From a virus (lineage: Duplodnaviria; Caudoviricetes): a stretch of DNA of 64,000 nucleotides. The notes beneath the pieces were generated by a model. That model made no database searches. It was not told the origin of the DNA and saw only the letters and a program-made list of their open reading frames with translations. The position numbers and the translations under genes are program-made. The stretch lies in the IMG/VR virus record IMGVR_UViG_3300011883_000002, positions 1 to 64,000 of that record; one strand, written 5' to 3'. Within the stretch, counting starts at the first letter, position 1. Each line of letters starts with the position of its first letter. Shown here one piece after another: positions 1-64,000 of this stretch.

Positions 1-293
1 ACTCCATGCTCCATTTCTTTGCTGTGGTACTCTGGATCTGCCGATCTGCCGGTGAGTATTTCTCCGATCACTTCTTCAATGTAGGTAATGGCTCCATCTG
101 CAAGCAGGTGATCTTCGGCTATTAGCTTCGCTGTAACGCCTTTTGGTCTTGCTTTGAGTTCTTCCTCAGTCATTGGCCTTTTGGCTTCTGCTACGAGCCT
201 GTAATGCTCGGAAGAAGTGAGTTTACCCTTGCGGACTTCATGCCACTCAGAACTCTTCTGCAGAAGTTCTTCAGCATTTTCTATCGCTTCCAT
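1..293 (-). CDS. YqaJ/lambda-exonuclease-like recombination nuclease, 5' part (runs off window start)
   Basis: Hand translation from ATG 293: MEAIENAEELLQKSSEWHEVRKGKLTSSE...KEMEHG, matching the Q-x-S-x-EW..R.G.LT.S and M-x-HG motifs; not in ORF track. Confidence 0.8.
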   Translation of the reverse strand, partial: MEAIENAEELLQKSSEWHEVRKGKLTSSEHYRLVAEAKRPMTEEELKARPKGVTAKLIAEDHLLADGAITYIEEVIGEILTGRSADPEYHSKEMEHG

Positions 294-598
294 TGCTGTT
301 CCTCCCCTAATGCCGCTTCAATCGCTTCCTTAGCTATACTCACGTTGAAAGCAAGCAACTGGCCTTTGTCCTCGTAAACCTCAATAAGTTTCTTTAATGC
401 GTTAAACATGATTGGAGCCGCTGCAATAAGTTTTGCATTAGCTTCTTTCTCTTCGAATGGCATTGAAATAAAGCTGCCTTTGTCGACATCACATATTCCA
501 ATTTTAAACGTACTGTCTTCTGGTTGTGATGGTTCGGCTACTACGCGGAAATGCCCTCTTGTTTCCCATAGGCCCTGTGTCCCTTTAAAATTTTCCAT
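281..598 (-). CDS. hypothetical phage protein (NAKLIAAAP motif)
   Basis: Coupled ORF; LIAAAP motif common in phage proteins; shared with 5099-5443. Confidence 0.7.
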   Translation of the reverse strand: MENFKGTQGLWETRGHFRVVAEPSQPEDSTFKIGICDVDKGSFISMPFEEKEANAKLIAAAPIMFNALKKLIEVYEDKGQLLAFNVSIAKEAIEAALGEEQQWKR

Positions 599-993
599 TA
601 TGATTCTTCCTTTAGTTTAATCCATCCGTACTCGACCATTTCCTCAACTGATAATCCCATGTATGGCAGCGCATAACTTTTTGATCTTAGGAAATCAATA
701 ATTGACATTTTTTCCATTACATTTCTGTTGTTCTTGTTCCTGATTATATGCTTTCCGTGGTCGGGAAAATGTTTATGGCTTTCAGTTGGGAACTTTATTT
801 TTGCCACCTCAATAGCATCTTCATCGGTTATTGATGAAAGGGGTTTTAGTTTTAAGGAACTAGGTTCTAATCTACTAATACTCATTTTATATATATCAAC
901 AGTTAATTTGTTAAAGCATATATTATCTGATAATACTTCCTGCCCCCAATATTGTGCAAAGAACTTCGCCTTGTTTTCTAATGCGTTTTCCAT
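598..993 (-). CDS. hypothetical phage protein
   Basis: 131-aa ORF with stop/start overlaps on both sides. Confidence 0.75.
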   Translation of the reverse strand: MENALENKAKFFAQYWGQEVLSDNICFNKLTVDIYKMSISRLEPSSLKLKPLSSITDEDAIEVAKIKFPTESHKHFPDHGKHIIRNKNNRNVMEKMSIIDFLRSKSYALPYMGLSVEEMVEYGWIKLKEES

Positions 994-1823
994 TACTTAC
1001 CCTCCTTTTCTGCAGCCTGTTTGGCTTGTTCAGCTTGCAATCTTTTAAGATCAATCTCTGCATGACATTTCTTAACCAACTCCATCATTTCAGGGAGCTG
1101 CTGCATTTCTTTGTCAAGCCCTTTATAGTAGACGTTAACTTCTGTTTTAGTGGTGAAGCTGGTCATCGTATCTACAATGTCTTTCGGGATTTTGTCTCCA
1201 GCCACTTCTTCGTGAGTTGCGTCCAGGGTTTCTTCAGTTGTGCGAGGAGTAACGTCGTAGGCCATTGTAAATTCAATGGTGTCCTTACGGTTCAAATCCT
1301 TACCGAAAATGCGTCCAAGAGCCTCACATGCGTCTTTCTGAGCATAAGTCTTAGCAGCTGGTAGACCTATCTGAATAGCGTTTGATCTGATAAATTCTAA
1401 TTGACTGGCTGACTTTCCTTTTTCCGTCTGGACGGGAACAGCACCTACCCCATCAGTAAATCTCATCTTCCCTGTGATGGGGTCTTTATAGTGAACCCTT
1501 ACTGTACATTGAACAGAATTAAATAATGCCCCTACTGTTAAAACTTCAACGTCCCACTCTTGGAAGATACGAGTCATAAGAAGTTCTACTTTGTCAATAG
1601 GCAGGTAATCGGTTGGCACCTTTTGTTTCTGTCCGTGTTCGTTTACGATTTCCCTTGTTGCTGTCGGGTGCTTTCTTAACCATTTAGCCGGTGGCTCCTG
1701 ACTTAGTAGAAGATTTAACTGATCGTTCTTTTGGGCTAACTCAAGGTCGTTGGTTAATTCCGATAAACTTGGTAGTTCTCTTTTTTTAGGTATTGATACC
1801 TCTTTGCTTTCTTCAGTACTCAT
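993..1823 (-). CDS. Rad52/Sak-like single-strand annealing protein
   Basis: YLPIDKVE..L..IF..W, DGVGA and AAKTYAQKDACEALGRIFGKDLNRKD motifs; near YqaJ-like nuclease; start moved to ATG 1823 directly after the HNH stop. Confidence 0.7.
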   Translation of the reverse strand: MSTEESKEVSIPKKRELPSLSELTNDLELAQKNDQLNLLLSQEPPAKWLRKHPTATREIVNEHGQKQKVPTDYLPIDKVELLMTRIFQEWDVEVLTVGALFNSVQCTVRVHYKDPITGKMRFTDGVGAVPVQTEKGKSASQLEFIRSNAIQIGLPAAKTYAQKDACEALGRIFGKDLNRKDTIEFTMAYDVTPRTTEETLDATHEEVAGDKIPKDIVDTMTSFTTKTEVNVYYKGLDKEMQQLPEMMELVKKCHAEIDLKRLQAEQAKQAAEKEGK

Positions 1824-1824
1824 G

Positions 1825-2439
1825 TTATTGATCTTTAAATTTCCAGATATAATTCCCTGCTTTGTTCTGTCGGCCATGCAGGGCTGCGTTTATAGAGCCT
1901 TTAATAATTCCTGTCTCTCTTGATGCTTCCGCTTGCCCTGCGTAGTCTTTAATGTGTTTCCCTCGAAGAGAAAATTGGCTTATAGGTTTGCTGCATTTTG
2001 AAAGTGCTCCTGTTTTGCCTTGTGAGTGATTGGGGTTTTTAAGGACGTGAAATGAATGCTTCTGATTTTCACTTTGGGTACACCATTCTAAATTTTCAAC
2101 TCTATTGTCGGCTTTTATGCCGTTGATGTGGTTGACTTGATCTTTACCGTCTACAAGTGGGATAAATGCAATGGCTACAAGGCGGTGTGTTGCTATTGAC
2201 TTCATTTTTCGGTCTCTATACAAGTTCACGAAAGTGTAATCGTTATCTGGATACCGTCTTCTTGGCCTAAGTGATAATATTTTGCCGGAATGTTTTTTAA
2301 TTCCCATATCCTCACCACTTACCCATTCTTTATCTAAACTCCGAACCCTACCGATATTGCTCACTTCATACAGACCTTCGTACCCTACTACCGGTCGCCA
2401 TTCTTCTTCTGTTGTTGGTTTTGTTTCTTCTGTGCTCAT
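1825..2439 (-). CDS. NUMOD4-HNH-NUMOD1 homing endonuclease
   Basis: EEWRPVVGYEGLYEVSNIGRVRS (NUMOD4); VNHINGIKADNRVENLEWCTQSEN (HNH); C-terminal KPISQF...GNYIWKF. Confidence 0.92.
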   Translation of the reverse strand: MSTEETKPTTEEEWRPVVGYEGLYEVSNIGRVRSLDKEWVSGEDMGIKKHSGKILSLRPRRRYPDNDYTFVNLYRDRKMKSIATHRLVAIAFIPLVDGKDQVNHINGIKADNRVENLEWCTQSENQKHSFHVLKNPNHSQGKTGALSKCSKPISQFSLRGKHIKDYAGQAEASRETGIIKGSINAALHGRQNKAGNYIWKFKDQ

Positions 2440-2441
2440 GG

Positions 2442-2690
2442 CTATTCTCCTGTTATGGTTTTTATTGCTGCTAATATTGGGGCAACTATTTTATGGTTGT
2501 AATCTCTGATCCCATCAGCAACGTAAAGTGAATTGATGTAAAACATTCCCTCCATCATTGGACGATCAGGTCTTTCAAGACCATAAACGGAGGCTGCTAT
2601 CTTTCTGAGTTGAACTTCAGTAATGTCAACCGCCATTTCTATTTCAATGACGTATTTTGTTCCTTTTGGGATAACTGTTTCTTCTTCCAT
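2442..2690 (-). CDS. hypothetical protein
   Basis: ORF tightly packed in operon. Confidence 0.65.
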   Translation of the reverse strand: MEEETVIPKGTKYVIEIEMAVDITEVQLRKIAASVYGLERPDRPMMEGMFYINSLYVADGIRDYNHKIVAPILAAIKTITGE

Positions 2691-2692
2691 TT

Positions 2693-3091
2693 CTATTTCT
2701 GATTACGTGGATCATTCCTGTGTTTCTCTCTGCCTTCGATCATTTTAAGCTGATCTGCCGTGCTGTAGGCGGCTAAGTGGCACCGCTTGTATTTCTTACC
2801 GCTACCGCAAGGACAGGGGTCGTTTCTACCTGGTTGTTCTTCTGTTGTGGGTGGAACAAGTATCCCTCCTTTTAATGGCTTGGGAGGGTAAACAAGTGGT
2901 ACTGCTTTAGGAGTTGGTTCGAGTATTGGTGGAAGGGTTCGACCTAAAAACTCTTTTTGTTGTTCGTACTCCTCAACTGATTTTGCCATTTGAATTTCAA
3001 TCTTATGGTCTAAGCCTTCTCTTTCAAGGACGTTCCGTATAGCTTCAGACATTACCGGCCCATCACTTATTATTGCTATTTTATTTTCCAT
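2693..3091 (-). CDS. SEC-C zinc-binding motif protein
   Basis: [19 protein letters not shown]. Confidence 0.9.
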
Positions 3092-3318
3092 TACACGATC
3101 TGTTTGAACTCGTAAATATCCTTGACGTTTTTGTTCAGCTCTGTCCCAATGGACTTAGCATTCAGGATACCGTCCCATACCTTTGGTGGTACTTTGAAGT
3201 AAGAGTAAATACCTCCGGATCTGAATACGATTGTAAGGATCTGGTTTTTGTAGATTGCTGAGGATACCTGAGAGCTTCCTGGAAACTCTGAGAATACTTT
3301 GGTTGGTTTTGTTGCCAT
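3091..3318 (-). CDS. KTSC domain protein
   Basis: SSQVSSAIY...[17 protein letters not shown]...SIG..LN pattern. Confidence 0.85.
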
Positions 3319-3323
3319 TTTGT

Positions 3324-3587
3324 TTAATCTGTGAATGCGTGAAAAACTAATTGTCCATTTCTCATTTGGAAGGTCGAGATATATTTTTTATCCATCATAC
3401 CTTTACAGGGATGACCTGTGCCTCTGATGTATATTTTTACTGCCACCGGTATGTTTTCTGGATTAACTAATGCCCATAATTTCACTTCACGGTCTTGGAC
3501 TTGAATAGAAAGGATTTTATATCCCTCTGGCATTACAACTGTTTGCTGATCGTCGATATTTACATCGTACTTGTAAATTGTTTCCAT
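3324..3587 (-). CDS. conserved hypothetical phage protein
   Basis: TIYKY...MPEG.KILSIQVQ...LWALV...GTGH pattern recurrent in phages. Confidence 0.7.
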   Translation of the reverse strand: METIYKYDVNIDDQQTVVMPEGYKILSIQVQDREVKLWALVNPENIPVAVKIYIRGTGHPCKGMMDKKYISTFQMRNGQLVFHAFTD

Positions 3588-3596
3588 TGTTATTTT

Positions 3597-4682
3597 TTAA
3601 AAGGGTAAATCTTCTTTTTCTTTTTGTTTGGATGCTTTCTTTGCTGGTATTTTAAATTCTTTGGCTGCTTTCGTCATTATAACCTCTAAGGCTTGCTTTC
3701 CTTCTGCTGATAGATACACCTTGTGCTTATCATTAAAATCGGATAGCAAATCGTATAAGCCTTGATCTTTAGCTATTAGCTTTTTTATCTTGTTGATTGC
3801 TCGCTGAAAGAAAGAGTCTTTATGTAAGGTGGCTTCCAGGTTACTGTTGGTAAGTATTTGGCTTTTACCTTTCTCGTCTTTATAGGTGTACTTTATGCTG
3901 TTTCCTACTTGTACTGCTTTCAGTTTCTTTTTAGTTACTTCCGGCACAGAGTCAATATATAGCGCATCAGAGAAGCTTAAATCTTTTGTTGTGATCTTAC
4001 CCTGGGATTGATTGATCTTGCTTGCTGCATAGCTTAAATCGAAGCTACGTGGAACTGATCTATCTCTGTCCAATGGCAGGTGGTGAGGCCGTATATTGTA
4101 AGCTTTCCCTATGCCTTCTGCTTTAGTAACAAACAAGCCTCCGGAGTAGATCATTCCTGCTTGCTTGTTTACAATCTGCCCGAAGTAGTTATCGTCAAAA
4201 ATCACGTCATCTGCAGTGATTATATTAGCTTTAAAGCTTTCAAATTCAGACTGATCACACTCGAAGGTGATGGTGAACATAACGTTAGAAGGATCGAGTC
4301 CATGCTCTTCGTAGCGCAAGCAAAAACATTCTCCGATTTCGCTGTCAACATATGTGTCTGGCCAGATTTCGTATTTCTGAGTAATGATCGAACTTTTGTA
4401 GCCTTCTCGTAACAGGATAAGAAAAGCCATTTTCAATCCTTCTCCATGCTTGCCGATTGCGTTAACATTGTTCTTTTTAGAGTTGCCAATTCTCAGGAAG
4501 TCCAAGCTTTCCGGTTGCCATGCGTTACTTACTGATACTTTGTCTATACCACCCAAATGACGTATATCTTCTGTATACTCTCCGTAATCAAGAAAGTTTT
4601 GGTACACCTCACGAAGTGCTTCAGTGATCGACCAGTTGCTCAGGTAATCTTTCCCGAAGCCGTAGTGAATAGTTTTTTCCAT
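3597..4682 (-). CDS. GHKL (HATPase_c-like) ATPase domain protein with C-terminal DLPF
   Basis: N-box ALREVYQNFLD; G boxes IGNSKK and IGKHGEGLKMA. Confidence 0.8.
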   Translation of the reverse strand: MEKTIHYGFGKDYLSNWSITEALREVYQNFLDYGEYTEDIRHLGGIDKVSVSNAWQPESLDFLRIGNSKKNNVNAIGKHGEGLKMAFLILLREGYKSSIITQKYEIWPDTYVDSEIGECFCLRYEEHGLDPSNVMFTITFECDQSEFESFKANIITADDVIFDDNYFGQIVNKQAGMIYSGGLFVTKAEGIGKAYNIRPHHLPLDRDRSVPRSFDLSYAASKINQSQGKITTKDLSFSDALYIDSVPEVTKKKLKAVQVGNSIKYTYKDEKGKSQILTNSNLEATLHKDSFFQRAINKIKKLIAKDQGLYDLLSDFNDKHKVYLSAEGKQALEVIMTKAAKEFKIPAKKASKQKEKEDLPF

Positions 4683-4684
4683 GA

Positions 4685-4870
4685 TTACTGTTGTTTTTGA
4701 ATTTCTATGTATTGTAGACTACTGGGTAAATATTCTATTGCTCTGTGCAGGCCGATTGGCTGCGTAGGAAAGACTTTCGCCTTTTGTCCCCGGTACTTGG
4801 TCAGGCTTTCAATTTGGCTTCGTCTCAGGGGAGATAAATCGTCCTGTTTCTTTTTGAATAGGTTTAGCAT
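4685..4870 (-). CDS. hypothetical protein
   Basis: Small ORF in operon. Confidence 0.55.
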   Translation of the reverse strand: MLNLFKKKQDDLSPLRRSQIESLTKYRGQKAKVFPTQPIGLHRAIEYLPSSLQYIEIQKQQ

Positions 4871-4880
4871 GATTAATTAT

Positions 4881-5099
4881 TTAAGTGTATTGCCATTTAC
4901 AGTCTAAGATGTCGTCTATTGATCTTCCTGGAGTAGCTTCTCCTTCGCACCAGTAGCGATTATCTTCAAATTCCTCTGTCTCTATGGAGTAGACTCCTGA
5001 GCCACCTTCAAATGCTCTTGCTAATACTGTTGTTCCATCTGGAAGGAAAAGCTTTATAAGCTTGTGTTTTGCTGGTAATTGTTCTTTAATTGTTGGCAT
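4881..5099 (-). CDS. hypothetical protein
   Basis: Coupled ORF (TAATG overlap). Confidence 0.6.
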   Translation of the reverse strand: MPTIKEQLPAKHKLIKLFLPDGTTVLARAFEGGSGVYSIETEEFEDNRYWCEGEATPGRSIDDILDCKWQYT

Positions 5100-5443
5100 T
5101 ACTCTTCCCTTCCTAATGATTTGTTGATTGCTGTTCTTGCTCTTTCCAATGCCCTACAAGCTCCGTAGTCTTCAGCATCGCTTTTTAATGCCGCGCCATG
5201 GGTTTGAGTTCCTAAAACAGAAGCAAGTAATTCTAATACCTCAGCGCATTCAAGTAGAGATTCTTGAAGGTCTGGCGCGGCTGCTATTAGATGACCGTTT
5301 GCTTGGTAAGGCACATTTTTATCGAAATTTAGCGTGCATATCCTCCAAGAATCTTCACTCCAAATGCAGGGGGCGTAATCCATGTTGTTCGCTATTACCC
5401 AAGGAGCCTTGCTGATTGACCCCACTAATTTAAACCCGCCCAT
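5099..5443 (-). CDS. hypothetical phage protein (NGHLIAAAP motif)
   Basis: LIAAAPDL motif; coupled ORF. Confidence 0.7.
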   Translation of the reverse strand: MGGFKLVGSISKAPWVIANNMDYAPCIWSEDSWRICTLNFDKNVPYQANGHLIAAAPDLQESLLECAEVLELLASVLGTQTHGAALKSDAEDYGACRALERARTAINKSLGREE

Positions 5444-5688
5444 TACTTCACAGATTTAATAGTGATCGCCCCAACTTGTTTAACCTCGAGCCCAACAACA
5501 AAGGGAATAAGAAAGCTGTCATTCCCCTGCAGCCAAACCATGTTTACTAATCTGCCGTGAGCTGGGTACACAGTACCTGTTTTGTAGTGTTTGGGGCAAA
5601 AATACTCGGTTGTAATTTCATACAGCTCGGCCCTGGTGCCTACGCTTAGCGTGGCCTCTCCTGGGTAGGAGTTTACTGGTGTATTCAT
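5443..5688 (-). CDS. hypothetical protein
   Basis: First ORF after the 5689-5855 intergenic gap. Confidence 0.6.
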   Translation of the reverse strand: MNTPVNSYPGEATLSVGTRAELYEITTEYFCPKHYKTGTVYPAHGRLVNMVWLQGNDSFLIPFVVGLEVKQVGAITIKSVK

Positions 5689-5855
5689 AAGATTTGATTT
5701 TTGGTTGGTAATTCCTCTTGTCTCTTGTTTTGTAAATATACGTTGTTAAGCCATACTAAGCAAGGCCATATTAAAGATTTATTTATTTTGTGAAAAACTG
5801 CGAAATAAAAGCTATTTGCAGGATTCTGTTACTGTCCAGTTTATGGAATACTACT

Positions 5856-6623
5856 TTAATGCATGGGATAACTGAACCTGTTAGGTAGGTTTAGGAAAAC
5901 CATACCCGACTGATTAGAGTAGTGAAATTTGTTTGAGATGTATTTCTCCCGGAAAGCACGGTATCCGATCTGTTCTCGTTCAACAACTTTATAATTGTGT
6001 TTGGAGATTATCAGTCCGGCTTCGTTAAACTGTTTCTGCAGTCTTAATCCGGTGTGTTGTGATCTTTTGTATATCTGTCCTATTTTCCTGTTGCTCAGGC
6101 AAAGATTGATCTGTAAAGAAGTTTCGGTGGCGTTCAGCTTTTTCTCCGCTTTCAAAAGGCGTTGTGCTTTCTTGTGCGGGGTAAATGCTGAGTTATGCAT
6201 TTTTATTATTTCCTTCTTAGTTTGGATTGTCTTGCGCTGTTTATCCAGGTTTCTTTCAAATAGGCAGAATTTAAGGTTTATAAGCTGTGTTTGGTGGTCT
6301 GTGCTGGCTTTGATTGGGAACATGGCTGATGGATAGAGCTTCAGCATGTTGTCACGTCCTATGCACTGTAAATTGCCGTGGCTTATGGTTATAAGTTTGT
6401 TGGCTTGTAATTTCTTTAGATGCACTGATAAGGTGCTGGGTGAGCAATCAAGTTTACGTGATACTTTTCTAAGTGAGTAGTTGTAAACCTTGCCGTTTTT
6501 GTAAAGTTGTCTGATCCGGGCGAAGTAGCACAAAGACAGGAGCCAGTCGTATTTTACGGCTGTGTTGACTAATTTAAGAGTTAGCCAAACTTTGTCCTGG
6601 TACTGGGGTCTTTGTGGGTTCAA
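5856..6623 (-). CDS. basic double winged-helix DNA-binding protein (possible replication initiator or regulator)
   Basis: YSLRKVSRKLDCSPSTLSVHLKKLQANKLI and LSNRKIGQIYKRSQHTGLRLQKQFNEAGLI HTH-like segments; probable start TTG 6623 directly after the leader hairpin. Confidence 0.6.
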   Translation of the reverse strand: MNPQRPQYQDKVWLTLKLVNTAVKYDWLLSLCYFARIRQLYKNGKVYNYSLRKVSRKLDCSPSTLSVHLKKLQANKLITISHGNLQCIGRDNMLKLYPSAMFPIKASTDHQTQLINLKFCLFERNLDKQRKTIQTKKEIIKMHNSAFTPHKKAQRLLKAEKKLNATETSLQINLCLSNRKIGQIYKRSQHTGLRLQKQFNEAGLIISKHNYKVVEREQIGYRAFREKYISNKFHYSNQSGMVFLNLPNRFSYPMH

Positions 6624-6626
6624 TCT

Positions 6627-6754
6627 AAAGGAATTACAGTTTAATAGACACCGAATTGATTTGGACGGCAAGGGGGTGTGCTATTAAGACTGTAACCCTT
6701 TGGGATTAATATCTTGTTTGAGAAATTGCTATGTTGCGCTCCTTGCCGTCCAAA
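6627..6754 (-). promoter_or_regulatory. structured 5' leader: long hairpin whose loop is complementary to an upstream 14-mer
   Basis: Arms at 6627-6652 and 6675-6701; perfect inverted repeat at 6660-6673 and 6741-6754. Confidence 0.7.
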
Positions 6755-6805
6755 GCATTTGTATCGCGCTTCAAAGGTGTGGAGTTGTTTTGATTAAAGC
6801 AAGTG

Positions 6806-7219
6806 TTATTTTAAATTTCTAAAATGCTCTTTCATTTCCCTCAGCACGTTAATTGTCACGATGTTATTCCGGTTCTTGTCTTTAGAAAGGATACCGATCT
6901 TATCCTCAACATGCTTGATGCACTCTAAAACTCCCGGATTTGCCTGTTTTTCTTCGATCTCAGGCACTTTCTTTTGGTCCTTGGCCGATTGAGCCGCTCT
7001 ACGATAAATCTTGTAGAAAGCCTTTAATTCTTCCCCAGGCCAAAAGTATTCCCTGTCATCTTTGAGGATAACTACACTTCGTTTGGTTTTCGCCTTGTTG
7101 TAGTAGAAGCAGAATGTTTGGTTTTCAAACAGGACGTTAAATCCGTTTTGGGTTTTACTGAACTCTGCGTCTGGAGGGAATGTCTCTTGTATCTCCTCAA
7201 TGCTTGTGATCATCTGCAT
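6806..7219 (-). CDS. hypothetical protein
   Basis: Start moved to ATG 7219 (MQMITS), 2 nt after the upstream stop. Confidence 0.7.
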   Translation of the reverse strand: MQMITSIEEIQETFPPDAEFSKTQNGFNVLFENQTFCFYYNKAKTKRSVVILKDDREYFWPGEELKAFYKIYRRAAQSAKDQKKVPEIEEKQANPGVLECIKHVEDKIGILSKDKNRNNIVTINVLREMKEHFRNLK

Positions 7220-7221
7220 AG

Positions 7222-7476
7222 CTATTTGATAAAATTGTAGTACACGTAAATCCAAAAGGTTAACAGGGCAATGGCACCGACTAAATACGTGAAGACCGTT
7301 GTCCAGTCTACTTCTATAACCACATCGTATTCAAGTGTAAACAGCAGGGCTTCAATTTCCCTGTCAAAGATTAATTTACTTCCATCCGGGTTCTTGACTG
7401 TACGCCATACCCAAAAATGCTTCATTTGAACCTGGTAGCCTTCTGCTACTTGAATAGTTCTAAATTCTTTATTCAT
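7222..7476 (-). CDS. small protein with C-terminal transmembrane helix
   Basis: MNKEFRTIQ...WTTVFTYLVGAIALLTFWIYVYYNFIK. Confidence 0.7.
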   Translation of the reverse strand: MNKEFRTIQVAEGYQVQMKHFWVWRTVKNPDGSKLIFDREIEALLFTLEYDVVIEVDWTTVFTYLVGAIALLTFWIYVYYNFIK

Positions 7477-7696
7477 TGCTTTCTGAATTAAATAGCCACT
7501 CCCTATTAAGGTAGATGTAAAGAAACACCTCAAAGAGCAGCAAGGTTGATAAGATTAAACAGTTTTCGTTTACCGCTGTGCGGTCTATTCCGTACATAGA
7601 TTGATAGAACATTACTACAATGCCCATTACCATTGCCAGGAGAATTAAGAGGCTTAGAACGATTCTAATTGCCTCGTTGTTACGGAGCCTTCTCAT
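7469..7696 (-). CDS. two-TM small membrane protein
   Basis: IVLSLLILLAMVMGIVVMFY and CLILSTLLLFEVFLYIYL; start ATG 7696. Confidence 0.7.
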   Translation of the reverse strand: MRRLRNNEAIRIVLSLLILLAMVMGIVVMFYQSMYGIDRTAVNENCLILSTLLLFEVFLYIYLNREWLFNSESNE

Positions 7697-7848
7697 GCAC
7701 TCGCTGCCCAGCTTATAAGGGCACAAACGAGTAAGGTGTAGAGTACCGCAAAGAAGAACAAAACTCCCTTTGTTAGCTTCTTGCTGCCGATCCTTCTACC
7801 TAATCGGTTCCATTCGGACAATGCCCAGCTAAAAATCGTCGTCATCAT
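7693..7848 (-). CDS. 51-aa membrane microprotein
   Basis: Hand translation MMTTIFSWALSEWNRLGRRIGSKKLTKGVLFFFAVLYTLLVCALISWAASA; ATGA overlap with next gene. Confidence 0.6.
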   Translation of the reverse strand: MMTTIFSWALSEWNRLGRRIGSKKLTKGVLFFFAVLYTLLVCALISWAASA

Positions 7849-7963
7849 TATGAACAGGTGTTGCAAGGTTGGCGGCCAAAAAGCCTACAAACAGGCCGAT
7901 AATTAAAACTAAGAAGGCTGCGATTATAGGGCTTGCAGCTACCAACTGAAATAAAGTTCCCAT
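7829..7963 (-). CDS. 44-aa membrane microprotein with acidic tail
   Basis: Hand translation MGTLFQLVAASPIIAAFLVLIIGLFVGFLAANLATPVHNDDDDF. Confidence 0.65.
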   Translation of the reverse strand: MGTLFQLVAASPIIAAFLVLIIGLFVGFLAANLATPVHNDDDDF

Positions 7964-7973
7964 GATATTTGGT

Positions 7974-8117
7974 TTAGTTGGTTAGATAAGTTTGGTTAAA
8001 CCCACGCACATCCCCAAAAGAAAGCGCATAAGCCACGATAATTGAAATTATGATGCAAACCACTATGGCTGCATAATTAGCCTGCTTAGGGCTTAAATAG
8101 AATACTGGTCTTTTCAT
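7974..8117 (-). CDS. 47-aa membrane microprotein
   Basis: Hand translation MKRPVFYLSPKQANYAAIVVCIIISIIVAYALSFGDVRGFNQTYLTN; TAATG coupling. Confidence 0.65.
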   Translation of the reverse strand: MKRPVFYLSPKQANYAAIVVCIIISIIVAYALSFGDVRGFNQTYLTN

Positions 8118-8269
8118 TACGGTTGCCTAAAATGGTTGCCTACTTGTTGTTGTCTTTTCTTCCTTTGGTGCCGGTCCGCAAGGTATTCAAATAGCCTACA
8201 TACAAGCGCAAAGATCATTAGCCCGATTGGGATAAGAGATAGCCAGCCGAATACGGCTAAACTGCTCAT
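8117..8269 (-). CDS. 50-aa membrane microprotein with basic tail
   Basis: Hand translation MSSLAVFGWLSLIPIGLMIFALVCRLFEYLADRHQRKKRQQQVGNHFRQP. Confidence 0.65.
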   Translation of the reverse strand: MSSLAVFGWLSLIPIGLMIFALVCRLFEYLADRHQRKKRQQQVGNHFRQP

Positions 8270-8276
8270 TTGTTCG

Positions 8277-8582
8277 CTACTCTCCATTTTCTTTAAATTT
8301 TATGTAATCTAAAATCAGCTCTTTTACTCTTGCTGGAGATAAACCATAAAAAGATATTTTCTTACTCTCGAAGTTGAAACCTCCTTTTGATCTCCGGATC
8401 TCCACCGTTGTTCTATCTCCTTCAACTATTGAGCTGCTTTCCATTACTACAAGCTGCTGTATAATCTCTTTCCCTTCTTCAACGCCAGTTATGCCCGTGA
8501 CATTTAACCGCTCTGCTTTACTTCGTGCCTGGGTAATGTTTATTCTGAAAACATCATCCGGTTCAGGTTCGTATAATTTCAT
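8277..8582 (-). CDS. hypothetical protein
   Basis: Coupled ORF. Confidence 0.7.
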   Translation of the reverse strand: MKLYEPEPDDVFRINITQARSKAERLNVTGITGVEEGKEIIQQLVVMESSSIVEGDRTTVEIRRSKGGFNFESKKISFYGLSPARVKELILDYIKFKENGE

Positions 8583-8860
8583 GATGCTGCTGGGGTTAAA
8601 ATGATCGTCCGAATTGCCTGGTTGTCGGCTAAAGTCTCTGCCAGATCTTTATCTTCTCTAAAGTGTAGATCGTCATACATATCATCCATGAAAACAGATC
8701 TTCCCCTGCCCATAAAGGCACTAAGTGTGTAAAGACCTTCTATTACATCAGTCCCTTTGTAAACTCGCTTAAATGCCTTGCAAATAGCACAGTTTGTAGG
8801 GTCGGTAAAGAATGTGCCTTTAAAGTCCTCCGCTATTAATGTTAGTTCTAACTTTTCCAT
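8579..8860 (-). CDS. hypothetical protein
   Basis: Coupled ORF. Confidence 0.65.
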   Translation of the reverse strand: MEKLELTLIAEDFKGTFFTDPTNCAICKAFKRVYKGTDVIEGLYTLSAFMGRGRSVFMDDMYDDLHFREDKDLAETLADNQAIRTIILTPAAS

Positions 8861-8861
8861 A

Positions 8862-9059
8862 TTACTGTTTGTTTAAATGAATGAGTTTAATATTTTGATT
8901 TGCTATCCCTCGAACGGATATAGACTTAATTCCTGGAAGTGCTACCTGCGCTGTTGTTATCGCGTCTTTAGCTGAAGCCGACAAGACAGGAAATCTGCCG
9001 TACCCCAATAAATTTGGGTTTACTTGTAGTTTGTACAATACCATGTACCAACGTGCCAT
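8862..9059 (-). CDS. hypothetical protein
   Basis: Coupled ORF. Confidence 0.6.
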   Translation of the reverse strand: MARWYMVLYKLQVNPNLLGYGRFPVLSASAKDAITTAQVALPGIKSISVRGIANQNIKLIHLNKQ

Positions 9060-9394
9060 TAAAAAATGTCCTCTAATCGCAAAATTTGTTCTTTACTCGC
9101 GTTCGGGAATATCTTACCTAAAAATAAGTCCCAAACTCTGTTTAGATCGGTTGCCGGTTGTTCTGTGTCGTCTTCCCAATCCATACTAAAACGTCTGTAT
9201 CCTCCCCAATTTGAAAGGCTTTTAAGCCTGTTGTAAGTGTTTTCATTGACCACACAACTAAAGTGCGATGCCTCGCTGTAAACAGCGTATAGGGTTATAA
9301 TTCTCATGATTGAAATAGATTTAGTTTTTACCACCATAAGCCGGTACGCTCTCACGCCCGGCTGGTTGTTATTGTATTTCTTGCAGCAATTCAA
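9059..9394 (-). CDS. hypothetical protein (start uncertain)
   Basis: ORF fills gap; TTG start uncertain. Confidence 0.5.
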   Translation of the reverse strand: MNCCKKYNNNQPGVRAYRLMVVKTKSISIMRIITLYAVYSEASHFSCVVNENTYNRLKSLSNWGGYRRFSMDWEDDTEQPATDLNRVWDLFLGKIFPNASKEQILRLEDIF

Positions 9395-9794
9395 TTTGCT
9401 CGTCTGTAAATAGCTTCTGTATGTTCTCCCACTCTTTATAGACCGCTAAATAAGTCTTGTAAGCGACTTTGTTTCTCCTGCCATAATCATTGTACTGTTC
9501 ATAGCCAAAAGTGTCGCAGAAGTCCTCAAAATTCTCTATACCTTCCTCTTGCTTATGCAAGCATGCAAGAACTTCGTATTCAGTCGGCACCTCTCCGGCA
9601 TTGGTTCCCGCAACAGACTGCCCGAAATCAAAAGAGAAGGAATGCAACTTGTTTTTAATCCTTACCCTGTAAATATCCCGGTTCACACCATCTTTAAAAT
9701 GATCTCCGTTTGTTTTGAATTTGATTGTAACACTTGTAGATGTGGCGTTAAGAAAGTTTAACGCTTGTTGTTGGTATTCGCTTACTGCTTCCAT
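9369..9794 (-). CDS. conserved hypothetical early phage protein
   Basis: PTEYEVLACL...FEDFCDTFGY...KEWENIQKLF pattern. Confidence 0.75.
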   Translation of the reverse strand: MEAVSEYQQQALNFLNATSTSVTIKFKTNGDHFKDGVNRDIYRVRIKNKLHSFSFDFGQSVAGTNAGEVPTEYEVLACLHKQEEGIENFEDFCDTFGYEQYNDYGRRNKVAYKTYLAVYKEWENIQKLFTDEQIELLQEIQ

Positions 9795-9812
9795 GATCTT
9801 GAATTTTAAATG

Positions 9813-10112
9813 TTAGTTTTTTGATTTTGATAGATATTTATTATTTAATTCCTCTTTATAAGAGGTGCCGCCTTTTTGATTTAATACACCGTTAAAGTGC
9901 TGGACTTCGTCGCTCCAATAACCATGCTTTTCAGCTAAGAACTCCAAACGATCATAATCGCTAATCAATGAATATGAATCGTACCCTGGCTGGAAAGTGT
10001 AACCCTTTGTTTTCTTGTCAATAGCTATCATATTAGCTATTTGATCATCATCGTTTTGGCCGTTGGCATATCTTCTATTTACAGAAGCAATAGCGTTTTG
10101 TAATTTTATCAT
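9813..10112 (-). CDS. hypothetical protein
   Basis: Start moved to ATG 10112 (MIKLQ) downstream of the 10140-10167 hairpin. Confidence 0.6.
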   Translation of the reverse strand: MIKLQNAIASVNRRYANGQNDDDQIANMIAIDKKTKGYTFQPGYDSYSLISDYDRLEFLAEKHGYWSDEVQHFNGVLNQKGGTSYKEELNNKYLSKSKN

Positions 10113-10172
10113 AGCTGTAATGTCTTTTACCACCAAATGCGCGACCCGTTGAAGGTATCGCGCTGTTCGGTG

Positions 10173-10550
10173 TTATTCTTCGTTTTCCTCTTCTTCCTCT
10201 TCGGTAAAGTCAAGCATTGAAAATTCCCTTTGATTGTCAATGGCATACTCTGCAATAACTTCTACGGTATCAACTAAATCATCAGTCCCTATGCTGGCAA
10301 AGCTGTCTAAATTGCCGTAACCGTTATATTTAACATAAGGGTCGTTATAGTTATACTCCCCGTAATGACAGGCTCTAACGGCTTCGGTTGGATTCCCTTC
10401 AAAATAGGTATTAAAGAAATCATCGTCATTTTCGTAAATCACGTCATCACTAAAACCTGCTGCCCTGCAATAGTCATTGTTTAGCTCAACAAGTTCACGA
10501 CCGGACATATTTTCTATTTGTTCTGTTACTGATTCTAATAAAGTTTTCAT
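10173..10550 (-). CDS. highly acidic early protein (NGYGNL motif), candidate DNA mimic
   Basis: D/E-rich throughout, ends EEEEEENEE. Confidence 0.7.
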   Translation of the reverse strand: MKTLLESVTEQIENMSGRELVELNNDYCRAAGFSDDVIYENDDDFFNTYFEGNPTEAVRACHYGEYNYNDPYVKYNGYGNLDSFASIGTDDLVDTVEVIAEYAIDNQREFSMLDFTEEEEEENEE

Positions 10551-10583
10551 GGTTGGTAATTTTAATCTCTTGAATTGATTTGG

Positions 10584-10736
10584 TTAGTTATTTGTTACTG
10601 GTATTACTTCACTAAGAAGGTCGATAATTTCGCAATACTCTTGTTCCTGCGATTCTGTTAAGCCTTCTTCGTTTTTAATTTTGTACAACTCTGTTAGTCT
10701 TACTAACTCTTGTTGATAGGTCATTATATGGCTCAT
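10584..10736 (-). CDS. 50-aa helical microprotein, paralog A
   Basis: Hand translation MSHIMTYQQELVRLTELYKIKNEEGLTESQEQEYCEIIDLLSEVIPVTNN; 24/50 identical to 11868-12023. Confidence 0.8.
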   Translation of the reverse strand: MSHIMTYQQELVRLTELYKIKNEEGLTESQEQEYCEIIDLLSEVIPVTNN

Positions 10737-10743
10737 GATTGAG

Positions 10744-10971
10744 TTATTTAGATAGTCCGGTTAATAAATTGAAATATTGCATCTTCTCACTTTCAGTTGC
10801 TCCGCCCCAACTGAATAGAAGCGATTTAACGAACTGTATGCGGTTTGCCTTTGGTAAGGCTAAGAACATTTCTTTCGAGCCTGTACGGTCTCCATTGAGG
10901 CCCTTACTGCGCATAACTTCATAATACTGCATATCAGAATTAAACCCGTGTTGCTTTAATAACTTTTTCAT
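10744..10971 (-). CDS. hypothetical early protein
   Basis: ORF with A-rich start context. Confidence 0.65.
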   Translation of the reverse strand: MKKLLKQHGFNSDMQYYEVMRSKGLNGDRTGSKEMFLALPKANRIQFVKSLLFSWGGATESEKMQYFNLLTGLSK

Positions 10972-10990
10972 AACTATTTGATTAGATTTT

Positions 10991-11188
10991 TTAATTATAA
11001 ATTTCTACTGGGAGATTGCCCAAAATGTAGGTTTGAAAATGCCAGTCGAATATGCCAAAGAAGTTTTTAACATATTTAATTTCTCCCTTAAAATACAGTG
11101 TTACTGTATCCAACTGAGCGTCTGCGCTGTTTAAATAGCTAAATGCTTCTGCTTTGCTATTAAATAAACTTTCTTGTGTGTGCCACAT
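10991..11188 (-). CDS. hypothetical early protein
   Basis: Follows repeated hairpin element. Confidence 0.6.
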   Translation of the reverse strand: MWHTQESLFNSKAEAFSYLNSADAQLDTVTLYFKGEIKYVKNFFGIFDWHFQTYILGNLPVEIYN

Positions 11189-11204
11189 AATTTTTAATGG
11201 TTAG

Positions 11205-11253
11205 TTACCTGGAAAACCCGAAGCCTATAAAAAGCGTTCGGGTGTTTGGTTAA
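11205..11253 (-). repeat. intergenic hairpin element, copy 1
   Basis: Plus strand TTACCTGGAAAA-CCCGAA...TTCGGG-TGTTTGGTTAA. Confidence 0.75.
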
Positions 11254-11267
11254 TCTCTGTAGAACCG

Positions 11268-11549
11268 CTAATTGAAATATGTTACAAATGGTTGGCTGTT
11301 ATCTGAAAATATACTATCAGGGTTATTTAGCCAACAAACTTGTTTTTCGTTTATCTTGACTTCAAATACATCTTTTAATATTTGGTATGCTTTAAAGTTT
11401 AGATACATGTTAATGCTTTTTTCACCTTCTGCAATGTCTTTTACTATTGCATACTCTGTGTGAGTTTTTCTGTTTGGCAGACTGCCTTTTGATATTTCTA
11501 TATGATAGCCATTAGAAACAAGGTCGGTGTATACTTTAGGTATCTCCAT
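11268..11549 (-). CDS. hypothetical early protein
   Basis: ORF in operon. Confidence 0.65.
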   Translation of the reverse strand: MEIPKVYTDLVSNGYHIEISKGSLPNRKTHTEYAIVKDIAEGEKSINMYLNFKAYQILKDVFEVKINEKQVCWLNNPDSIFSDNSQPFVTYFN

Positions 11550-11550
11550 T

Positions 11551-11811
11551 TTATTGAGCTTTTAAATAAGTTTTAACCTCTTTTCCCTCTTTATTGGTAC
11601 GGATGTAATACAGACCACCTCTTGCACCCTTATACAAGTCAAACACCTGGCCTTTCGAGTTGGTAAACGTTTGACCGATTTTAACGGCTTTAGAGACACT
11701 ATCTTTTTTAACCTGTACATAGTTACCGGATGCGTCCTTAACTACTGTCTGTGCCTGCGCTGTAAAGCCTAAGCCTAAGCAAAATGCGAATGATAATAAT
11801 AGCTTTTTCAT
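11551..11811 (-). CDS. small secreted/periplasmic protein with signal peptide
   Basis: MKKLLLSFAFCLGLGFTAQA-Q Sec signal; basic beta-rich mature part; start ATG 11811. Confidence 0.75.
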   Translation of the reverse strand: MKKLLLSFAFCLGLGFTAQAQTVVKDASGNYVQVKKDSVSKAVKIGQTFTNSKGQVFDLYKGARGGLYYIRTNKEGKEVKTYLKAQ

Positions 11812-11824
11812 GATGATATGGTTT

Positions 11825-11871
11825 TTACCTGGAAAAGCCTGCACCGATTAGATGCAAGCTGATTTGATTAA
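11825..11871 (-). repeat. intergenic hairpin element, copy 2
   Basis: Plus strand TTACCTGGAAAA-GCCTGCA...TGCAAGC-TGATTTGATTAA. Confidence 0.75.
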
Positions 11872-12023
11872 GTATTGTTTACTACTGGTAGCAGGTGTTC
11901 TAATGCTTCTACTAATTCTGCATACTCGTCAAACTCTCCAACTCCTAAACCTTCTGAGTTGTGTTTAATGTGAAGTTCCGCTAACCTTCTTAACTCCCTT
12001 TGATATGTCATTATATCCCACAT
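11868..12023 (-). CDS. 51-aa helical microprotein, paralog B
   Basis: Hand translation MWDIMTYQRELRRLAELHIKHNSEGLGVGEFDEYAELVEALEHLLPVVNNT. Confidence 0.8.
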   Translation of the reverse strand: MWDIMTYQRELRRLAELHIKHNSEGLGVGEFDEYAELVEALEHLLPVVNNT

Positions 12024-12027
12024 GGTT

Positions 12028-12309
12028 TTAAATATTATAGTTTTCAATGAAATTAATTATCTCTCTTAGGTCGGAGCTTTCAAGGCTGTCTACCTCGTCC
12101 ATAAATTCTTCTTCGTCTTGTTGATCTATTTTGACCGTAAACGTGTTGTAGTCCTCCATATCAGGAACAAATACAGTAATGATGCTTTTACTTGTAGTGA
12201 CCTCTAAACGGTCTGTCTCGTCATTGCATTGGGTTTCAACGCTGAAGTTTAAACCTGTGCCCTTATTGATAAGGGTAAGGAATGCGGTAGTTAAAATCTC
12301 GTTCTTCAT
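12028..12309 (-). CDS. acidic hypothetical protein
   Basis: Start moved to ATG 12309 (MKNEIL). Confidence 0.65.
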   Translation of the reverse strand: MKNEILTTAFLTLINKGTGLNFSVETQCNDETDRLEVTTSKSIITVFVPDMEDYNTFTVKIDQQDEEEFMDEVDSLESSDLREIINFIENYNI

Positions 12310-12313
12310 AACA

Positions 12314-12529
12314 TTATAGGGTAAATTCAGGGTTAACAGGTATTTGTAAAAAATTGTAAGCGGTACTAACGTCCTCATACCATAAGCCATCTGAATAGAT
12401 ATAGAAAGTATCATCTTCAGCATAATGAAAATGGTATAAAGTATTGTGGCTTGCGTGGAAACTTTCTTGCTCGTTTGGACGAAGCATAGCGACCGTTTCA
12501 GAAAATAAGTTTGTAGGTAATGTATCCAT
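12314..12529 (-). CDS. hypothetical protein
   Basis: ORF with A-rich start context. Confidence 0.65.
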   Translation of the reverse strand: MDTLPTNLFSETVAMLRPNEQESFHASHNTLYHFHYAEDDTFYIYSDGLWYEDVSTAYNFLQIPVNPEFTL

Positions 12530-12548
12530 GATTTTAATAGTTTAAATG

Positions 12549-12725
12549 TTAATCCTCTTTACTTACTTTCAAATCCGTTGCACCTGCCAACCCAAAAAAG
12601 AACGAGATAAAAGATGCGAAGACAAAGCACCCAGCGGTAACTTTAAACCCACCCATTAAATAAACTACTCCGAATGCTACTGTAAATAATACACAGATCA
12701 TTAATAAAAATCCTTTGATTGACAT
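12549..12725 (-). CDS. 58-aa two-TM membrane protein, first gene of the leftward operon
   Basis: Hand translation MSIKGFLLMICVLFTVAFGVVYLMGGFKVTAGCFVFASFISFFFGLAGATDLKVSKED. Confidence 0.7.
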   Translation of the reverse strand: MSIKGFLLMICVLFTVAFGVVYLMGGFKVTAGCFVFASFISFFFGLAGATDLKVSKED

Positions 12726-12999
12726 AACTGTAAGTTTTAAATTGTGTAATGCTCAACGTTTACCAGGGCTTGCAACCTGAACACTCAACGTGCTGCCGTT
12801 TTATTACAGAGTTCTATTTATGCAGTAGGTGCGAACTCTATCCCTATTTGGGACTAAATAACCTGGTTGAACTAATACCCCTAAACCCTCGGGAATGACC
12901 TGTTTAACTCTCGCCTATGAGCTGTATTCTATTCTATGTAATTGGCCTCTTGAAAGACCGGCAAACATCTTTGATTTGGTGTCTCTCCGTTTGCATATT

Positions 13000-13030
13000 C
13001 AAATGTACAACAAATAAACATACCTGCAAA
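13000..13030 (-). promoter_or_regulatory. Bacteroidota sigma-A consensus promoter for the leftward early operon
   Basis: Minus strand TTTG-N19-TACATTTG, a full -33/-7 match. Confidence 0.85.
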
Positions 13031-13780
13031 TAAAATCAAACAAATAATGTACGAAATATACATTTACCGTATTAAACACACTAAAACACCGATTCTATCA
13101 GTACTTAGTACATACTAACAGTACTTAACACACCCTTTTTTTAAGCGTGCACAAACCCTCCTTACCTCCACAGACCACCATCAGCGCGTCTTAATCTCCG
13201 AACCCTTCCTAATCAACAACCACACACACCACAACCAACGATTTAAGTAATTACCCCTTTTTTAAGCCCTCCAAGCCACTCAATACATTTTGACCCATTT
13301 CCACCTCTAACACACACAAAACCCCAACACAAGCCATATAAGAAGCTTTACCCAAAACAGAGACAAAAGGGAATTGGGATTGTCCCCTATCCATCCCTCT
13401 CACAGTCTGCGTGTGCGCTGGAATAGGTTTGAGGTGGGTTTGGGTAGGTTTGATACTGATACCCTGGATAAAGGTTTTATTATGGAGTTTGCCGGGAATG
13501 GGTTGGGAAGGTGTGTTAAGCTCCAGTTCGGGAAGGTGGATAGACAAGGCTGTTACATGATGCAGGTTGAACGATCTATTCAATGCCATACTATAAGACT
13601 ATTCAATCATTAGGCGCGAGCACGCGAGAGGATTTCCCTGTCCATGTCAACCAGGTGTCTGTTCAACATGAGGTCAATGCAATACGCTACGATCATAGCT
13701 AAGATCAAATACAGTTTCGCGTATCGCTGCGGAATGATCACGGTGCAAATGTGTGCGCGGAATAGTTTGGCTTTAAACAT

Positions 13781-13900
13781 GGGTAGGGGTTGAGGGGTGG
13801 GGGTGGTTCCCTTTCCGAACGAGGGGCCGGTTGTAGGGGGGATAGTCCCATATCACAGACCCTCTGAAAAATTTTTTGGGATTTTTTTTGGTGTGGGTAC
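13781..13900 (+). other. G-tract (G4-capable) followed by A/T tracts; candidate packaging or terminus signal
   Basis: GGGTAGGGGTTGAGGGGTGGGGG at 13781-13803, then GAAAATTTTTTGGGATTTTTTTTGG. Confidence 0.4.
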
Positions 13901-14040
13901 GAGAAGAGTATCTATTGATGCTCTGGTTGTATTCGAAAGAGTCTATATAAAAGAACTCTTTATATCAGAAATTGGGAATTAAGTAGAAAAGGGTTAAAAT
14001 GGTTATTGGTTGTGTATTAGAGGCTGATTTTTGGTTTTAA

Positions 14041-14107
14041 TAAATCGACAGTATATTGTTAGTTTTTGAAGATAAAAAATCATTAAATCACAGTATTCTG
14101 TACGAAA
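14041..14107 (+). repeat. two near-palindromic direct repeats upstream of the RepL-like gene
   Basis: TAAATCGACAGTATATTGT (14041-14059) and TAAATCACAGTATTCTGT (14084-14101). Confidence 0.5.
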
Positions 14108-14157
14108 ATAATTAACAATAGAACGTCATAATAACAATTAAATGGTACTTTTATATC

Positions 14158-14604
14158 ATGAAAGAAGGAAGGAAGCCGAAGTACAGCGAGGAGACTCTTG
14201 GGGTTAATCCGCTGATAACGAACCTAGTTGTGCCCGTGAGGTTAATGAGGAAGAAGAACCAGGAAGAGATTGAGTTTGATATGGATAAGAACTGTAAGAT
14301 TTTCATTGAGAGTGCGAACAGGAAGCTCGTGAATGAGTTGAGTAGTCGTTCAAAGGAGATGTTTCTTTGGATTATTTACACTTTAGAGACTGGTAGGGAT
14401 CACTTCTGGCTGAATAGGCAGCGTTACATGAAGGAGATGGGGATTGCATCTCAGACGACTTTTAAGGCTGCTATAGATCCTTTGATTCAAAAGAATTTTA
14501 TTTGTAAGACCACTGTACGTGGCGTGTATTTCATTAACCCGAGTATCTTCTATTCTGGAAGTAGGGTTAATAATTTCCCTGAGAAAGTAAAAAGAGTTTA
14601 TTAA
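14158..14604 (+). CDS. RepL-like winged-helix replication/maintenance protein
   Basis: wHTH core followed by GVYFINPSIFYSGSR signature. Confidence 0.75.
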   Translation: MKEGRKPKYSEETLGVNPLITNLVVPVRLMRKKNQEEIEFDMDKNCKIFIESANRKLVNELSSRSKEMFLWIIYTLETGRDHFWLNRQRYMKEMGIASQTTFKAAIDPLIQKNFICKTTVRGVYFINPSIFYSGSRVNNFPEKVKRVY

Positions 14605-14624
14605 AAAAAGTAAAAACAAGAGGT

Positions 14625-14909
14625 ATGGATTTAATTAAACCGATGACGTTGATGTGTTTCTGCCAAAGTGAGCAGGACCAGCAGCATGAGGAAATGTTGG
14701 AGAGTATGGGTATTCCTCGTACTGAGCCGCTAAAGATGGCTGTTTACCGGATGACTTTTTACAGTGTTGATAACATTGGGGAGTCTGAGTTCAGCGATGG
14801 GAAGAGCTTTTATGGGACTATAAGTTCGGGGGGTGCAGAGTATTGTACGAATGTTCCATTTGAATTATTGGAAGGGGCTGTGGAGGAGCATTTGTATGGG
14901 GAGCGTTAG
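14625..14909 (+). CDS. hypothetical protein
   Basis: ORF in operon. Confidence 0.65.
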   Translation: MDLIKPMTLMCFCQSEQDQQHEEMLESMGIPRTEPLKMAVYRMTFYSVDNIGESEFSDGKSFYGTISSGGAEYCTNVPFELLEGAVEEHLYGER

Positions 14910-14913
14910 TGTT

Positions 14914-15138
14914 ATGCAGCTTGTCAAGGACACGATGCGTTTGTTTCAGAATATTCCTGGGGCTAAGTCGGTTTATTTCGACGTAAAATCAAGCGATTTA
15001 AGCGAGTTTCGGGATCAGTTGGCAGAAGAGTACCATTATCAGATAATGGATGAGGACAGTGCGGTTTCTGTAAGCGAGAGTGCGGAATACTTTGTTGTCA
15101 CGATGTTTGAAGTTTCATTTGTAATGAGGAGGGTTTAA
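14914..15138 (+). CDS. hypothetical protein
   Basis: Start moved to ATG 14914 after the upstream stop. Confidence 0.6.
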   Translation: MQLVKDTMRLFQNIPGAKSVYFDVKSSDLSEFRDQLAEEYHYQIMDEDSAVSVSESAEYFVVTMFEVSFVMRRV

Positions 15139-15140
15139 GA

Positions 15141-15563
15141 ATGGAAGCGAACGAACTGAGGATTGGGAACACAATCACTCACCAGAACAATAACGGCATC
15201 TACCTTGTGACTGTTCTTGAAACCCTTAAAAATGGCGTTAACGTTAAAACCAACCTACAATTAGGTGAATGGTTTTTGAGGTACGAAGAAGTGCAGGGGA
15301 CACCCCTCACCGAAGAATGGTTATTGAAGTTTGGCTTTAAAAGAAACCTGCTAGACTCACACAATCCAGAGGAAGGGTATTATTTTTCATTAAAGATTTC
15401 AGATGACAGGTATTGCGATTTATATTTTATAACAGGTGATAAAAATGGATTTACGGAGGTGTGCCTGTTTCCTTATGAAGAAAGATTTAGGTATCGCTAT
15501 GTACACCAGATTCATAACCTATACTTCGGATTAACCGGTGAGGAATTGGAGGTAACGATATGA
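15141..15563 (+). CDS. conserved Bacteroidota phage protein
   Basis: MEANELRIGN...PLTEEWLLKFGF...YVHQIHNLYFGLTGEEL pattern. Confidence 0.8.
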   Translation: MEANELRIGNTITHQNNNGIYLVTVLETLKNGVNVKTNLQLGEWFLRYEEVQGTPLTEEWLLKFGFKRNLLDSHNPEEGYYFSLKISDDRYCDLYFITGDKNGFTEVCLFPYEERFRYRYVHQIHNLYFGLTGEELEVTI

Positions 15564-15745
15564 TCCGGGGCTTTTGGAATTGGCTATGCGGCAGGTGCTG
15601 GGTGGTCATTGCTCAAAATGGGGCCAAGATAAAGGAGGTTCATGTTTTCTACCGTTATGATCGGGCAAAGGCAGAGCTGCAGCGGATGAAGAGAATGTAT
15701 GATGAGGGGCAGTACTTCTTCTGCAGCAGAAAATTTAAAAATTAA
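15560..15745 (+). CDS. hypothetical protein
   Basis: ATGA-coupled ORF. Confidence 0.55.
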   Translation: MIRGFWNWLCGRCWVVIAQNGAKIKEVHVFYRYDRAKAELQRMKRMYDEGQYFFCSRKFKN

Positions 15746-15757
15746 AAAACAAAAACT

Positions 15758-16282
15758 ATGGAATACACTGAAGAAATGAGTAAAGCAATAAGGCTTGCAG
15801 CCTCAATATCAACATTTGATCAAACTGTAGAAAAGCTATCCGAGGAAATGCTTTCTAAAATGTATATTGATTATGGAGATTTAAATTTACAAGCAGAGGA
15901 ACAATTAAAAGAAGCTTTGATTACGGGCATGAAAGAAGGCTGGAGGATTTGGAATGAACATCAGGCACCGAAGTTTAAATTCCTTATGGAGTTCTACGAC
16001 AAGCATGTTGGCACTCCATGCGAGGAGATCAGGCACAAAGAAGAGGTTGATGATTTGAAAGCTAGGCTGCATAACTGGATATCTGTAGAAGAACTACTAC
16101 CAATTGAAGGTGGTCGTTACTGGTGTTTTTGTGAAGAACAGGGTGATTTGGGTTTATCAGGATTTGAGTGGAACTGTGCGTATAATCCAGACGATAAATC
16201 TTTTTCAGATGCAACTTTACGTCAAAGCGGTTGTGTGATGAGAGTAACCCATTGGACAAATCTTTTAGGTAAACCGCAATGA
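15758..16282 (+). CDS. protein with C-terminal DUF551-like domain
   Basis: NWISVEELLP...RVTHW. Confidence 0.7.
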   Translation: MEYTEEMSKAIRLAASISTFDQTVEKLSEEMLSKMYIDYGDLNLQAEEQLKEALITGMKEGWRIWNEHQAPKFKFLMEFYDKHVGTPCEEIRHKEEVDDLKARLHNWISVEELLPIEGGRYWCFCEEQGDLGLSGFEWNCAYNPDDKSFSDATLRQSGCVMRVTHWTNLLGKPQ

Positions 16283-16737
16283 AAACTAGAAAACTTGGGA
16301 GGGTTGTTCACTCGGAAGGGAAGGTGAGGCTGGTAATGAATGAACCTGGTTGCTTAACTGATTTTATGGAGCAGATGGAAGACAATCAAAGGGTTTGGGT
16401 AACGATTGAGAAATACTATCGGAAGAGATCCACCGAACAAAACTCGGTACTCCACTGGTATCTGCAGGAGATTGCGGACGAGACAGGTCACGATAAGGAT
16501 TGGTTGAAGGAGTTCTTCGCTAAGAAGTACCTTACAGTTGATTTGCGGCACTCTGAAACTGAAGACATCTTATGTGATCCCGAGACAGGAGAAGTGCTTA
16601 CAAGGGTCCGGAGTACTACTGAGTTGAACACCGTAGAGTTTAACGAATACACGGAAAAAATAAGGATGTTCGCTAATGAATTTTTCAATATTCAGCTACC
16701 TTTACCGCAGCAGAATTCTAAACTAAAACTGAAATGA
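16279..16737 (+). CDS. NinB/Orf-like recombination accessory protein
   Basis: RKRSTEQNSVLHWYLQEIADETG...STTELNTVEFNEYTEKI. Confidence 0.75.
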   Translation: MKTRKLGRVVHSEGKVRLVMNEPGCLTDFMEQMEDNQRVWVTIEKYYRKRSTEQNSVLHWYLQEIADETGHDKDWLKEFFAKKYLTVDLRHSETEDILCDPETGEVLTRVRSTTELNTVEFNEYTEKIRMFANEFFNIQLPLPQQNSKLKLK

Positions 16738-16898
16738 CACACGTCTATCCGATCAATGATTTAAAAGAACACACGCTGGAGTCAACGTGTGAATGTGGCC
16801 CTTCGGTGATCAGAGAAGGTGAGGAGTTTATCTGCATCCACAACAGCTATGATGGACGAGAAGGCTTAGAATTAGCAAACGAATTATTAAACAACTAA
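16734..16898 (+). CDS. 54-aa putative metal-binding microprotein
   Basis: Hand translation MTHVYPINDLKEHTLESTCECGPSVIREGEEFICIHNSYDGREGLELANELLNN (H, H, CxC, H ligands); ATGA coupling. Confidence 0.75.
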   Translation: MTHVYPINDLKEHTLESTCECGPSVIREGEEFICIHNSYDGREGLELANELLNN

Positions 16899-16923
16899 TC
16901 ATAAACACTTAAAAACAACAACT

Positions 16924-17511
16924 ATGGAAAAGAAGAACATTGCAAAATTGACTTACAACGTCAAAAAAGAGAGATTATCTGTAACCTACAAAAGTTTAAA
17001 GGTTGCAAAAGGTGGTAGGATATTCAGCGAGGAGCACACGCACGACTCGGATCAACCTCTGCACCGCAGCTTGGATAACATCCTGAAGGCACTTCGACCA
17101 CATTTGCTTTACGCAACTGAGCTGGCTGGAGAGAATATTAAGCTTGATGAGGAGCTGGATGCTAAGAAATGGTTCAACAACTTCGAGTTTGAGGAGGAGA
17201 AGCTATTCCAGGGACTGCAGGTTACATCCGTAGAGTTTATCGGTAATGAAGCTATCGACGGTATCCGCATCAAAGGCTATCGTGAGACTCAGAACACCGA
17301 TAAACCTCAACAAGTAAAGCTGGACACGTTCCCAATCATGTTTGAAGGTTTGGATAACCCTTATCCGCTTCAATTTATTGTTGAAGAGCAAGCAGACGAT
17401 CTGGAGACTTGTGTTCAGAACTGGTTGAAGGGAGACACCAGTGTTGAGCAGGCACCGGCAAATCAGCATTCGGCTAAGGATATGGCTTTAGATGAAGATC
17501 GTGCGTTTTAG
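16924..17511 (+). CDS. acidic conserved hypothetical protein
   Basis: 195-aa ORF, A-rich start context. Confidence 0.75.
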   Translation: MEKKNIAKLTYNVKKERLSVTYKSLKVAKGGRIFSEEHTHDSDQPLHRSLDNILKALRPHLLYATELAGENIKLDEELDAKKWFNNFEFEEEKLFQGLQVTSVEFIGNEAIDGIRIKGYRETQNTDKPQQVKLDTFPIMFEGLDNPYPLQFIVEEQADDLETCVQNWLKGDTSVEQAPANQHSAKDMALDEDRAF

Positions 17512-17528
17512 ATTTAAAGAGTAAAGTC

Positions 17529-17536
17529 TATATTTG
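17529..17536 (+). promoter_or_regulatory. -7 promoter box
   Basis: TATATTTG(CA). Confidence 0.7.
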
Positions 17537-17540
17537 CACC

Positions 17541-17622
17541 ATCATCGCAGCGTCCTGCTGCCTTGCCTCTTGAATTTTACTTTTTAGCCCTGGATCTGGT
17601 AAATCCGGGGCTTTTGTTTTTT
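17541..17622 (+). ncRNA. candidate ~80-nt small RNA
   Basis: Promoter box, GCAGC/GCTGC hairpin, then intrinsic terminator; no ORF. Confidence 0.5.
17586..17622 (+). terminator. intrinsic terminator
   Basis: AGCCCTGGAT/ATCCGGGGCT stem plus T tract. Confidence 0.85.
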
Positions 17623-17680
17623 TATAGATTTCTGTATCGGCTATTTTAAGCCGTTTTAAGCGACTTTAATATCAAACCCT

Positions 17681-17857
17681 ATGTCAGTATCCAAAAAAGA
17701 AAATAAATCGGTTGTAGCCTATCAGATTGAGCGAAATAAGGTATGGGAGGAGTTGCATGGTGTGTTCTTCTGCGAGAAAGAGACAGAGCAGGGTGGAAAG
17801 ATGTGTGAGGTTCAGTGCGAGAAGTGCAAGTGCCACTATACGGATATGCTTAAATAA
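17681..17857 (+). CDS. 58-aa Cys-rich (zinc-finger-like) protein
   Basis: Hand translation MSVSKKENK...FFCEKETEQGGKMCEVQCEKCKCHYTDMLK. Confidence 0.65.
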   Translation: MSVSKKENKSVVAYQIERNKVWEELHGVFFCEKETEQGGKMCEVQCEKCKCHYTDMLK

Positions 17858-18136
17858 AATTAACATTAATACTTGTTTGTTAAATAAAATTAATTACGTT
17901 TGTGCTATGGAAACAGTTACACAAGATTTTAAAAAGAAAGTAGATCAGCGTATTTCCTCTATGGGGATTAAGAAGAGCTACCTGGCATCACAGATGGGAT
18001 TAGATCCTGTACGTTTTAGCCAAACAATGAAGGGAATTAGAAAAATTCAGCCGACAGAATTGTCAAAATTGAAGTCATGCCTTGGAATGAGAGACTAAAG
18101 TCTTTTTTTGGCTCCCAACAGTTTAACAAAAATTAA
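17850..18136. promoter_or_regulatory. three TTAA-N6-TTAA operator-like sites and promoter TTG-N19-TACGTTTG
   Basis: TTAAATAAAATTAA at 17850-17863 and 17880-17893; TTAACAAAAATTAA at 18123-18136; promoter 17873-17902. Confidence 0.65.
17907..18098 (+). CDS. Cro/XRE-like HTH regulator, probably leaderless
   Basis: GIKKSYLASQMGLDPVRFSQTMKGIRKI HTH; ATG 4 nt after the -7 box. Confidence 0.8.
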   Translation: METVTQDFKKKVDQRISSMGIKKSYLASQMGLDPVRFSQTMKGIRKIQPTELSKLKSCLGMRD

Positions 18137-18158
18137 CAACACGTAAAATTCAAGAACA

Positions 18159-18473
18159 ATGTTACAACCAATCAAATGCGCGAGGTGCTTCCACCAGGAA
18201 AATCGCAACGTTAAAAAAAACAGGCAGTGGACCAGCTTCTGCACCAAATGTGGAAATCAAGTCCGTATCGTAAGCAAGCATGACGCTGGCTATTTGGACA
18301 AAGATGTGGAGCCGATGTTCTTCGGGCCATACAAGGGAAGGATCATATCGACTTTAACCGCTCCGGAAGAGCTGGAGTATTTGATCCACTTAACCAGGAC
18401 TGCTCAGGGGCCGGACTTAATGAGGGCTGTGGAAGCTCACCTTGAAACTGTTTATTCACCACAAACCATTTAA
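18159..18473 (+). CDS. zinc-ribbon protein with MFFGPYKG domain
   Basis: CARC...CTKC; MFFGPYKGR resembles the MPFGKYKG family. Confidence 0.65.
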   Translation: MLQPIKCARCFHQENRNVKKNRQWTSFCTKCGNQVRIVSKHDAGYLDKDVEPMFFGPYKGRIISTLTAPEELEYLIHLTRTAQGPDLMRAVEAHLETVYSPQTI

Positions 18474-18484
18474 AAATTAAGATT

Positions 18485-18736
18485 ATGAAAATTGAAACAA
18501 AATTTAAGTTAGGACAAACAGTTTTTTTCTTGAACTCTTCAGGTATTGTCTCTGCTGAAATTACAGCTTGTAACATTTATTGTGACACTAAAGCTGTTAA
18601 TAACGAAATTATTTATGGGTTTAATGGAGGTTTTGAGCCATCTTATCCGATGTCGAAAGACGAGTCTCAGCTATATTTTGTCATCACCGAAAAGAGGTGT
18701 TTTTCAACAAGGGAAGAACTTATTGCTTCGTTGTAG
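18485..18736 (+). CDS. hypothetical protein
   Basis: MKIETKFKLGQTVFFL pattern common in phage ORFs. Confidence 0.7.
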   Translation: MKIETKFKLGQTVFFLNSSGIVSAEITACNIYCDTKAVNNEIIYGFNGGFEPSYPMSKDESQLYFVITEKRCFSTREELIASL

Positions 18737-18738
18737 AT

Positions 18739-19440
18739 ATGGCAAAGTCTCCTGCATTTCAATTTTATGCTTCAGACTTTCTGACTGATACCCAGAGTTG
18801 GGATGTTAATGAAGTCGGAATTTACATAAGGTTGCTTTCTAATCAGTGGGTTAATGGCAGCTTGCCTGGAGATTTAATTAGGCTATCAAGGATAGCAGGA
18901 TGCGAACATGAAATGTTTAAAAAGGCCTGGGTTATTTTGGGTTTAAAGTTTTTAAAGAATAATGATGGAAGTCTGTATAACCGAAAATTGGAGTCTGTTC
19001 GTGAAGCCAGTGATAGGTTTAAGGAAAAACAGGCTTTAAATGGTAGTAAAGGCGGAAGACCACCTAAAAACAAAAACCCAGAAGAAACCCAAATAAAACC
19101 CAAACAAAACCCAGAGCATAACCCAAACAAAAGCTCTTCTTCTTCTTCTTCTAATAGATATATAAATATATCTTTTGATGATTTCTGGAATGAGTATGAT
19201 AAAAAGGTAGGTGATAAAAGTAAGATTCAGAGAAAATGGGAAAACCTAAAAGACGAGGATAGAACTAAGACAATGGAGCATTTACCTAAATACAAAATGG
19301 CACAACCGAATAAGAAGTTCCGTAAAGACCCAGAAACATATTTGAATAACAAATCTTGGAACGATGAGATTATATCAGATGACGATGTTGCAGATGTGAA
19401 ACAACTAAAATTCGCAGAATTGGACGCAAGTAATTTTTAG
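18739..19440 (+). CDS. DUF1376/YdaU-family replisome organiser (initiator)
   Basis: KSPAFQFYASDFL...EVGIYIRLL...QW..GSLP; C-terminal FDDFWNEY.KKVG...KDPETYLN; start ATG 18739. Confidence 0.85.
   Translation: MAKSPAFQFYASDFLTDTQSWDVNEVGIYIRLLSNQWVNGSLPGDLIRLSRIAGCEHEMFKKAWVILGLKFLKNNDGSLYNRKLESVREASDRFKEKQALNGSKGGRPPKNKNPEETQIKPKQNPEHNPNKSSSSSSSNRYINISFDDFWNEYDKKVGDKSKIQRKWENLKDEDRTKTMEHLPKYKMAQPNKKFRKDPETYLNNKSWNDEIISDDDVADVKQLKFAELDASNF
19071..19175 (+). other. putative replication origin inside the initiator gene
   Basis: AACCCA x5 at spacings 11,11,11,12; (TCT)6; AT-rich near-palindrome GATATATAAATATATC. Confidence 0.65.
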
Positions 19441-19442
19441 AT

Positions 19443-20426
19443 ATGAAATTAATGGACTATACAGACAAGATCATGGAACACCATAAAAACGGTCATGCCA
19501 GAGGATCTGAACTTGGGTTTAAATGCCTAAAGGATTTGATAACGTTCAAGTCTAAACATACAACTTACATTTTGGGGTATCCTCGTGCCGGCAAAACAGA
19601 GTTTCACTTGGAGATATTGTTTAACCTAACTGAAAGCAAAGGGGAACGTCACGCATTGATGTCGCCAGAAATCGGTGGCGTGGAGGATGTAATTGCAGAG
19701 TTAATCAGTAAATACCTTAGAAAAAACTTCTTCAAGTCCTCTGCTAACTACGCAGCGTCGGAGAAGGAAATCTATTCAGCAATGGCTTTTCTGTCAGAGT
19801 ACTTTTATCCCCTGGATAACGACGAAAAGGATTACGACATTGATATGTTTTACGAGGATTGTTTGAAAATTGAGAAAGACAATAAGATCAAGCTAAACAC
19901 AACTTCGATTGATCCTTGGAATGATCTGGAAGAGAACCTTACTGAATACGGTGGTAGAGAGGATAAGTATCTGGCAGCTGCACTTCGTAAAGTTAGGTCA
20001 AGAGCAAAGAAGCACGATTGGCATAATTTCATCATTACACACGCCAGAGATATGCCGCCTATTGAGTTAAAAAGTACGGACGGTGGTAAGGTTGTTTGTA
20101 CGCCTATCCCTACTTTACAGAGCTTCGCTGGTGGGCAGGTTTGGTCACGACGAGCTTACAACGTTATCGGTATGTGGAAACCTGAAAAGACTGCTATAAA
20201 CAAGCGGACCGGTATGCCATACGCAGATAACGAGGTTATGGTTAAGGTTTTAAAATCCAAACCTAAAGGATCTGGATCACTGGGTTTTGATTATATTTTC
20301 TACGATTGGAAGACAAACCGTTATTACGAGGAGATAGATGGTAAGAAATATTACGCCTTTGAATACCTTAAAATTCCACCTCAGTTAGATTTTAGTCCTT
20401 CAGGGCTGGTAGATTTACCTTTTTAA
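19443..20426 (+). CDS. SF4 (DnaB/T7 gp4-like) replicative helicase, no primase domain
   Basis: Walker A GYPRAGKT; Walker B SIDPWN; ITHARD; follows initiator; ends DLPF. Confidence 0.85.
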   Translation: MKLMDYTDKIMEHHKNGHARGSELGFKCLKDLITFKSKHTTYILGYPRAGKTEFHLEILFNLTESKGERHALMSPEIGGVEDVIAELISKYLRKNFFKSSANYAASEKEIYSAMAFLSEYFYPLDNDEKDYDIDMFYEDCLKIEKDNKIKLNTTSIDPWNDLEENLTEYGGREDKYLAAALRKVRSRAKKHDWHNFIITHARDMPPIELKSTDGGKVVCTPIPTLQSFAGGQVWSRRAYNVIGMWKPEKTAINKRTGMPYADNEVMVKVLKSKPKGSGSLGFDYIFYDWKTNRYYEEIDGKKYYAFEYLKIPPQLDFSPSGLVDLPF

Positions 20427-20429
20427 TTT

Positions 20430-20819
20430 ATGGCAAACGATCAAGACATTTGGAGAGAAAACAAGATGACAGCCAGGGAGCTTTACTACCTTGGGTTATC
20501 TGAAATTTACCTTGCGGAAGTGGAGGACTTGCATGGTCCAATAGTGAAAATACTTCAAGCTAAGGGTGTTGTTGTCGAGATTGAAAGCGATTTGTTGAGT
20601 TTTGTCGCTAAAAACGGAGACAATGAGCGTTCCATTAAGCAGGCAGAGCGTATAGGGATTCTTAAAGAGGCTTTTAACCACATCGACAAGGTTAGCGCAG
20701 TAAATGTGGAAATGAGGGTGATTATAAGGAAAAACTCGAGAGACATCTATGCTCTTCAGCAAGAAATATCCGAACTAAAGCGAGAACTGGAGATTAAAAA
20801 TAAGAGTTTGGATGACTGA
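20430..20819 (+). CDS. coiled-coil hypothetical protein
   Basis: ORF in operon. Confidence 0.7.
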   Translation: MANDQDIWRENKMTARELYYLGLSEIYLAEVEDLHGPIVKILQAKGVVVEIESDLLSFVAKNGDNERSIKQAERIGILKEAFNHIDKVSAVNVEMRVIIRKNSRDIYALQQEISELKRELEIKNKSLDD

Positions 20820-21123
20820 TCTATCGTTTTATGAGGCTGAAGTTTTTAGAAAACTTGATCTTCACTGTGAGTTGCTGAAATGGTACAATATTGAAAAGAG
20901 GCCGGATAGACAGGAATTTACAGAGGCGGTTAAGCTAAGAATAGACCTGTACAATGACTTCGAGTTCAGCGGTGACTGGAACTACATTAGACGGATAAAC
21001 ACAATGGAGTCCTTCACAAAGGAGGCTCAGATAGAATACTGGCATGGGGTTATGCAGAAGCACAGGGCCGAGCATCCGCTGCCGATTACAATTAAACCAG
21101 CAGACTCCCGGAAGAGGAGATAA
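20812..21123 (+). CDS. hypothetical protein
   Basis: Overlapping coupled ORF. Confidence 0.65.
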   Translation: MTDLSFYEAEVFRKLDLHCELLKWYNIEKRPDRQEFTEAVKLRIDLYNDFEFSGDWNYIRRINTMESFTKEAQIEYWHGVMQKHRAEHPLPITIKPADSRKRR

Positions 21124-21133
21124 AAAAGTCAAT

Positions 21134-21910
21134 ATGGAAACATCAAATAAAATGGAACCAAAAGCCGGTCAGACAATAGTAGTTTGGTTTTCATGTGGTG
21201 CGGCAAGTGCAGTAGCTGCTAAAATGACCATTGAAAAATATGGAGAAACGAACACCATTAGGATAGTTAATAATCCGATTAAAGAGGAACATGAAGATAA
21301 TTTTAGGTTTCTTAAAGATTGCGAAAAATGGTTTGGGATACCTATTGAGTTCGCTATAAATTCAAAATACAAATCTTTCTCATGTATTGATGTATGGGAT
21401 GAAGAGAACATAATGTCAAATATTCATGGTTATGCGCCATGTACTGATGAGTTAAAAAAGAAAGCTAGATATGAATGGGAAGTTAAAAACCGAGCAGATT
21501 GGACTGTATTAGGCTTTACCAAAGAAGAAAATTCAAGGTTTGAAAGGTTCCAATTAAAAGAAAGGGCTACAAGCCTATATATTCTAAAGGAAACATCAAA
21601 GGCTCAATGTTTTGAGATGGTAATGAATGCTGGAATTAAATTGCCTGAAATCTATGAAATGGGGTTTCCTAATGCTAATTGCATAGGATGCGTTAAAGCA
21701 ACCTCCCCTACATACTGGAATTTAGTTAGACAAAAGTTCCCTGCCATATTCGATCAAAGAGCGAAACAAAGTAGAGAAATGGGTACAAATGGAGCTAAGC
21801 TAGTAAGAGTAAAAGGTAAAAGAATATTCTTAGATGAACTAGATCCTAAGGCAAGAGGTGGCAATCTAAAGGATTTGAATTTCGAATGCGGTATATTTTG
21901 CTCAAAATAA
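21134..21910 (+). CDS. PAPS-reductase-like / PP-loop adenine-nucleotide alpha-hydrolase with Cys cluster
   Basis: VVWFSCGAASAVA PP-loop; PCT..LKK; NANCIGCVK; C-terminal ECGIFC; start ATG 21134. Confidence 0.8.
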   Translation: METSNKMEPKAGQTIVVWFSCGAASAVAAKMTIEKYGETNTIRIVNNPIKEEHEDNFRFLKDCEKWFGIPIEFAINSKYKSFSCIDVWDEENIMSNIHGYAPCTDELKKKARYEWEVKNRADWTVLGFTKEENSRFERFQLKERATSLYILKETSKAQCFEMVMNAGIKLPEIYEMGFPNANCIGCVKATSPTYWNLVRQKFPAIFDQRAKQSREMGTNGAKLVRVKGKRIFLDELDPKARGGNLKDLNFECGIFCSK

Positions 21911-21952
21911 ATAGTCCGTAATGTGGTAGTCAATACCAACTTTAAAAATAAT

Positions 21953-21960
21953 TACCTTTG
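21953..21960 (+). promoter_or_regulatory. -7 promoter box at start of the late region
   Basis: TACCTTTG. Confidence 0.65.
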
Positions 21961-21983
21961 GTTAAACCTTAAAAATTAAGATC

Positions 21984-22430
21984 ATGGCAAAAGCTAAAAA
22001 AGAAGTAACTCCTGAAGTTGCAAATGAAATCAACTTAGAGAAGACTGGTGACGAGAAACCTTCAGCGACTCAGACTATCCCTCCTGTTGTTGAAGAAGTC
22101 GAAAATCCGAAGGCATCTTCAGAGGAGGTTATCACTGGCGAGAGCGATGCAACCGAGCACGAGTTGGCGCAGGGTATGCTTCCAAAGAAGAAAAGCATGG
22201 ACTTCAAAGTTGACCCGAACGAGGTTAAGGCTGTTGCTTATGCGGCAGAGGATATGGTCGCTATGTACGACAAGTTTGTAAAGAAATTCAACGGTAAGCC
22301 GGACGAAATCTTTATCAATACGGTGACGCTTGAGAAGCTTGGTTATAGAGACACTGTTTCTGCCTTGGGGCTTCACATCCGTGAAAGTTCTGTGTACAAC
22401 GAAAACGAATTGGTTCTGGCTATTTCCTAA
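21984..22430 (+). CDS. hypothetical protein with acidic low-complexity N-terminus
   Basis: ORF after promoter. Confidence 0.75.
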   Translation: MAKAKKEVTPEVANEINLEKTGDEKPSATQTIPPVVEEVENPKASSEEVITGESDATEHELAQGMLPKKKSMDFKVDPNEVKAVAYAAEDMVAMYDKFVKKFNGKPDEIFINTVTLEKLGYRDTVSALGLHIRESSVYNENELVLAIS

Positions 22431-22435
22431 TCAGT

Positions 22436-23260
22436 ATGGATAGGTTAGCACAGCCAAATGACACACCACACCCCGATGGTTTTCAAATCAAGACCATCGA
22501 GGGTTTTGGTCCTAACAAGGATTACTGGAGGATCGCTAATAACCTTGTTCGTGGATCCCGGATATACAAAAAGCTTACTTTAAAAATTTACCGTATCTCC
22601 AGGGTTAAAAGCCAGTACCGGAAAACTCGGCTTAAATACGAAGGTCTTTATCGTGAACTGCTGAAGGAATTTAAGGCCTACGAGAAGGATGTTGATAAGG
22701 AGTACCGGAAGCAGGCGAGGGAAGTTGACAAATTAAAGAGAGAGATTTTACGGTATAAAGCGACGATTAAACGCTTAACTGAAAGAGATAAACTGAAAAA
22801 CAAAATACATCGAGGAGATGTGATCAGAAACCGGGGACTTGAAGCAAAATTATCCAAGGTTCGCAGTGTAGAGGTGTTTTTAACAAGAAAACTTGAGTGG
22901 GGTAATGGAGATTACATCTACAAGAGAGCCGAGCTGATGCTTCGTTCTCTTTTTGCGTTTAGAGATGCTGAAGCTAAAGGTGAGATCACTTTCACCGAAA
23001 CGGTTTACCTGGCAGTTGGCACCCAGTTGGATGCTTTCAGTAAGGAGCACATTCAAGAGCGGTTCGGACCTGATGTTGTGAAGTGGTTTGGTCGGGATAC
23101 GAAGAGGTTGATTGAGAAGGGATATATCCGTAGATTTGAGCGTAAGGCGTTGTTTTATATCACCCTGGAGGGTAGAGAGAAGATAATGTCTGTAATGAGG
23201 GCGGCTTATTCTAAGTCGTTCAATCCATATTGGGAAGGGATATTTACAGATAAAAAATGA
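22436..23260 (+). CDS. basic coiled-coil protein with C-terminal MarR-like wHTH (possible late regulator)
   Basis: KRLIEKGYIRR...FYITLEGRE wing motif. Confidence 0.6.
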   Translation: MDRLAQPNDTPHPDGFQIKTIEGFGPNKDYWRIANNLVRGSRIYKKLTLKIYRISRVKSQYRKTRLKYEGLYRELLKEFKAYEKDVDKEYRKQAREVDKLKREILRYKATIKRLTERDKLKNKIHRGDVIRNRGLEAKLSKVRSVEVFLTRKLEWGNGDYIYKRAELMLRSLFAFRDAEAKGEITFTETVYLAVGTQLDAFSKEHIQERFGPDVVKWFGRDTKRLIEKGYIRRFERKALFYITLEGREKIMSVMRAAYSKSFNPYWEGIFTDKK

Positions 23261-24105
23261 TAAAAATTACTAACGAGAACTACTTGCTATCGCCTATCAT
23301 TGATCATAAGTTGAAATACGACTTGGGCGGCATAGAAATCCAAATTGAGAAACAGTACGAAAATAACCTACGATTACGGAATTGCCAGCTCGGTGTTGTT
23401 GAAGCGATACCTGCAGAAAATCCTCTAAGTTTATCCTTAGGGGATATTGTGTTTGTACACCACCTTACTTTTCAAAGGGGCATTAATCGGGGGAGGGATT
23501 TTATAAAAGAACAGCACGTTATCTTCCGTGGCAAGGAACTGTACCAGTGTCCGGCTCGATCAGTGTTCTTTAAATACAATGACAAGACAATTACCCCAAC
23601 TGGAGATGTTGTTATCGTACAGGGCGTTAAAATACCTGCAAAAGAACTTTACGAGGGAAGCTTGGAGTATTACCCAAATATGGCTGCAGTGGTGTTTCCA
23701 ACTGAGCATTACGATGAGGGTGATATTCTGTTCGTGGAGAACCATGCGATGTATCCTATTGATCTGCCGGGTTGCAAATTCTTTAAGATTTACCGCAGCG
23801 AGATTGTGGCTCAGATTGGTGCCGGAAATGTTGTGGTTCCTGGTATGGGCAGGGTGGTGGTGTTGGATGAGGATGCGGTTGTGAGGTCTACGTTGGATTT
23901 GTCTATGGTTCCCAAAGAGCCGACTGTAAAGTCTAAGATTGTAGCCTTAGGATCAATGCATGATGAGAAAAGAAATAGGTTCTTGGATCCAAACGAATTG
24001 AAGCTGGGGCAGAGAGTGCTTCGGGCTCGTGCTTCCGGGACTTTTGTTAATGGGGTTACAGTGTTGAATATTTTAGATGGAAGTATAAAAGGGGTATTAT
24101 GTTAG
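23257..24105 (+). CDS. protein with three tandem GroES(Cpn10)-like domains
   Basis: Three repeats of P.GD/GRVVV...VVA.G/P...L.LGD.V pattern. Confidence 0.6.
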   Translation: MIKITNENYLLSPIIDHKLKYDLGGIEIQIEKQYENNLRLRNCQLGVVEAIPAENPLSLSLGDIVFVHHLTFQRGINRGRDFIKEQHVIFRGKELYQCPARSVFFKYNDKTITPTGDVVIVQGVKIPAKELYEGSLEYYPNMAAVVFPTEHYDEGDILFVENHAMYPIDLPGCKFFKIYRSEIVAQIGAGNVVVPGMGRVVVLDEDAVVRSTLDLSMVPKEPTVKSKIVALGSMHDEKRNRFLDPNELKLGQRVLRARASGTFVNGVTVLNILDGSIKGVLC

Positions 24106-24506
24106 TAGATTCAAGTATCAGAACAGGCGATAAAAACGTAGATGATTACATAGCCTCCCTTGAAGGGGAGGTTTTGTCGTTTAGTGCTTCGAACAGCCGC
24201 AAGTTGATCCGTTCGATTGACAACATGGCTAAAAAGCTGTCTCATGACATGGATTTAATCGCTGCTGATCAGAAGAATGAAGATGATTCGGAGGTAGATC
24301 TTTCCGGTAAGCACGTGGACATCTATTTGAAGATGGTGGAGAAGGTGGATAAGATCACAAACTTCATCAAGGTTGTCGATTCCTTAGGGGAAGAGGATGC
24401 TCCTGACTTGTCTATCACCACTACTACCACGACTGAGACAGTAACGGAGAAGCTTGAAGATGTTAATTTCTTTGAGAAAATGAAGAGTAAAGTAGCTAAG
24501 AAATAA
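24099..24506 (+). CDS. probable terminase small subunit
   Basis: Helical 135-aa ORF coupled directly to TerL; position-based call. Confidence 0.5.
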   Translation: MLVDSSIRTGDKNVDDYIASLEGEVLSFSASNSRKLIRSIDNMAKKLSHDMDLIAADQKNEDDSEVDLSGKHVDIYLKMVEKVDKITNFIKVVDSLGEEDAPDLSITTTTTTETVTEKLEDVNFFEKMKSKVAKK

Positions 24507-26617
24507 TGGCAAGGGCAGGGGAAAGGCTTAAAATCGAGGTTCAAGGGATTGATTATATCACCCCACCAGTTCCTCCTTTACGGAGTATAAGGAACTACAA
24601 GACAGCAAAGGCTGATCAGGTTTGGGTGCGTGATGAGACGTATTTGCAGTGGTCATGGAATACTAAGCGGTTCGATGAGGAGAAGAATAGATTAAAGCTG
24701 TGGTGGGAAGACCCAGAGCCAGGTCAAATGGAATGGTATGAAGCGGAATTACATCGCATCCATAATGGCGACTGGATAATGATCAATGGAGAGCCGGTGT
24801 GGTTTAATAAATACTGCTACTTCTTCCATCAGTGGTTTATGCTTTTGGAACAAATCTATCCAATATTCAAAGACACGTCACTTGAGTACTTCAGATTTGT
24901 GGAGCTGTGTGAGAATGATCCGGGCGCGCTTGGAGATTGCGGTATCAAAGGTCGACGTGTGGGGCTTACATCCATGGCATCTTCTATTGATGTCTTGGTT
25001 GCAATTACAGAGAGTAATACCCTTCAAGGAATGGTGTCTAAAACAGGTACGGATGCTTATGAGATGTACTTGATGTGTAAAAACGGTATTGAGAATTTGC
25101 CTCAGTTCTTTATGCCGGAAATCAACAAAGTAACTGAGTCGGAAATCCATATTGCTAAACAGCAAAAGAAGATCAGTGCCAACAATAAAACTGTTACTGC
25201 TGACAAAGGCTTGAATAATCGTATCAACTGGCTTGACACTGCGGAAAACGCTTATGATGGTCGTAGGCTTCGTAGGGTTAAGGTGGATGAGGCAGCTAAA
25301 TTTGAAAAGGTGAATGTCCAGGTGTTGATTAATAAAATCAGTGACACCCTTGTGGTAGGTTCATCAATCGGTGGTTATATGTCTGTTTTCAGTACGGTTA
25401 ACAAAGGCGACAAGGGTGGTGATAACTTCCGTAAAATCTGGGATGGTTCTGACCATGTAAACGGTAAGAAGGATATGTTTGGCCGTACTCAAACGAAGTT
25501 GAAGCGTTTCTTTATAGCTGGTTTCAGGGGATTGTATGGTTACATTGACAAGTACGGTAATTCTGTTATTGACACACCTACACCGGAGCAATCGAAGTAT
25601 TTGGCGAGTGTAATAGATCCCTCTACCGGTAGACCTGCCTGTTTAAATCCTAACATTGGCGCAAGACAATTCTTGGAGGAGTCTCGCAAGATGCTTGCTC
25701 ACGATCCTGAGCTTTATGCGGAGCAGGTTCGTAAGTATCCATTTACTTGGGAAGAGGTGTTTAAAGGGGCGAATAATATGTGCCACTTCGACCTCGATGA
25801 GTTGAACAAGCAAATTGAATTAATTGAGGACGAACTAAGAGAAAAACAGATTAGTGAGAATGGCCGGAGAGTTACTTGGAAGGAGTCTCCTAACGGAGAT
25901 GCTTACTTCGTTGATGATCCCAAGGGTATTAGCTTCCTGCTGGAGATATTGCCTCCTGAGCAGGCTAATTTACGGCAGATGGTAGGCTCTACACTGGTTC
26001 CTATGCACACTGCTTACGGAGCTGCAGGCCTCGATCCATACGCCAACTCACAAAAGACTGCGGAACTGGGGTCCGATGCGTGTTTGATGATTCATTCAAG
26101 GTACAATCCGTTATTCCCAGATACTACAGGAATGCCGGTTGCCATGATCTTAGGCCGACTACCAACAAAGGACGACTTCTACAACCAGTGCAAACTTATG
26201 CTCCGGTATTACGGTATCGCTATGCTTGCGGAGCGTGCCCCGACGGACTGGGAGGATTACTTCATTCGTCACCACTTAGCCGATCCATTGGAAGTTAAAG
26301 AGGATAGAATGGGTTATTTACACACAACCTTGCGGACAGGCAAAACAGAAGTGTATGGCGTAGCACCACAGGATGCGAACCTTCGTGAAGCTCACCTGAC
26401 TTACATGAAGGAGTATGCTCGGAATAACATGCACAAGATTAAATTCCTTCGTCTTTTGAATGATATGCTGGCATTTAATCTAAAAGACAGGTTGTTGTAT
26501 GATGCCTGCCTTGCTTGGGGGTATGCGCTTATCGCTTTAAGCGTGACCGTAGACGAGCCAAAGGATCCGGAGAGAGAAGAACCCATGATCCAGACGTTCG
26601 ACTTATCAGCGGCCTAA
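24506..26617 (+). CDS. terL: terminase large subunit
   Basis: IKGRRVGLTS (Walker A region); VKVDEAAK (Walker B); GLDPY nuclease motif. Confidence 0.9.
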   Translation: MARAGERLKIEVQGIDYITPPVPPLRSIRNYKTAKADQVWVRDETYLQWSWNTKRFDEEKNRLKLWWEDPEPGQMEWYEAELHRIHNGDWIMINGEPVWFNKYCYFFHQWFMLLEQIYPIFKDTSLEYFRFVELCENDPGALGDCGIKGRRVGLTSMASSIDVLVAITESNTLQGMVSKTGTDAYEMYLMCKNGIENLPQFFMPEINKVTESEIHIAKQQKKISANNKTVTADKGLNNRINWLDTAENAYDGRRLRRVKVDEAAKFEKVNVQVLINKISDTLVVGSSIGGYMSVFSTVNKGDKGGDNFRKIWDGSDHVNGKKDMFGRTQTKLKRFFIAGFRGLYGYIDKYGNSVIDTPTPEQSKYLASVIDPSTGRPACLNPNIGARQFLEESRKMLAHDPELYAEQVRKYPFTWEEVFKGANNMCHFDLDELNKQIELIEDELREKQISENGRRVTWKESPNGDAYFVDDPKGISFLLEILPPEQANLRQMVGSTLVPMHTAYGAAGLDPYANSQKTAELGSDACLMIHSRYNPLFPDTTGMPVAMILGRLPTKDDFYNQCKLMLRYYGIAMLAERAPTDWEDYFIRHHLADPLEVKEDRMGYLHTTLRTGKTEVYGVAPQDANLREAHLTYMKEYARNNMHKIKFLRLLNDMLAFNLKDRLLYDACLAWGYALIALSVTVDEPKDPEREEPMIQTFDLSAA

Positions 26618-26636
26618 AAGTGACTTGTAAATCAAT

Positions 26637-26644
26637 TACATTTG
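26637..26644 (+). promoter_or_regulatory. -7 promoter box before portal
   Basis: TACATTTG. Confidence 0.65.
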
Positions 26645-26663
26645 TATAGTAAAATCCAAAAAG

Positions 26664-29048
26664 ATGTTCGACGAGAAAATTCAATACCATAGAGGGGTGC
26701 TTCCTTCGCCTCTTGCACCAAATTCTGTTAAGCTATCCAAAGAGTTTGGCGTAAACACAGCCAGGGCGATTTACAACTCCTTCGTGGAGGGAGATCAATC
26801 ATATTACCAGAAGCGTAATGCCACTTTCAAGTCGAACAGGGTTTTTGCCGCTGGTAAGCAGCCGATGGACTTATACTTGAAATTAATGAACATAGAGGAG
26901 AAATCTTCGTTTGTTAAACTTTCATACCACCCACGTCCTATTGCACCGAAGTTCAGGGATATTCTTGTGAACTCTATCATGCAGAAACTGGAGCGTGTGA
27001 AGTGCAAGGGGCTATCGCTGGAGATCAGTGAGCGAAAAGAGCAGAAGAAAAACGATGCGGCCTTCCGCATGAAGGAAAAGGATTATGTGTCGAAGTTGAA
27101 CCAGGAAGCAGGGATACCTTTTGAAGCTGAGGATGACTTTACACCTTCCAGCCAGGAGGAGCTTGATTTGTGGTCGCAGCTTAACGACGAGGAGTTTGAG
27201 GAGTTGTTGATGTCTGAGGGTATCAATTTTATCTTTTTAAACAACAACTGGAACGACATTCTTAAAAAGCAGATTGCAGAGAGTTTTGTGGATACCGGTA
27301 TGGCATTCGTAAAGAATAGCTTTGATCGGGGGAAGCGGATTGCCAACAAGGTTATCCGGCCAGAGCAGATGATCTACTCCAGTACAAGTTCCCTGACGTT
27401 TGATAAAGGGGCATACATTGGGCATTTGGAGCAGATGCAGGTTACGGACATTCGTATTTTATTCCCGGATATTTCAGAAGCGAAATTACACGCTATGTGT
27501 AAGCGGCACATGAATGACTTTGGAAATCCAGGTTATCTTGGAGATTGGAATAACACTTACGATTACGCACACCTAAGGCCTTATGACGGATTTGTTCTTG
27601 AGGTGATGTTCTACGAGTACAAGGCCACAAAATATATCACAGCGGTTGAAAGCTATGACCGGAACAATAAAAAGATCATTGAGTATGTAAAAGATACCTG
27701 GGGAGCTAACAGCGAGGTTGCTGCTGACAAGAAGGTTGTAAAGACGGCTATCCCTGCAATCTACGCAGGAGCTTGGATCGTGGGTTCTGACGATGTTTTG
27801 AAGTGGGGGGAACAAGATGATCAGCTACGGGATAACGAGAACGTAGAGGACCTTTCCTTCTCCTACGATGGGTATATGCTCAACAACGACGGTAGCATGA
27901 TCCCTACCTGCCCTATTATGGGTATGAAATCATCAATTATTCAGATGGACCTGGCGGTGCTTAAAATTCAACACCACATGGCGACTGTTGCTCCGGATGG
28001 GGATTTTATTGATGTTGATGCTGCGTCTGATATTGACTTGGGTGCAGGAGTCGGTAAGGTCGGCCCACTTGTATTGCTTAAAATCAAGCAGCAAACAGGT
28101 AACAGGTACTACTCCAGTCGGGGTATGAAGGGAGATCGTCGAAATCCACCGATTGAACAAGCATTAAACCAAATGGGGGATAAAATTTCCCAATTCATAA
28201 TGGTATATAATTTTGAGCTTGGGTGTCTGAAGGATTATATCGGGTTCAATGACGCTACTGATGGATCGGGTATTAATCCTCGTATGGGGGCCCAGGTAAT
28301 GAACAATCAGATACAGGCCTCAAATACTGCCACAGCTCACATCTACGGAGGTTATATCTATTTGTTTGGTAGAGTTGCCAGAGGGAATGGAATAAGGCTC
28401 TGGGATACGTTAAAAGAGGCTGATCCGAACGCTATGTACATGAGGATACTCGGACGTAAGAACGTTGACTTTATCCGTAAGCGCAAGGATTTGACTGCAA
28501 GCAACTACGATGTGAATGTTTCGATTGATATGTCTGACTCGGACAGACAATTCCTTGAGCAAAATATCAGTGTTTCTCTTCAGGCTGGTTTGATAAAGCT
28601 GGAGGATGCTGTGTTTGTTCGCAAGCTGACCAATCTTGACCTTGCAGCCAGGTATCTTACCTTCATTCAGAAGAAAAGGGAGAAAGAGGCTCACGAGCGT
28701 GAGATTGAGATGCAGAACAATGCACAGGAGAACCAGGGCCGGATCGTTGCTCAACAACAGCAGCAGCAGATGGAGATGAAAGCGGCTCAAGAGGAGGCTT
28801 CAATGAAGCAATTCCAAGAGAAATCAGCATTGGAACAATTTACTCAAGTTCAGAAGGGTATCTTTGATGCGTTGTTGAAGTCAATGGACCCTAACTCAAA
28901 AGCTATTCCGGCTTATATTCAGACATTGATTGATAAGCAGGTTCAGGATGATCTGGCCAGGGAAGAGCAGGAAGCACTCGCTGCAGAACAAGAGGCCGCT
29001 ATGCAGGCTGAACAAGAAGAAATGGAGGGACAGGCGGTGCCTGTTTAA
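26664..29048 (+). CDS. portal protein
   Basis: 794 aa after TerL; DGDFIDVDAASDIDLG motif; Q/E-rich helical C-terminus. Confidence 0.85.
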   Translation: MFDEKIQYHRGVLPSPLAPNSVKLSKEFGVNTARAIYNSFVEGDQSYYQKRNATFKSNRVFAAGKQPMDLYLKLMNIEEKSSFVKLSYHPRPIAPKFRDILVNSIMQKLERVKCKGLSLEISERKEQKKNDAAFRMKEKDYVSKLNQEAGIPFEAEDDFTPSSQEELDLWSQLNDEEFEELLMSEGINFIFLNNNWNDILKKQIAESFVDTGMAFVKNSFDRGKRIANKVIRPEQMIYSSTSSLTFDKGAYIGHLEQMQVTDIRILFPDISEAKLHAMCKRHMNDFGNPGYLGDWNNTYDYAHLRPYDGFVLEVMFYEYKATKYITAVESYDRNNKKIIEYVKDTWGANSEVAADKKVVKTAIPAIYAGAWIVGSDDVLKWGEQDDQLRDNENVEDLSFSYDGYMLNNDGSMIPTCPIMGMKSSIIQMDLAVLKIQHHMATVAPDGDFIDVDAASDIDLGAGVGKVGPLVLLKIKQQTGNRYYSSRGMKGDRRNPPIEQALNQMGDKISQFIMVYNFELGCLKDYIGFNDATDGSGINPRMGAQVMNNQIQASNTATAHIYGGYIYLFGRVARGNGIRLWDTLKEADPNAMYMRILGRKNVDFIRKRKDLTASNYDVNVSIDMSDSDRQFLEQNISVSLQAGLIKLEDAVFVRKLTNLDLAARYLTFIQKKREKEAHEREIEMQNNAQENQGRIVAQQQQQQMEMKAAQEEASMKQFQEKSALEQFTQVQKGIFDALLKSMDPNSKAIPAYIQTLIDKQVQDDLAREEQEALAAEQEAAMQAEQEEMEGQAVPV

Positions 29049-29072
29049 TATTTATAAATTAAAATTCAAATT

Positions 29073-30239
29073 ATGAGCGTACAAGAGAAAGAACTGGACC
29101 CTATGTTGGCTGCAACATACGGTGATGATTACCAAACAACTGGGATTGACCCTATCGAGCCTGAAGATGGGTTGGATCCAGATGATGATGATTTAGAACC
29201 TGAGGAACCGATTGTGGATGATGTTCCACCTGTCGATCCGGAAGCGGAACCTGCGATAGACCCGGAAGAAGATGATTTACCACCTGCAGCTGAGACTCCT
29301 GCTGAGCCGGAAGTTCCTGCTGAACCTGAGACACCGGAAGAGCCAGTAACACCTGCTACGCCTGCTCCAGTTGTTCCTACATTAACCAATGAAGCTCGTG
29401 CGTTGATCGAGAAGCTGAATGCTGGTGACGATAAGGAATTGTACGAGATGCTTAAAAAGAAGCATGGCTTTGCAGAAATGGGACCTGAGGATAAAATGGT
29501 GAATTATTTGGTCGCTACACGTCCCGAACTTGATGCGAACGACATCCATTTCCTTCTTGCTTCTGACTATGGTGTTGGTGCTACAGAGATCGATGAATAT
29601 GATTTGACTCCGGAGATGCAGGCTTCACTGAACAGACAAAAGTTGGCGAGAAAGACCTTGTTGCGCCAAGCGGAGACTTTTTTTGAAGAGCAAGCGTCAT
29701 CAGTAAAATTTCCGGAAGTGCCTGCGTTAACTGATGTTGATCCGGAATATAAGGCCTATTTGGAGTTTAAAGAAAAAGAATTAGCTTTACAACCACAAAG
29801 AGAAGCAGAAACTGCAAGACTGAAAGAGGTTGAGCAGACAACTCTTAAACAAGTAAATACGACTGCTACTGAAATTGATAAATTTTCCGTTGATGTTTCA
29901 CTGGAATTAGACAAGGGCAAGTTCGACCTGTCTACCGACTTTAAACTCAGCGACAAGATGAAGAAGCAATTAGCTGACTACACGGTTGAATACACGCCTA
30001 CTCAGGCAGAAATTCAACAGCACACCAAAGATGGCGAGTTTGACATGAAGGGGTACATGACACAGTTAGCGCAAAGATTGTTTTCACCGCAAATTCAGAA
30101 AGCACTTATTAAACAGGCCATTGTAAAAGACCGGGAACAGTTCATTTCGACTGAGCTTAAAAACTCTTCATTTGGAAGAGGAGAACGAGCCCAAGCAGAT
30201 GTGGAAGTTGATCCAACGGTAAGAGCAATGGGATTATAA
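29073..30239 (+). CDS. capsid scaffolding protein
   Basis: P/E/D-rich disordered N-terminus, helical remainder; between portal and MCP. Confidence 0.7.
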   Translation: MSVQEKELDPMLAATYGDDYQTTGIDPIEPEDGLDPDDDDLEPEEPIVDDVPPVDPEAEPAIDPEEDDLPPAAETPAEPEVPAEPETPEEPVTPATPAPVVPTLTNEARALIEKLNAGDDKELYEMLKKKHGFAEMGPEDKMVNYLVATRPELDANDIHFLLASDYGVGATEIDEYDLTPEMQASLNRQKLARKTLLRQAETFFEEQASSVKFPEVPALTDVDPEYKAYLEFKEKELALQPQREAETARLKEVEQTTLKQVNTTATEIDKFSVDVSLELDKGKFDLSTDFKLSDKMKKQLADYTVEYTPTQAEIQQHTKDGEFDMKGYMTQLAQRLFSPQIQKALIKQAIVKDREQFISTELKNSSFGRGERAQADVEVDPTVRAMGL

Positions 30240-30264
30240 ACCCCAAAAACACATTTAAAAGATC

Positions 30265-31650
30265 ATGGCAGTTAAAACTCCAAGCCACGTAGCGGTTAAT
30301 CCGTACGCAAATAGGCAAATCCTGACCGACTTAGGCCTTTTGAACCCTAAGTCTTACGACAAGTTCACTCAGTTGTACCCTGACTTGGTTCGCAAGAACT
30401 ATATCGTAACTCGTGAAGCACAAAACGCTCGTAACGGTGGTACAATCGGTGAATACACAAGAAACAAAGAATTCTGGCAATGGCAACAAAAAGGCAAGGA
30501 CGTTCCTTCCTTCAAGGTTACTGCGAATGCAACTGGTGCTTCTGCCGGTGCTAACGTGACTGTAACGGTTGCTGCTGCTTATCACCAAGCTAACGCTGCA
30601 GGTGCAGGTCAATACTCTCCCCCAGCTGCTGGTCACTACTACTACAATGACTCGAACGGTCAAGTGTTCCAAGTAGTTTCTAAAAACGAAGCTACTCCAG
30701 GTGCACACACTGTTGTCCTTCGCCCGACTGAGGCTTCTGTGATTGCCGACATCAAGGCTACTGACATCTTGATCTTCGACGTAACTGTTGTTGGTGAGGC
30801 TTCTGGTTCCCAAGAAGGTATCTACCGTGTTGACGAGAAGGTTCGTAACTGGTGTGCAACTATCAAAACCACTAAGAAGTTCTCTGACTGGAACTTGTTT
30901 GAAGAGGTTGATATGCCTGGCCCGATGAGCTCTTGGAAATGGAGACAAATGAAGGACGAAGTTGATTTATTCACTTATCAGCAAGAGCGTCTTTTGATGT
31001 TCGGTAGACCATTCACTAACATTGCTGGTGTAGAGAATATGCACACAGGCCTTATCCCAAGTGTAATTGCGAACGGACAAAAGGACACTGCATCTACTGA
31101 GGTGAACGATGCGTTCTTCGAGAACATCTCTCGTTTGACAGATGCTGAAGGTACTGCTGATACCTATGACTTCTTGATGCACAAAGAGCTTCGTATGAAA
31201 GCGGAGAACTTTATTGCTGGCAAATACACCAATGGTGCTATTGTTTACAAGAGACAAGGTGATGCGTATGAGGGTGATGGTATGGTGATCAACCGTAACT
31301 TCGCTGGTTATCAAATTCACGGTATCAACGTGAACTTCATGACTTACGACCACTTCAGCACAGCTAACATGGTTGGAGCTCCAGTTAACACTGGTCTTTA
31401 CAAAAATGCTGGTTTGCTTATCCCTCGTGGAAACGGTGTTGATCCAGGTAACGGTCAAGTGAAGTCTCGCTTCAATATCAGATGGCAAGGAATTAGTGAG
31501 TCTGGTCCGGCAATCCGTGTACGTTCTACCGGTGGTTTGGCTCCGACTCCTACTGATGACACTGAAAAGCTGGTTATTTCACACGTTGCAACAAAAGGTT
31601 TGCAGACGTTTGGCTTAAATGGTTACATTTGGATCCAGTTAGCTGCGTAG
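30265..31650 (+). CDS. major capsid protein
   Basis: Position; strongly biased codons; ERLLMFG motif; followed by terminator. Confidence 0.85.
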   Translation: MAVKTPSHVAVNPYANRQILTDLGLLNPKSYDKFTQLYPDLVRKNYIVTREAQNARNGGTIGEYTRNKEFWQWQQKGKDVPSFKVTANATGASAGANVTVTVAAAYHQANAAGAGQYSPPAAGHYYYNDSNGQVFQVVSKNEATPGAHTVVLRPTEASVIADIKATDILIFDVTVVGEASGSQEGIYRVDEKVRNWCATIKTTKKFSDWNLFEEVDMPGPMSSWKWRQMKDEVDLFTYQQERLLMFGRPFTNIAGVENMHTGLIPSVIANGQKDTASTEVNDAFFENISRLTDAEGTADTYDFLMHKELRMKAENFIAGKYTNGAIVYKRQGDAYEGDGMVINRNFAGYQIHGINVNFMTYDHFSTANMVGAPVNTGLYKNAGLLIPRGNGVDPGNGQVKSRFNIRWQGISESGPAIRVRSTGGLAPTPTDDTEKLVISHVATKGLQTFGLNGYIWIQLAA

Positions 31651-31668
31651 AATAAAAAACTCAATTTG

Positions 31669-31696
31669 AGGGCTGGCATGGTGTCAGCCCTTTTTT
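31669..31696 (+). terminator. intrinsic terminator after MCP
   Basis: AGGGCTGGCA/TGTCAGCCCT plus T tract. Confidence 0.85.
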
Positions 31697-31710
31697 AATT
31701 TAACAAGGTT

Positions 31711-32670
31711 ATGGAAGAACAAGCAGTAGTCGAAGAGAAAAAACTTACAGGTCTTGCAGCTTTTCACGAGAAGCAAAGACTGGAAAAAGAACAAAAGAAA
31801 CTTGAAGCTGAACAGCGGCAAGGGATTAAAATTGAAAAAGAAGCAATTCAGCTTGAGGGCAGTGTTCCTGCTGTCTCCGAGGAGATTCCGGCTTCAAAGG
31901 GATTTAAGGTAGATCCAACTAAAACCTATCACTTTGTATCTTGCGTGAAGTCAAGCACAGCTCGCAATGAGATGATCGGTAATACTTCAACGATCTTCGA
32001 TCCGGTTCTTAATAGAACTCGTAAGATTATGTACATCCCTTTTGCTGATACGATTTACGTGGATGAAATGGGAGATAGGTACAACGGCATTCAGCCAGCG
32101 GTTATCAGCATTTACAACAATCATTTGGATGTTCCTGGTACTGATGCTCGGTTGGTGGAATATCTACTGGCTCACGATCAGTATGAGGGGAATAAGAACC
32201 GTTTATCTCGATTACCGGCCCTATTCACTTTGCTTAATAAAGAGGACGTTGAAACGGGTAAGGAAGCTTTCTTCTCTGCGGAGTTAAGGGCTATGAATAT
32301 CATCAATGACACGGATATTAAGGATTTGCTGCCGGTGGCTCGTGTGGTGTTTAACATCATCGAGACAGATGCATTGAGTGTTAAAAACAGACTGAGAGAG
32401 TTTGGCAAAAAGGATCCATCCAAAATTATCACGAACATTGACAATCCTCGTGTAACCAGGGGTTATCTTATTCAGGCTGCGTTAGATCATGGTGTGCTTG
32501 AGGTTTTACCTGAGAAGAACAGTTTGGTTTGGGGCGGTACAGGGGTGTTTGTAACTGAGCTGCGTGCTGTGCGTGACGCTGAGGCTACTCTACGGGAGAT
32601 CACGGATTTCACCTTCACTAAAAAAGGTGGTGAGATATATGATATTCTCAGATTGAAAGTAAAAATTTAG
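31711..32670 (+). CDS. conserved virion-module protein of unknown function
   Basis: 319-aa ORF between MCP and tail genes. Confidence 0.7.
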   Translation: MEEQAVVEEKKLTGLAAFHEKQRLEKEQKKLEAEQRQGIKIEKEAIQLEGSVPAVSEEIPASKGFKVDPTKTYHFVSCVKSSTARNEMIGNTSTIFDPVLNRTRKIMYIPFADTIYVDEMGDRYNGIQPAVISIYNNHLDVPGTDARLVEYLLAHDQYEGNKNRLSRLPALFTLLNKEDVETGKEAFFSAELRAMNIINDTDIKDLLPVARVVFNIIETDALSVKNRLREFGKKDPSKIITNIDNPRVTRGYLIQAALDHGVLEVLPEKNSLVWGGTGVFVTELRAVRDAEATLREITDFTFTKKGGEIYDILRLKVKI

Positions 32671-32695
32671 TCTCTTCGTTACCCTCCATAGTTGG

Positions 32696-32748
32696 TGCGG
32701 GCTCCTTAGTTGGGGTCCGCATTTTTTGTTTGTATATAGGTATCTTTG
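32696..32748 (+). terminator. terminator immediately followed by -7 promoter box
   Basis: TGCGGGCTCC/GGGGTCCGCA plus T6; TATCTTTG at 32741-32748. Confidence 0.8.
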
Positions 32749-32751
32749 GGT

Positions 32752-33423
32752 ATGATCTCAGTAAAAGAAATTTACGACACCGTTCAGTCTCTTGCGCTCA
32801 AGCAAGGCCATGGGACAATAGCTATATCGGAGTTTGACAGGTTCGCTTCAATAGCTTCTAAGAGTTTATACAACCAAAAGATGGGGTTTGATTCTGATGA
32901 CTACAAACTAGGGAAAGTCCTTGCTAAGAGCGGCCCTGGAATGAATAAGGAAATCGACAAGTCATTATCTGTGTACCTGCAGCCCGATGTGGAGATTAAC
33001 CTGGCTAACGGAGAAGGACCATGGCCGGAGAGTTTGGGGTTCGTGGATTTAATTACTACTCCGGAAGGTGTGGAGGTTACTTGGAAACCAAAGCATTTGA
33101 TCCCGAGTTACATTAAAAGCACGATTGATCCTCCAACTGCAGACAATCCTATATACACAGATCGTGGGACTGGGGTTAAGGTTTACCCTGATTTACCTAA
33201 GGTGCTTGTGACGTACTATAAGATACCTACCGATGTCAAGTATGGCTACACCATTAATGAGTCTGGCAGGGCTGCTTATAGTGCCTCTGCTTCGGTTAAC
33301 TTCGAGTGGCCGGAAGGTAACAGGATGGAATTGATTACTCGGATATTGAGTCTTATTGGTATCAGCATTCGGGATACTGAGCTGTTCCAAATTTCAGAGG
33401 CTCAGAAAAACACATTAGCTTAA
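32752..33423 (+). CDS. head-tail adaptor / tail ring protein (probably leaderless)
   Basis: Position; ATG 3 nt after the -7 box; ORF-track TTG start lies inside the promoter. Confidence 0.55.
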   Translation: MISVKEIYDTVQSLALKQGHGTIAISEFDRFASIASKSLYNQKMGFDSDDYKLGKVLAKSGPGMNKEIDKSLSVYLQPDVEINLANGEGPWPESLGFVDLITTPEGVEVTWKPKHLIPSYIKSTIDPPTADNPIYTDRGTGVKVYPDLPKVLVTYYKIPTDVKYGYTINESGRAAYSASASVNFEWPEGNRMELITRILSLIGISIRDTELFQISEAQKNTLA

Positions 33424-33433
33424 TCATAATCAG

Positions 33434-34090
33434 ATGTTAAAGAAAAGGCGACAAATAGTAGAGGAGATCCGCACGGAAGCGTATGGCGGCATGCCTCCTG
33501 TAGATGCGAAATTCAGCGAGAACTTTGTTCTGTTGCGCTTCAATAGTAAGTTGGCGGCTAAGGCGAGGATAAACGCATTTGAACTGACAAACCTGGAGGG
33601 GATAACGTATGCGGATGATATGTTTTACGTCCGGTTTAAAGACCTTGAGGTTAAAGATGATTCAGACACCGGGTACAAGTTCGTGATTATTCCAGCGCAG
33701 CCTATAGGCTTACCACGTCAACGAGCTTTCACTTTGAGCTTACCAAAGAAAGGTCAGATTGGTGGTCGTGATTCTTCATTGTTTAAGATGATTGGCCGAC
33801 ATGAGGTAGATCGGATGAATTCGTTACCTGGGATGAACAAGGTCTACTGTTATGTTGAGGATGGGAAGATTTTCATGAAGCTCCCTAAGCGCATGAGAGG
33901 CCTTGATTTTGATAAGGTGAGTTTGTCTATCGCTACGGCTGATGGAGGGCTTGACAGCGACTTAAATGCACCTGCTGAGATGGTAGAGATTATATCTCGG
34001 GAACTCGTAAAAGAGTTGCGTGATGGTATCTTGGGAATGCCTCAGGATTTAAAAAATGACGGAATTGAAAGCTTAGAACCGAAAGCGTAA
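33434..34090 (+). CDS. tail ring / structural protein
   Basis: Position; similar size to neighbours. Confidence 0.5.
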   Translation: MLKKRRQIVEEIRTEAYGGMPPVDAKFSENFVLLRFNSKLAAKARINAFELTNLEGITYADDMFYVRFKDLEVKDDSDTGYKFVIIPAQPIGLPRQRAFTLSLPKKGQIGGRDSSLFKMIGRHEVDRMNSLPGMNKVYCYVEDGKIFMKLPKRMRGLDFDKVSLSIATADGGLDSDLNAPAEMVEIISRELVKELRDGILGMPQDLKNDGIESLEPKA

Positions 34091-34737
34091 TGGAAAATGA
34101 AAATGTAATAAAACTGGACGAGGTTGTAAATTTCTACCTCGATGCCTGGGAGTTGCCCGACGGACAGTACAGGCGTATTTCAGGTTTTGGTATCCGTGCT
34201 TTGCGAATTATCCATGAGCATGCTACCGCAGCTATTGTGATGGAGAAAATTGATGTGGAGCGTAATAGAACTGCCAGTTTCCCTAAGGGATGTTTGAATT
34301 TGTTGAGTGTCAGGGTTGGGAGTCCTTCGGGACCTGCTCTTGTGTTGGATAACGAACTTGGATTAAGGGAGGAGGACTGCGATCGTGAGAGAGATCATGT
34401 TGTTAGCTGTAATTTTTACGATCAAAGAAGAAAGTACCGTCTGAATAGTAGTGAGAGAACCATAACCTTCCACAGTAGTTTTGCTGCCAAGGGTGTTTAT
34501 GTTGAATACATCCCACTTTTAAAGAATGACGGAGAGTATGTCGTAGATCCGTCGTTTGTAGAGGCTATACTGGCGTTTATGGGTTGGCAGGATAAGCGCA
34601 GGACAGCATCTGACAGAGCTAAAAGTGAGGATGAGTGGTGGAACTGGTTGCGTATCGGCAGAAGGGCTAAGCAGCCGATCATCATTGAGCAAATTTTTGA
34701 GGACTACAAAAGGAACTTTAACATACTCACATCGTAA
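34090..34737 (+). CDS. tail ring / structural protein
   Basis: Position; coupled. Confidence 0.5.
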   Translation: MENENVIKLDEVVNFYLDAWELPDGQYRRISGFGIRALRIIHEHATAAIVMEKIDVERNRTASFPKGCLNLLSVRVGSPSGPALVLDNELGLREEDCDRERDHVVSCNFYDQRRKYRLNSSERTITFHSSFAAKGVYVEYIPLLKNDGEYVVDPSFVEAILAFMGWQDKRRTASDRAKSEDEWWNWLRIGRRAKQPIIIEQIFEDYKRNFNILTS

Positions 34738-37700
34738 TGGCAAATATCATAACAGACGCAAAAGAGTTTGCAGGAGGTGGCTGGGATACAGAGACTGCGC
34801 TGGATAAAGTTGCTCCCCAGGATTTTGTTGGTGGTTTGAATATTCGGACTACCGGTTCGGATCGGCAGGAGCGTGGGAACGTAACTGATATTGAGTCAAC
34901 GGAACTGATTATCTCTCCTCGGGGCGAAGGTGTTTATACGACGGTATGCTCAAGATTCTTTAAAAAAGTTGATAGGTCTTATGCTTTGGTTCATCACGAT
35001 GGTGGCAAGCATTTGATTGTTGAGTTTAATAGGTTGACTCAGGAGGAGGTTGTTCTGTATGAGGATAAAAATGACAGCGGTGGAGTCCAGTTGATCCCCT
35101 TGAGCCTTGAAAAAAGGGTGTCCGATATAAAGCTTGTCCATGACAAGTTTTTGGTGTTTACAGACGGTTTGAGTTCGATTAAGTGTGTGAATATTGATAA
35201 ACTCAGGAATAAAACTGGCGTACTCACTGAGGAGTCTTTCAGTTTGATTAAAGCACCTCCACTTTCTGGGCCCTTCGTGTTTTACAATGATGATTCCAGT
35301 AGGGGTTCAAATCTGTTGCAGAAGAAACTATTCCAGTTCATCTCCCAGTACGAGTATAATGATTATATGCCAAGCGTTTGGAGTTCTACTTCGAATAGGC
35401 CGGTGCCGGATAGTGAGTTGGCTCCTGGTTCATCGACTGATGTAACGAAAAACAACAACCTTGTGGTTTTTGTGGATGCCGGTTCTGCTGATGTTCAGAA
35501 AGTAAATGTTGCTGCCAGGGATGGAATTTACGACTGGTATCTTGTGAGGTCTGTTGATCGGTCTTACATCACCTCTTTACCGAATTATGGTATTGATGTT
35601 TCGAATGGGGTTATGGAAGCTTATGATCCGGAAACGAATAAATACTCTTTTGCTTTTTATAACGATGGCGAGTATCAGTCATTGGATCAATTGGAGGTAG
35701 ATTCTTACTACGACAGGGTTCCTGAGACTGCAGAGACTTTAGAGATTGTAAATGGTAATATCTTGGCTTTGGGTGGCCTTAGAGAAGGGAAAGTCCGTCC
35801 GGATACGAAGGTTAAGTTTGAGGTTACTTACTACAAGCCTAATGTGAATACGGTGCCTGTTGATCAGTCCAATGCATTGAAGGTCGCTGATTCTCGTATT
35901 AACGAATATGTGAATGGGATTCGGGTTAAACAGGAGATTACGCTGACTGGTCAACCAAAGATCGGTGATGTGATTACTGTTATGACCTATAACAACAAAA
36001 ATCCTCAGGAGCGGTCGGAGTACACTTATACTGCAGTTTTGGCTGATCAGAATAATCTTTACGGATTTATAGACAATTTGGTTTCTAAACTGGGGCTTCA
36101 GGGGGAGCGTGTGGGGAACAAGCTTTTCATAATCCTCAGAGAGTACCATGCTATGCAATCTTTCATCATCACCTTGGCTAATACTGTTTCCGGACCTTCA
36201 AAATCGATCAGATCAATGAAGACCAATAGCAGCTATCAGTTTGCGTTAAGGTATCGCGATAAGTATGGCCGGTTCTTCCCTTTGATTACCGGTAGGGACT
36301 TCGTGATCAATACTCGAAGCCTGGCTCAAAGCAATGGGTTGCTGCCGGAGGTCACTTGGACTCTTCAGAGTGAGAATGCTCCTGAGGGTGCTGCAGATTA
36401 TCAAATTATGATTTCAGAGAATAGTACTCACCAAGAGATCATTTACGCTAATGGAAAGCTGTCTCAGACCGCTGCGGATTATTACGAGCTGGATATTACT
36501 CCTTTGTATGACTTCAATCGACGGAACCCGAGTTCTGTACTGACTTATGAGTACGTGGAAGGGGATAGGGTTACTTTTGTCCAGTACTCAATGAATGTTC
36601 TTCCTAATCAGTATTTGTTCTTCAATGACGAGTTGGTAGATCTGCAGGTGTTGGGTTTTGAAATTAAAGTGACAGAGGTTGAGGGCCAGCCTAAAAAGAC
36701 TCAGTACATCCTTAGGGTTTCTAAAACCAGTCGCTTGGATAGCAAGCTATTCGATTTGTCGAATATATTGGTAGAGATATACCGGCCAAAGAAACGAGCG
36801 GATAAGACATCTCCAACTGATAATTTGTGGTTTGAGTTTGGCGAACGGTACACTATTGCTGATGGTAAGCATGAAACTATGACCGGTCTTATTCGTGAGG
36901 CAGATACTTTTTACAAGACAAGAAGCTATGCTTTGGCCACTGATCTGAATGTTCTCCAGCAGTATCTCGTTGAGGACTTCAATTTTAGTGATCATTATCC
37001 TTCGAGGTTTACTTCTTATGGTAGGGGTGGGTATTATGATGACGAGCCCGGATTAGTAGACAGGGGGGCTTATTTCCGTTATTCTGATCCATCCATACCA
37101 GGTGCGAAATATATGGGCTTAAATCGCTTCTATGCTGAGCGTCTGTATGGCGAAGGCCCTGGGGAAACTTCATCCAGTTATGGAACGATTATGAAGATGC
37201 GTATGAGGGATAGCTTCCTTGTTGTCGTGCAGCAGACTCGTGTATGCCATGTGCCGGTTAACCTGTCAATCCTTTCTGATCAGGCCGGAAATCAGAATGT
37301 TTCGGTTTCAGACAGACTCTTCAATAAGGCTGTGTATATCGCCAGCGGAAATCGTGGAATAGGATCCTTGAAGGAGTCTTATGCGGAGAGCGAGAACGGA
37401 ACGATTTACTTTGTGGATGCTTCAACCTATCTGCCGGTCCGTGATGGTTATGATGGGGTAAAGGTTTTGTCTGTTAAGATTGAAAGAGCTTTGCAGGACT
37501 TCATTAAAAGCGTTGTCCTTTCGGGAGGTAAAATCATTGGTGCTTTCGATGACACGCATCATGAGTTCTTGCTTACTGCTTTGTTTCCGGACGGTGTTGC
37601 TGATGTTACTTGGGTTTGGGGTGAGGATGATAACCGATGGGGGGCCCCAAGGTCTATCACTCCGGAAAGTGGGTTCTCTGCAGGGGATAATTTTTACTCT

Positions 37701-38147
37701 TACAAAAGCGGCAAACTTTGGAAGCATGATTTGGATATTGTTCCAAGGAATAACTTCTACGGTAGCCAGTACGTTTCTGAGATAGAGTTTGTGGCTAATG
37801 GGAGTCGGGGTGTTCTAAAGACATTCAGGTCGCTGAGTTACGAAGCTAGTGATTTGATGGTAACTCCAGTCGATGGTATTCAAACATCCACCGGCCAGTT
37901 GTCTGAGTTGTCGGGATCAGAGTTTTTGACAGACACTTTGGATGATGGCACTAATCAAGTTTATATCTACCAGCAGGAGGGGGTTTATTCCGCAGGGTTC
38001 CTGTTTGACAAGGCTGCAGGATTGCTGAGTGGAGTGCCATTGAAGGGTTCGTACATTAAAATTCGATTACGTTCAGTAAACGCTGGTAAACTTGTGTTGC
38101 GGAATGTTGTAGTTAAGAGCATTCCAAGCTTCATTGGAACGAGGTAG
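34737..38147 (+). CDS. tail nozzle / stabilisation protein (P22 gp10 / T7 gp12 analogue)
   Basis: 1136 aa, beta-rich, directly before ejection proteins. Confidence 0.7.
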   Translation: MANIITDAKEFAGGGWDTETALDKVAPQDFVGGLNIRTTGSDRQERGNVTDIESTELIISPRGEGVYTTVCSRFFKKVDRSYALVHHDGGKHLIVEFNRLTQEEVVLYEDKNDSGGVQLIPLSLEKRVSDIKLVHDKFLVFTDGLSSIKCVNIDKLRNKTGVLTEESFSLIKAPPLSGPFVFYNDDSSRGSNLLQKKLFQFISQYEYNDYMPSVWSSTSNRPVPDSELAPGSSTDVTKNNNLVVFVDAGSADVQKVNVAARDGIYDWYLVRSVDRSYITSLPNYGIDVSNGVMEAYDPETNKYSFAFYNDGEYQSLDQLEVDSYYDRVPETAETLEIVNGNILALGGLREGKVRPDTKVKFEVTYYKPNVNTVPVDQSNALKVADSRINEYVNGIRVKQEITLTGQPKIGDVITVMTYNNKNPQERSEYTYTAVLADQNNLYGFIDNLVSKLGLQGERVGNKLFIILREYHAMQSFIITLANTVSGPSKSIRSMKTNSSYQFALRYRDKYGRFFPLITGRDFVINTRSLAQSNGLLPEVTWTLQSENAPEGAADYQIMISENSTHQEIIYANGKLSQTAADYYELDITPLYDFNRRNPSSVLTYEYVEGDRVTFVQYSMNVLPNQYLFFNDELVDLQVLGFEIKVTEVEGQPKKTQYILRVSKTSRLDSKLFDLSNILVEIYRPKKRADKTSPTDNLWFEFGERYTIADGKHETMTGLIREADTFYKTRSYALATDLNVLQQYLVEDFNFSDHYPSRFTSYGRGGYYDDEPGLVDRGAYFRYSDPSIPGAKYMGLNRFYAERLYGEGPGETSSSYGTIMKMRMRDSFLVVVQQTRVCHVPVNLSILSDQAGNQNVSVSDRLFNKAVYIASGNRGIGSLKESYAESENGTIYFVDASTYLPVRDGYDGVKVLSVKIERALQDFIKSVVLSGGKIIGAFDDTHHEFLLTALFPDGVADVTWVWGEDDNRWGAPRSITPESGFSAGDNFYSYKSGKLWKHDLDIVPRNNFYGSQYVSEIEFVANGSRGVLKTFRSLSYEASDLMVTPVDGIQTSTGQLSELSGSEFLTDTLDDGTNQVYIYQQEGVYSAGFLFDKAAGLLSGVPLKGSYIKIRLRSVNAGKLVLRNVVVKSIPSFIGTR

Positions 38148-38187
38148 TAATTAAAGTATCTTTACACTAATTATAGGAGGAAATATT

Positions 38188-38874
38188 ATGGCGTTAGGTA
38201 TCGCATTGGCTGGGATTGGTGCATTAGCCAAGGGGCTTACGGGGGTGGCACAGGGCATTAAAGCAAACAGAATAGATAGGAATAATGCTCGGCCTACCCA
38301 GGTTGTGCAGAATGAGTATTACCAGAACTTAGCTCAAGCTGAAATGATGGCTCAGCAAGGCTTACCTGCGGCTGAATATAATCTTGTTCAGCAGGGGATC
38401 AATAGAAATCAGTCTGGTGTTTTAAGAACACTGGGGAGGAGTGCTAATCCTGGTGCCGGTTTGGCCGCTGTTCTTCGGGCAAGTAACGATGCAAATCTTA
38501 GATTGAATGCTCAAAGTGGTGCTGTTCGTCAGCAAAATCAAAGAGGTGTTATGCAGCAGCGGCAGATCATGGCAGGTCAAAAGCAGGAAGCGTTTGATTG
38601 GAATGAGAAATCTCAGTATTTGGCTAAGGCGGCACAGGCGCAAGCATTGCGTGGTGCAGGAGCTCAGAACTTAATGGGTGCTTTTGGTGATGCATCTCAG
38701 ATTGGCATGATGGCCGAAGCTCAAGAAAATGGTGGTGGTCAAACAGGATTCCCTATGTTGGGTACTGTTTCCCCTGCTGGGCCTCTCCGTTATGATTATA
38801 GGGGAGGTGGTTTATTTAATGCAATGAACCTGTATGGCACATCAAATAACGGTACTGGAGGCCGTAGGGTTTAA
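38188..38874 (+). CDS. internal virion (ejection) protein
   Basis: Hydrophobic G/A-rich N-terminus, Q/A-rich helices; gp14-like position. Confidence 0.65.
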   Translation: MALGIALAGIGALAKGLTGVAQGIKANRIDRNNARPTQVVQNEYYQNLAQAEMMAQQGLPAAEYNLVQQGINRNQSGVLRTLGRSANPGAGLAAVLRASNDANLRLNAQSGAVRQQNQRGVMQQRQIMAGQKQEAFDWNEKSQYLAKAAQAQALRGAGAQNLMGAFGDASQIGMMAEAQENGGGQTGFPMLGTVSPAGPLRYDYRGGGLFNAMNLYGTSNNGTGGRRV

Positions 38875-38876
38875 TT

Positions 38877-40265
38877 ATGGCTATAGATAGAACCGAAGCT
38901 GCCCTGTACGGCAAAGGCCAAGGAGGGGCATTCGTATGGGGAGAGAACACGGCCCTTAAAGGCTTAAAAGAATTTCAGAAGCAGGATCAGCTTCGTCGAA
39001 TGAAGGAGGACGCTGAGATTCAGGAGTCCATGTCTAAGATTTCAACTGATGGGGCTCGTACTCAGGATTTACCTGAAATCCTAACTCGATATCAAGGAGT
39101 TAAACAGACCTTCGCTAAGCTAAAAGGCACTACCAATCCTCAGGAAAGGATAAAACTACAAACGGAGTATAATGAGAAGAAAATGGAAGTTAGTAGAGCT
39201 GTAGAAGCTTCCAAGACTTATGCTGCTACTTTGGTTGAGGCTGGAAAATTGAGATTAACGAGGCCCGACGATCTCTCTGACACCTATGCGAAAGATTTTG
39301 CTGAGGTATCAGGATTGAGTGTTTTTGACCCAAAGACACCTGAGCGTGTCAATGCTTTTATGGCTACAGCTGTTGCTCCTAAATTTGATCACATGGGTTA
39401 CTCTAAGAAAATATTAGATAGGTCAGTAGAACAGATACAAGGCAAGGAAACTACGGTAAGAAGCGGATCGCTTACTCGGTTGCAACGAGAAGAAGGGGAG
39501 GCTTTAAACTTAGACAATGTTTTAAATAATTCAATCAATGCGTACACTAATGATCGTGATTTTAAGCGGTATGTTGATAGGACTTACAAAGGCCAAGAGC
39601 CTGAGGATGCGCTTAAAACTTACGCTTCGGAGTTGTACACAGCGAACAAGGATGCTTACAATAAAGTGAAGGTTAAAGATGTCGCAAGCCAGTGGGATCA
39701 GAGAGCACCTATCACTTCAGAGTATCAGCGTTGGCAGATGAGCAGGCCTCGTGAGGGTGAAAAACTTACTCAAGGAGAGCAACAAATTTCTGATCGTCAG
39801 CAGTGGATTGAAGATATGTGGAATAAAGTGCCAGGATCTGGAGAAAGATTGAAAAATATTGTTGCAGGTGTCGGGGGATATGATGGGGATGTTAAAATCA
39901 GGGTTAACGGAGATAAGATCAGAATTGGTGTCCCGGATAAGAGAGAGACAAGTGTTGATCAAGATGGGACGGTGAAAGTCAAAGTTGTTCCGGGTAGAGA
40001 GGTTGAGTTCAGTAGGAACGATCCTAATCAAAAACATAAGTTAAATGCTTTGCTGAATGACTTAACTGATGAGAAAGTAACTCCGAGTAAGTTTAACAGT
40101 TCGCCCAAGGGAAGATCTACCGCTTCTGCACCATCCGGAAAGTCTTCGGCAAAAGAAGTACCTTTATCGAAAGTAAAATCTTTGGTTGGTAAGCCTGGAT
40201 ATGAGGGCTACACAGAGAAGGAATTGGTTGATTATTACAAAAAACAAGGTTATAAAATCAAATAA
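38877..40265 (+). CDS. internal virion (ejection) protein
   Basis: Helical 462 aa; position. Confidence 0.6.
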   Translation: MAIDRTEAALYGKGQGGAFVWGENTALKGLKEFQKQDQLRRMKEDAEIQESMSKISTDGARTQDLPEILTRYQGVKQTFAKLKGTTNPQERIKLQTEYNEKKMEVSRAVEASKTYAATLVEAGKLRLTRPDDLSDTYAKDFAEVSGLSVFDPKTPERVNAFMATAVAPKFDHMGYSKKILDRSVEQIQGKETTVRSGSLTRLQREEGEALNLDNVLNNSINAYTNDRDFKRYVDRTYKGQEPEDALKTYASELYTANKDAYNKVKVKDVASQWDQRAPITSEYQRWQMSRPREGEKLTQGEQQISDRQQWIEDMWNKVPGSGERLKNIVAGVGGYDGDVKIRVNGDKIRIGVPDKRETSVDQDGTVKVKVVPGREVEFSRNDPNQKHKLNALLNDLTDEKVTPSKFNSSPKGRSTASAPSGKSSAKEVPLSKVKSLVGKPGYEGYTEKELVDYYKKQGYKIK

Positions 40266-40267
40266 CA

Positions 40268-43200
40268 ATGGAAGACGAATTATTACCACCACCACCGAGG
40301 AAAAAACAAGTTTCAGGAGATGATGGCTTACCGCTGCCACCTCCAAAAAAAAAAGGCGGTATCCGCTACTGCTGGCATAAATTCCAAAACTGGCTCAAGC
40401 TTAGAGTTTAATACGCCATTTGAAGATCCTACGCCATTAAAAGTCGTGCCTGCTTCGATCCCTATGCCTCCCAAGGAAAAGCCTCGAGTGAAACTGTCTT
40501 TTGGACTTACCACTGATACTAAGTCCCCTGATTTGAAGAACAATGGGGGGTTTGCTCAAGATATAGAGGCACACATTCTTGGAGACCGATCAACAAGTAT
40601 ATCACGGACTCTTTACGGTGCAGCCAAAGCTTACGATCAAGCCCAAGGGAAAGGTGCTTACTCAAACATTCAGCAGAAATCAATTAATAAAAAGCAAGAC
40701 GAACTCCGGGATTCTACAGAACCTCAGGCTTATGATGGTGCGGGTATGAATGTCGCAAAGGGGTTGAATATTGCTTATGAGGGGTTGCTAAAAACACCTC
40801 GCTTCCTTTATGGCTTAACCGCAGCTCCTCAGAATTTCTTGGCAGATCAACTTGATATTCCTGCCCTCGCGACCACTTACGACGACTTCCTTTCTAAGAC
40901 GAATACCACACTTGGATTTTCTCCATTGACCCAAATAGATCAGTTGGCTGATTATTATGCAGGCAATGCTGGGGAATTTGATAAGCGGACCAGGAAGTAC
41001 GATGATAATATCGTGATGAGTATTGGGAAAGGTAACTGGTCAGCAGCTGGGAGCCAAATTATTGATCAGATTGCGGAGTCCGCTCCGTCCATTGCTGTAA
41101 TGGCTATGACTTCCGGTGCCGGAAATGCAGCAAAGCTTGGTGAGGTAAGCAAAACTTTAGCTAGTGCGCTGCCTTTTATGTCTCAGAAGAATGCAGAACT
41201 TCAAAGGGACACTACTGTTCCTGAATGGAAGAAACCACTTGTGTCTGTTTTTAATGGTTTATCTGAGGTTATGATAGATCAGAAGTATGGCACTCAGGCC
41301 GCGATACAGGGCGTAGTTGACAAGTTTATGGCTGATGGTGCTGAGGTGGCTTTGGATGCCGGAGCCAAAATGGTTAAGGGGTATCTGCAGAAAGCTTTAT
41401 CTGGTGCGAAGGTTATCCAGCCTTTTATTGAAGGTGCTGCTGAAGAAGCTGCTACTCAGTTCGCGCAGAATATGCTTGACAAATATGCTTTGGGGAAAGA
41501 CATTGATCTTATGGACGGTGTTGCTGATGCCGCTATTGTTGGTGGTGTTATGACTGGGGGAATTACTACTGCCGGAAATATCATCATGCCAAAGAATAAA
41601 AAATCAGTTACTGATCTGCATGCCCAGCAAGAGGCTTTGCTTAATGAATTGGATAATCCGGACTTGGCCCCTGAAAGTAAAGAAGCTATTGCTGAGATGC
41701 TTGAGCAAAATCATGCTGAAATCGAGACTGTAACTTCTCAGGACCTAAAGGATTATAATTCCTTGTCAGATACTCAAAAATCCCAGCTTGAAACAATGGT
41801 TAGTGGCCGATCTGTGGCTGAGACTATTGTTAATGATCCTACGGCTTCTCAGGCTGTAAAGGATGCGGCTCAGAAGAAAATTGACGCTATCGACAAAGGG
41901 ATTGATGCGATCAAACCTGAGGAAAAGGAGACAAAGAAAGCAGTTCCTGTTCCGGCTGCAGTAGCTGAAGTGGAGGCTGTATCTGTGGAGCCGCCTATGA
42001 ATGATGCTCCTATTTCTGAATCTTTGCAAGGAGGCGTGTTCTATATGAACGGTGATCGCGGTGTGGTCGCCCTGGATGGCCAAACTGTAGTGTTCGAAAC
42101 CAATGATAAGATAGTGGAGCTTGGGAATATCGAGGAGCTTTCTGAAAGCCGCTTGAGTGAATTTGGTATTGAGATGGAGCAGCAGCTGGATCTTAATATC
42201 AGTGACGACATGGCCACTGTTTCTATTGATGGGGAGACTTATACCAATCCAAATGAAAACTTTACTGATGCCCTGAATTATGATACCAAGGGTGGGGTGA
42301 TCAGTGTTACGCTGCTTAATGAAAAAGGTCAGCGGAGAACTCTTCGCGGTGAAAAAGGTCAACAAATAGCTCACGAGTACATACTTAAACAATTTGAAAA
42401 TGAAGCAAACGACACAGACATTGCCAGCGCAATCAAACAGGCAGACACAATTATCAGAACTGAAATTGAAACTGAGCCAGTTGACACCGAAACAGCGGAT
42501 CAAGGTATTGAGTTCGAACCAGAAGCAGCAGGAGAAACAGTAAGGCCTGAGGTGCCTAAGGTTAAGCCACGCATTCCGGTAGAAGCTAAGCCAGGTAAAT
42601 TGAGCACCCGGATAAAGGACATCGTTAAGAATGCTCCGTCAAGCGCACAAGAGTCTATTTCGCATTTCTTCCTCAAGGGCGGTAAGGTGAGTACTGATGA
42701 TTTTATAGCTGGGACCGGCTTCGGCTTTCTCAAGGTGGATCGTAATGGCCGCAAGGTAAAGCTTAACCCTGCTGAGACAGCTCAATACCTGGCTAATGGT
42801 AAGTTGGTCACAGGAGAGCGAGTTATCATGTCTGAGGAGCTTAGAATGGCTAAACTGAGAGGACTTGTTGCCGACAAGAGTAAGGGTGGGCTGGCCGCTG
42901 ATGATATTGCTAAAAACAGAATAGATCGGTTCGGCCAGGATGAGCTTTCTATGGTTCAGGAGTTGGTTAATTCTGCTGCCATGAGTAGAGAGGATTTGGT
43001 GTCTCAAGCTGAAAAGAATGCTGAAGCTGCTGAGTTGTTTGGTTATAGTCCGGCAGAGCTTGCCGCCATGGAAGCTGAACAATACAATGAGTTCATAGAG
43101 TTTATGAATGCCTTGTCGGATGAGGAGATTGAGGGGTTGTCGGAGGGGATAAGGAATGAGGTTCTTCAGAAGGCTAATGAACGCTTAAATCGCAAGCCTC

Positions 43201-46200
43201 CTGAGCAGTTATTCACACCTGTAGAGATTAGAATGGCAAACGAATTAATTGATAAGCATACGGATAAAGATGGTAACTTAGATTTCGATGCTTTAGAGGC
43301 TGATTATTACCAAAACATACATGGCCGTGGAGGGTTTGAGTTTGTTGGTGCCGAGCCTGTGTTTAAACAAATTTTAGAAAACGGATATGAAAACTTTAAC
43401 GAAAGAACAAAAAACAAAAAACCTGCTTCAAGTGCTAACAGCGAAAGCAATAGCCAAAATGACTCCGGGGCAGTTGAAGAAGCTAAACCAAAGCCAGCAG
43501 AAGTAAAGCCTGTTTCTGAGGGAAAAAAGTCAAGCGGAGGGTTTGACACTTGGACAGATAGTGATCTTGAAAATGAATGGAATGATTTAGAAACAGATAG
43601 AAGTCCTGAAGGTAAGAAGCGATTCAAGCAGGTTGAGGATGAGCTAATCAGGCGGGAAAGAAGCAGCATATTTGATGTAGATGTTGATGATATACCTTCT
43701 GTGCTCCGTGCGATGGATAAAAAAAGGAAATCAGGAACTGACACTTTTATGGAGGTTAGTGAGGGGCGTAGGGTATTGGGTGTTTCTGAAAGATATTCCT
43801 CAACTGAAAGATCAAAAAGGACCAATTCCGAGTTAATCAAGGACTTTATTAAAGGGCTCAGGGGATCTCCTGAAAGTGATTATGCTGATGGACTATTATT
43901 CAGAGAGGCGGCAAAAGAATTTATTAGCCGCGGAGGAACCACAAGTGAGTTAATCCAAGAAGCGAAAGGTGTTTATAAAGATTTCAGTGATGCAGAAGCA
44001 GCTCAAACAGTTGCAGGAATGCTTAAAAGGATTTTTGGAGACACAAAGGCTTCTCCAGTAGAAACTAATTCTTCTAGGATATTAGACAATAATAAAGCTC
44101 CTGTCTCTGAGGCAATGGCTGAACCTTCTAAAAAGGAAGGGTTGCTCCGTTCTGTACAGGAGAAGCTTAAATTAAGTGAAGAGGAAGTTGCCAGGAAGAA
44201 AGCATTGGCAAGCAAATTCAGAACCTTCAATGATGCTTCTCGTATGGCGACTTTGGTCTTTGATCCGGAGTTCCGTGAATATGCTGGGTTGGTGTTTAAA
44301 GATGCGCTTGGAGATTTTGCTGGGTTCTCTGCTGAGATTGTTGATAACGTAGGTGAAGGCATTAGGGGTTATCTTCCTCAGTTGTACCAAGAGTTAGGCG
44401 GCAAAGATAATGTAGGTGCATCTCCTGTTACTGAGGCTGTAGAGCCCGTAAAAGCAAGCACTTCTTTTACTGTACTAGCCCACAAGAACGTTAGCAGTGA
44501 GGAGATTTCTGACACACTGAACAATATTGAGCGAGAAACTGGAAGAGAGCTAACAGACGAAGAAAAGCAGTATAAGGTAACTAAGAGAATGGATGCCGCA
44601 CGACATGGTGCTGATGTGGTACAGAAGGCTCGTGAGGAGTTTGGTGACGACGATTACGCTATGAAACTTCTGGATTACATTAAAACTAATCCTACTGTTT
44701 CGGTCGAGAATAGGTCGCTAATCATAATTAGTCTAGAGAATGAACTTGAACGGAGAATAACAGAGGAGCCTCACAATGCTGAGCCATTAAATAAGCAGTT
44801 GAAGTTGGTTCGGGACTTCTCTACCGTCCAACAGAGAAGTGCGGCTATTGCTAACGGATATGGTATCCTTAGGCAGCTTATTAGGGTTGGATTTCAGTTG
44901 AATGAGGCGGCAGACAAGATGTTCTCAGCTAAACAAAAGGAATCCCGGTCCAAGGTCACTAAGGCTGTTCAGTCCGATGCTGATGCTATTAATGCTGCGG
45001 CAGATGCGGTGGAGGTGAGTACCGATGAAGTTATTGAAGCTCGTATTGAGGAGGCCGTTCGTAAGGGTGTAGAAGCAGAGATTGATGCTGTTTATAAAAA
45101 GATGCCTTCGAAAATGAGGGCTCGTGCTGATAAAGCTATTGCGGCTATTGAGCAGTTTCAAAAGAAATTACGCAGTATGGCGTATGACGCTTCAATAGGT
45201 TTGCCAGTTGCTATTCTTGATTCAGGGCTTACAACCATAAAATACGCTATTAAGGCAGGTGTTAAGATTGCGGATGCTATTGAGTTAGGGATTGACAAAA
45301 TCAATAGCCAGTACGGTAAGAAGTGGGATAAGGAGGATCAATTCCGTCAGGATATGCTTCAGGGCTTCAAGGACAATAATATCGACGTAGATCAAGGTAA
45401 GAATAGTTCGAGGGGGAGAAAGGTTCTTACAGAGGCTGAAAGGCTTGAGAAAGCTAAAGAGAATGTCCGCGGACGTATTGCTGAAATCCAGTCCGAGATC
45501 GCGAATAAGAAACGTGAGTTGAAGGCAAGGAACATTCTTAATCCAGATGCCGAGCTTGAAGGGTTATTGGCACAGGAGGAGCAGCTTAAAAAGCTTCGTG
45601 ATAAAATCCTTCCACCGGCACCAGATCCTAATGCTACTCAGAAAAAAATTGATGCCCAGGTTACTCGTTTGACAAATGAGGTAGCTGATTTGGAGGAGCA
45701 GATACGGAGAGGAGAAAAGGATGCTTATGCTGCAAACCAAAATCCTCTTACAAGCCCTGAAATCGAAAGGCTGAAGGCTGAGAAAAAAGCAAGACTCGCA
45801 ATGCTCGAGGCTTTAGATCCGGATCCTGGCACAATGGTTCGTGAGGCGTTGATTGATGCTGGTAACGGCAGAGAAGCTACGGTTACGGTTGTCCGTAAGG
45901 ATGCTAATGGAAATGATGTTCGTGTGAAGGAGAAAAGGACTGTCCTTGACTGGAAGAAGCTCGCAGGGGCAGAAGGTTCGGTTGATAAAATTCAGGCTAA
46001 GGTGGAGGCTTACATGGCTTCAAGAGGGTATTCCGCAGGTGAGATCGTTAGAATGCAGGCTAAGTTTGTCGCTGAGTATAATGCTTTACGTGCTTCCATC
46101 ATTGAGAAGTCGCTGAATGAGCTTGAGAGAAGAAACACTGAGAAGGAGCCTGTAGAAGTTAAGTCGAGTGCACGTAGATTAGCAGAGCTTTATAACATGG

Positions 46201-48059
46201 GCTTGTTTGATCAGCAAAGTGATACCTACGATTATTTAATGGGTAATGCGCTTGGTTTAAGTGGTATTGGTATGGAGGCCTTCTTCCAGGCTAAGGTGTT
46301 GGCTAAGGCATTGTCTGATCTTTATTTGAGTAAAGGTCCGGACGGAATGGCTTATAACGAGTCGAACTTGAAGAAAGCAGTAATCGACATTAATAAGAAG
46401 ATCGAGCGGCTTTTGGATAAGGTAGCAAAGGATGAGGCCACTACAACCTACAAGATAATGGTTATGGTTAAGGAGTACATGGGTATGGCTCAGAGGTCTA
46501 TGCTTGTTTCGATCCCTCAAGCGGTTGAGAACACGATGTCTGGTTATATTGCCCGGCTATACCAAAGGGTAGGGTATGCTTTTGATAAGTCTGATACGGC
46601 TGAATTAAGGAAGCACAGGAAGGAGCTTGCTCAGGCGGTAGCGGCAGATATAAACTTTAATGCCGGTTTAGAGTATGGGGAAATCAATAGCCCATTTCTA
46701 TCGAAGAGTAGGCTTATGGAAAGTATCAACACGGCCTCGGATAGCAAGTTATACCACTTCACTGCTTCGGCTGTGCTTGGGAGGGTATTCCTGGAAGCTG
46801 CGGATAGCATGCACAAAGTGGCATTGACTGAAAAGTTCTTTGTCTACAACCTGATTAAGGTTTTGAGAAAGAAGGGTATGTCTCGTGAGGCTGCTTTGCA
46901 TTATGTTTCTGAAAATCTTACTGGCCAGTCTTTCGAGGATGCTAAGGCTTCAGCTAAACAGATCATTGAGAAAGTGAATACTGATGCTAAGACGGAGGTT
47001 ATCCCAAATAACAAGGAGTCTATCTTCCGTCTTGCAAATGACATTGTAAAGGAGGCTTTGGTTCGGGGGGGTAAGCTGAACTTAGCTGAGGTAGATGCTT
47101 CTTTTGGTGCGGCTTATACAGGGGCTGGTTTTGAGCTTGGACATGAAGCAAATAATCCTTTATCAATGGCTGTTTCAACGGTGAGTTCAAACATTCAAAA
47201 CAAACTCAACCTAGCTATTAAGAATAAAGATTGGGCTCGTGCTACTGGCTACACGGCATTATCTATTACTTGGACTAACATTTTAAACCCTTTTGTGGGT
47301 GGTGGTACGAACTGGGCTTTTATTGCGATGGAAAAGGCTGGCGTTCCTACACTAATGACTTTTTACTACAATTTTATCGCAAGGAGTCCAGGGCAGAAAA
47401 TAGATTTAAGTACTGATGCTGGGATGAAGAATTTAGAAACCGCTTTACGGTATCAGATGATTGCTAAGAATGCGAATAATAGAGTGTTCTTGGGCGCCGC
47501 CCTGTCTGTGGCTACTTTCGTTGCGCTTAGTGCTTCTGGAGGCGATGATGATTTGGATAAGTGGACCAAAAAAAACGAATGGACAAAGCGGTACTTGAAG
47601 AAGATTGCACCTCCGGTAGTTCAGTATATGCTTGCTAATAAAAATAACAAGACTGGAGAGTTTATCGCAGGGCTTGGGAACATAAAAGCGCCAGCATTTG
47701 ACGAGAATAAGAAGGTTTGGGACGCTTTAATGGGTATTGACTCCCCCTCTGATGTTAAGTCTGCTAAGACCACTGGTGCTTTCGGAGATTTGCTTGGTAG
47801 CAGGCTTTCTACGCCAGTTATTCCTTACAGGATAGCTCGTGATGCTGAGAATATTTATCGTGGCTTACAGGGCGTAGAATTACGTAATTCAGAGTTTAAG
47901 ACTTCAGGGTTCTTTAATGGATTTTTTAAAGGTGGGCTTGTAGATTATTTAGGGTTACGTGATAAGTATTTTAAATCTGCCCCAAAGAAGTTGACATCTG
48001 AGGATATAAGGAAGATCATTGAAAAGGCTAAAGCAAAAGCTAAAAAGGATCGAGAATAG
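40268..48059 (+). CDS. giant internal virion / polyvalent ejection protein; 5' end out of frame at A10 (40345-40354)
   Basis: ATG 40268 gives MEDELLPPPPRKK...LPLPPPKKK; the long ORF is in the +1 frame; removing one A joins them. Confidence 0.8.
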
Positions 48060-48072
48060 AAATAATACTGAG

Positions 48073-48124
48073 AACGTGGCCAGATTTGAGCCACGTTTTT
48101 TGTATATGCGTATTTGTATCTTTG
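48073..48124 (+). terminator. terminator followed by -7 promoter box
   Basis: AACGTGGC/GCCACGTT plus T tract; TATCTTTG at 48117-48124. Confidence 0.85.
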
Positions 48125-48141
48125 AATAAAAGAAAATAGAT

Positions 48142-48654
48142 ATGGCTACTCCTAAATTGGATTTCAAAGTTGATTATGATCCTGCTGATCAAAAAAGACT
48201 TCTTTTCACAGATTTAACAGAGTTTGATGAAGAAACAACTTTTCTTTCTCGGAGTTGGACGGTTACAAAGTCTGACGGATCATCTGTAGAGGTTTTACCT
48301 GAGGAACCTGCTGATGCTTTTGCTGTGATGGAGCTTGAAGGTGATCACGCTTTGGTGGTGCGACTTAATATCAATAAGGTTGGAAATAGTTCCGGATACG
48401 GTAAGTCACGTAACGTCTTAGCAAGTAAAGACCTTTATCGTGGTGTAAATGAAGCGAGGAGGTTATTGATTGCTAGTGAAGGGAAGCGCAAGCGGTCTGA
48501 TGTAGATAATCTGATCTATTACATCACCATGGCCGACGAGAACCATGAAGGGGCTAAGAATATGATTTCTATTGATGTCCTGGCAGCTCAGAAGCATTTG
48601 GATTTTGGCAATGGCTTTATTTTAAAGTGTAAAGATTTTATCTCATGGGTGTAG
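48142..48654 (+). CDS. tail-module protein
   Basis: First ORF of tail-fibre operon. Confidence 0.6.
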   Translation: MATPKLDFKVDYDPADQKRLLFTDLTEFDEETTFLSRSWTVTKSDGSSVEVLPEEPADAFAVMELEGDHALVVRLNINKVGNSSGYGKSRNVLASKDLYRGVNEARRLLIASEGKRKRSDVDNLIYYITMADENHEGAKNMISIDVLAAQKHLDFGNGFILKCKDFISWV

Positions 48655-50225
48655 AAATTCAATATGGTGCAGATGTAGATATTCTGGTAAAGCCTACGAA
48701 GGTTATCCAGTTTGTCGGCAAGAATGGAGAAGATGGAAAGGATGCTGACTTTGATCCAGGTATTCTAGCAGGCTTTATATCTAAAGAGGAGGCTTATGAT
48801 CGGTTTTCTCTTTTTGAAGCGTCTATACGGCTTAATTCTGAGGAAATAGAACTGAAGGTGTCCAGGCAGGAGTTTAACGACTTGGGCATACGGTTAAGCA
48901 ATGCTGAGACGAGTATTGTTCAAAATGCCTCATCAATCTCTTTGAAGGCTTCTAAGGATGAGGTAAATGATTTAGGGCAACGAGTATCCCTTGCAGAGTC
49001 GAGCATCGTACAGACAGCTAATTCAATTAATTCAAAGGTTTCGTTGACTGCGTTCAATGAGTACGCTGGGCAGGCCAATACACGGTTTTCTAGTATTGAA
49101 CAAAGTGCCTTTGGTATAATTCAGATAGTGGAAGGCTTACCGACTAAGGAGTATGTTGATGTTAAAATAGGTGAGAATAACACTTCTGTCTTTTCTGTTT
49201 ATAATACTAGGATTGTTCAGTTAGAGAATCAAATTGCTTTAACAGCAACTAAAGAAACGGCCGATTTATTAGGATCAAGAATGGCGACGGCAGAAGCCTC
49301 TATCATTGTTCAGTCGGGCCAGATACAAAATAAGGTTAATGTATCTACCTATAATAGCCTTCAAGATCGGGTAAGTACTGCTGAGAGCTTAATAACCCAA
49401 ACTTCTACTCAGATTAGTCAAAAGGTTTCTCAAAGCGATTTCAATGGGCAAACGTTGGTTTCGTTAATTAATCAAACATCTTCTGCTATTAAGATTCAAG
49501 CAAAGAACATAGACTTAATAGGCATTACCACTGCTAAGTATTTTAGGACTGCATCATCTGGCCGCAGAATTACTATTAATGAAGGCGACGACAACGCTAT
49601 GAAAATAAGGTATGAAAATGGTGTAGTTGGATTAGAGGCTGCAGTTACTTCTGAAGATGAGGTCAAGCTGTTATTTAGAAATAAACAGGGGGAAATTATT
49701 TGGGAAGCCGGTAAGTCGGGATTCGTTTATTTTAGAGAAATTCTCGAAAGCTGGTCTTTGAGGTTTCACAGGTTGGTTGGGATATTGCCGGACGATAGTG
49801 GGTTCTATGATTTAAATGGAAATCTTACGTTTAACGGTGAGCAATTAAGGAGTATGGCTCAATCGACTTCTACCACAGGTCTTGCGGTTCGCGGGGCTCG
49901 TATAACGATAACAGGTCCAGATGGGCAACTTTATGAGCATAGACAATATATTTTAAACACAAGTCAGTTCGCTTCGGATTACGAATATAACTCAGGTCAA
50001 AATCTTAATTCAGCGGCTAATGCTCAGTATAACGGTATACATTTAGATCAAGAGACAGCATCTCCTTTTGTTCAGGATGGATGGTATCTTACTAACGGAA
50101 CGGGTTATACTTGGGTCCCTCAAGGTGGCTATATCCTTCAGTATGAGGTTGTGGCTATAAAAGACGGAAAACAGTTGGGGACTATTCAAGGTCAAATTGA
50201 TGGATTAACATTAGCAAATAATTAA
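48645..50225 (+). CDS. tail fibre/needle-like protein with gp58-like helical repeats
   Basis: Repeats SIVQNASSISLKAS, SIVQTANSINSKVS, LITQTSTQISQKVS, LINQTSSAIKIQA. Confidence 0.65.
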   Translation: MGVEIQYGADVDILVKPTKVIQFVGKNGEDGKDADFDPGILAGFISKEEAYDRFSLFEASIRLNSEEIELKVSRQEFNDLGIRLSNAETSIVQNASSISLKASKDEVNDLGQRVSLAESSIVQTANSINSKVSLTAFNEYAGQANTRFSSIEQSAFGIIQIVEGLPTKEYVDVKIGENNTSVFSVYNTRIVQLENQIALTATKETADLLGSRMATAEASIIVQSGQIQNKVNVSTYNSLQDRVSTAESLITQTSTQISQKVSQSDFNGQTLVSLINQTSSAIKIQAKNIDLIGITTAKYFRTASSGRRITINEGDDNAMKIRYENGVVGLEAAVTSEDEVKLLFRNKQGEIIWEAGKSGFVYFREILESWSLRFHRLVGILPDDSGFYDLNGNLTFNGEQLRSMAQSTSTTGLAVRGARITITGPDGQLYEHRQYILNTSQFASDYEYNSGQNLNSAANAQYNGIHLDQETASPFVQDGWYLTNGTGYTWVPQGGYILQYEVVAIKDGKQLGTIQGQIDGLTLANN

Positions 50226-50226
50226 T

Positions 50227-50520
50227 ATGGAAGAGAAAATGAAAACAGTTAACCTACTTGAGTTGGAGGTGAAAGATTTGGGAGGTGAAAACGCAATAAG
50301 TGCTATTGCTGTTGGTCGTGGTATAGGGGAGTCTATATATTCTGGCATGAGTGGGTTGGCGTGGTTAAATGTGGCGCAAGCGTTTCATGGTTTGAAACCA
50401 ATAGATTTGTCTACTACTGAAATTGCGACTTTGATAAAGTTTGTTAAAAGCGATAACTGTGGTCTGTTCCTTATGGTGAAGGTTCCTCTTATCGCATATT
50501 TAGAAAATCTAATCTCTTAA
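50227..50520 (+). CDS. small tail-module protein (possible chaperone)
   Basis: Position. Confidence 0.55.
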   Translation: MEEKMKTVNLLELEVKDLGGENAISAIAVGRGIGESIYSGMSGLAWLNVAQAFHGLKPIDLSTTEIATLIKFVKSDNCGLFLMVKVPLIAYLENLIS

Positions 50521-50522
50521 CG

Positions 50523-51197
50523 ATGACTGATGAAGAAATGGCCTTGGTTAGCTTTGGGCAAAGAAAAGCTACTGCATCTATGGTTCTTGAAATGAGCGAG
50601 CGTGTTGCTTACGGAGAGGATGTAGATGCTTTATATTTCCGATTGAAGCAGATACGCCAGTTGAATAAGCTGTTTGATTTTGAGATCGGTAATCCTTACA
50701 CAGCTCCTGACGAGGCTATTCTTCTCGATGTTCTAAACGAGGTTAATTTCCTGCTTGGGGATTATGTGTGGGAGGGGGATAAGGTATTGTATGAAGATAT
50801 TATTCTACCGCTACCGGCTCAAAAGGTCATCATAAGAGTTGTAGGCGATGGTAGCGGTATTGAGCTTCCTCCGGTGGAGCCAGGTAATTACGTCACAACA
50901 CTTAGTCTTTCTAAAGGGGCGTTCACTCCTGACTACACGTATGTCAATTACGGCTTGAAAGATGTGGCGTTTACATTGACCATATCGGGTGGTATTCAGC
51001 TTCGTCCAGGTGTGGATTATGTAATATCTCCAGCTGGAGGGTTTCAGTTGATCAATGGTGTGGCTATGGCATCTTCAGATATAATCACGCTTACTGCTGT
51101 CACTCCATTTGGCTCCGTTCCTTCTGTACCGGAGAGCCCTGGGAATGGGATGAGGTATGTTCAAGACGATTATGTGGAGGATAATTATGTGGAGTAA
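50523..51197 (+). CDS. tail-module protein ending in YVQDDYVEDNYVE
   Basis: Helical N-terminus, Ig-like C-terminal part, terminal Tyr pentapeptide repeat. Confidence 0.6.
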   Translation: MTDEEMALVSFGQRKATASMVLEMSERVAYGEDVDALYFRLKQIRQLNKLFDFEIGNPYTAPDEAILLDVLNEVNFLLGDYVWEGDKVLYEDIILPLPAQKVIIRVVGDGSGIELPPVEPGNYVTTLSLSKGAFTPDYTYVNYGLKDVAFTLTISGGIQLRPGVDYVISPAGGFQLINGVAMASSDIITLTAVTPFGSVPSVPESPGNGMRYVQDDYVEDNYVE

Positions 51198-51198
51198 G

Positions 51199-51306
51199 GT
51201 GTGGCAGTTCTTTTTCGGCTGGTTGTCGGGGAAGGAAAAGGAGAAAGGGGATTACATCAAATCAAATTACGTTAAGTCAAATTACACTAAAAGCAAAAAG
51301 CCATGA
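51199..51306 (+). CDS. 35-aa microprotein with DYIKSNYVKSNYTK repeat
   Basis: GTG start 1 nt after the upstream stop; ATGA overlap with next gene; fills the gap exactly. Confidence 0.55.
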   Translation: MWQFFFGWLSGKEKEKGDYIKSNYVKSNYTKSKKP

Positions 51307-52121
51307 ATATCACTTTATTATTAAGAACGGTACTTGGGAGGGAACTTGAATGGGAGGAGTTGGATAACAACTTTCGGAACATTAAGTCTGCGATTGATAC
51401 TGTTGAAGAGTCTACCGGTACAAAAATTACCAGCGAACAGGCTCGTGCTATTGCGATAGAGGAGTTGAATACTCTTATTGGTGCGGCTCCAGGTCAACTG
51501 GCTACTCTTGAAGCATTGGCAGATGCTATTGGTGACGATCCTAACTTCGTAGGGACGATTACAAGTCGCTTGGGGCAGATGGATGTGGCTATTGCAAATA
51601 AGATCAACACAAGGGCTGGATATAGCCTTATTTCCGATGCAGAGATCAATAGGCTGAAGGATGTTAAAAACTTTGATGCGTCTGCTTACCAACTTAAAGA
51701 TCCAAACAAAGGTATGGTTGCTTTAACCGAGATCGCTCGTTTGGCCGGAGTGACCAATCAAGATATAAGTGGCAAAGCTGATATTCAGGCTAAATTCTCT
51801 ACTGACTTAACTGTTCGGTTTGAAGATGAATACATTTTTGGCAAGAACTCGGCTCCTGTGAATGGGAATGTGACTTTGGATCTGTTTGATACAACTAAAC
51901 CGGCTAAGCTGGGTGTGGTGTCGATGATGCATCATAGGAACGCTACAGTTGCTCCGTCATTTGTTATGAGTTCTAAGGCTGGGTTTGCTGCTACAAAGGT
52001 TGTTACGCTTGGTGGTGAGTATAAGCCAGGTGTTGTAAATCATATTTTCTTTATGCTTACAGAAATTCCTACTTCGACTGCAGGTGGGGTGGTTGCAGTA
52101 GTTTACAAACAAGCTAAGTAA
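51303..52121 (+). CDS. tail fibre protein
   Basis: RELEWEELDNNF N-terminus; LIGAAPGQLATLEALADAIGDDPNF fibre motif. Confidence 0.75.
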   Translation: MNITLLLRTVLGRELEWEELDNNFRNIKSAIDTVEESTGTKITSEQARAIAIEELNTLIGAAPGQLATLEALADAIGDDPNFVGTITSRLGQMDVAIANKINTRAGYSLISDAEINRLKDVKNFDASAYQLKDPNKGMVALTEIARLAGVTNQDISGKADIQAKFSTDLTVRFEDEYIFGKNSAPVNGNVTLDLFDTTKPAKLGVVSMMHHRNATVAPSFVMSSKAGFAATKVVTLGGEYKPGVVNHIFFMLTEIPTSTAGGVVAVVYKQAK

Positions 52122-52123
52122 CT

Positions 52124-53815
52124 ATGAGTACGCTGAGAAGAATGCTTATGGCGGCTTTGGAGGATGTAGTTACCGCACCAGTTGATCCTACGCTACCAAT
52201 TTTGGATACGCTTAAAATGTACAAGCAGGAGAAGGGGTATCCTTTTGGCTTTACTGAAAAACGGAATGTTAACGAGGCTTCTTACATTAAGCTTTTCGAT
52301 ACACATGCCAGTATTGCATCAACGGAGAACGTGATGAAGTTTGGTGCACTGAGGAATAAGACTACTGGAGCATACGAATGGGGTGAAGCTGACGAGTTTG
52401 TCGCTAAGTGCACAGCTAAAGGCTGGCAAATGCACTTGCACGCTTTCCTTTGGTTCAATGATATGCCTCCGTTCATTTCTAAGTTTGAGAACGATCCAAA
52501 TGCCTATCAGATTTACAAAAACTTTGCTGAAGATCATATAACAACTGTTCTTACCCGGTACAAGGGGAAATTCAAGACTTGTGACGTAATTAACGAGCAG
52601 GTTGCTGATAATGGATCAGAGGTTACTTCAGCGTGGTATAAGGTTCTGGGTGATGATATGTATGAGATTGCGTATGATGCGGCTCACAAGGCTGATCCTG
52701 CACTGTTGTTGGGATACAATGATTGGGGGTTAGAAACTGGTAATATGAACCGTAGTAATAGGGTTCTTGCGATTAAAAACCGTCTGGCCGCTAAGGGTAT
52801 TCCAATCCACTTTATCGGTTTCCAAATGCACACCTTCTTAGGATTGGATATTGACACCGCTCGTAGCCGATTTAAGTTTTGGGTTGACAATGGGATGAAG
52901 GTTATGCTGACCGAGCTTGATGTTAAAACCAAAGGAGCCGGACGTGGGCCGGTTAAGTACGGAGAAATATACACGCCTGAAATGGCTATGGAGTCTGCGA
53001 GGACATTTGTGGATATTCTCGATGCCATGGAGAAGGGGGCTGGACTTGAGAACATCTTGGGCGTTATTATGTGGTCCACCTCAGATAAGCCTGGAGAGAA
53101 CTTCGAGAACCTGAAGGGTCTTATCCATCACCTTACTCTTTTCGATCAGTATAGAGAGCCTAAGCTGTCTTACTATTACGTTATGGATCGGTTAAGAAGA
53201 GTCCCAGATAACAGTGAGATCTTTCAGGACTTTGAGCTGGGTGATATTTCAACAACAAACTTCATAGGGAGTAAAACTCAGGGTACTCGGCCAGCTACCT
53301 GGAGAATGATCAGTACAGATTCCGCAGCGAGAGCTCGTGTGAACTTTCAGGGGTTGGGAATGTCGCAGACTCAGGTCAATGTCTTTAACCATGTAGTCGT
53401 TGAAGGTTCTTCTGCAGATTTTAAATTGGAGTCCAGGGCAGGGTTCATTTACAACAACGATGCACGTGTCCTACACTTGGTTTTTAGAATGGTGGATCAA
53501 AACAATATGTATTCAGTACAGGCTTACAAGAATGGTTCAACGGATGTATGGCGGCTGGTTAAGCGGAAGAACGGACAGGATGTTGCGTTGCATACATCGA
53601 ATATAAAGCCTATTTGGGGCGATCTGTTGACTGTTGAGGCTGTGGGCGGTAGGATAACCTATACTGTGGAGAATATCACTGGTGTAAAACAGACTGCAAC
53701 CGTAACTGATACAGATTTCTCAACTGCAAAATTAGTGGGCTTTAAATTCAAAGGACACTTTAATGCGGACAAGTATTCTCGCATGAAGGGCTTAAAATAC
53801 AATCCAATAAAATAA
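52124..53815 (+). CDS. GH10 (endo-xylanase-like) glycoside hydrolase with C-terminal beta-sandwich
   Basis: TENVMK, HAFLW, DVINE (acid/base), YNDW, IGFQMH, LTELDV (nucleophile). Confidence 0.9.
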   Translation: MSTLRRMLMAALEDVVTAPVDPTLPILDTLKMYKQEKGYPFGFTEKRNVNEASYIKLFDTHASIASTENVMKFGALRNKTTGAYEWGEADEFVAKCTAKGWQMHLHAFLWFNDMPPFISKFENDPNAYQIYKNFAEDHITTVLTRYKGKFKTCDVINEQVADNGSEVTSAWYKVLGDDMYEIAYDAAHKADPALLLGYNDWGLETGNMNRSNRVLAIKNRLAAKGIPIHFIGFQMHTFLGLDIDTARSRFKFWVDNGMKVMLTELDVKTKGAGRGPVKYGEIYTPEMAMESARTFVDILDAMEKGAGLENILGVIMWSTSDKPGENFENLKGLIHHLTLFDQYREPKLSYYYVMDRLRRVPDNSEIFQDFELGDISTTNFIGSKTQGTRPATWRMISTDSAARARVNFQGLGMSQTQVNVFNHVVVEGSSADFKLESRAGFIYNNDARVLHLVFRMVDQNNMYSVQAYKNGSTDVWRLVKRKNGQDVALHTSNIKPIWGDLLTVEAVGGRITYTVENITGVKQTATVTDTDFSTAKLVGFKFKGHFNADKYSRMKGLKYNPIK

Positions 53816-53838
53816 CGACTTTTATAAAAAATTAAAAC

Positions 53839-54096
53839 ATGGGAACATTAGCAGGAACATCGGAGGCTAATTTAGTTGTAACATCGAGAGAGTCTTTTGA
53901 AAAGGAGTTGGGAATACCAATAATTGATGATTTGACTTTATTGGTTGATACAGGAAGAATAGCTGTAGGCCCAAATGATAATATTTGGTATACAACGAAA
54001 GATGGGGAGGTTAGAGAGATACAAGCTAGTAGCTTCGATATTTTGGATGGAAATGGAGACACTTTAAACGATATAACAGACGGAAATGGGAACTAA
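53839..54096 (+). CDS. hypothetical tail-module protein
   Basis: ORF overlapping the tailspike start. Confidence 0.55.
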   Translation: MGTLAGTSEANLVVTSRESFEKELGIPIIDDLTLLVDTGRIAVGPNDNIWYTTKDGEVREIQASSFDILDGNGDTLNDITDGNGN

Positions 54097-56299
54097 ATTA
54101 ACTAGAATACAACAGAAAAGGAAAACTGCTGATGAATGGTCTCAGTCAAGTGAAATACTTTTGGATGGGGAAGTTGCTGTCGTGAAGGACGGAAACAATC
54201 GAATGATTAAAATTGGCAACGGTTTAGATCCAGCCTCAGTGCTTCCTGATTTTATTTCGGGATCCGAAGTGATACCAAGATATCCTAAAGAAGAAAATAA
54301 TGGTGAATTGTTTTTGGATGGCGTATTGTCTGAGGATGGTACTAAAATATTAAACAACTACGATAGGTTTACTGGGACTCCATTTAACGGGACTATATAT
54401 CAATCTCTGCCTTCTGGGGCTACAGTTGATAATGCAATTTGGTTCAAAAATAAAATTGAATTTGGCGGTGGGTTCTCTAAAAGAGATTATTCTGGATATA
54501 TAGATATAAGAATTTTTGGAGTTAAAGGCGATAGCGCTACTATAAATTCCTCTTTATTTCAGAAAGCTATAGATTCATTTAACGGTTCAAGTGTTATATT
54601 TTACATACCAAAAGGAATTTATCTTATCAATGCCAATATCAAGCTAAAAAGTAATGTTTCTATTATCGGTGAGGGATATGATAGTGTTCTTAAATCTAAT
54701 ACACCAAATCTTAGGATATTTCAAAACCTAAATAGGGCTGAAACGATGATAGGACAGTCCTTAATTGACCAAAACATCAGTATTGAAAATTTTAGAATTG
54801 ATAACAATAGATCGGCAGGAACAGATGAAAACTCACATTGCCTTGATCTTAGGTACATTAAAAACCTGAAGGTTAGGAATATGTGGCTCACTAATGCTTT
54901 TGGTGACGGCATATACTTTAGAGGTTGCGATGGCGTATCTGCATTAGATATTGAATTGGACAATATTAAAAGGCAAGGAATTTCTGTTACTTCCGGTAAA
55001 AATTATGTTATCAGAAACGTTAACGGAACAAATATAGATGCTCACAATCTTGTTGATATAGAGCCTAATCCTGGCGACTTAATAGACAACGTGGAGGTTC
55101 ATAACGTTAAAGTTATTAGCGGAGACTGTGTAAGTCCATTGAATATGTATGGTGATATTAGAGGGCAGGTTAAAAACATAACTGTTGATACTGCCATAGG
55201 TAAAAGTGTAAATATAGTTGGAGTTAAAAACGGTTCAGTTTCTAATATGTTTTTGAGTTCAATATCTACGCAAGCCGCTTTTACCGTATTTAGGTCTGAA
55301 GATATAACACTACAGAACATAAACGTAGACGGGTCATTAGTAGACTCTCATAAAGTTGTATTTTCCAATGTAGCAAGAGTTAAAGGTAGCGGGATAATCA
55401 TTAAAGGATTCCCAAGCGGGAACACGAATATAGCGATGGATATTATTGATACCGATAACTTAGTTCTAAATGATGTTGATATTAAAGATGGTGGTTTATT
55501 TGGCGTAAGAACAAGGAACTTTAAAAACGTAACTATTAATAATATAACAGTAGATGGTGCGTCCACATACGCATTAGCATCTGTACCTACAGTTTTAAGT
55601 GAAAAACTAAGAGTTACAGGGCTAGTAGCTAAGAATGTTCCTACTGGAATTTACTTGCTGGGGTTACATACTGATGTTTATGTTGATGGTGATTTATCTG
55701 AATGTACTACCAAAATAAATAGGCATAGTTCATTTAGCGGAAATCTATCTGTTGGAACTGTGGTTGGTATTAAAAGGAAAAGTTACGGAACGGCAGCACC
55801 AACTACTGGAACATGGAATGTTGGAGATATTTACGAATCGCTTACCACAATAGAAGGTGGTATAATGGGTTGGGTATGTGTTGCGTCAGGATCTCCTGGC
55901 ACATGGCTACCTTACGGGAATATAGGCGTTGATTTAGGCAAAAGAACGTTTGGAACAACGGCACAAAGACCTACAGTAACAACTACCGGATACAGATACT
56001 TTGATACTACTTTAGGTAGGGCTATAACATGGACCGGTACAGTTTGGGTAGACGTGAATTACGGCCCGGCCACTACAACTGATTTTGGATTAGTTAGAAA
56101 AGTTGCAGTCTTGGTAGCTCCACAACAGACCGCAATGGTCAAAACATCACCATCAGCAGCAGCTACATATACCCAAGCAGACATACAAAAGATGGTTGAT
56201 GATATAACAACTTTGCAAACTAAACTAAATGCTGTTATAACTTTAGAAAATGAGTTAATAAACAGAATGGTTAATGCGGCAATGATCCAAACAACATAG
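54086..56299 (+). CDS. tailspike with right-handed beta-helix (pectate-lyase-3-like) depolymerase domain
   Basis: Mtd-N-like RKTADEWSQSSEILLDGE; IDIRIFGVKGD...FQKAID...IPKGIY; beta-helix repeats; C-terminal GTTAQRPT...YFDTTLG. Confidence 0.85.
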   Translation: MGTKLTRIQQKRKTADEWSQSSEILLDGEVAVVKDGNNRMIKIGNGLDPASVLPDFISGSEVIPRYPKEENNGELFLDGVLSEDGTKILNNYDRFTGTPFNGTIYQSLPSGATVDNAIWFKNKIEFGGGFSKRDYSGYIDIRIFGVKGDSATINSSLFQKAIDSFNGSSVIFYIPKGIYLINANIKLKSNVSIIGEGYDSVLKSNTPNLRIFQNLNRAETMIGQSLIDQNISIENFRIDNNRSAGTDENSHCLDLRYIKNLKVRNMWLTNAFGDGIYFRGCDGVSALDIELDNIKRQGISVTSGKNYVIRNVNGTNIDAHNLVDIEPNPGDLIDNVEVHNVKVISGDCVSPLNMYGDIRGQVKNITVDTAIGKSVNIVGVKNGSVSNMFLSSISTQAAFTVFRSEDITLQNINVDGSLVDSHKVVFSNVARVKGSGIIIKGFPSGNTNIAMDIIDTDNLVLNDVDIKDGGLFGVRTRNFKNVTINNITVDGASTYALASVPTVLSEKLRVTGLVAKNVPTGIYLLGLHTDVYVDGDLSECTTKINRHSSFSGNLSVGTVVGIKRKSYGTAAPTTGTWNVGDIYESLTTIEGGIMGWVCVASGSPGTWLPYGNIGVDLGKRTFGTTAQRPTVTTTGYRYFDTTLGRAITWTGTVWVDVNYGPATTTDFGLVRKVAVLVAPQQTAMVKTSPSAAATYTQADIQKMVDDITTLQTKLNAVITLENELINRMVNAAMIQTT

Positions 56300-56305
56300 G
56301 GTATT

Positions 56306-56374
56306 ATGGCACTATTCGACATATTTAAAAAAGGTCTAACTTCTGCTGATCGTAAGGAGTTAGACCAAAAGTAA
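56306..56374 (+). pseudogene. 22-codon gene remnant after the tailspike
   Basis: MALFDIFKKGLTSADRKELDQK* ends just before the terminator. Confidence 0.35.
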
Positions 56375-56379
56375 AACAC

Positions 56380-56409
56380 AGCACCTACACATAAAGTAGG
56401 TGCTTTTTT
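56380..56409 (+). terminator. intrinsic terminator
   Basis: AGCACCTAC/GTAGGTGCT plus T tract. Confidence 0.85.
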
Positions 56410-56452
56410 GTTCCCTATGATTTCCTACCTTTATTGTATTAAAAATTACCGC

Positions 56453-57064
56453 ATGAATGTTGTGAGAGCAATGATAAAACCTACCATGATTTTAACAGTA
56501 TTAATCGCTATAAGCTGCGGATTGCAACCGATGTCTAATAAGGGATCTGATTTCTCTTCACATCATTCAAGGGTTCAGCCGGTCGAGGTGTCTTTAAGAC
56601 AGGACACACCAAAGGTTTCTGTTGTACGCCCACTTACTCCGGCCCAGATTGAGATGGCAAGGAAGATTAATAAGGCTTTCAGTTCTATTGACGACATTTC
56701 TAAGTCTACTGTTGATATTTCAGAGGCTACAAAGGAGATCGTGGCTACGAACCAAATGCTCGTGTCTATGACGGTTTCTCAGCAGAAGCAGATAGATAGC
56801 TTGGCTGAGACAGTAATCCCTTTATATGGGAGGATTGAGCGTCTACAGGTGGCGTTGGATGCATCAAGAAAGGAAGCTGAGGTTGTTCGCAAGAGTAATG
56901 AGGATGAGGCGAGGATGGCTAAGGGGTTCAGGAATTTAATGACCAGGTTCACGTCTTATATTTTCATTCCGTTTTGTGTATTCGGGTTTATTATTGGCAT
57001 CTGTTACTTTGTGTTGTGGATAAGAGAAGAGCGATTTAAGAATTTAGTTAAACATGGAGCCTAA
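56453..57064 (+). CDS. lipoprotein with coiled coil and C-terminal TM helix (spanin-like topology)
   Basis: ILTVLIAISC lipobox; FIPFCVFGFIIGICYFVLW TM; start moved to ATG 56453. Confidence 0.6.
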   Translation: MNVVRAMIKPTMILTVLIAISCGLQPMSNKGSDFSSHHSRVQPVEVSLRQDTPKVSVVRPLTPAQIEMARKINKAFSSIDDISKSTVDISEATKEIVATNQMLVSMTVSQQKQIDSLAETVIPLYGRIERLQVALDASRKEAEVVRKSNEDEARMAKGFRNLMTRFTSYIFIPFCVFGFIIGICYFVLWIREERFKNLVKHGA

Positions 57065-57066
57065 AA

Positions 57067-57357
57067 ATGCAAAGGAAACTTTCAAAGGGGTGGAATGGTG
57101 TACAGACTGCCTCCTTATTTATATGTCCTGGTTCGTATTACGCTTTAAACGTAATCAACAACAAGGAGTTGTTGCCGTGGATGAAGCCGGAGTGGTTGCC
57201 TTTTTTCGGTGTTCCGCTGTTGATTATATTTTGCGCTTCCTGTTTGTTCGGGGTTAAAGGCCTTGTTAGTATGGGTGCGGAGTTGAATGGAAGGTACAAG
57301 AGGTTATCTGAGATTGAGGAGCGGTATAAGAGGGAGCATGAGGATCAGAATAGTTAA
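57067..57357 (+). CDS. small membrane protein, holin/antiholin candidate
   Basis: Hydrophobic segments plus charged C-terminus; upstream of endolysin. Confidence 0.5.
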   Translation: MQRKLSKGWNGVQTASLFICPGSYYALNVINNKELLPWMKPEWLPFFGVPLLIIFCASCLFGVKGLVSMGAELNGRYKRLSEIEERYKREHEDQNS

Positions 57358-57380
57358 GATTTTTTTCATGGTTATGGTGG

Positions 57381-57424
57381 AGCCTGTGTCGAGATGATGC
57401 AGGCTTTTTTGTTTTGTATCTTTG
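57381..57424 (+). terminator. terminator followed by -7 promoter box
   Basis: AGCCTGTGTC/GATGCAGGCT plus T tract; TATCTTTG at 57417-57424. Confidence 0.8.
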
Positions 57425-57437
57425 GGTAAAAAAAGAC

Positions 57438-58088
57438 ATGGAAGAAATTAAACAACTATCAGACAGTGGCATCCAGTTTTTAATCAAGGAGGAGGGGTTG
57501 GTTAAGCGACCATACCTTGACTCGGTTGGTATACCGACGATTGGGATTGGGATGACGTATTATCCAAGTTCGGGGAAAAAGGTTAGGATGACGGATGCAC
57601 CACTTACGACTGAGAAAGCAATATCCGAGTTTAGGTTGATGGTCAAAACCTATGAGATGGGCGTGTATTCAGTTACAAGGGATGATATTAACCACAATCA
57701 ATTTGACTCAATGACTAGCCTTTGTTATAACATAGGTACGGCTGGTTTTAAGGGTTCAACACTGGTTCGTAAGGTAAATGCTAATCCTAACGATAGAGAA
57801 GGTATACAGGCTGCATTTGAGCTTTGGAAGAATGCAGGGAAAAAGCCTATTCTTTTAGGCCGACGTAGACGTGAGGCTGCTTTGTATTTTACACCAGACA
57901 GGAAGATTGGCTCGGATGATCAGTATGTGACTCATGTAAAAATGGTTCAATCAAAATTAAAATTGCCTGTAGATGGGATATTTGGTCCTCAAACAAAGGC
58001 CGCGGTGATTGTTTTTCAAAAGAAACACAAATTGGTTGCTGATGGAATAGTTGGCCCACAAACACTTAAATTTTTAAATAAATTATAG
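57438..58088 (+). CDS. endolysin: GH24 lysozyme plus C-terminal PG_binding_1 domain
   Basis: E-x8-D-x5-T triad (EGLVKRPYLDSVGIPT); VDGIFGPQT...ADGIVGPQT; start ATG 57438. Confidence 0.92.
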   Translation: MEEIKQLSDSGIQFLIKEEGLVKRPYLDSVGIPTIGIGMTYYPSSGKKVRMTDAPLTTEKAISEFRLMVKTYEMGVYSVTRDDINHNQFDSMTSLCYNIGTAGFKGSTLVRKVNANPNDREGIQAAFELWKNAGKKPILLGRRRREAALYFTPDRKIGSDDQYVTHVKMVQSKLKLPVDGIFGPQTKAAVIVFQKKHKLVADGIVGPQTLKFLNKL

Positions 58089-58090
58089 TT

Positions 58091-58339
58091 ATGGAACAAT
58101 TTGAAAACATGAAGGTCGTTCTGAGCAAGAAGTTCAGTTTGATGGGTAGGGATTATTTAAGAGGGTTGTTTATGGCTATGGGTACAGCTGCGGTTGCGGC
58201 AGGTGCGTGGTATCTGTTTAAGAATGGGGTGGTTGAACCTACAAAGACAATAGTTACCCCAGTACCTGAAGCAAAAGCTGAGCAGGTTCAGGAGGTGGTC
58301 CAAGAGTCACTTAATTCAGAAGATCATGGGACCAATTAA
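58091..58339 (+). CDS. single-TM holin-like protein
   Basis: SKKFSLMGRDYLRGLFMAMGTAAVAAGAWYLFKN. Confidence 0.5.
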   Translation: MEQFENMKVVLSKKFSLMGRDYLRGLFMAMGTAAVAAGAWYLFKNGVVEPTKTIVTPVPEAKAEQVQEVVQESLNSEDHGTN

Positions 58340-58892
58340 AAGGCCTGTATGGAAGATTATATGGTTTTATATCGTGTTGTTCATGTTGCTTGTTCTGATA
58401 GCCTTGTTGGCCTCCTGCGGTACACGTAAAGCATCTGTAACCATTGAAAAGTCAAAGGATCAAAGCAGTGAGTCTATTCGTGAGGCTGGATCGACCAAAG
58501 AGGAAAGTATTTCGGAAACGAAGGAGCTGGTGAAGGATTCGGTTAAGAAAAAGACTGAGGTTGCGTCAACCAAAGTAACAGAGGAGTTTGGTGATGATGG
58601 TAAGGTCAAAAAGAGGACCACTGAGACGGTCAACAAGACTAAGGTGGACAATTCGACCAAGACTCAGGAAAAGTCCGGCAGAGAGGCTAAAACGAAGCTC
58701 AATACTTACAAGAGGTTTATAGATACTCATCGGACGATCACCAGTAAGAATAAGAGTAAGGATGTAGAGCGGTCGAATACACTAGCTGAGAACGTGGGAG
58801 GTAAAGGGACGATCATTTGGTCAGTCTTGATAATATCTATTGTTGTAGGTGTTTATTTCGCGTTTAAAAACGCTTTATTTAAAAAGAAGTGA
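58326..58892 (+). CDS. lipoprotein with C-terminal TM helix, unimolecular-spanin candidate
   Basis: LIALLASC-GTRK lipobox; C-terminal IIWSVLIISIVVGVYFAF. Confidence 0.65.
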   Translation: MGPIKRPVWKIIWFYIVLFMLLVLIALLASCGTRKASVTIEKSKDQSSESIREAGSTKEESISETKELVKDSVKKKTEVASTKVTEEFGDDGKVKKRTTETVNKTKVDNSTKTQEKSGREAKTKLNTYKRFIDTHRTITSKNKSKDVERSNTLAENVGGKGTIIWSVLIISIVVGVYFAFKNALFKKK

Positions 58893-59011
58893 TACATTTG
58901 AATTGTAGTTGGTAGCCTTCGAAACTAAACCAATTAGAAAACATTTATAACCCTTATTACCTGAGTAGCGAGTTCGAAGGCGCCAAAGGGTAGTAAGGGT
59001 TTTGTTATTTT
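58893..59011 (+). promoter_or_regulatory. promoter box plus structured leader of the HNH gene
   Basis: TACATTTG 58893-58900; stem 58949-58961/58989-59001; GCCTTCGAA 58915-58923 complementary to loop 58973-58981. Confidence 0.7.
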
Positions 59012-59560
59012 ATGAGTAAGTCAAAACCACTTCCGTCATTGGATATTTTAAACAAAACTTTCACCTATGATCCTATTACAGGTATTCTTGCATGGAAAGA
59101 TAGACCCGATTTTCATCATAGAACTAATGCGAGACTTAGGGGTAAGCCGGCCGGTTCTCAAGACTTTAGCGGAAATAGTAATGGTAGACTGAAGGTTAGT
59201 ATAAATGGCGTAAAATATATGGTTCATAGATTAATCTATTACATGTATTATGAATTAATCCCAGACGTAATAGACCATAAAGACGGTGATCCCTCTAATA
59301 ATAAAATTGAAAACTTAAGGAGTGTGACTACTCTTTTGAACGGCAGAAACCTTAGAAGGAGGGTTGTTGGGTGTACGGGTGTCACTGGTGTTTATTTTGA
59401 AAAGAAGCATAATAAGTATGCAGCAAGGATTTATAATAATGAAAGAGTCTATTTGAATTTAGGTCTTTTTGGTACAATTGAGGAGGCTAAGAATGCAAGG
59501 GATAAGGTTAAGGATAAATATGGTTATACAGATGATCATGGTTATTCCCCTCAAAAATAA
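59012..59560 (+). CDS. HNH homing endonuclease with AP2 domain
   Basis: IDHKDGDPSNNKIENLR; TGVTGVYF...KYAARI...LGLFGTIEEAKNAR. Confidence 0.92.
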   Translation: MSKSKPLPSLDILNKTFTYDPITGILAWKDRPDFHHRTNARLRGKPAGSQDFSGNSNGRLKVSINGVKYMVHRLIYYMYYELIPDVIDHKDGDPSNNKIENLRSVTTLLNGRNLRRRVVGCTGVTGVYFEKKHNKYAARIYNNERVYLNLGLFGTIEEAKNARDKVKDKYGYTDDHGYSPQK

Positions 59561-59573
59561 TAACCATCAAATA

Positions 59574-59614
59574 AAAAAGCCAGGTACACATAAGCGTCCT
59601 GGCTTTCTCTTTTT
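59574..59614. terminator. bidirectional terminator between convergent operons
   Basis: A tract, AAAGCCAGG/CCTGGCTTT stem, T-rich tail. Confidence 0.8.
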
Positions 59615-59623
59615 AATGTGGGT

Positions 59624-59812
59624 TTACTCAGCTTCCTTGTCAGCTTTCTTTTTGGCTGCAATCTCTGCACGGTACTCTTTTGTGAGTCTACCGATTTGAA
59701 GTAAGCTGCCCCGGAGCCTGGTTCCCGCTGCTCCATTACCTTTCTGAGTAAATTTGTCGTAATCAGACTCTGCGTTTGCAATTAATTCTTTGATCTGTGT
59801 GAACTTGTCCAT
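59624..59812 (-). CDS. Hc1 / histone-H1-like nucleoid protein
   Basis: MDKFTQIKELIANAESDYDKFTQKGNGAAGTRLR matches the Bacteroidota KF..KGN.AAGTR.R family; start ATG 59812. Confidence 0.8.
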   Translation of the reverse strand: MDKFTQIKELIANAESDYDKFTQKGNGAAGTRLRGSLLQIGRLTKEYRAEIAAKKKADKEAE

Positions 59813-59822
59813 GTTGTTGATT

Positions 59823-60014
59823 TTAAAAATTATTATTAAATAAACGTAATACGTCATCGGCTACCTCGAGCCAAGCGTTTGATTGTTTGTTTTTGGTTTC
59901 ATCTGCAAAGAACTCTTCTGCAGATGGTAGCGGATATCCATTGAAAGCCTTGCCTCCAACTTCTTTGCAGTACAAGGTGTACATGCGATGTGCCAGTGTG
60001 ATTCTGTCGATCAT
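59823..60014 (-). CDS. conserved hypothetical phage protein
   Basis: YC.EVGGKAFNG.PLP...KQSNAW pattern. Confidence 0.7.
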   Translation of the reverse strand: MIDRITLAHRMYTLYCKEVGGKAFNGYPLPSAEEFFADETKNKQSNAWLEVADDVLRLFNNNF

Positions 60015-60031
60015 TGTTTTAAAATCAAGGG

Positions 60032-60346
60032 TTAAATAATCTGGTTTAATTTGCTGATGACCATATTTAATTTATATGACACCCTGCATGCTTTGTTGTA
60101 TTGTTCCTCTAAAAAGTCAGAATAATCAGTGGGATGCCTGGTTGAAGGATCTTTTCTGATGTCGTCTAAGTCTTGTGGTGGATCTGCCTTGATCTCGTTT
60201 ATCTTGGCATAGATTAATTCAGATTGCTGAAGCAGTTCTTCGAGTTTAACCTCAATGTTTTGAGCGAATTGTTGAAGTACTTTTGGAGCCTCTATTTCTC
60301 CAATATTTACTTTTGGCTCGAAATTCATTCCGCTTGGGTTTACCAT
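60032..60346 (-). CDS. coiled-coil hypothetical protein (start uncertain)
   Basis: ATG 60346 has A-rich context and avoids overlap. Confidence 0.55.
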   Translation of the reverse strand: MVNPSGMNFEPKVNIGEIEAPKVLQQFAQNIEVKLEELLQQSELIYAKINEIKADPPQDLDDIRKDPSTRHPTDYSDFLEEQYNKACRVSYKLNMVISKLNQII

Positions 60347-60371
60347 GTTTCTTGATTTTATAAGTGAATAA

Positions 60372-61289
60372 TTAAATTGAATTACGTTGTTGTTCAGAGG
60401 AGCCTCCATTAAGCATCTTGCTCCTTACTTTGTCGTGTGAGATCTGCGCCAGTTCTTCAAGTGAAGTGTTTACCGACGATGCGCAGATATTAAGGTAGTA
60501 AACCACATCGGCCAACTCTTTGATGTATTTCTCACGGTTTTCTTCAGGGAGTTCGAAGTTTAGTTTGAAGGTTTTTTTTCTTACTTCTTTCTTTATGCCC
60601 TCTAAAATGAAAGTTGAGGCTAAAACATCTACTATAGCTATGGTGGCATCACCGTCTATTGTTGGGTCGTACTTCAGTTCTTCTAATGCCTCACCAGCTT
60701 CGCCTACCAAGCCTAAAATTGCAACGTCATTGATTTCCCCCTCCTTGTACCCCAGCTCCTTCTGAAGGGCTGTAAGGCGGTCAAAACTACTCTGATCTGT
60801 GTTGTTTATCGTTAATGAGTCGCTGCCTTCAGCGGCTAATTTTAGAGGGTATTGTAGGTACTGAACGTCAATAACGATACCTATCCCGCGTTTCTCTCCG
60901 TGATGTAGAATCATAAATGTTGAGTGAGGGATGTCTGTTTTATAGGTCCACCCGCGACTATCGTTTTCACACCACTGAGCGGTAACTATTTGCTTAGCTT
61001 CAAGTGCTTGAAGATATAAAGCGTAAGTTTCCTTTAATTCAGAATGTTCATCAGCCATATCTCCAGAATGTTTAACCATAAAAGCGCGTCCGTCATTAAG
61101 TAGAACAAAATCACCGCCCCTATAACATCCTATTTCATCGTTGCCAAATCCGTCAATCTCGGTAAGATCATCAGAATATCCATAAATAATTATTAGTCCA
61201 TTATCCTTTGCTTTTTTTGAAAGTTCATCAGAAACCTCGTTTCCGTACTCGCAGCCATTTAAGGCTTCAGCTAACTGTTCCTTAGTCAT
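60372..61289 (-). CDS. fusion of a phage DUF domain and a MazG-like NTP pyrophosphohydrolase
   Basis: LGLVGEAGEALE and KELADVVYYL motifs; N-terminal IYGYSDDL domain; start ATG 61289. Confidence 0.75.
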   Translation of the reverse strand: MTKEQLAEALNGCEYGNEVSDELSKKAKDNGLIIIYGYSDDLTEIDGFGNDEIGCYRGGDFVLLNDGRAFMVKHSGDMADEHSELKETYALYLQALEAKQIVTAQWCENDSRGWTYKTDIPHSTFMILHHGEKRGIGIVIDVQYLQYPLKLAAEGSDSLTINNTDQSSFDRLTALQKELGYKEGEINDVAILGLVGEAGEALEELKYDPTIDGDATIAIVDVLASTFILEGIKKEVRKKTFKLNFELPEENREKYIKELADVVYYLNICASSVNTSLEELAQISHDKVRSKMLNGGSSEQQRNSI

Positions 61290-61779
61290 TGCCGAAAAGA
61301 TTATAAGCAAGACTGAAATTCAATGTAGGGCAGATGTACCAGTCTGCCGGTCCTTTCTTGAAGTAGAACTTTTGAGCGATTGCACCGATCCCGACACGGC
61401 CATCGAGATCACCGGTCATTGGAATAGAAAGGTAAGCTTCGCTGCGGAAGGTATAGTCGCCTTTCTTGCGTGCAGGTTTATCGACGAACTTCGCTGCAGC
61501 TGCAGACCAGTCAAGCTTCATATTTTCGAACCTTGCCACGGTAACGTATAGCTTCGCTCCTACGGCCGTATAATTCTGAAACTTACTATCTGCTTCGACT
61601 GTGGCAGAAAGTCCTGCATATCGACCAGAAAGCTGTAATTCTCCACCGAAGTTGCCGACTGTGGGTGATGTGACGAAATCATTTGTACCAGCGGTGGCAA
61701 TAATGTTTAAGCCTGGTTGTGTTTGGGCAGTTCCGGCTAATGATAGCAGCAGAAGTGCGGATGTGATTAAGTGTTTCAT
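61282..61779 (-). CDS. secreted beta-strand-rich protein, small outer-membrane beta-barrel candidate
   Basis: Signal peptide MKHLITSALLLLSLAGTA; amphipathic strands; terminal strand NFSLAYNLF. Confidence 0.6.
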   Translation of the reverse strand: MKHLITSALLLLSLAGTAQTQPGLNIIATAGTNDFVTSPTVGNFGGELQLSGRYAGLSATVEADSKFQNYTAVGAKLYVTVARFENMKLDWSAAAAKFVDKPARKKGDYTFRSEAYLSIPMTGDLDGRVGIGAIAQKFYFKKGPADWYICPTLNFSLAYNLFGND

Positions 61780-61780
61780 T

Positions 61781-62818
61781 TTAAAGTGATTTAAGTGCGT
61801 GAGATAGGTCTTCAATGTCTGAGGGCCAAAGTTTAATTGTTTCTCCGTCTTTGGGTATAATAATACTGTCACTGGATACTATTGCAGTTCTGTTGTTGTA
61901 AAGCTTTACCTTAACTTCTTTGGGCTTGTTAGCCTCGGTAATCCATTTCTCTGCTTCTTTTTTGGTTGCGAAAATCTTTGCAAAAGGAGAATTTGGATCA
62001 AACACTCCGTTATCAGTAACCGTGAAAATGTGCTTGTCAACCCGATGGTCTTCATGTGAGGCTAATGCCCATTGCTTTGCATTTTGAATAGCCATCCAGC
62101 AATTATCCCCTTTATAGAGCGGTACACCGTCTTGGGATATAAGTATAGCTACTTTGTGCTCGGCAATCCAAGCTTCGGCTGCTTCTTGGGTGGAAAAGTA
62201 AAAAGTATTTTCTTCCCGGTTTTTAGGGAAGTGTTTTAAAATTGCAATTTTCCAAGGGCTATCCTCCCAAATAATATTTTCTGTGCAGTTGTATATTCTT
62301 TGCGGCACCCACGGTTTGTCTGAAACAAACAAATCTTTTCCGTCTTCAGACTTACAAAAGAACTCAGGGACTTTAATTCCTGCTTCTGCAGCAAAGTCAG
62401 AGAATGTAATAACAGTGTATCCTCTATCTTTAAAAGTTTTAAAAGGTGTTGATGAATCGCACATATAGGAGAAGTTATCTTTGTACTCAACCTCGTGAGG
62501 TCTGTACGTTTCATACTCCACGTGTATTGTGTTATCTCCTGATAGGGGGATCCATTTTTTTAGTTTAAAATGCTTCATAAGCAACTTAAACTCTCGCTCG
62601 TTTCCTACTTGTATAGCAACCTTGCCTTCCAGGATGCTTTTGGGCTTGTATAAGGTTGTAATCGAAGTGCTTTCAGTTGCTTCCACTATGAAGCCTGTTT
62701 GGAGTTTAACATCTATTCCTTTGACGTGTATTGCCTCTGTATCGGGCTTGGTTAAGCTTAATAGATACTCGTACTCTTCTCTATCGATCAATACTTTTGG
62801 TTTGCTGAACTCTCCCAT
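61781..62818 (-). CDS. multi-domain hypothetical protein
   Basis: 345 aa; repeated FSTQEAAEAWI / FATKKEAEKWI motif. Confidence 0.7.
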   Translation of the reverse strand: MGEFSKPKVLIDREEYEYLLSLTKPDTEAIHVKGIDVKLQTGFIVEATESTSITTLYKPKSILEGKVAIQVGNEREFKLLMKHFKLKKWIPLSGDNTIHVEYETYRPHEVEYKDNFSYMCDSSTPFKTFKDRGYTVITFSDFAAEAGIKVPEFFCKSEDGKDLFVSDKPWVPQRIYNCTENIIWEDSPWKIAILKHFPKNREENTFYFSTQEAAEAWIAEHKVAILISQDGVPLYKGDNCWMAIQNAKQWALASHEDHRVDKHIFTVTDNGVFDPNSPFAKIFATKKEAEKWITEANKPKEVKVKLYNNRTAIVSSDSIIIPKDGETIKLWPSDIEDLSHALKSL

Positions 62819-62820
62819 GA

Positions 62821-63303
62821 TTATTTAGATTTAGGTTCAAAGAAAAACAGATCCGCTTCACGGATTACCAAATAATCTATTCCCTCGTGAGGAAAAGAAG
62901 TGGCCGCAAAAGGGCTGTAATAAACCCTGTCGCCTACTTTGGTCTGCATAGGGATAAGAACACCTTCAGAAGAGTAAATGCCAGGACCGGCTCCTATTAC
63001 AGTGCCTACGCTTGGACGCTCTTGTGCAGCGTCAGGGATGTGGATACCAGCATCTGTTACTTCTTGTACTGGATCGGGAAGGATAATGATCCTGTTTTCG
63101 ATTGGGATAAGATTTAAATCTTTCATTTTTGGTTGTTTATGTGGGTTATTGTAAAATTGTTCTTGAGCGGCGTACTCTTCAAGGTTCATCCATAGCCTCT
63201 CTCCATTGGGGCCTTTAATTGCCATCTTCTTAGCTATTTCACCTAAGTCAGTTCTGCCTGGCCCAGTCTGATATGGGGTTTGTTCGTCTCCTAATTGACT
63301 CAT
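62821..63303 (-). CDS. groES: co-chaperonin GroES (Cpn10) with in-frame 59-aa N-terminal extension or internal start at 63126
   Basis: LIPIENRIII.PD..QEVTDAGIHIPDAAQERPSVGTVIGAGPG...KVGDRV...YLVIREAD. Confidence 0.9.
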   Translation of the reverse strand: MSQLGDEQTPYQTGPGRTDLGEIAKKMAIKGPNGERLWMNLEEYAAQEQFYNNPHKQPKMKDLNLIPIENRIIILPDPVQEVTDAGIHIPDAAQERPSVGTVIGAGPGIYSSEGVLIPMQTKVGDRVYYSPFAATSFPHEGIDYLVIREADLFFFEPKSK

Positions 63304-63515
63304 TATTTCTTTTTTAAGAGGTTATACATTCTGTCGATTAGGCGGTTGATGGAATGAACCTCGTTGGCTATCATTTGTCTTTCTTTGCCGAAATAATAGG
63401 GGTAACTCTCTTTGTTTTTGAATAGACCTAATGAATAGGTTAGGTGCTTCTTTTTGTTCTCCCAGTATTCTATCCTTTCTCGGATAAGCGTACTGCGTGA
63501 CTTGAGGCAGCGCAT
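63303..63515 (-). CDS. basic hypothetical protein
   Basis: Start moved to ATG 63515, 2 nt after the upstream stop. Confidence 0.6.
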   Translation of the reverse strand: MRCLKSRSTLIRERIEYWENKKKHLTYSLGLFKNKESYPYYFGKERQMIANEVHSINRLIDRMYNLLKKK

Positions 63516-63517
63516 GG

Positions 63518-63715
63518 CTAAAGCTCGTCGGTTATTACAAGACACTTTTCTACTGCCCACTCTTTCTTGGGGATTTCAGGGGCTTTGAAGGTAACGTCAC
63601 GAACCTCTGCTGTAAATGCTCCTGAGTATCCGTAATCGTCATCTTCCTGCATGATCATAACGTCCATGTGGTCAGGTAGATCTGCAATTTTCTGTTTTAG
63701 TTCTGCTACTGTCAT
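63518..63715 (-). CDS. hypothetical protein (MTVAELK..IADLP start)
   Basis: Common phage N-terminal pattern. Confidence 0.7.
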   Translation of the reverse strand: MTVAELKQKIADLPDHMDVMIMQEDDDYGYSGAFTAEVRDVTFKAPEIPKKEWAVEKCLVITDEL

Positions 63716-63717
63716 GG

Positions 63718-63978
63718 CTAAGTGGTTTTGTTGATTTCTTCCTCTTTCTTAATTTCTTTCTCGACCTCTCGGGTGTCAATCAAGTCGAACCCGATCTTGT
63801 GGTTAAGGAACACCGCGAGTTCTAAAATGTCCCGCAGCCCCAGTACGTTGAAGTAAAATTCATTACCATCCTCGGTATCTACGAAAAAGGCAATATTCTT
63901 GTTGCCTGGGGTGTTTTCTGCGTCGATCTGTAACTCCGCAAGGTTTTCACCTTCTTTGATTTTGAATTCTATTGGCAT
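63718..63978 (-). CDS. acidic hypothetical protein
   Basis: ORF with A-rich start context. Confidence 0.65.
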   Translation of the reverse strand: MPIEFKIKEGENLAELQIDAENTPGNKNIAFFVDTEDGNEFYFNVLGLRDILELAVFLNHKIGFDLIDTREVEKEIKKEEEINKTT

Positions 63979-64000
63979 AATATTTAAGATTTAATTTGGC

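Follow-up and report, generated by a model that had tools for sequence, protein, structure and literature searches.

A probable RNA control element in the leader of a phage winged-helix gene, with a 5'-proximal segment complementary to the loop of a hairpin that abuts the start codon

The untranslated leader of about 140 nt that precedes a DNA-binding early gene in the phage sequence studied here (the window, i.e., the first 64,000 nucleotides of the 73.7-kb virus record IMGVR_UViG_3300011883_000002) is very likely a real, conserved RNA control element that has not previously been described. A short segment near the predicted 5' end, termed segment A, is the exact complement of part of the apical loop of a long hairpin, and this hairpin ends immediately before a TTG start codon. 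The same architecture, built from other sequences, precedes the homologous gene in two further phage lineages. We consider it likely that the element functions at the level of the RNA. The manner in which it would do so is more tentative: the reading preferred here, to which we assign a probability of roughly 0.45, is that of a cis-acting structured 5' leader in which, according to the folding models, segment A would activate the gene by pairing with the loop and would thus gate the initiation of translation.

The leader lies on the minus strand in a 182-nt gap, which is among the longest non-coding stretches of the early block. At its upstream end is a putative promoter box (6772-6779), a near match, with CA for TA, to TAnnTTTG, the Bacteroidota '-7' promoter element; judged from the position of this box, the transcript would start at about 6767-6765. 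Segment A (6754-6741), which would occupy approximately +12 to +25 of the predicted transcript, is the exact 14-nt reverse complement of 6673-6660. Its pairing reaches 6760 if two mismatches are allowed, and a repeat search, which also recovered the flanking stem arms, stretches the repeat to 20 nt at 90% identity. A spacer of 39 nt (6740-6702), rich in A and C, poor in G and predicted to be largely single-stranded, leads into a bulged hairpin of 25 bp (6701-6627, with arms at 6701-6675 and 6652-6627; -27.7 kcal/mol), in which one or two of the 25 pairs are G-U. The complement of A (6673-6660) is contained in the 22-nt apical loop (6674-6653), and the duplex between A and the loop has a calculated energy of -24.8 kcal/mol. 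The TTG start codon (6623-6621) follows 3 nt past the last stem pair and has an A residue in position -3. When segment A is blocked in the fold, the stem grows to 6709-6620 and the start codon becomes paired as well.

These coordinates bear out a sequence-only reading of the same DNA, which had pointed to a 14-mer with its complement in the loop of a bulged hairpin of about 25 bp, followed 3 nt later by TTG; the latter is indeed the sole in-frame start that retains the conserved N-terminus of the protein in six loci. In the free RNA (fold of 6800-6600), segment A pairs with the loop, and the energy of -47.4 kcal/mol corresponds to z = -4.45, with none of 200 shuffles as good. The 14-mer occurs in two copies only in the 73.7-kb record, even if one or two mismatches are tolerated, and among 100 dinucleotide-shuffled versions of the whole record, three contained a perfect inverted repeat of at least 14 nt with a gap of 35-110 nt. 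The hairpin is equally stable in the sense and antisense orientations and, with so few G-U pairs, it offers no strand asymmetry by which RNA might be separated from DNA.

The gene itself (5856-6623, minus strand) codes for a protein of 255 aa, for which the AlphaFold (AF2) model, with a pLDDT of 93, predicts two winged-helix-turn-helix domains joined by a long linking helix. An exhaustive homologue search yielded 155 family representatives, the alignment of which shows two helix-turn-helix regions and N-termini that coincide with the TTG at 6623; a gene caller picked the same TTG in L075 and L076, two of the related loci described below. Matches of the 255-aa protein to HTH families in Pfam are weak and all below threshold, with no Rep match, and its match to phrog_428 ("replication initiation protein") is likewise weak (E = 3.9e-4). 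Fold searches gave generic winged-helix matches only (Z <= 7.1), and the plasmid initiator domain 4pta (Z = 6.5) and DnaD-N are found among many matches at Z 5.5-7. In a comparison with Rep_3 and RepA-RepE, the model has the two winged-helix domains, and the sequence gives the weak phrog_428 match. The product can safely be called a DNA-binding early protein, and these matches hint weakly that it may be initiator-like. Among cultured-phage records, neither the leader nor the gene has a DNA or protein match.

Coding density in the phage genome is high; the early genes form a block on the minus strand, and the structural genes form one on the plus strand. Its terminase and portal match PHROG families, and the nearest cultured terminases, at 26% identity, all derive from phages of Flavobacterium, Cellulophaga, Tenacibaculum and Maribacter. 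At several other genes of this phage a terminator is followed by a TAnnTTTG box. Because of these boxes and of the nearest terminases, the host is probably a member of the Bacteroidota. Better matches to the box are found in the related phages, and L003, L070 and L075 show a TTTG-N19-TAnnTTTG-like arrangement. The window shows no enrichment of the strict two-box consensus for Bacteroidota promoters, and a scan of the minus strand for sigma-70 promoters and terminators gave nothing relevant near the leader. Bacteroidota are largely without Shine-Dalgarno-led initiation, and mRNA structure in the start region is thought to be the main determinant of their translation starts.

The leaders of three lineages were compared, namely the window, L003 (also L004, L010 and L044), and L070 with L075/L088; the close homologues P0155 and P0157 were left out of this comparison. 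L003 is a complete 73.4-kb phage that carries the closest homologue of the gene (50% protein identity). Its leader contains a 14-nt segment and a hairpin of 22-30 bp, with the exact complement of the segment in the loop and TTG 3 nt past the stem, and the sequence of the stem is unlike that of the window. The same layout is present in L070 and L075/L088 (45-47% protein identity), where the segment and loop consist of a different 12-nt sequence that is again perfectly complementary. The upstream neighbouring genes are unlike between the lineages, and the leader therefore travels with this gene. Counted from a CTTTG box, which is a match or near match to the '-7' element, segment A occupies positions +9 to +25 in these leaders, and the stretch complementary to it occupies +92 to +109. 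The spacers of the relatives resemble that of the window in length and composition, and across the leaders the hairpins comprise 22-31 bp, with energies of about -28 to -30 kcal/mol, and are followed after 2-3 nt by UUG.

The window and L003 have a common 10-nt core in segment A and the loop, yet the perfect 14-bp duplex is shifted between them by 4 nt; the A/loop duplex energies of the three lineages are -24.8, -25.0 and -25.5 kcal/mol. As the bulges differ between the stems, we used an arm-swap energy control, in which arms of the same lineage were compared with arms of different lineages. The stems reach -29 to -30 kcal/mol with their own arms versus -6 to -17 kcal/mol across lineages. For the A/loop helix, own partners give about -28 kcal/mol, as opposed to -10 to -18.5 kcal/mol when the window or L003 is crossed with L070 or L075. 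The exception is the A/loop helix of the window crossed with L003 (-21 to -26.5 kcal/mol), which pairs well because the 10-nt core is shared. RNAalifold, applied to a plain MAFFT alignment, recovered the base of the stem alone, again because the bulges differ. At the level of sequence comparison, both helices exhibit compensatory change in the three lineages, a number too small for a formal covariation statistic. Covariation among homologous leaders had been proposed in the sequence-only reading as a check, and it is found here in the arm swaps and the diverged stems of the three lineages.

Searches for related loci returned nothing, either in viral contigs with the one protein as query or in genome contigs with the protein alignment; further scans of viral contigs, using protein alignments and a pattern of the hairpin base, gave the lineages already known plus L074 only. 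A match to a described RNA family, which the same reading had named as grounds for refuting its claim, did not emerge: Rfam gave no match at the gathering score for the window, at E <= 5 for positions 6500-6900 or at E <= 0.1 for four related loci. HEARO and C4 antisense RNA were included in the Rfam search, and neither was matched.

A second leader with the same layout (58893-59014, plus strand) is located upstream of an HNH endonuclease gene (59012-59560) in the window. It begins with a consensus TAnnTTTG box (58893-58900), followed by a 5' segment (58909-58925) with a perfect core at 58915-58923, and by a hairpin of 14 bp (58949-58962 with 58988-59001) that has the complement (58973-58981) in its loop; the ATG start codon (59012) lies 10 nt past the hairpin. 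In the predicted fold, the 5' segment pairs with the hairpin loop over about 15 bp, and the calculated cost of opening the start region is 8.8 kcal/mol when the segment is free versus 16.0 kcal/mol when it is blocked. Genome-wide, this crossing topology is found at 6 sites versus 3.95 +/- 2.2 in shuffles, and the second site alone is not significant. The recurrence of the architecture, which had been claimed for 58893-59011, stands as far as the topology is concerned, with statistics that are only suggestive. No close homologues of the HNH gene were found with which the conservation of the second site might be tested.

The orthologues of the winged-helix gene in L074 and L076 have a second type of leader, in which an arm at the 5' terminus has its covarying pairing partner some 95 nt further downstream; the two arms enclose a canonical terminator, and a small hairpin abuts the TTG start. 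In the phage of L074, a GIY-YIG-like gene also has a 5'-terminal helix (-23 kcal/mol). The presence of a 5'-terminal long-range helix in leaders that are unrelated in sequence argues for a mechanism that is based on structure and is not sequence-specific.

In nested models, i.e., those without pseudoknots, the hairpin and the A/loop helix are mutually exclusive. The two nested conformers are no more than 1.6 kcal/mol apart in three of the four leaders (L003, L070 and L075); the window leader prefers the A/loop conformer by 12 kcal/mol and hence does not look bistable. When growing transcripts were folded, each of the four leaders had the A/loop helix in its minimum-energy fold up to completion of the 3' arm of the hairpin. 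For the start region (-18 to +13), the calculated opening cost is 2.6-5.1 kcal/mol if segment A is free and rises to 11.7-16.1 kcal/mol if A is blocked, such that in the nested model free A lowers the cost by 9-13 kcal/mol in the four leaders. The sequence-only reading had left the choice between a pseudoknot and an alternative fold, and we judge this framing to be correct.

The reading that we prefer follows the nested model. A hairpin of 25-30 bp, ending 2-3 nt before a conserved weak UUG, would hide the A/U-rich region on which the ribosome lands, in the setting of a host that largely dispenses with Shine-Dalgarno pairing. Segment A, some 10-25 nt from the predicted 5' end, would pair with the apical loop of this hairpin. 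Because A is transcribed first, the A/loop helix of 12-14 bp could form as soon as the loop emerges, ahead of the 3' arm. In the nested model, this helix would leave the 3' arm and the start codon single-stranded, and A would thereby serve as a built-in activator, or anti-sequestor, of the weak UUG start. Removal or masking of A would allow the hairpin to close and would silence the message; candidate triggers include decay or processing of the 5' end, a bound factor and slow refolding. We infer the promoter, the 5' end, the effect on translation and its trigger. If a pseudoknot forms instead of the nested fold, the start would stay covered, and the activating effect of A would be reversed or lost.

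Such a pseudoknot is in itself a rival explanation, unlikely in our estimation. Segment A would pair with the loop while the hairpin stays closed, and an H-type knot, with linkers of 30-40 nt (loop 1), 1-6 nt (loop 2) and 6-8 nt (loop 3), would stabilise the closed start region; in a variant of this explanation, the knot would be a recognition or standby structure, and control would lie with any factor able to bind or disrupt it. In every lineage the two helices are strong and have been kept, the linker lengths are alike across the lineages, and, in each of the four leaders, a rough sum of hairpin, duplex and pseudoknot penalty (the last taken as about 9-10 kcal/mol) falls below the energy of the best nested fold. 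The problem of threading would be avoided if the A/loop helix formed before closure of the stem. A helix of 12-14 bp in a loop of 22-26 nt, with a return linker of only 6-8 nt, is however sterically marginal and would require fraying at the top of the stem. Moreover, a knot does not require the near-equal energies of the nested conformers seen in three of the four leaders. Termination of transcription at the start of the gene, by the hairpin and a U-rich stretch with the early A/loop helix as antiterminator, is an improbable function for the window leader, the tail of which past the stem is a poor U tract and at which the terminator scan of the minus strand finds no terminator. The loop of 22-26 nt and the stem of 25-30 bp are atypical of intrinsic terminators, and in no lineage is the start codon more than 3 nt from the stem, a constraint that a terminator would not impose. 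On the other hand, in L003, L070 and, most clearly, L075, U-rich tracts come after the G/C-rich base of the stem, and the canonical terminator hairpin of the L074 and L076 sister leaders has a run of 6-8 U residues; from the terminator within these two leaders it follows that attenuation occurs in this gene family.

The inverted copies might alternatively act in the DNA, as an operator pair or as origin sites for the winged-helix protein, and might co-vary through its co-evolving specificity. Initiators are commonly autoregulated via inverted repeats close to their own promoters, and here the product is DNA-binding, with weak initiator signals (phrog_428, E = 3.9e-4; 4pta, Z = 6.5), and both copies, 81-87 bp apart, are just downstream of the predicted transcription start. 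The equal stability of the sense and antisense stems is also in line with a DNA element. What makes this explanation a poor one is that one copy always resides in the apical loop of a covarying stem of 25-30 bp, which a double-stranded site leaves unexplained, and that the perfect pairing is displaced by 4 nt in L003 relative to the window, with its 14 bp and duplex energy kept. In addition, the phage genome has no further copies or iterons, and the same layout with an unrelated sequence is found ahead of the HNH gene in the same phage. We also give little credence to a stability or processing element without a switch, in which pairing of the 5' end would block 5'-dependent decay or the hairpin would be a maturation site for RNase III. 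The 5' arm does start a few nt from the predicted 5' end in all leader types of this gene family and in two homing-endonuclease leaders, and the hairpins, being bulged and 25-30 bp long, look like phage RNase III sites; an element of this kind would nonetheless explain neither why the partner of the 5' end is the loop of a start-abutting hairpin nor the conserved distance of 2-3 nt to UUG. Finally, a countertranscript from the plus strand, carrying the sequence of A in its loop, could compete for the loop of the mRNA, as in the antisense circuits of IncI/IncB plasmids. A cis copy of the would-be antisense loop sequence is the hallmark of those circuits, and the controlled gene may be initiator-like. 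This explanation appears highly improbable, as inspection by eye revealed no conserved opposite-strand promoter in the three lineages, no leader peptide is conserved, and the polarity is opposite to that of the plasmid leaders.

Among known systems, the rep pseudoknot of the IncI/IncB plasmids is the nearest in logic to the gate that we propose. Pseudoknot leaders of this kind reportedly control repZ or repA in IncI-alpha, IncB and IncL/M plasmids (Asano and Mizobuchi 1998; Wilson et al. 1997; both cited in PMC10724649). Like those leaders, the phage leader has a hairpin loop complementary to a distant linear segment, and the pairing is proposed to decide translation; perfect loop/segment complements of 12-14 nt are present in the four leaders. 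In the IncI/IncB plasmids, the loop is 5'-proximal and its partner lies beside the ribosome-binding site, translation of a leader peptide is needed, and an antisense RNA blocks the pairing. In the phage leaders, by contrast, it is the loop that adjoins the start, and its partner is 5'-proximal, so that the polarity is reversed; the helix is 12-14 bp long versus about 7-8 bp in the plasmids, and there is no sequence or Rfam relationship. The only short frame, which opens with an ATG over segment A, is 9 codons long in the window, 42 codons long in L003 and missing from L070 and L075.

In the translational control of homing-endonuclease genes and late genes in phage T4, a late promoter inside the RNA structure yields transcripts that lack the 5' arm, examples being I-TevI, segB and mobE (PMC2988022). 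The phage leaders share with these the stable RNA structure over the start of a phage gene that needs restraint, and the second site, as well as leaders in related and unrelated phages, precedes HNH or GIY-YIG endonuclease genes. The start region is likewise enclosed: only 2-3 nt separate the end of the hairpin from UUG, and with A blocked it takes 12-16 kcal/mol to open the region. Unlike in T4, the start is covered by a local hairpin, the loop of which is the target of the 5' segment. In the window, L003 and L070, the stretch from segment A to the hairpin contains no internal promoter of the TAnnTTTG-like box type.

Kinetic or alternative folds in which the Shine-Dalgarno region pairs with an upstream segment are also characteristic of the MS2 maturation leader, lambda cIII mRNA and hok mRNA. 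As in these RNAs, a long-distance pairing in the 5' leader would compete with a start-site structure, and the sequence in which the parts fold during transcription would matter. They differ from the leader studied here, whose upstream segment is directed at the loop of the hairpin that occludes the start, in a host largely without Shine-Dalgarno pairing. In the P1 c4 and P4 CI systems, the RNAs are processed, trans-acting small RNAs with two target boxes. The resemblance to the latter lies in complementary elements within one leader or operon transcript; in contrast to them, the window leader gives no match to C4 in Rfam and no sign of a processed RNA. The L074 and L076 sister leaders, with their promoter, 5' arm and terminator, are nearer to that layout.

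A wider interpretation would be that pairing between the 5'-terminal segment of an mRNA and an element at its start site is a general gate of expression in Bacteroidota phages. Translation would then depend on a 5' end that is intact or specific to a promoter, and the device would have arisen repeatedly, from unrelated sequences, at genes whose expression must stay low, among them the initiator-like winged-helix gene, with its two leader types, and HNH and GIY-YIG endonuclease genes. We regard this generalisation as doubtful; if true, it would represent a regulatory principle that is undescribed for Bacteroidota phages. Gene control in the Bacteroidota and their phages is poorly understood because their starts do not rely on Shine-Dalgarno pairing. 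In this regard, the leader is a compact two-helix system, open to direct testing through mutations that break and then restore its pairings, and it would reveal how such phages set the timing or restrict the level of a DNA-binding early protein. The leader is, in addition, an RNA motif that Rfam lacks. The UUG start found here is of a kind often missed by gene callers, and a design in which the 5' end pairs with a loop, if general, would aid the annotation of starts and regulatory regions in uncultured Bacteroidota phages.

A scan with the 20-nt two-arm pattern returned the known relative, about 20 unrelated chance matches and a large family of leaders of homing-endonuclease genes. This family carries the 11-nt arms of the window, a sharing that is most likely a by-product of a search conditioned on these arms and that we do not take as homology. 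The family occurs in contigs of about 90-100 kb, each rated by CheckV as roughly half complete, in keeping with a T4-like genome size. The internal-promoter scheme of T4 fits this family of homing-endonuclease leaders from the pattern scans.

Orthologues of the window's winged-helix gene (5856-6623, minus strand), with about 48-49% identity to it, are preceded by a second type of leader in two phage loci, L074 (positions 2300-2490) and L076 (950-1140). In this type, a consensus TAnnTTTG box precedes an arm at the 5' terminus, whose pairing partner, an arm that covaries, lies about 95 nt downstream. Enclosed by the two arms are a conserved small hairpin and a canonical terminator hairpin whose U run counts 6-8 residues; a further hairpin follows the arm pair and adjoins a TTG start. 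The fold z-scores of the two leaders are -4.7 and -3.7, respectively. On its own, the promoter-arm-terminator part would give rise to a transcript of about 60 nt that resembles an sRNA and whose 5' end matches the downstream arm. A third kind of leader occurs in less closely related members of the family (L013, 1900-2010; L071, 2720-2800; L073, 430-590), where a consensus '-7' box is followed by short repeated complementary blocks around the GTG or ATG start.

Clustered at 50%, the winged-helix protein family comprises 155 representatives; none of the Pfam families scored above threshold for it. Gene callers shortened several relatives of the 255-aa window protein (P0002, P0006, P0155 and P0157) to 179-204 aa, the true start being a TTG codon hidden behind the hairpin. 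In the window, an ATG at the beginning of the extended segment A starts a reading frame of 9 codons (6758-6729, minus strand). This ATG is shared by the related locus L003, where its frame has 42 codons and extends through the hairpin. The frame over segment A is missing from L070 and L075, which carry the same leader anatomy, and is therefore probably not functional.

An abundant leader was found 5' of GIY-YIG and HNH homing endonuclease genes (L005-L009, L011, L012 and about 30 loci among L018-L067). A small hairpin carries the first arm in its loop; a terminator follows, as does a TATAAATA-like box, and 10 nt separate the second arm from the ATG. The arrangement agrees with what is known from T4, where the start site is sequestered and a late promoter lies within the structure; the longest viral contigs bearing it are about 90-100 kb and were scored as roughly half complete (a T4-like genome size). 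The arms have an 11-mer in common with the window leader, which we treat as most likely a by-product of the search, not as homology, since these loci were found by scanning for the window arms. A GIY-YIG-like endonuclease gene in the record of L074 (G002) is preceded by a leader with a 5'-terminal helix (about 26296-26450, plus strand). A consensus '-7' box comes first; the initial ~15 nt of the leader then form a helix of -23 kcal/mol with a segment some 75 nt further on, 27 nt upstream of the ATG.

Elsewhere in the window, a 215-nt intergenic gap contains a unit of about 85 nt that resembles an sRNA (17529-17624, plus strand): a TAnnTTTG box lies ~50 nt ahead of a canonical terminator hairpin (17586-17612), which is trailed by a U run. 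The coding region of ORF 5099-5443 holds two perfect 9-nt inverted repeats (5190-5354) that cross each other and have one 7-bp stem in common; they may be due to chance.

Follow-up and report, generated by a model that had tools for sequence, protein, structure and literature searches.

The 64,000-nucleotide stretch of phage DNA analysed here (the window) carries a run of ten A residues (A10) that appears to be the branch point for two proteins, a 47-aa product and a giant protein of the virion module. We consider it highly probable that programmed recoding of some kind occurs at this run. Programmed transcriptional slippage is the best reading (probability about 0.6), given the geometry of the site and the precedents for it. 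The anatomy of the junction, its conservation and selection on both of its frames are shown by the sequences.

In the mechanism that we propose, the two proteins would share the start codon ATG 40268 and the same two-repeat N-terminal module. From a faithful A10 transcript, translation would yield the 47-aa protein with its aromatic, basic C-terminal tail. In some transcripts, the RNA polymerase would slip forward on the run, aided by a nascent-RNA hairpin that forms directly behind the 10-nt run while the RNA:DNA hybrid consists of the run only. The resulting mRNA would have one A less (A9), and normal translation would run on from the module into the 2,568-codon body of the giant protein (...PPP-KKK-AVSATAG...); an insertion of two nucleotides (A12) would give the same fusion plus one Lys. 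The run would in this way fix the ratio of the small protein to a giant, probably injected, multi-domain virion protein. We infer the transcriptional timing of the slip, its efficiency and the roles of both proteins.

All features of the junction lie on the + strand. The upstream gene (38877..40265) encodes a 462-aa protein of the virion module, for which no match was found in Pfam or PHROG, and its stop codon (TAA, 40263-40265) is separated from ATG 40268 by only two nucleotides (CA). Because of this 2-nt gap, the upstream gene and the ORF that starts at ATG 40268 are probably translationally coupled. The zero-frame short ORF (40268..40411, stop TAA at 40409-40411) encodes the 47-aa product, which consists of an N-terminal module with two LPPPP-basic repeats, the KKK encoded by the run and an 18-aa aromatic/basic tail. 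A predicted nascent-RNA hairpin with the outer stem GGAG...CUCC (40316..40344) adjoins the run by its last base. The A10 itself (40345..40354) is the putative slip motif, as judged from the sequence and from its equivalents in relatives. It is followed by a dual-coding overlap (40355..40411), where the zero frame encodes the conserved tail and the +1 frame a Ser/Thr/Gly linker of the giant protein. The +1 frame (40353..48059) holds the body of this protein, with 2568 codons after the run; here the linker leads to a conserved domain of ~400 aa and a long variable region, and the C-terminal part is hydrophobic. The gene caller lists the giant ORF as 40320..48059 (2579 aa), one base to the right of the zero frame.

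These landmarks (ATG 40268, the A10 at 40345-40354, the stop at 40411 after 47 aa and the giant ORF in the +1 frame) had been described in a sequence-only reading of the window and were all confirmed. As that reading also claimed, the two frames join with A9 as ...PPP-KKK-AVSATAG, and the listed start at 40320 lies inside the upstream frame. We find this start to be simply an out-of-frame reading of the second repeat. A -1 frameshift was ruled out in the window, where that frame closes after 8 codons. The A10 is the sole A/T homopolymer of at least 9 nt in the 64-kb window and in the whole 73.7-kb IMG/VR record. An A10 is in itself not so unlikely, about 0.5 runs of A or T being expected by our own estimate for 64 kb at 42% G+C. 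What is beyond chance is its position at a frame junction that is kept in relatives. The slip site is the sole A/T run of at least 9 nt in three genomes (G000, G003 and G004); G001 has no G9 other than its slip site, and the AT-rich G002 has no other A10.

Homologues of the giant protein with a complete called N-terminus carry a short motif twice, then KKK, then a Ser/Thr/Gly linker, all in a single frame. The motif differs by lineage (DEFGIPI, IDLSAFD or DPFxEFGG). The short ORF of the window has an identical layout, with two LPPPP-basic repeats and KKK, and its linker continues in the +1 frame. The two-repeat module and the giant protein share one frame in P0007-9, P0012, P0014, P0015, P0018, L003, L004, L010, L030 and L042; the register of P0003-P0018, which derive from Logan and NCBI, was read solely from their called N-termini. 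Whereas the first basic patch takes several forms (RKK, RRK or RKKK), the second is KKK throughout, and this invariance suggests a constraint at the nucleotide level rather than at the protein level. Another type of module, found in the short ORF of L007 and built on KYPEYK repeats, matches the in-frame N-terminus of the L019 giant protein (51% identity, E 1e-14), and a quick tree indicates that module types have been swapped between closely related bodies. Since the module stands in frame with the giant body in these relatives, comparison of the sequences assigns it to the giant protein.

We read nine loci as DNA, those of the relatives being taken from locus searches. An identical +1 offset at the module/linker junction was found in five independent assemblies: the window (A10), L002 and L006 (T3A7), and L007 and L035 (G9). 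In the other four loci (L003, L004, L010 and L042) an A10 is present in frame. L002 is a 74.9-kb record and L006 a 25-kb metagenome contig; the records of L002 and L035 are rated 100% complete. In both L002 and L006, a short ORF of the LLPPPP type, 54 codons long, runs into T3A7, and the giant ORF is offset by one base to the right. A TAA within T3A7 closes the giant frame there, so that no upstream start is available in that frame. The first ATG after this stop is tens of codons further on in L002, and in L006 it falls within the conserved domain; the L006 database protein (P0019) starts at an invariant SPL motif, also in that domain. The giant proteins of L002 and L006 share 56% identity with each other and 46-57% with that of the window. 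L007 and L035 carry the different module, with two KYPEYK repeats that lead into G9, and again the giant ORF lies one base to the right; the L007 short ORF encodes 77 aa and has a homologue in L035. Two pattern matches (L033 and L034) proved to be unrelated sequences.

Across the five loci the giant frames contain no stop for 391 to 2568 codons beyond the run, the lower value being that of L007, whose contig ends at that point. The L035 giant ORF exceeds 1,677 codons and has no BLASTP similarity to the N-domain of the window; by this comparison, therefore, the cassette is found ahead of different bodies. The L007/L035 cassette itself heads giant proteins without mutual-family BLASTP similarity in their first 600 aa. 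Called N-termini suggest the out-of-frame state in five more contigs, as that of P0016 is like the out-of-frame reading of the window and those of P0003, P0004, P0010 and P0011 read MGLGGGS, as in L007. A conserved out-of-frame poly-A in relatives was a check named in the sequence-only reading: the offset is kept at the junction in L002, L006, L007 and L035, with T3A7 or G9 as the motif. In-frame and out-of-frame loci are interleaved on a quick tree of the conserved domain, as they should be if the phages are viable in either register.

The frame of the short ORF also bears signs of selection beyond the motif. In every locus it has no stop for at least 16 codons, and its product there is an aromatic, basic tail with a motif of about [YW][HK][KR][FI]xxW[LF], and positions 40367-40395 are the third most conserved window of a three-way alignment. 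As a null model, we kept the protein of the giant frame and redrew synonymous codons from the usage of each locus, scoring only pairs between subclades. The tail-frame similarity was 294 in six loci against 96 +/- 34 under the null, and 538 in eight loci from four subclades against 180 +/- 52, with a null maximum of 337 in 2000 trials (z about 6-7). The minimum open length of the tail frame was never reached in the null, and the six loci contained 11 Trp codons where 2.8 were expected. This signal takes in L003, L004 and L010, where the A10 is in frame and the tail frame would need a 1-nt insertion or a -1 shift. Since the tail frame is conserved in in-frame relatives as well, these comparisons place both frames under selection and make the motif a branch point for two products in both registers.

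A hairpin is predicted immediately before the motif in the out-of-frame loci. When the 45 nt upstream were folded, the last base of the hairpin was the base before the motif in 5/5 of these loci, with fold energies of -9.2 kcal/mol in the window and -12.2, -9.8, -12.4 and -12.4 kcal/mol in the other four (z -1.2 to -2.8). As isolated hairpins they range from -8.8 to -12.4 kcal/mol. The weakest is that of the window itself (40316..40344; -8.8 kcal/mol, or -8.4 in the register that it has in common with L002 and L006; z -1.2 against shuffles). The distance from the end of the hairpin to the end of the motif is 10, 10, 10, 9 and 9 nt, which approximates an RNA:DNA hybrid in length. The window, L002 and L006 fit one shared register, with 100% of cells paired, one compensatory pair (C-G to U-A in L006, at two synonymous sites) and one G-U pair (in the window); with three sequences this covariation is weak and not significant (148/500 shuffles). 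The stems of L007 and L035 are identical, and the loop bases differ at all three positions. The hairpin is also the most conserved 29-nt window of the 2.7-kb three-way alignment (25/29 positions invariant against a background of 28%; top 0.07%), although its arms double as codons for conserved residues (GDDG, PPP). No hairpin is predicted in two of the in-frame loci (L003 and L010). The other two (L004 and L042) have weak hairpins that end 3 and 1 nt before the A10 and are no better than shuffled sequence (z about 0); because of them, the association between hairpin and deletion is not clean. An Rfam search around the site returned no match.

Joining the two ORFs requires the loss of one nucleotide (or the gain of two) in 5/5 out-of-frame loci, and in all five the motif is about one RNA:DNA hybrid long (A10, the 10-nt T3A7, and G9). 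Slippage that does not depend on a hairpin occurs on long A/T runs, as in Thermus thermophilus dnaX (A9) and Shigella mxiE (T9), and no documented case in which a bacterial RNA polymerase slips in a programmed manner on a G run is known to us. In Roseiflexus IS630 (Penno et al. 2015, PNAS, as a review describes it), a stem-loop directly 5' of T5C5 leads to forward realignment and a specific 1-nt deletion, and the features involved are common to intrinsic terminators (PMC5009743). Slip motifs have been classed as XmYn and A(T)n, and a stem-loop adjoins A9U in IS1447 (PMC6211511). Spontaneous slippage on A/T runs gives chiefly insertions, deletions being rare (PMC5574713). Our loci fit this picture: those that require a deletion have a hairpin flush with a 9-10 nt motif, and those that require an insertion have a plain A10.

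The present site resembles the hairpin-dependent slippage of insertion sequences (IS630 T5C5, IS1447 A9U) in its motif of 9-10 nt, a homopolymer or a two-block XmYn (compare T3A7), in the stem-loop directly before it, in the 1-nt mRNA deletion that would fuse two ORFs and in the short product as the default. It differs in that the gene encodes a giant phage virion protein and not a transposase, in having three interchangeable motifs (including G9), a conserved tail on the short product and relatives in the opposite register, and in being a prediction from sequence. In Citrobacter rodentium tssM1, which contains an A11 run, both length variants of TssM1 are needed and their ratio matters (PMC4256274). 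With dnaX, mxiE and tssM1 the site would share a run of at least 9 nt in a coding region and a mixed mRNA population, and the in-frame A10 loci (L003, L004, L010 and L042) resemble these systems. However, those runs add A residues whereas the window needs a deletion or a 2-nt addition, and the branch point lies here 26 codons from the start and would give a mini-protein instead of a truncated enzyme. The five-locus offset, the flush hairpin and the conserved overlapping tail support the earlier proposal that programmed transcriptional slippage or +1/-2 frameshifting gives a short Pro/Lys peptide and a limited amount of giant protein.

The main rival to transcriptional slippage is a +1 ribosomal frameshift, which we consider unlikely. 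On a faithful mRNA, the P-site tRNA-Lys (tRNA-Gly on G9) would re-pair one base forward and so connect the module with the giant frame; where relatives have the run in frame, the short product would come from a -1 shift on A_AAA_AAA. Such +1 re-pairing is possible on all three motifs (AAA_A, GGG_G), and the fused peptide would be the same as that from an mRNA with a 1-nt deletion, so that evidence from conservation cannot tell the two apart. It also counts for a ribosomal event that A_AAA_AAA is the classic -1 slippery heptamer, as in dnaX, and that sliding of ribosomes on poly(A) is known (PMC4363877). However, the zero-frame codon after the run is not a stop and is not conserved (GGC, TAT, TTC), and no Shine-Dalgarno-like element stands at the spacing found in prfB: just upstream lies CCUCC, which pairs in the hairpin with GGAG 25 nt upstream. 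Downstream of the motif, no significant structure was predicted in the out-of-frame loci. A hairpin at 0 nt from the run would be unwound within the ribosome during the shift, and this 0-nt spacing is that of the RNA polymerase mechanisms described in the review (PMC5009743). Finally, a single ribosomal mechanism would need to serve Lys and Gly tRNAs alike.

We find it distinctly unlikely that no recoding takes place, the 47-aa ORF being an independent small gene, the giant protein starting at its own ATG (40320/40323) and the in-frame relatives being gene fusions. A giant-frame ATG upstream of the run is present in the window, L007 and L035 (where the start reads MGLGGGS), and the L007/L035 short-ORF cassette, which heads dissimilar giant proteins, moves as a unit, like a small gene. 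But this ATG arises automatically from the Asp-Gly codons (GAT GGN) of the module, and initiation at 40320/40323, which would have spoken against the sequence-only reading, is made unlikely by L002 and L006, where that frame is closed by a stop within the slip site and the next ATG is tens of codons downstream or in the conserved domain. Two separate genes would also leave unexplained why a genome-unique run of 9-10 nt and a hairpin stand where the frames diverge, and why the tail frame is conserved in the in-frame relatives.

That the true genome has A9 and was miscounted, or that a phase-variable DNA tract was caught in its OFF state, is very unlikely, as is recent inactivation, given the conserved offset and the long-open giant frames: homopolymers are classic hot spots of error and contingency, and the interleaving of registers on the quick tree means that the register changed several times in evolution, but the same register in five independent assemblies effectively excludes an assembly error, only one of the two possible OFF registers was ever seen (5/5), the T3A7 of two loci is not error-prone and, like G9 in L007 and L035, is identical between them (L002 and L006 at 56% protein identity), which speaks against the heritable on/off switch also raised in the sequence-only reading, the giant ORFs are intact over thousands of codons, and the out-of-frame state is the assembled majority in complete records.

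The genome context bears on the identity of the giant protein. Upstream lie genes for the large terminase (24506-26617) and the portal (26664-29048), which match PHROGs 6681 and 6547, and for a 1136-aa protein with a near-threshold crAss muzzle C-terminal domain (PF25729, 26.4 bits, just below the cutoff of 27); no match was obtained for a major capsid protein. The giant protein of the window (P0002) had no Pfam, PHROG or PDB sequence match, and a cluster look-up returned no names. Searches of phage records with blastn and tblastn, of viral contigs for single-protein loci and of GTDB genome contigs gave no match, nor did the P0008 locus search; a protein search with the 47-aa product also gave none, which carries little weight as overlapped mini-ORFs are probably not called. 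P0002 has 24 homologues with 31-62% identity over the first 500 residues. Their variable regions contain domains (PF18760, PF03496, PF00226, PF00583 and PF00176), and the effector domains are of the DnaJ, ADP-ribosyltransferase, ART-PolyVal, GNAT and SNF2 types.

Because of its gene position and the domain content of its relatives, the giant protein may be of the polyvalent type and is probably packaged and injected, and the label "ejection protein" given to it earlier is plausible on the same grounds. The polyvalent proteins of phages and conjugative elements, reportedly described by Iyer, Burroughs, Anand, de Souza and Aravind in 2017, are similar in being giant multi-domain proteins of the virion module with swappable effector domains, such as those of the P0002 homologues, whereas P0002 itself lacks a Pfam match. 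As far as we know, neither a recoding site nor a mini-protein with the same N-terminus has been reported for such proteins.

A wider reading may be suggested, tentatively. A portable recoding cassette, in which a docking module of two repeats is followed by a hairpin, a slip motif of 9-10 nt and a tail frame that overlaps the giant one, would head the giant injected proteins of a group of environmental podophages. Slippage would then yield a mini-protein (module plus aromatic tail) and a giant protein (module plus body) in every register, with the ratio set by hairpin-driven deletion or by spontaneous insertion. If true, terminator-like transcriptional slippage that depends on a hairpin would have here its first case beyond insertion sequences and its first on a G run; its range, so far a few insertion sequences, would grow to include structural genes of phages. 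Phages would also have a new means of dosing an ejected effector against a small partner with the same docking signal. By analogy to TssM1, the mini-protein could compete with, chaperone or dose the giant cargo via the shared docking module. This would also point to an unrecognised mini-protein that would share a docking motif with the largest protein of the phage, probably injected and effector-carrying, and that may offer a handle on the dosing of cargo or its loading into the capsid. Moreover, the branch point persists in both registers and on different motifs, a natural experiment in which slippage by deletion can be compared with slippage by insertion. On the practical side, gene callers mis-start such giant genes (at MMAYRCH..., at MGLGGGS..., or far downstream), so that the real N-terminal module is hidden in databases.

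A comparable arrangement is the tail assembly chaperone pair G/GT of phages, which Xu, Hendrix and Duda are said to have attributed in 2004 to a programmed -1 ribosomal frameshift. As is proposed for the present site, recoding is conserved within a phage structural module and gives a pair of proteins that have the same N-terminus and are made in a fixed ratio, with less of the longer one. In G/GT, however, the shift is a -1 ribosomal event on a heptamer near the 3' end of a small gene, whereas the 7.7-kb gene of the window would need a +1 shift, or the loss of 1 nt from its mRNA, near its 5' end and has the hairpin upstream.

The amphipathicity of the tail is suggestive at most (P 0.03-0.65 per locus), and we claim no membrane helix for it. 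One further locus, L030, keeps the tail frame without any run, which counts against the slippage reading.

The N-termini of the giant proteins carry, across the broad family, a short linear motif in two copies, the type of which varies with lineage. We compared this motif in the window (40268-40344) and at the N-termini of the homologous proteins P0007-P0018 and of the loci L003, L004, L009-L011, L019 and L040-L042. The types were LLPPPP-basic, DEFGIPI, IDLSAFD, DPFxEFGG, KYPEYK, KPxFNPxxxY and KPVGQLKPIGG, and closely related giant bodies were found to carry exchanged motifs. In this the two-copy motif resembles an exchangeable cassette, putatively for docking.

A KYPEYK module followed by a hairpin, G9 and the aromatic/basic tail, as in L007, was also found on the minus strand of L035 (IMGVR_UViG_3300022932_000017, ~5186 down to 3200). 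The giant ORF behind it exceeds 1,677 codons and showed no BLASTP similarity to the N-domain of the window protein. Since the L007 cassette heads such a dissimilar ORF, it is portable among different giant proteins. A second run, G8, lies on the minus strand of the same record (36504-36511).

In the in-frame relative L030 (IMGVR_UViG_3300013307_000034, 2617-2900), which has two DPFAEFGG repeats, no homopolymer is present at the junction; nevertheless, an open frame of about 40 codons, offset one base to the left, retains the Trp-rich tail motif of L004.

Moderately significant hairpins begin 24-26 nt 3' of A10 in two in-frame loci, L003 (2754-2810, z -2.1) and L004 (2855-2895, z -1.8), a spacing that exceeds the reach of a classic -1 frameshift stimulator. 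No such downstream hairpin occurs in the out-of-frame loci.

No recognisable domain was found in the window's own 2579-aa giant protein. In the homologues P0003-P0022, the variable regions contain effector-type domains that differ among proteins: DnaJ, ADP-ribosyltransferase (PF03496), ART-PolyVal (PF18760), GNAT and SNF2. The C-terminal 350 aa of the window protein (~47000-47900), inspected by eye in translation, contain several long hydrophobic stretches; these look like membrane-inserting segments and, if such, would be in keeping with a role in ejection or as a channel.
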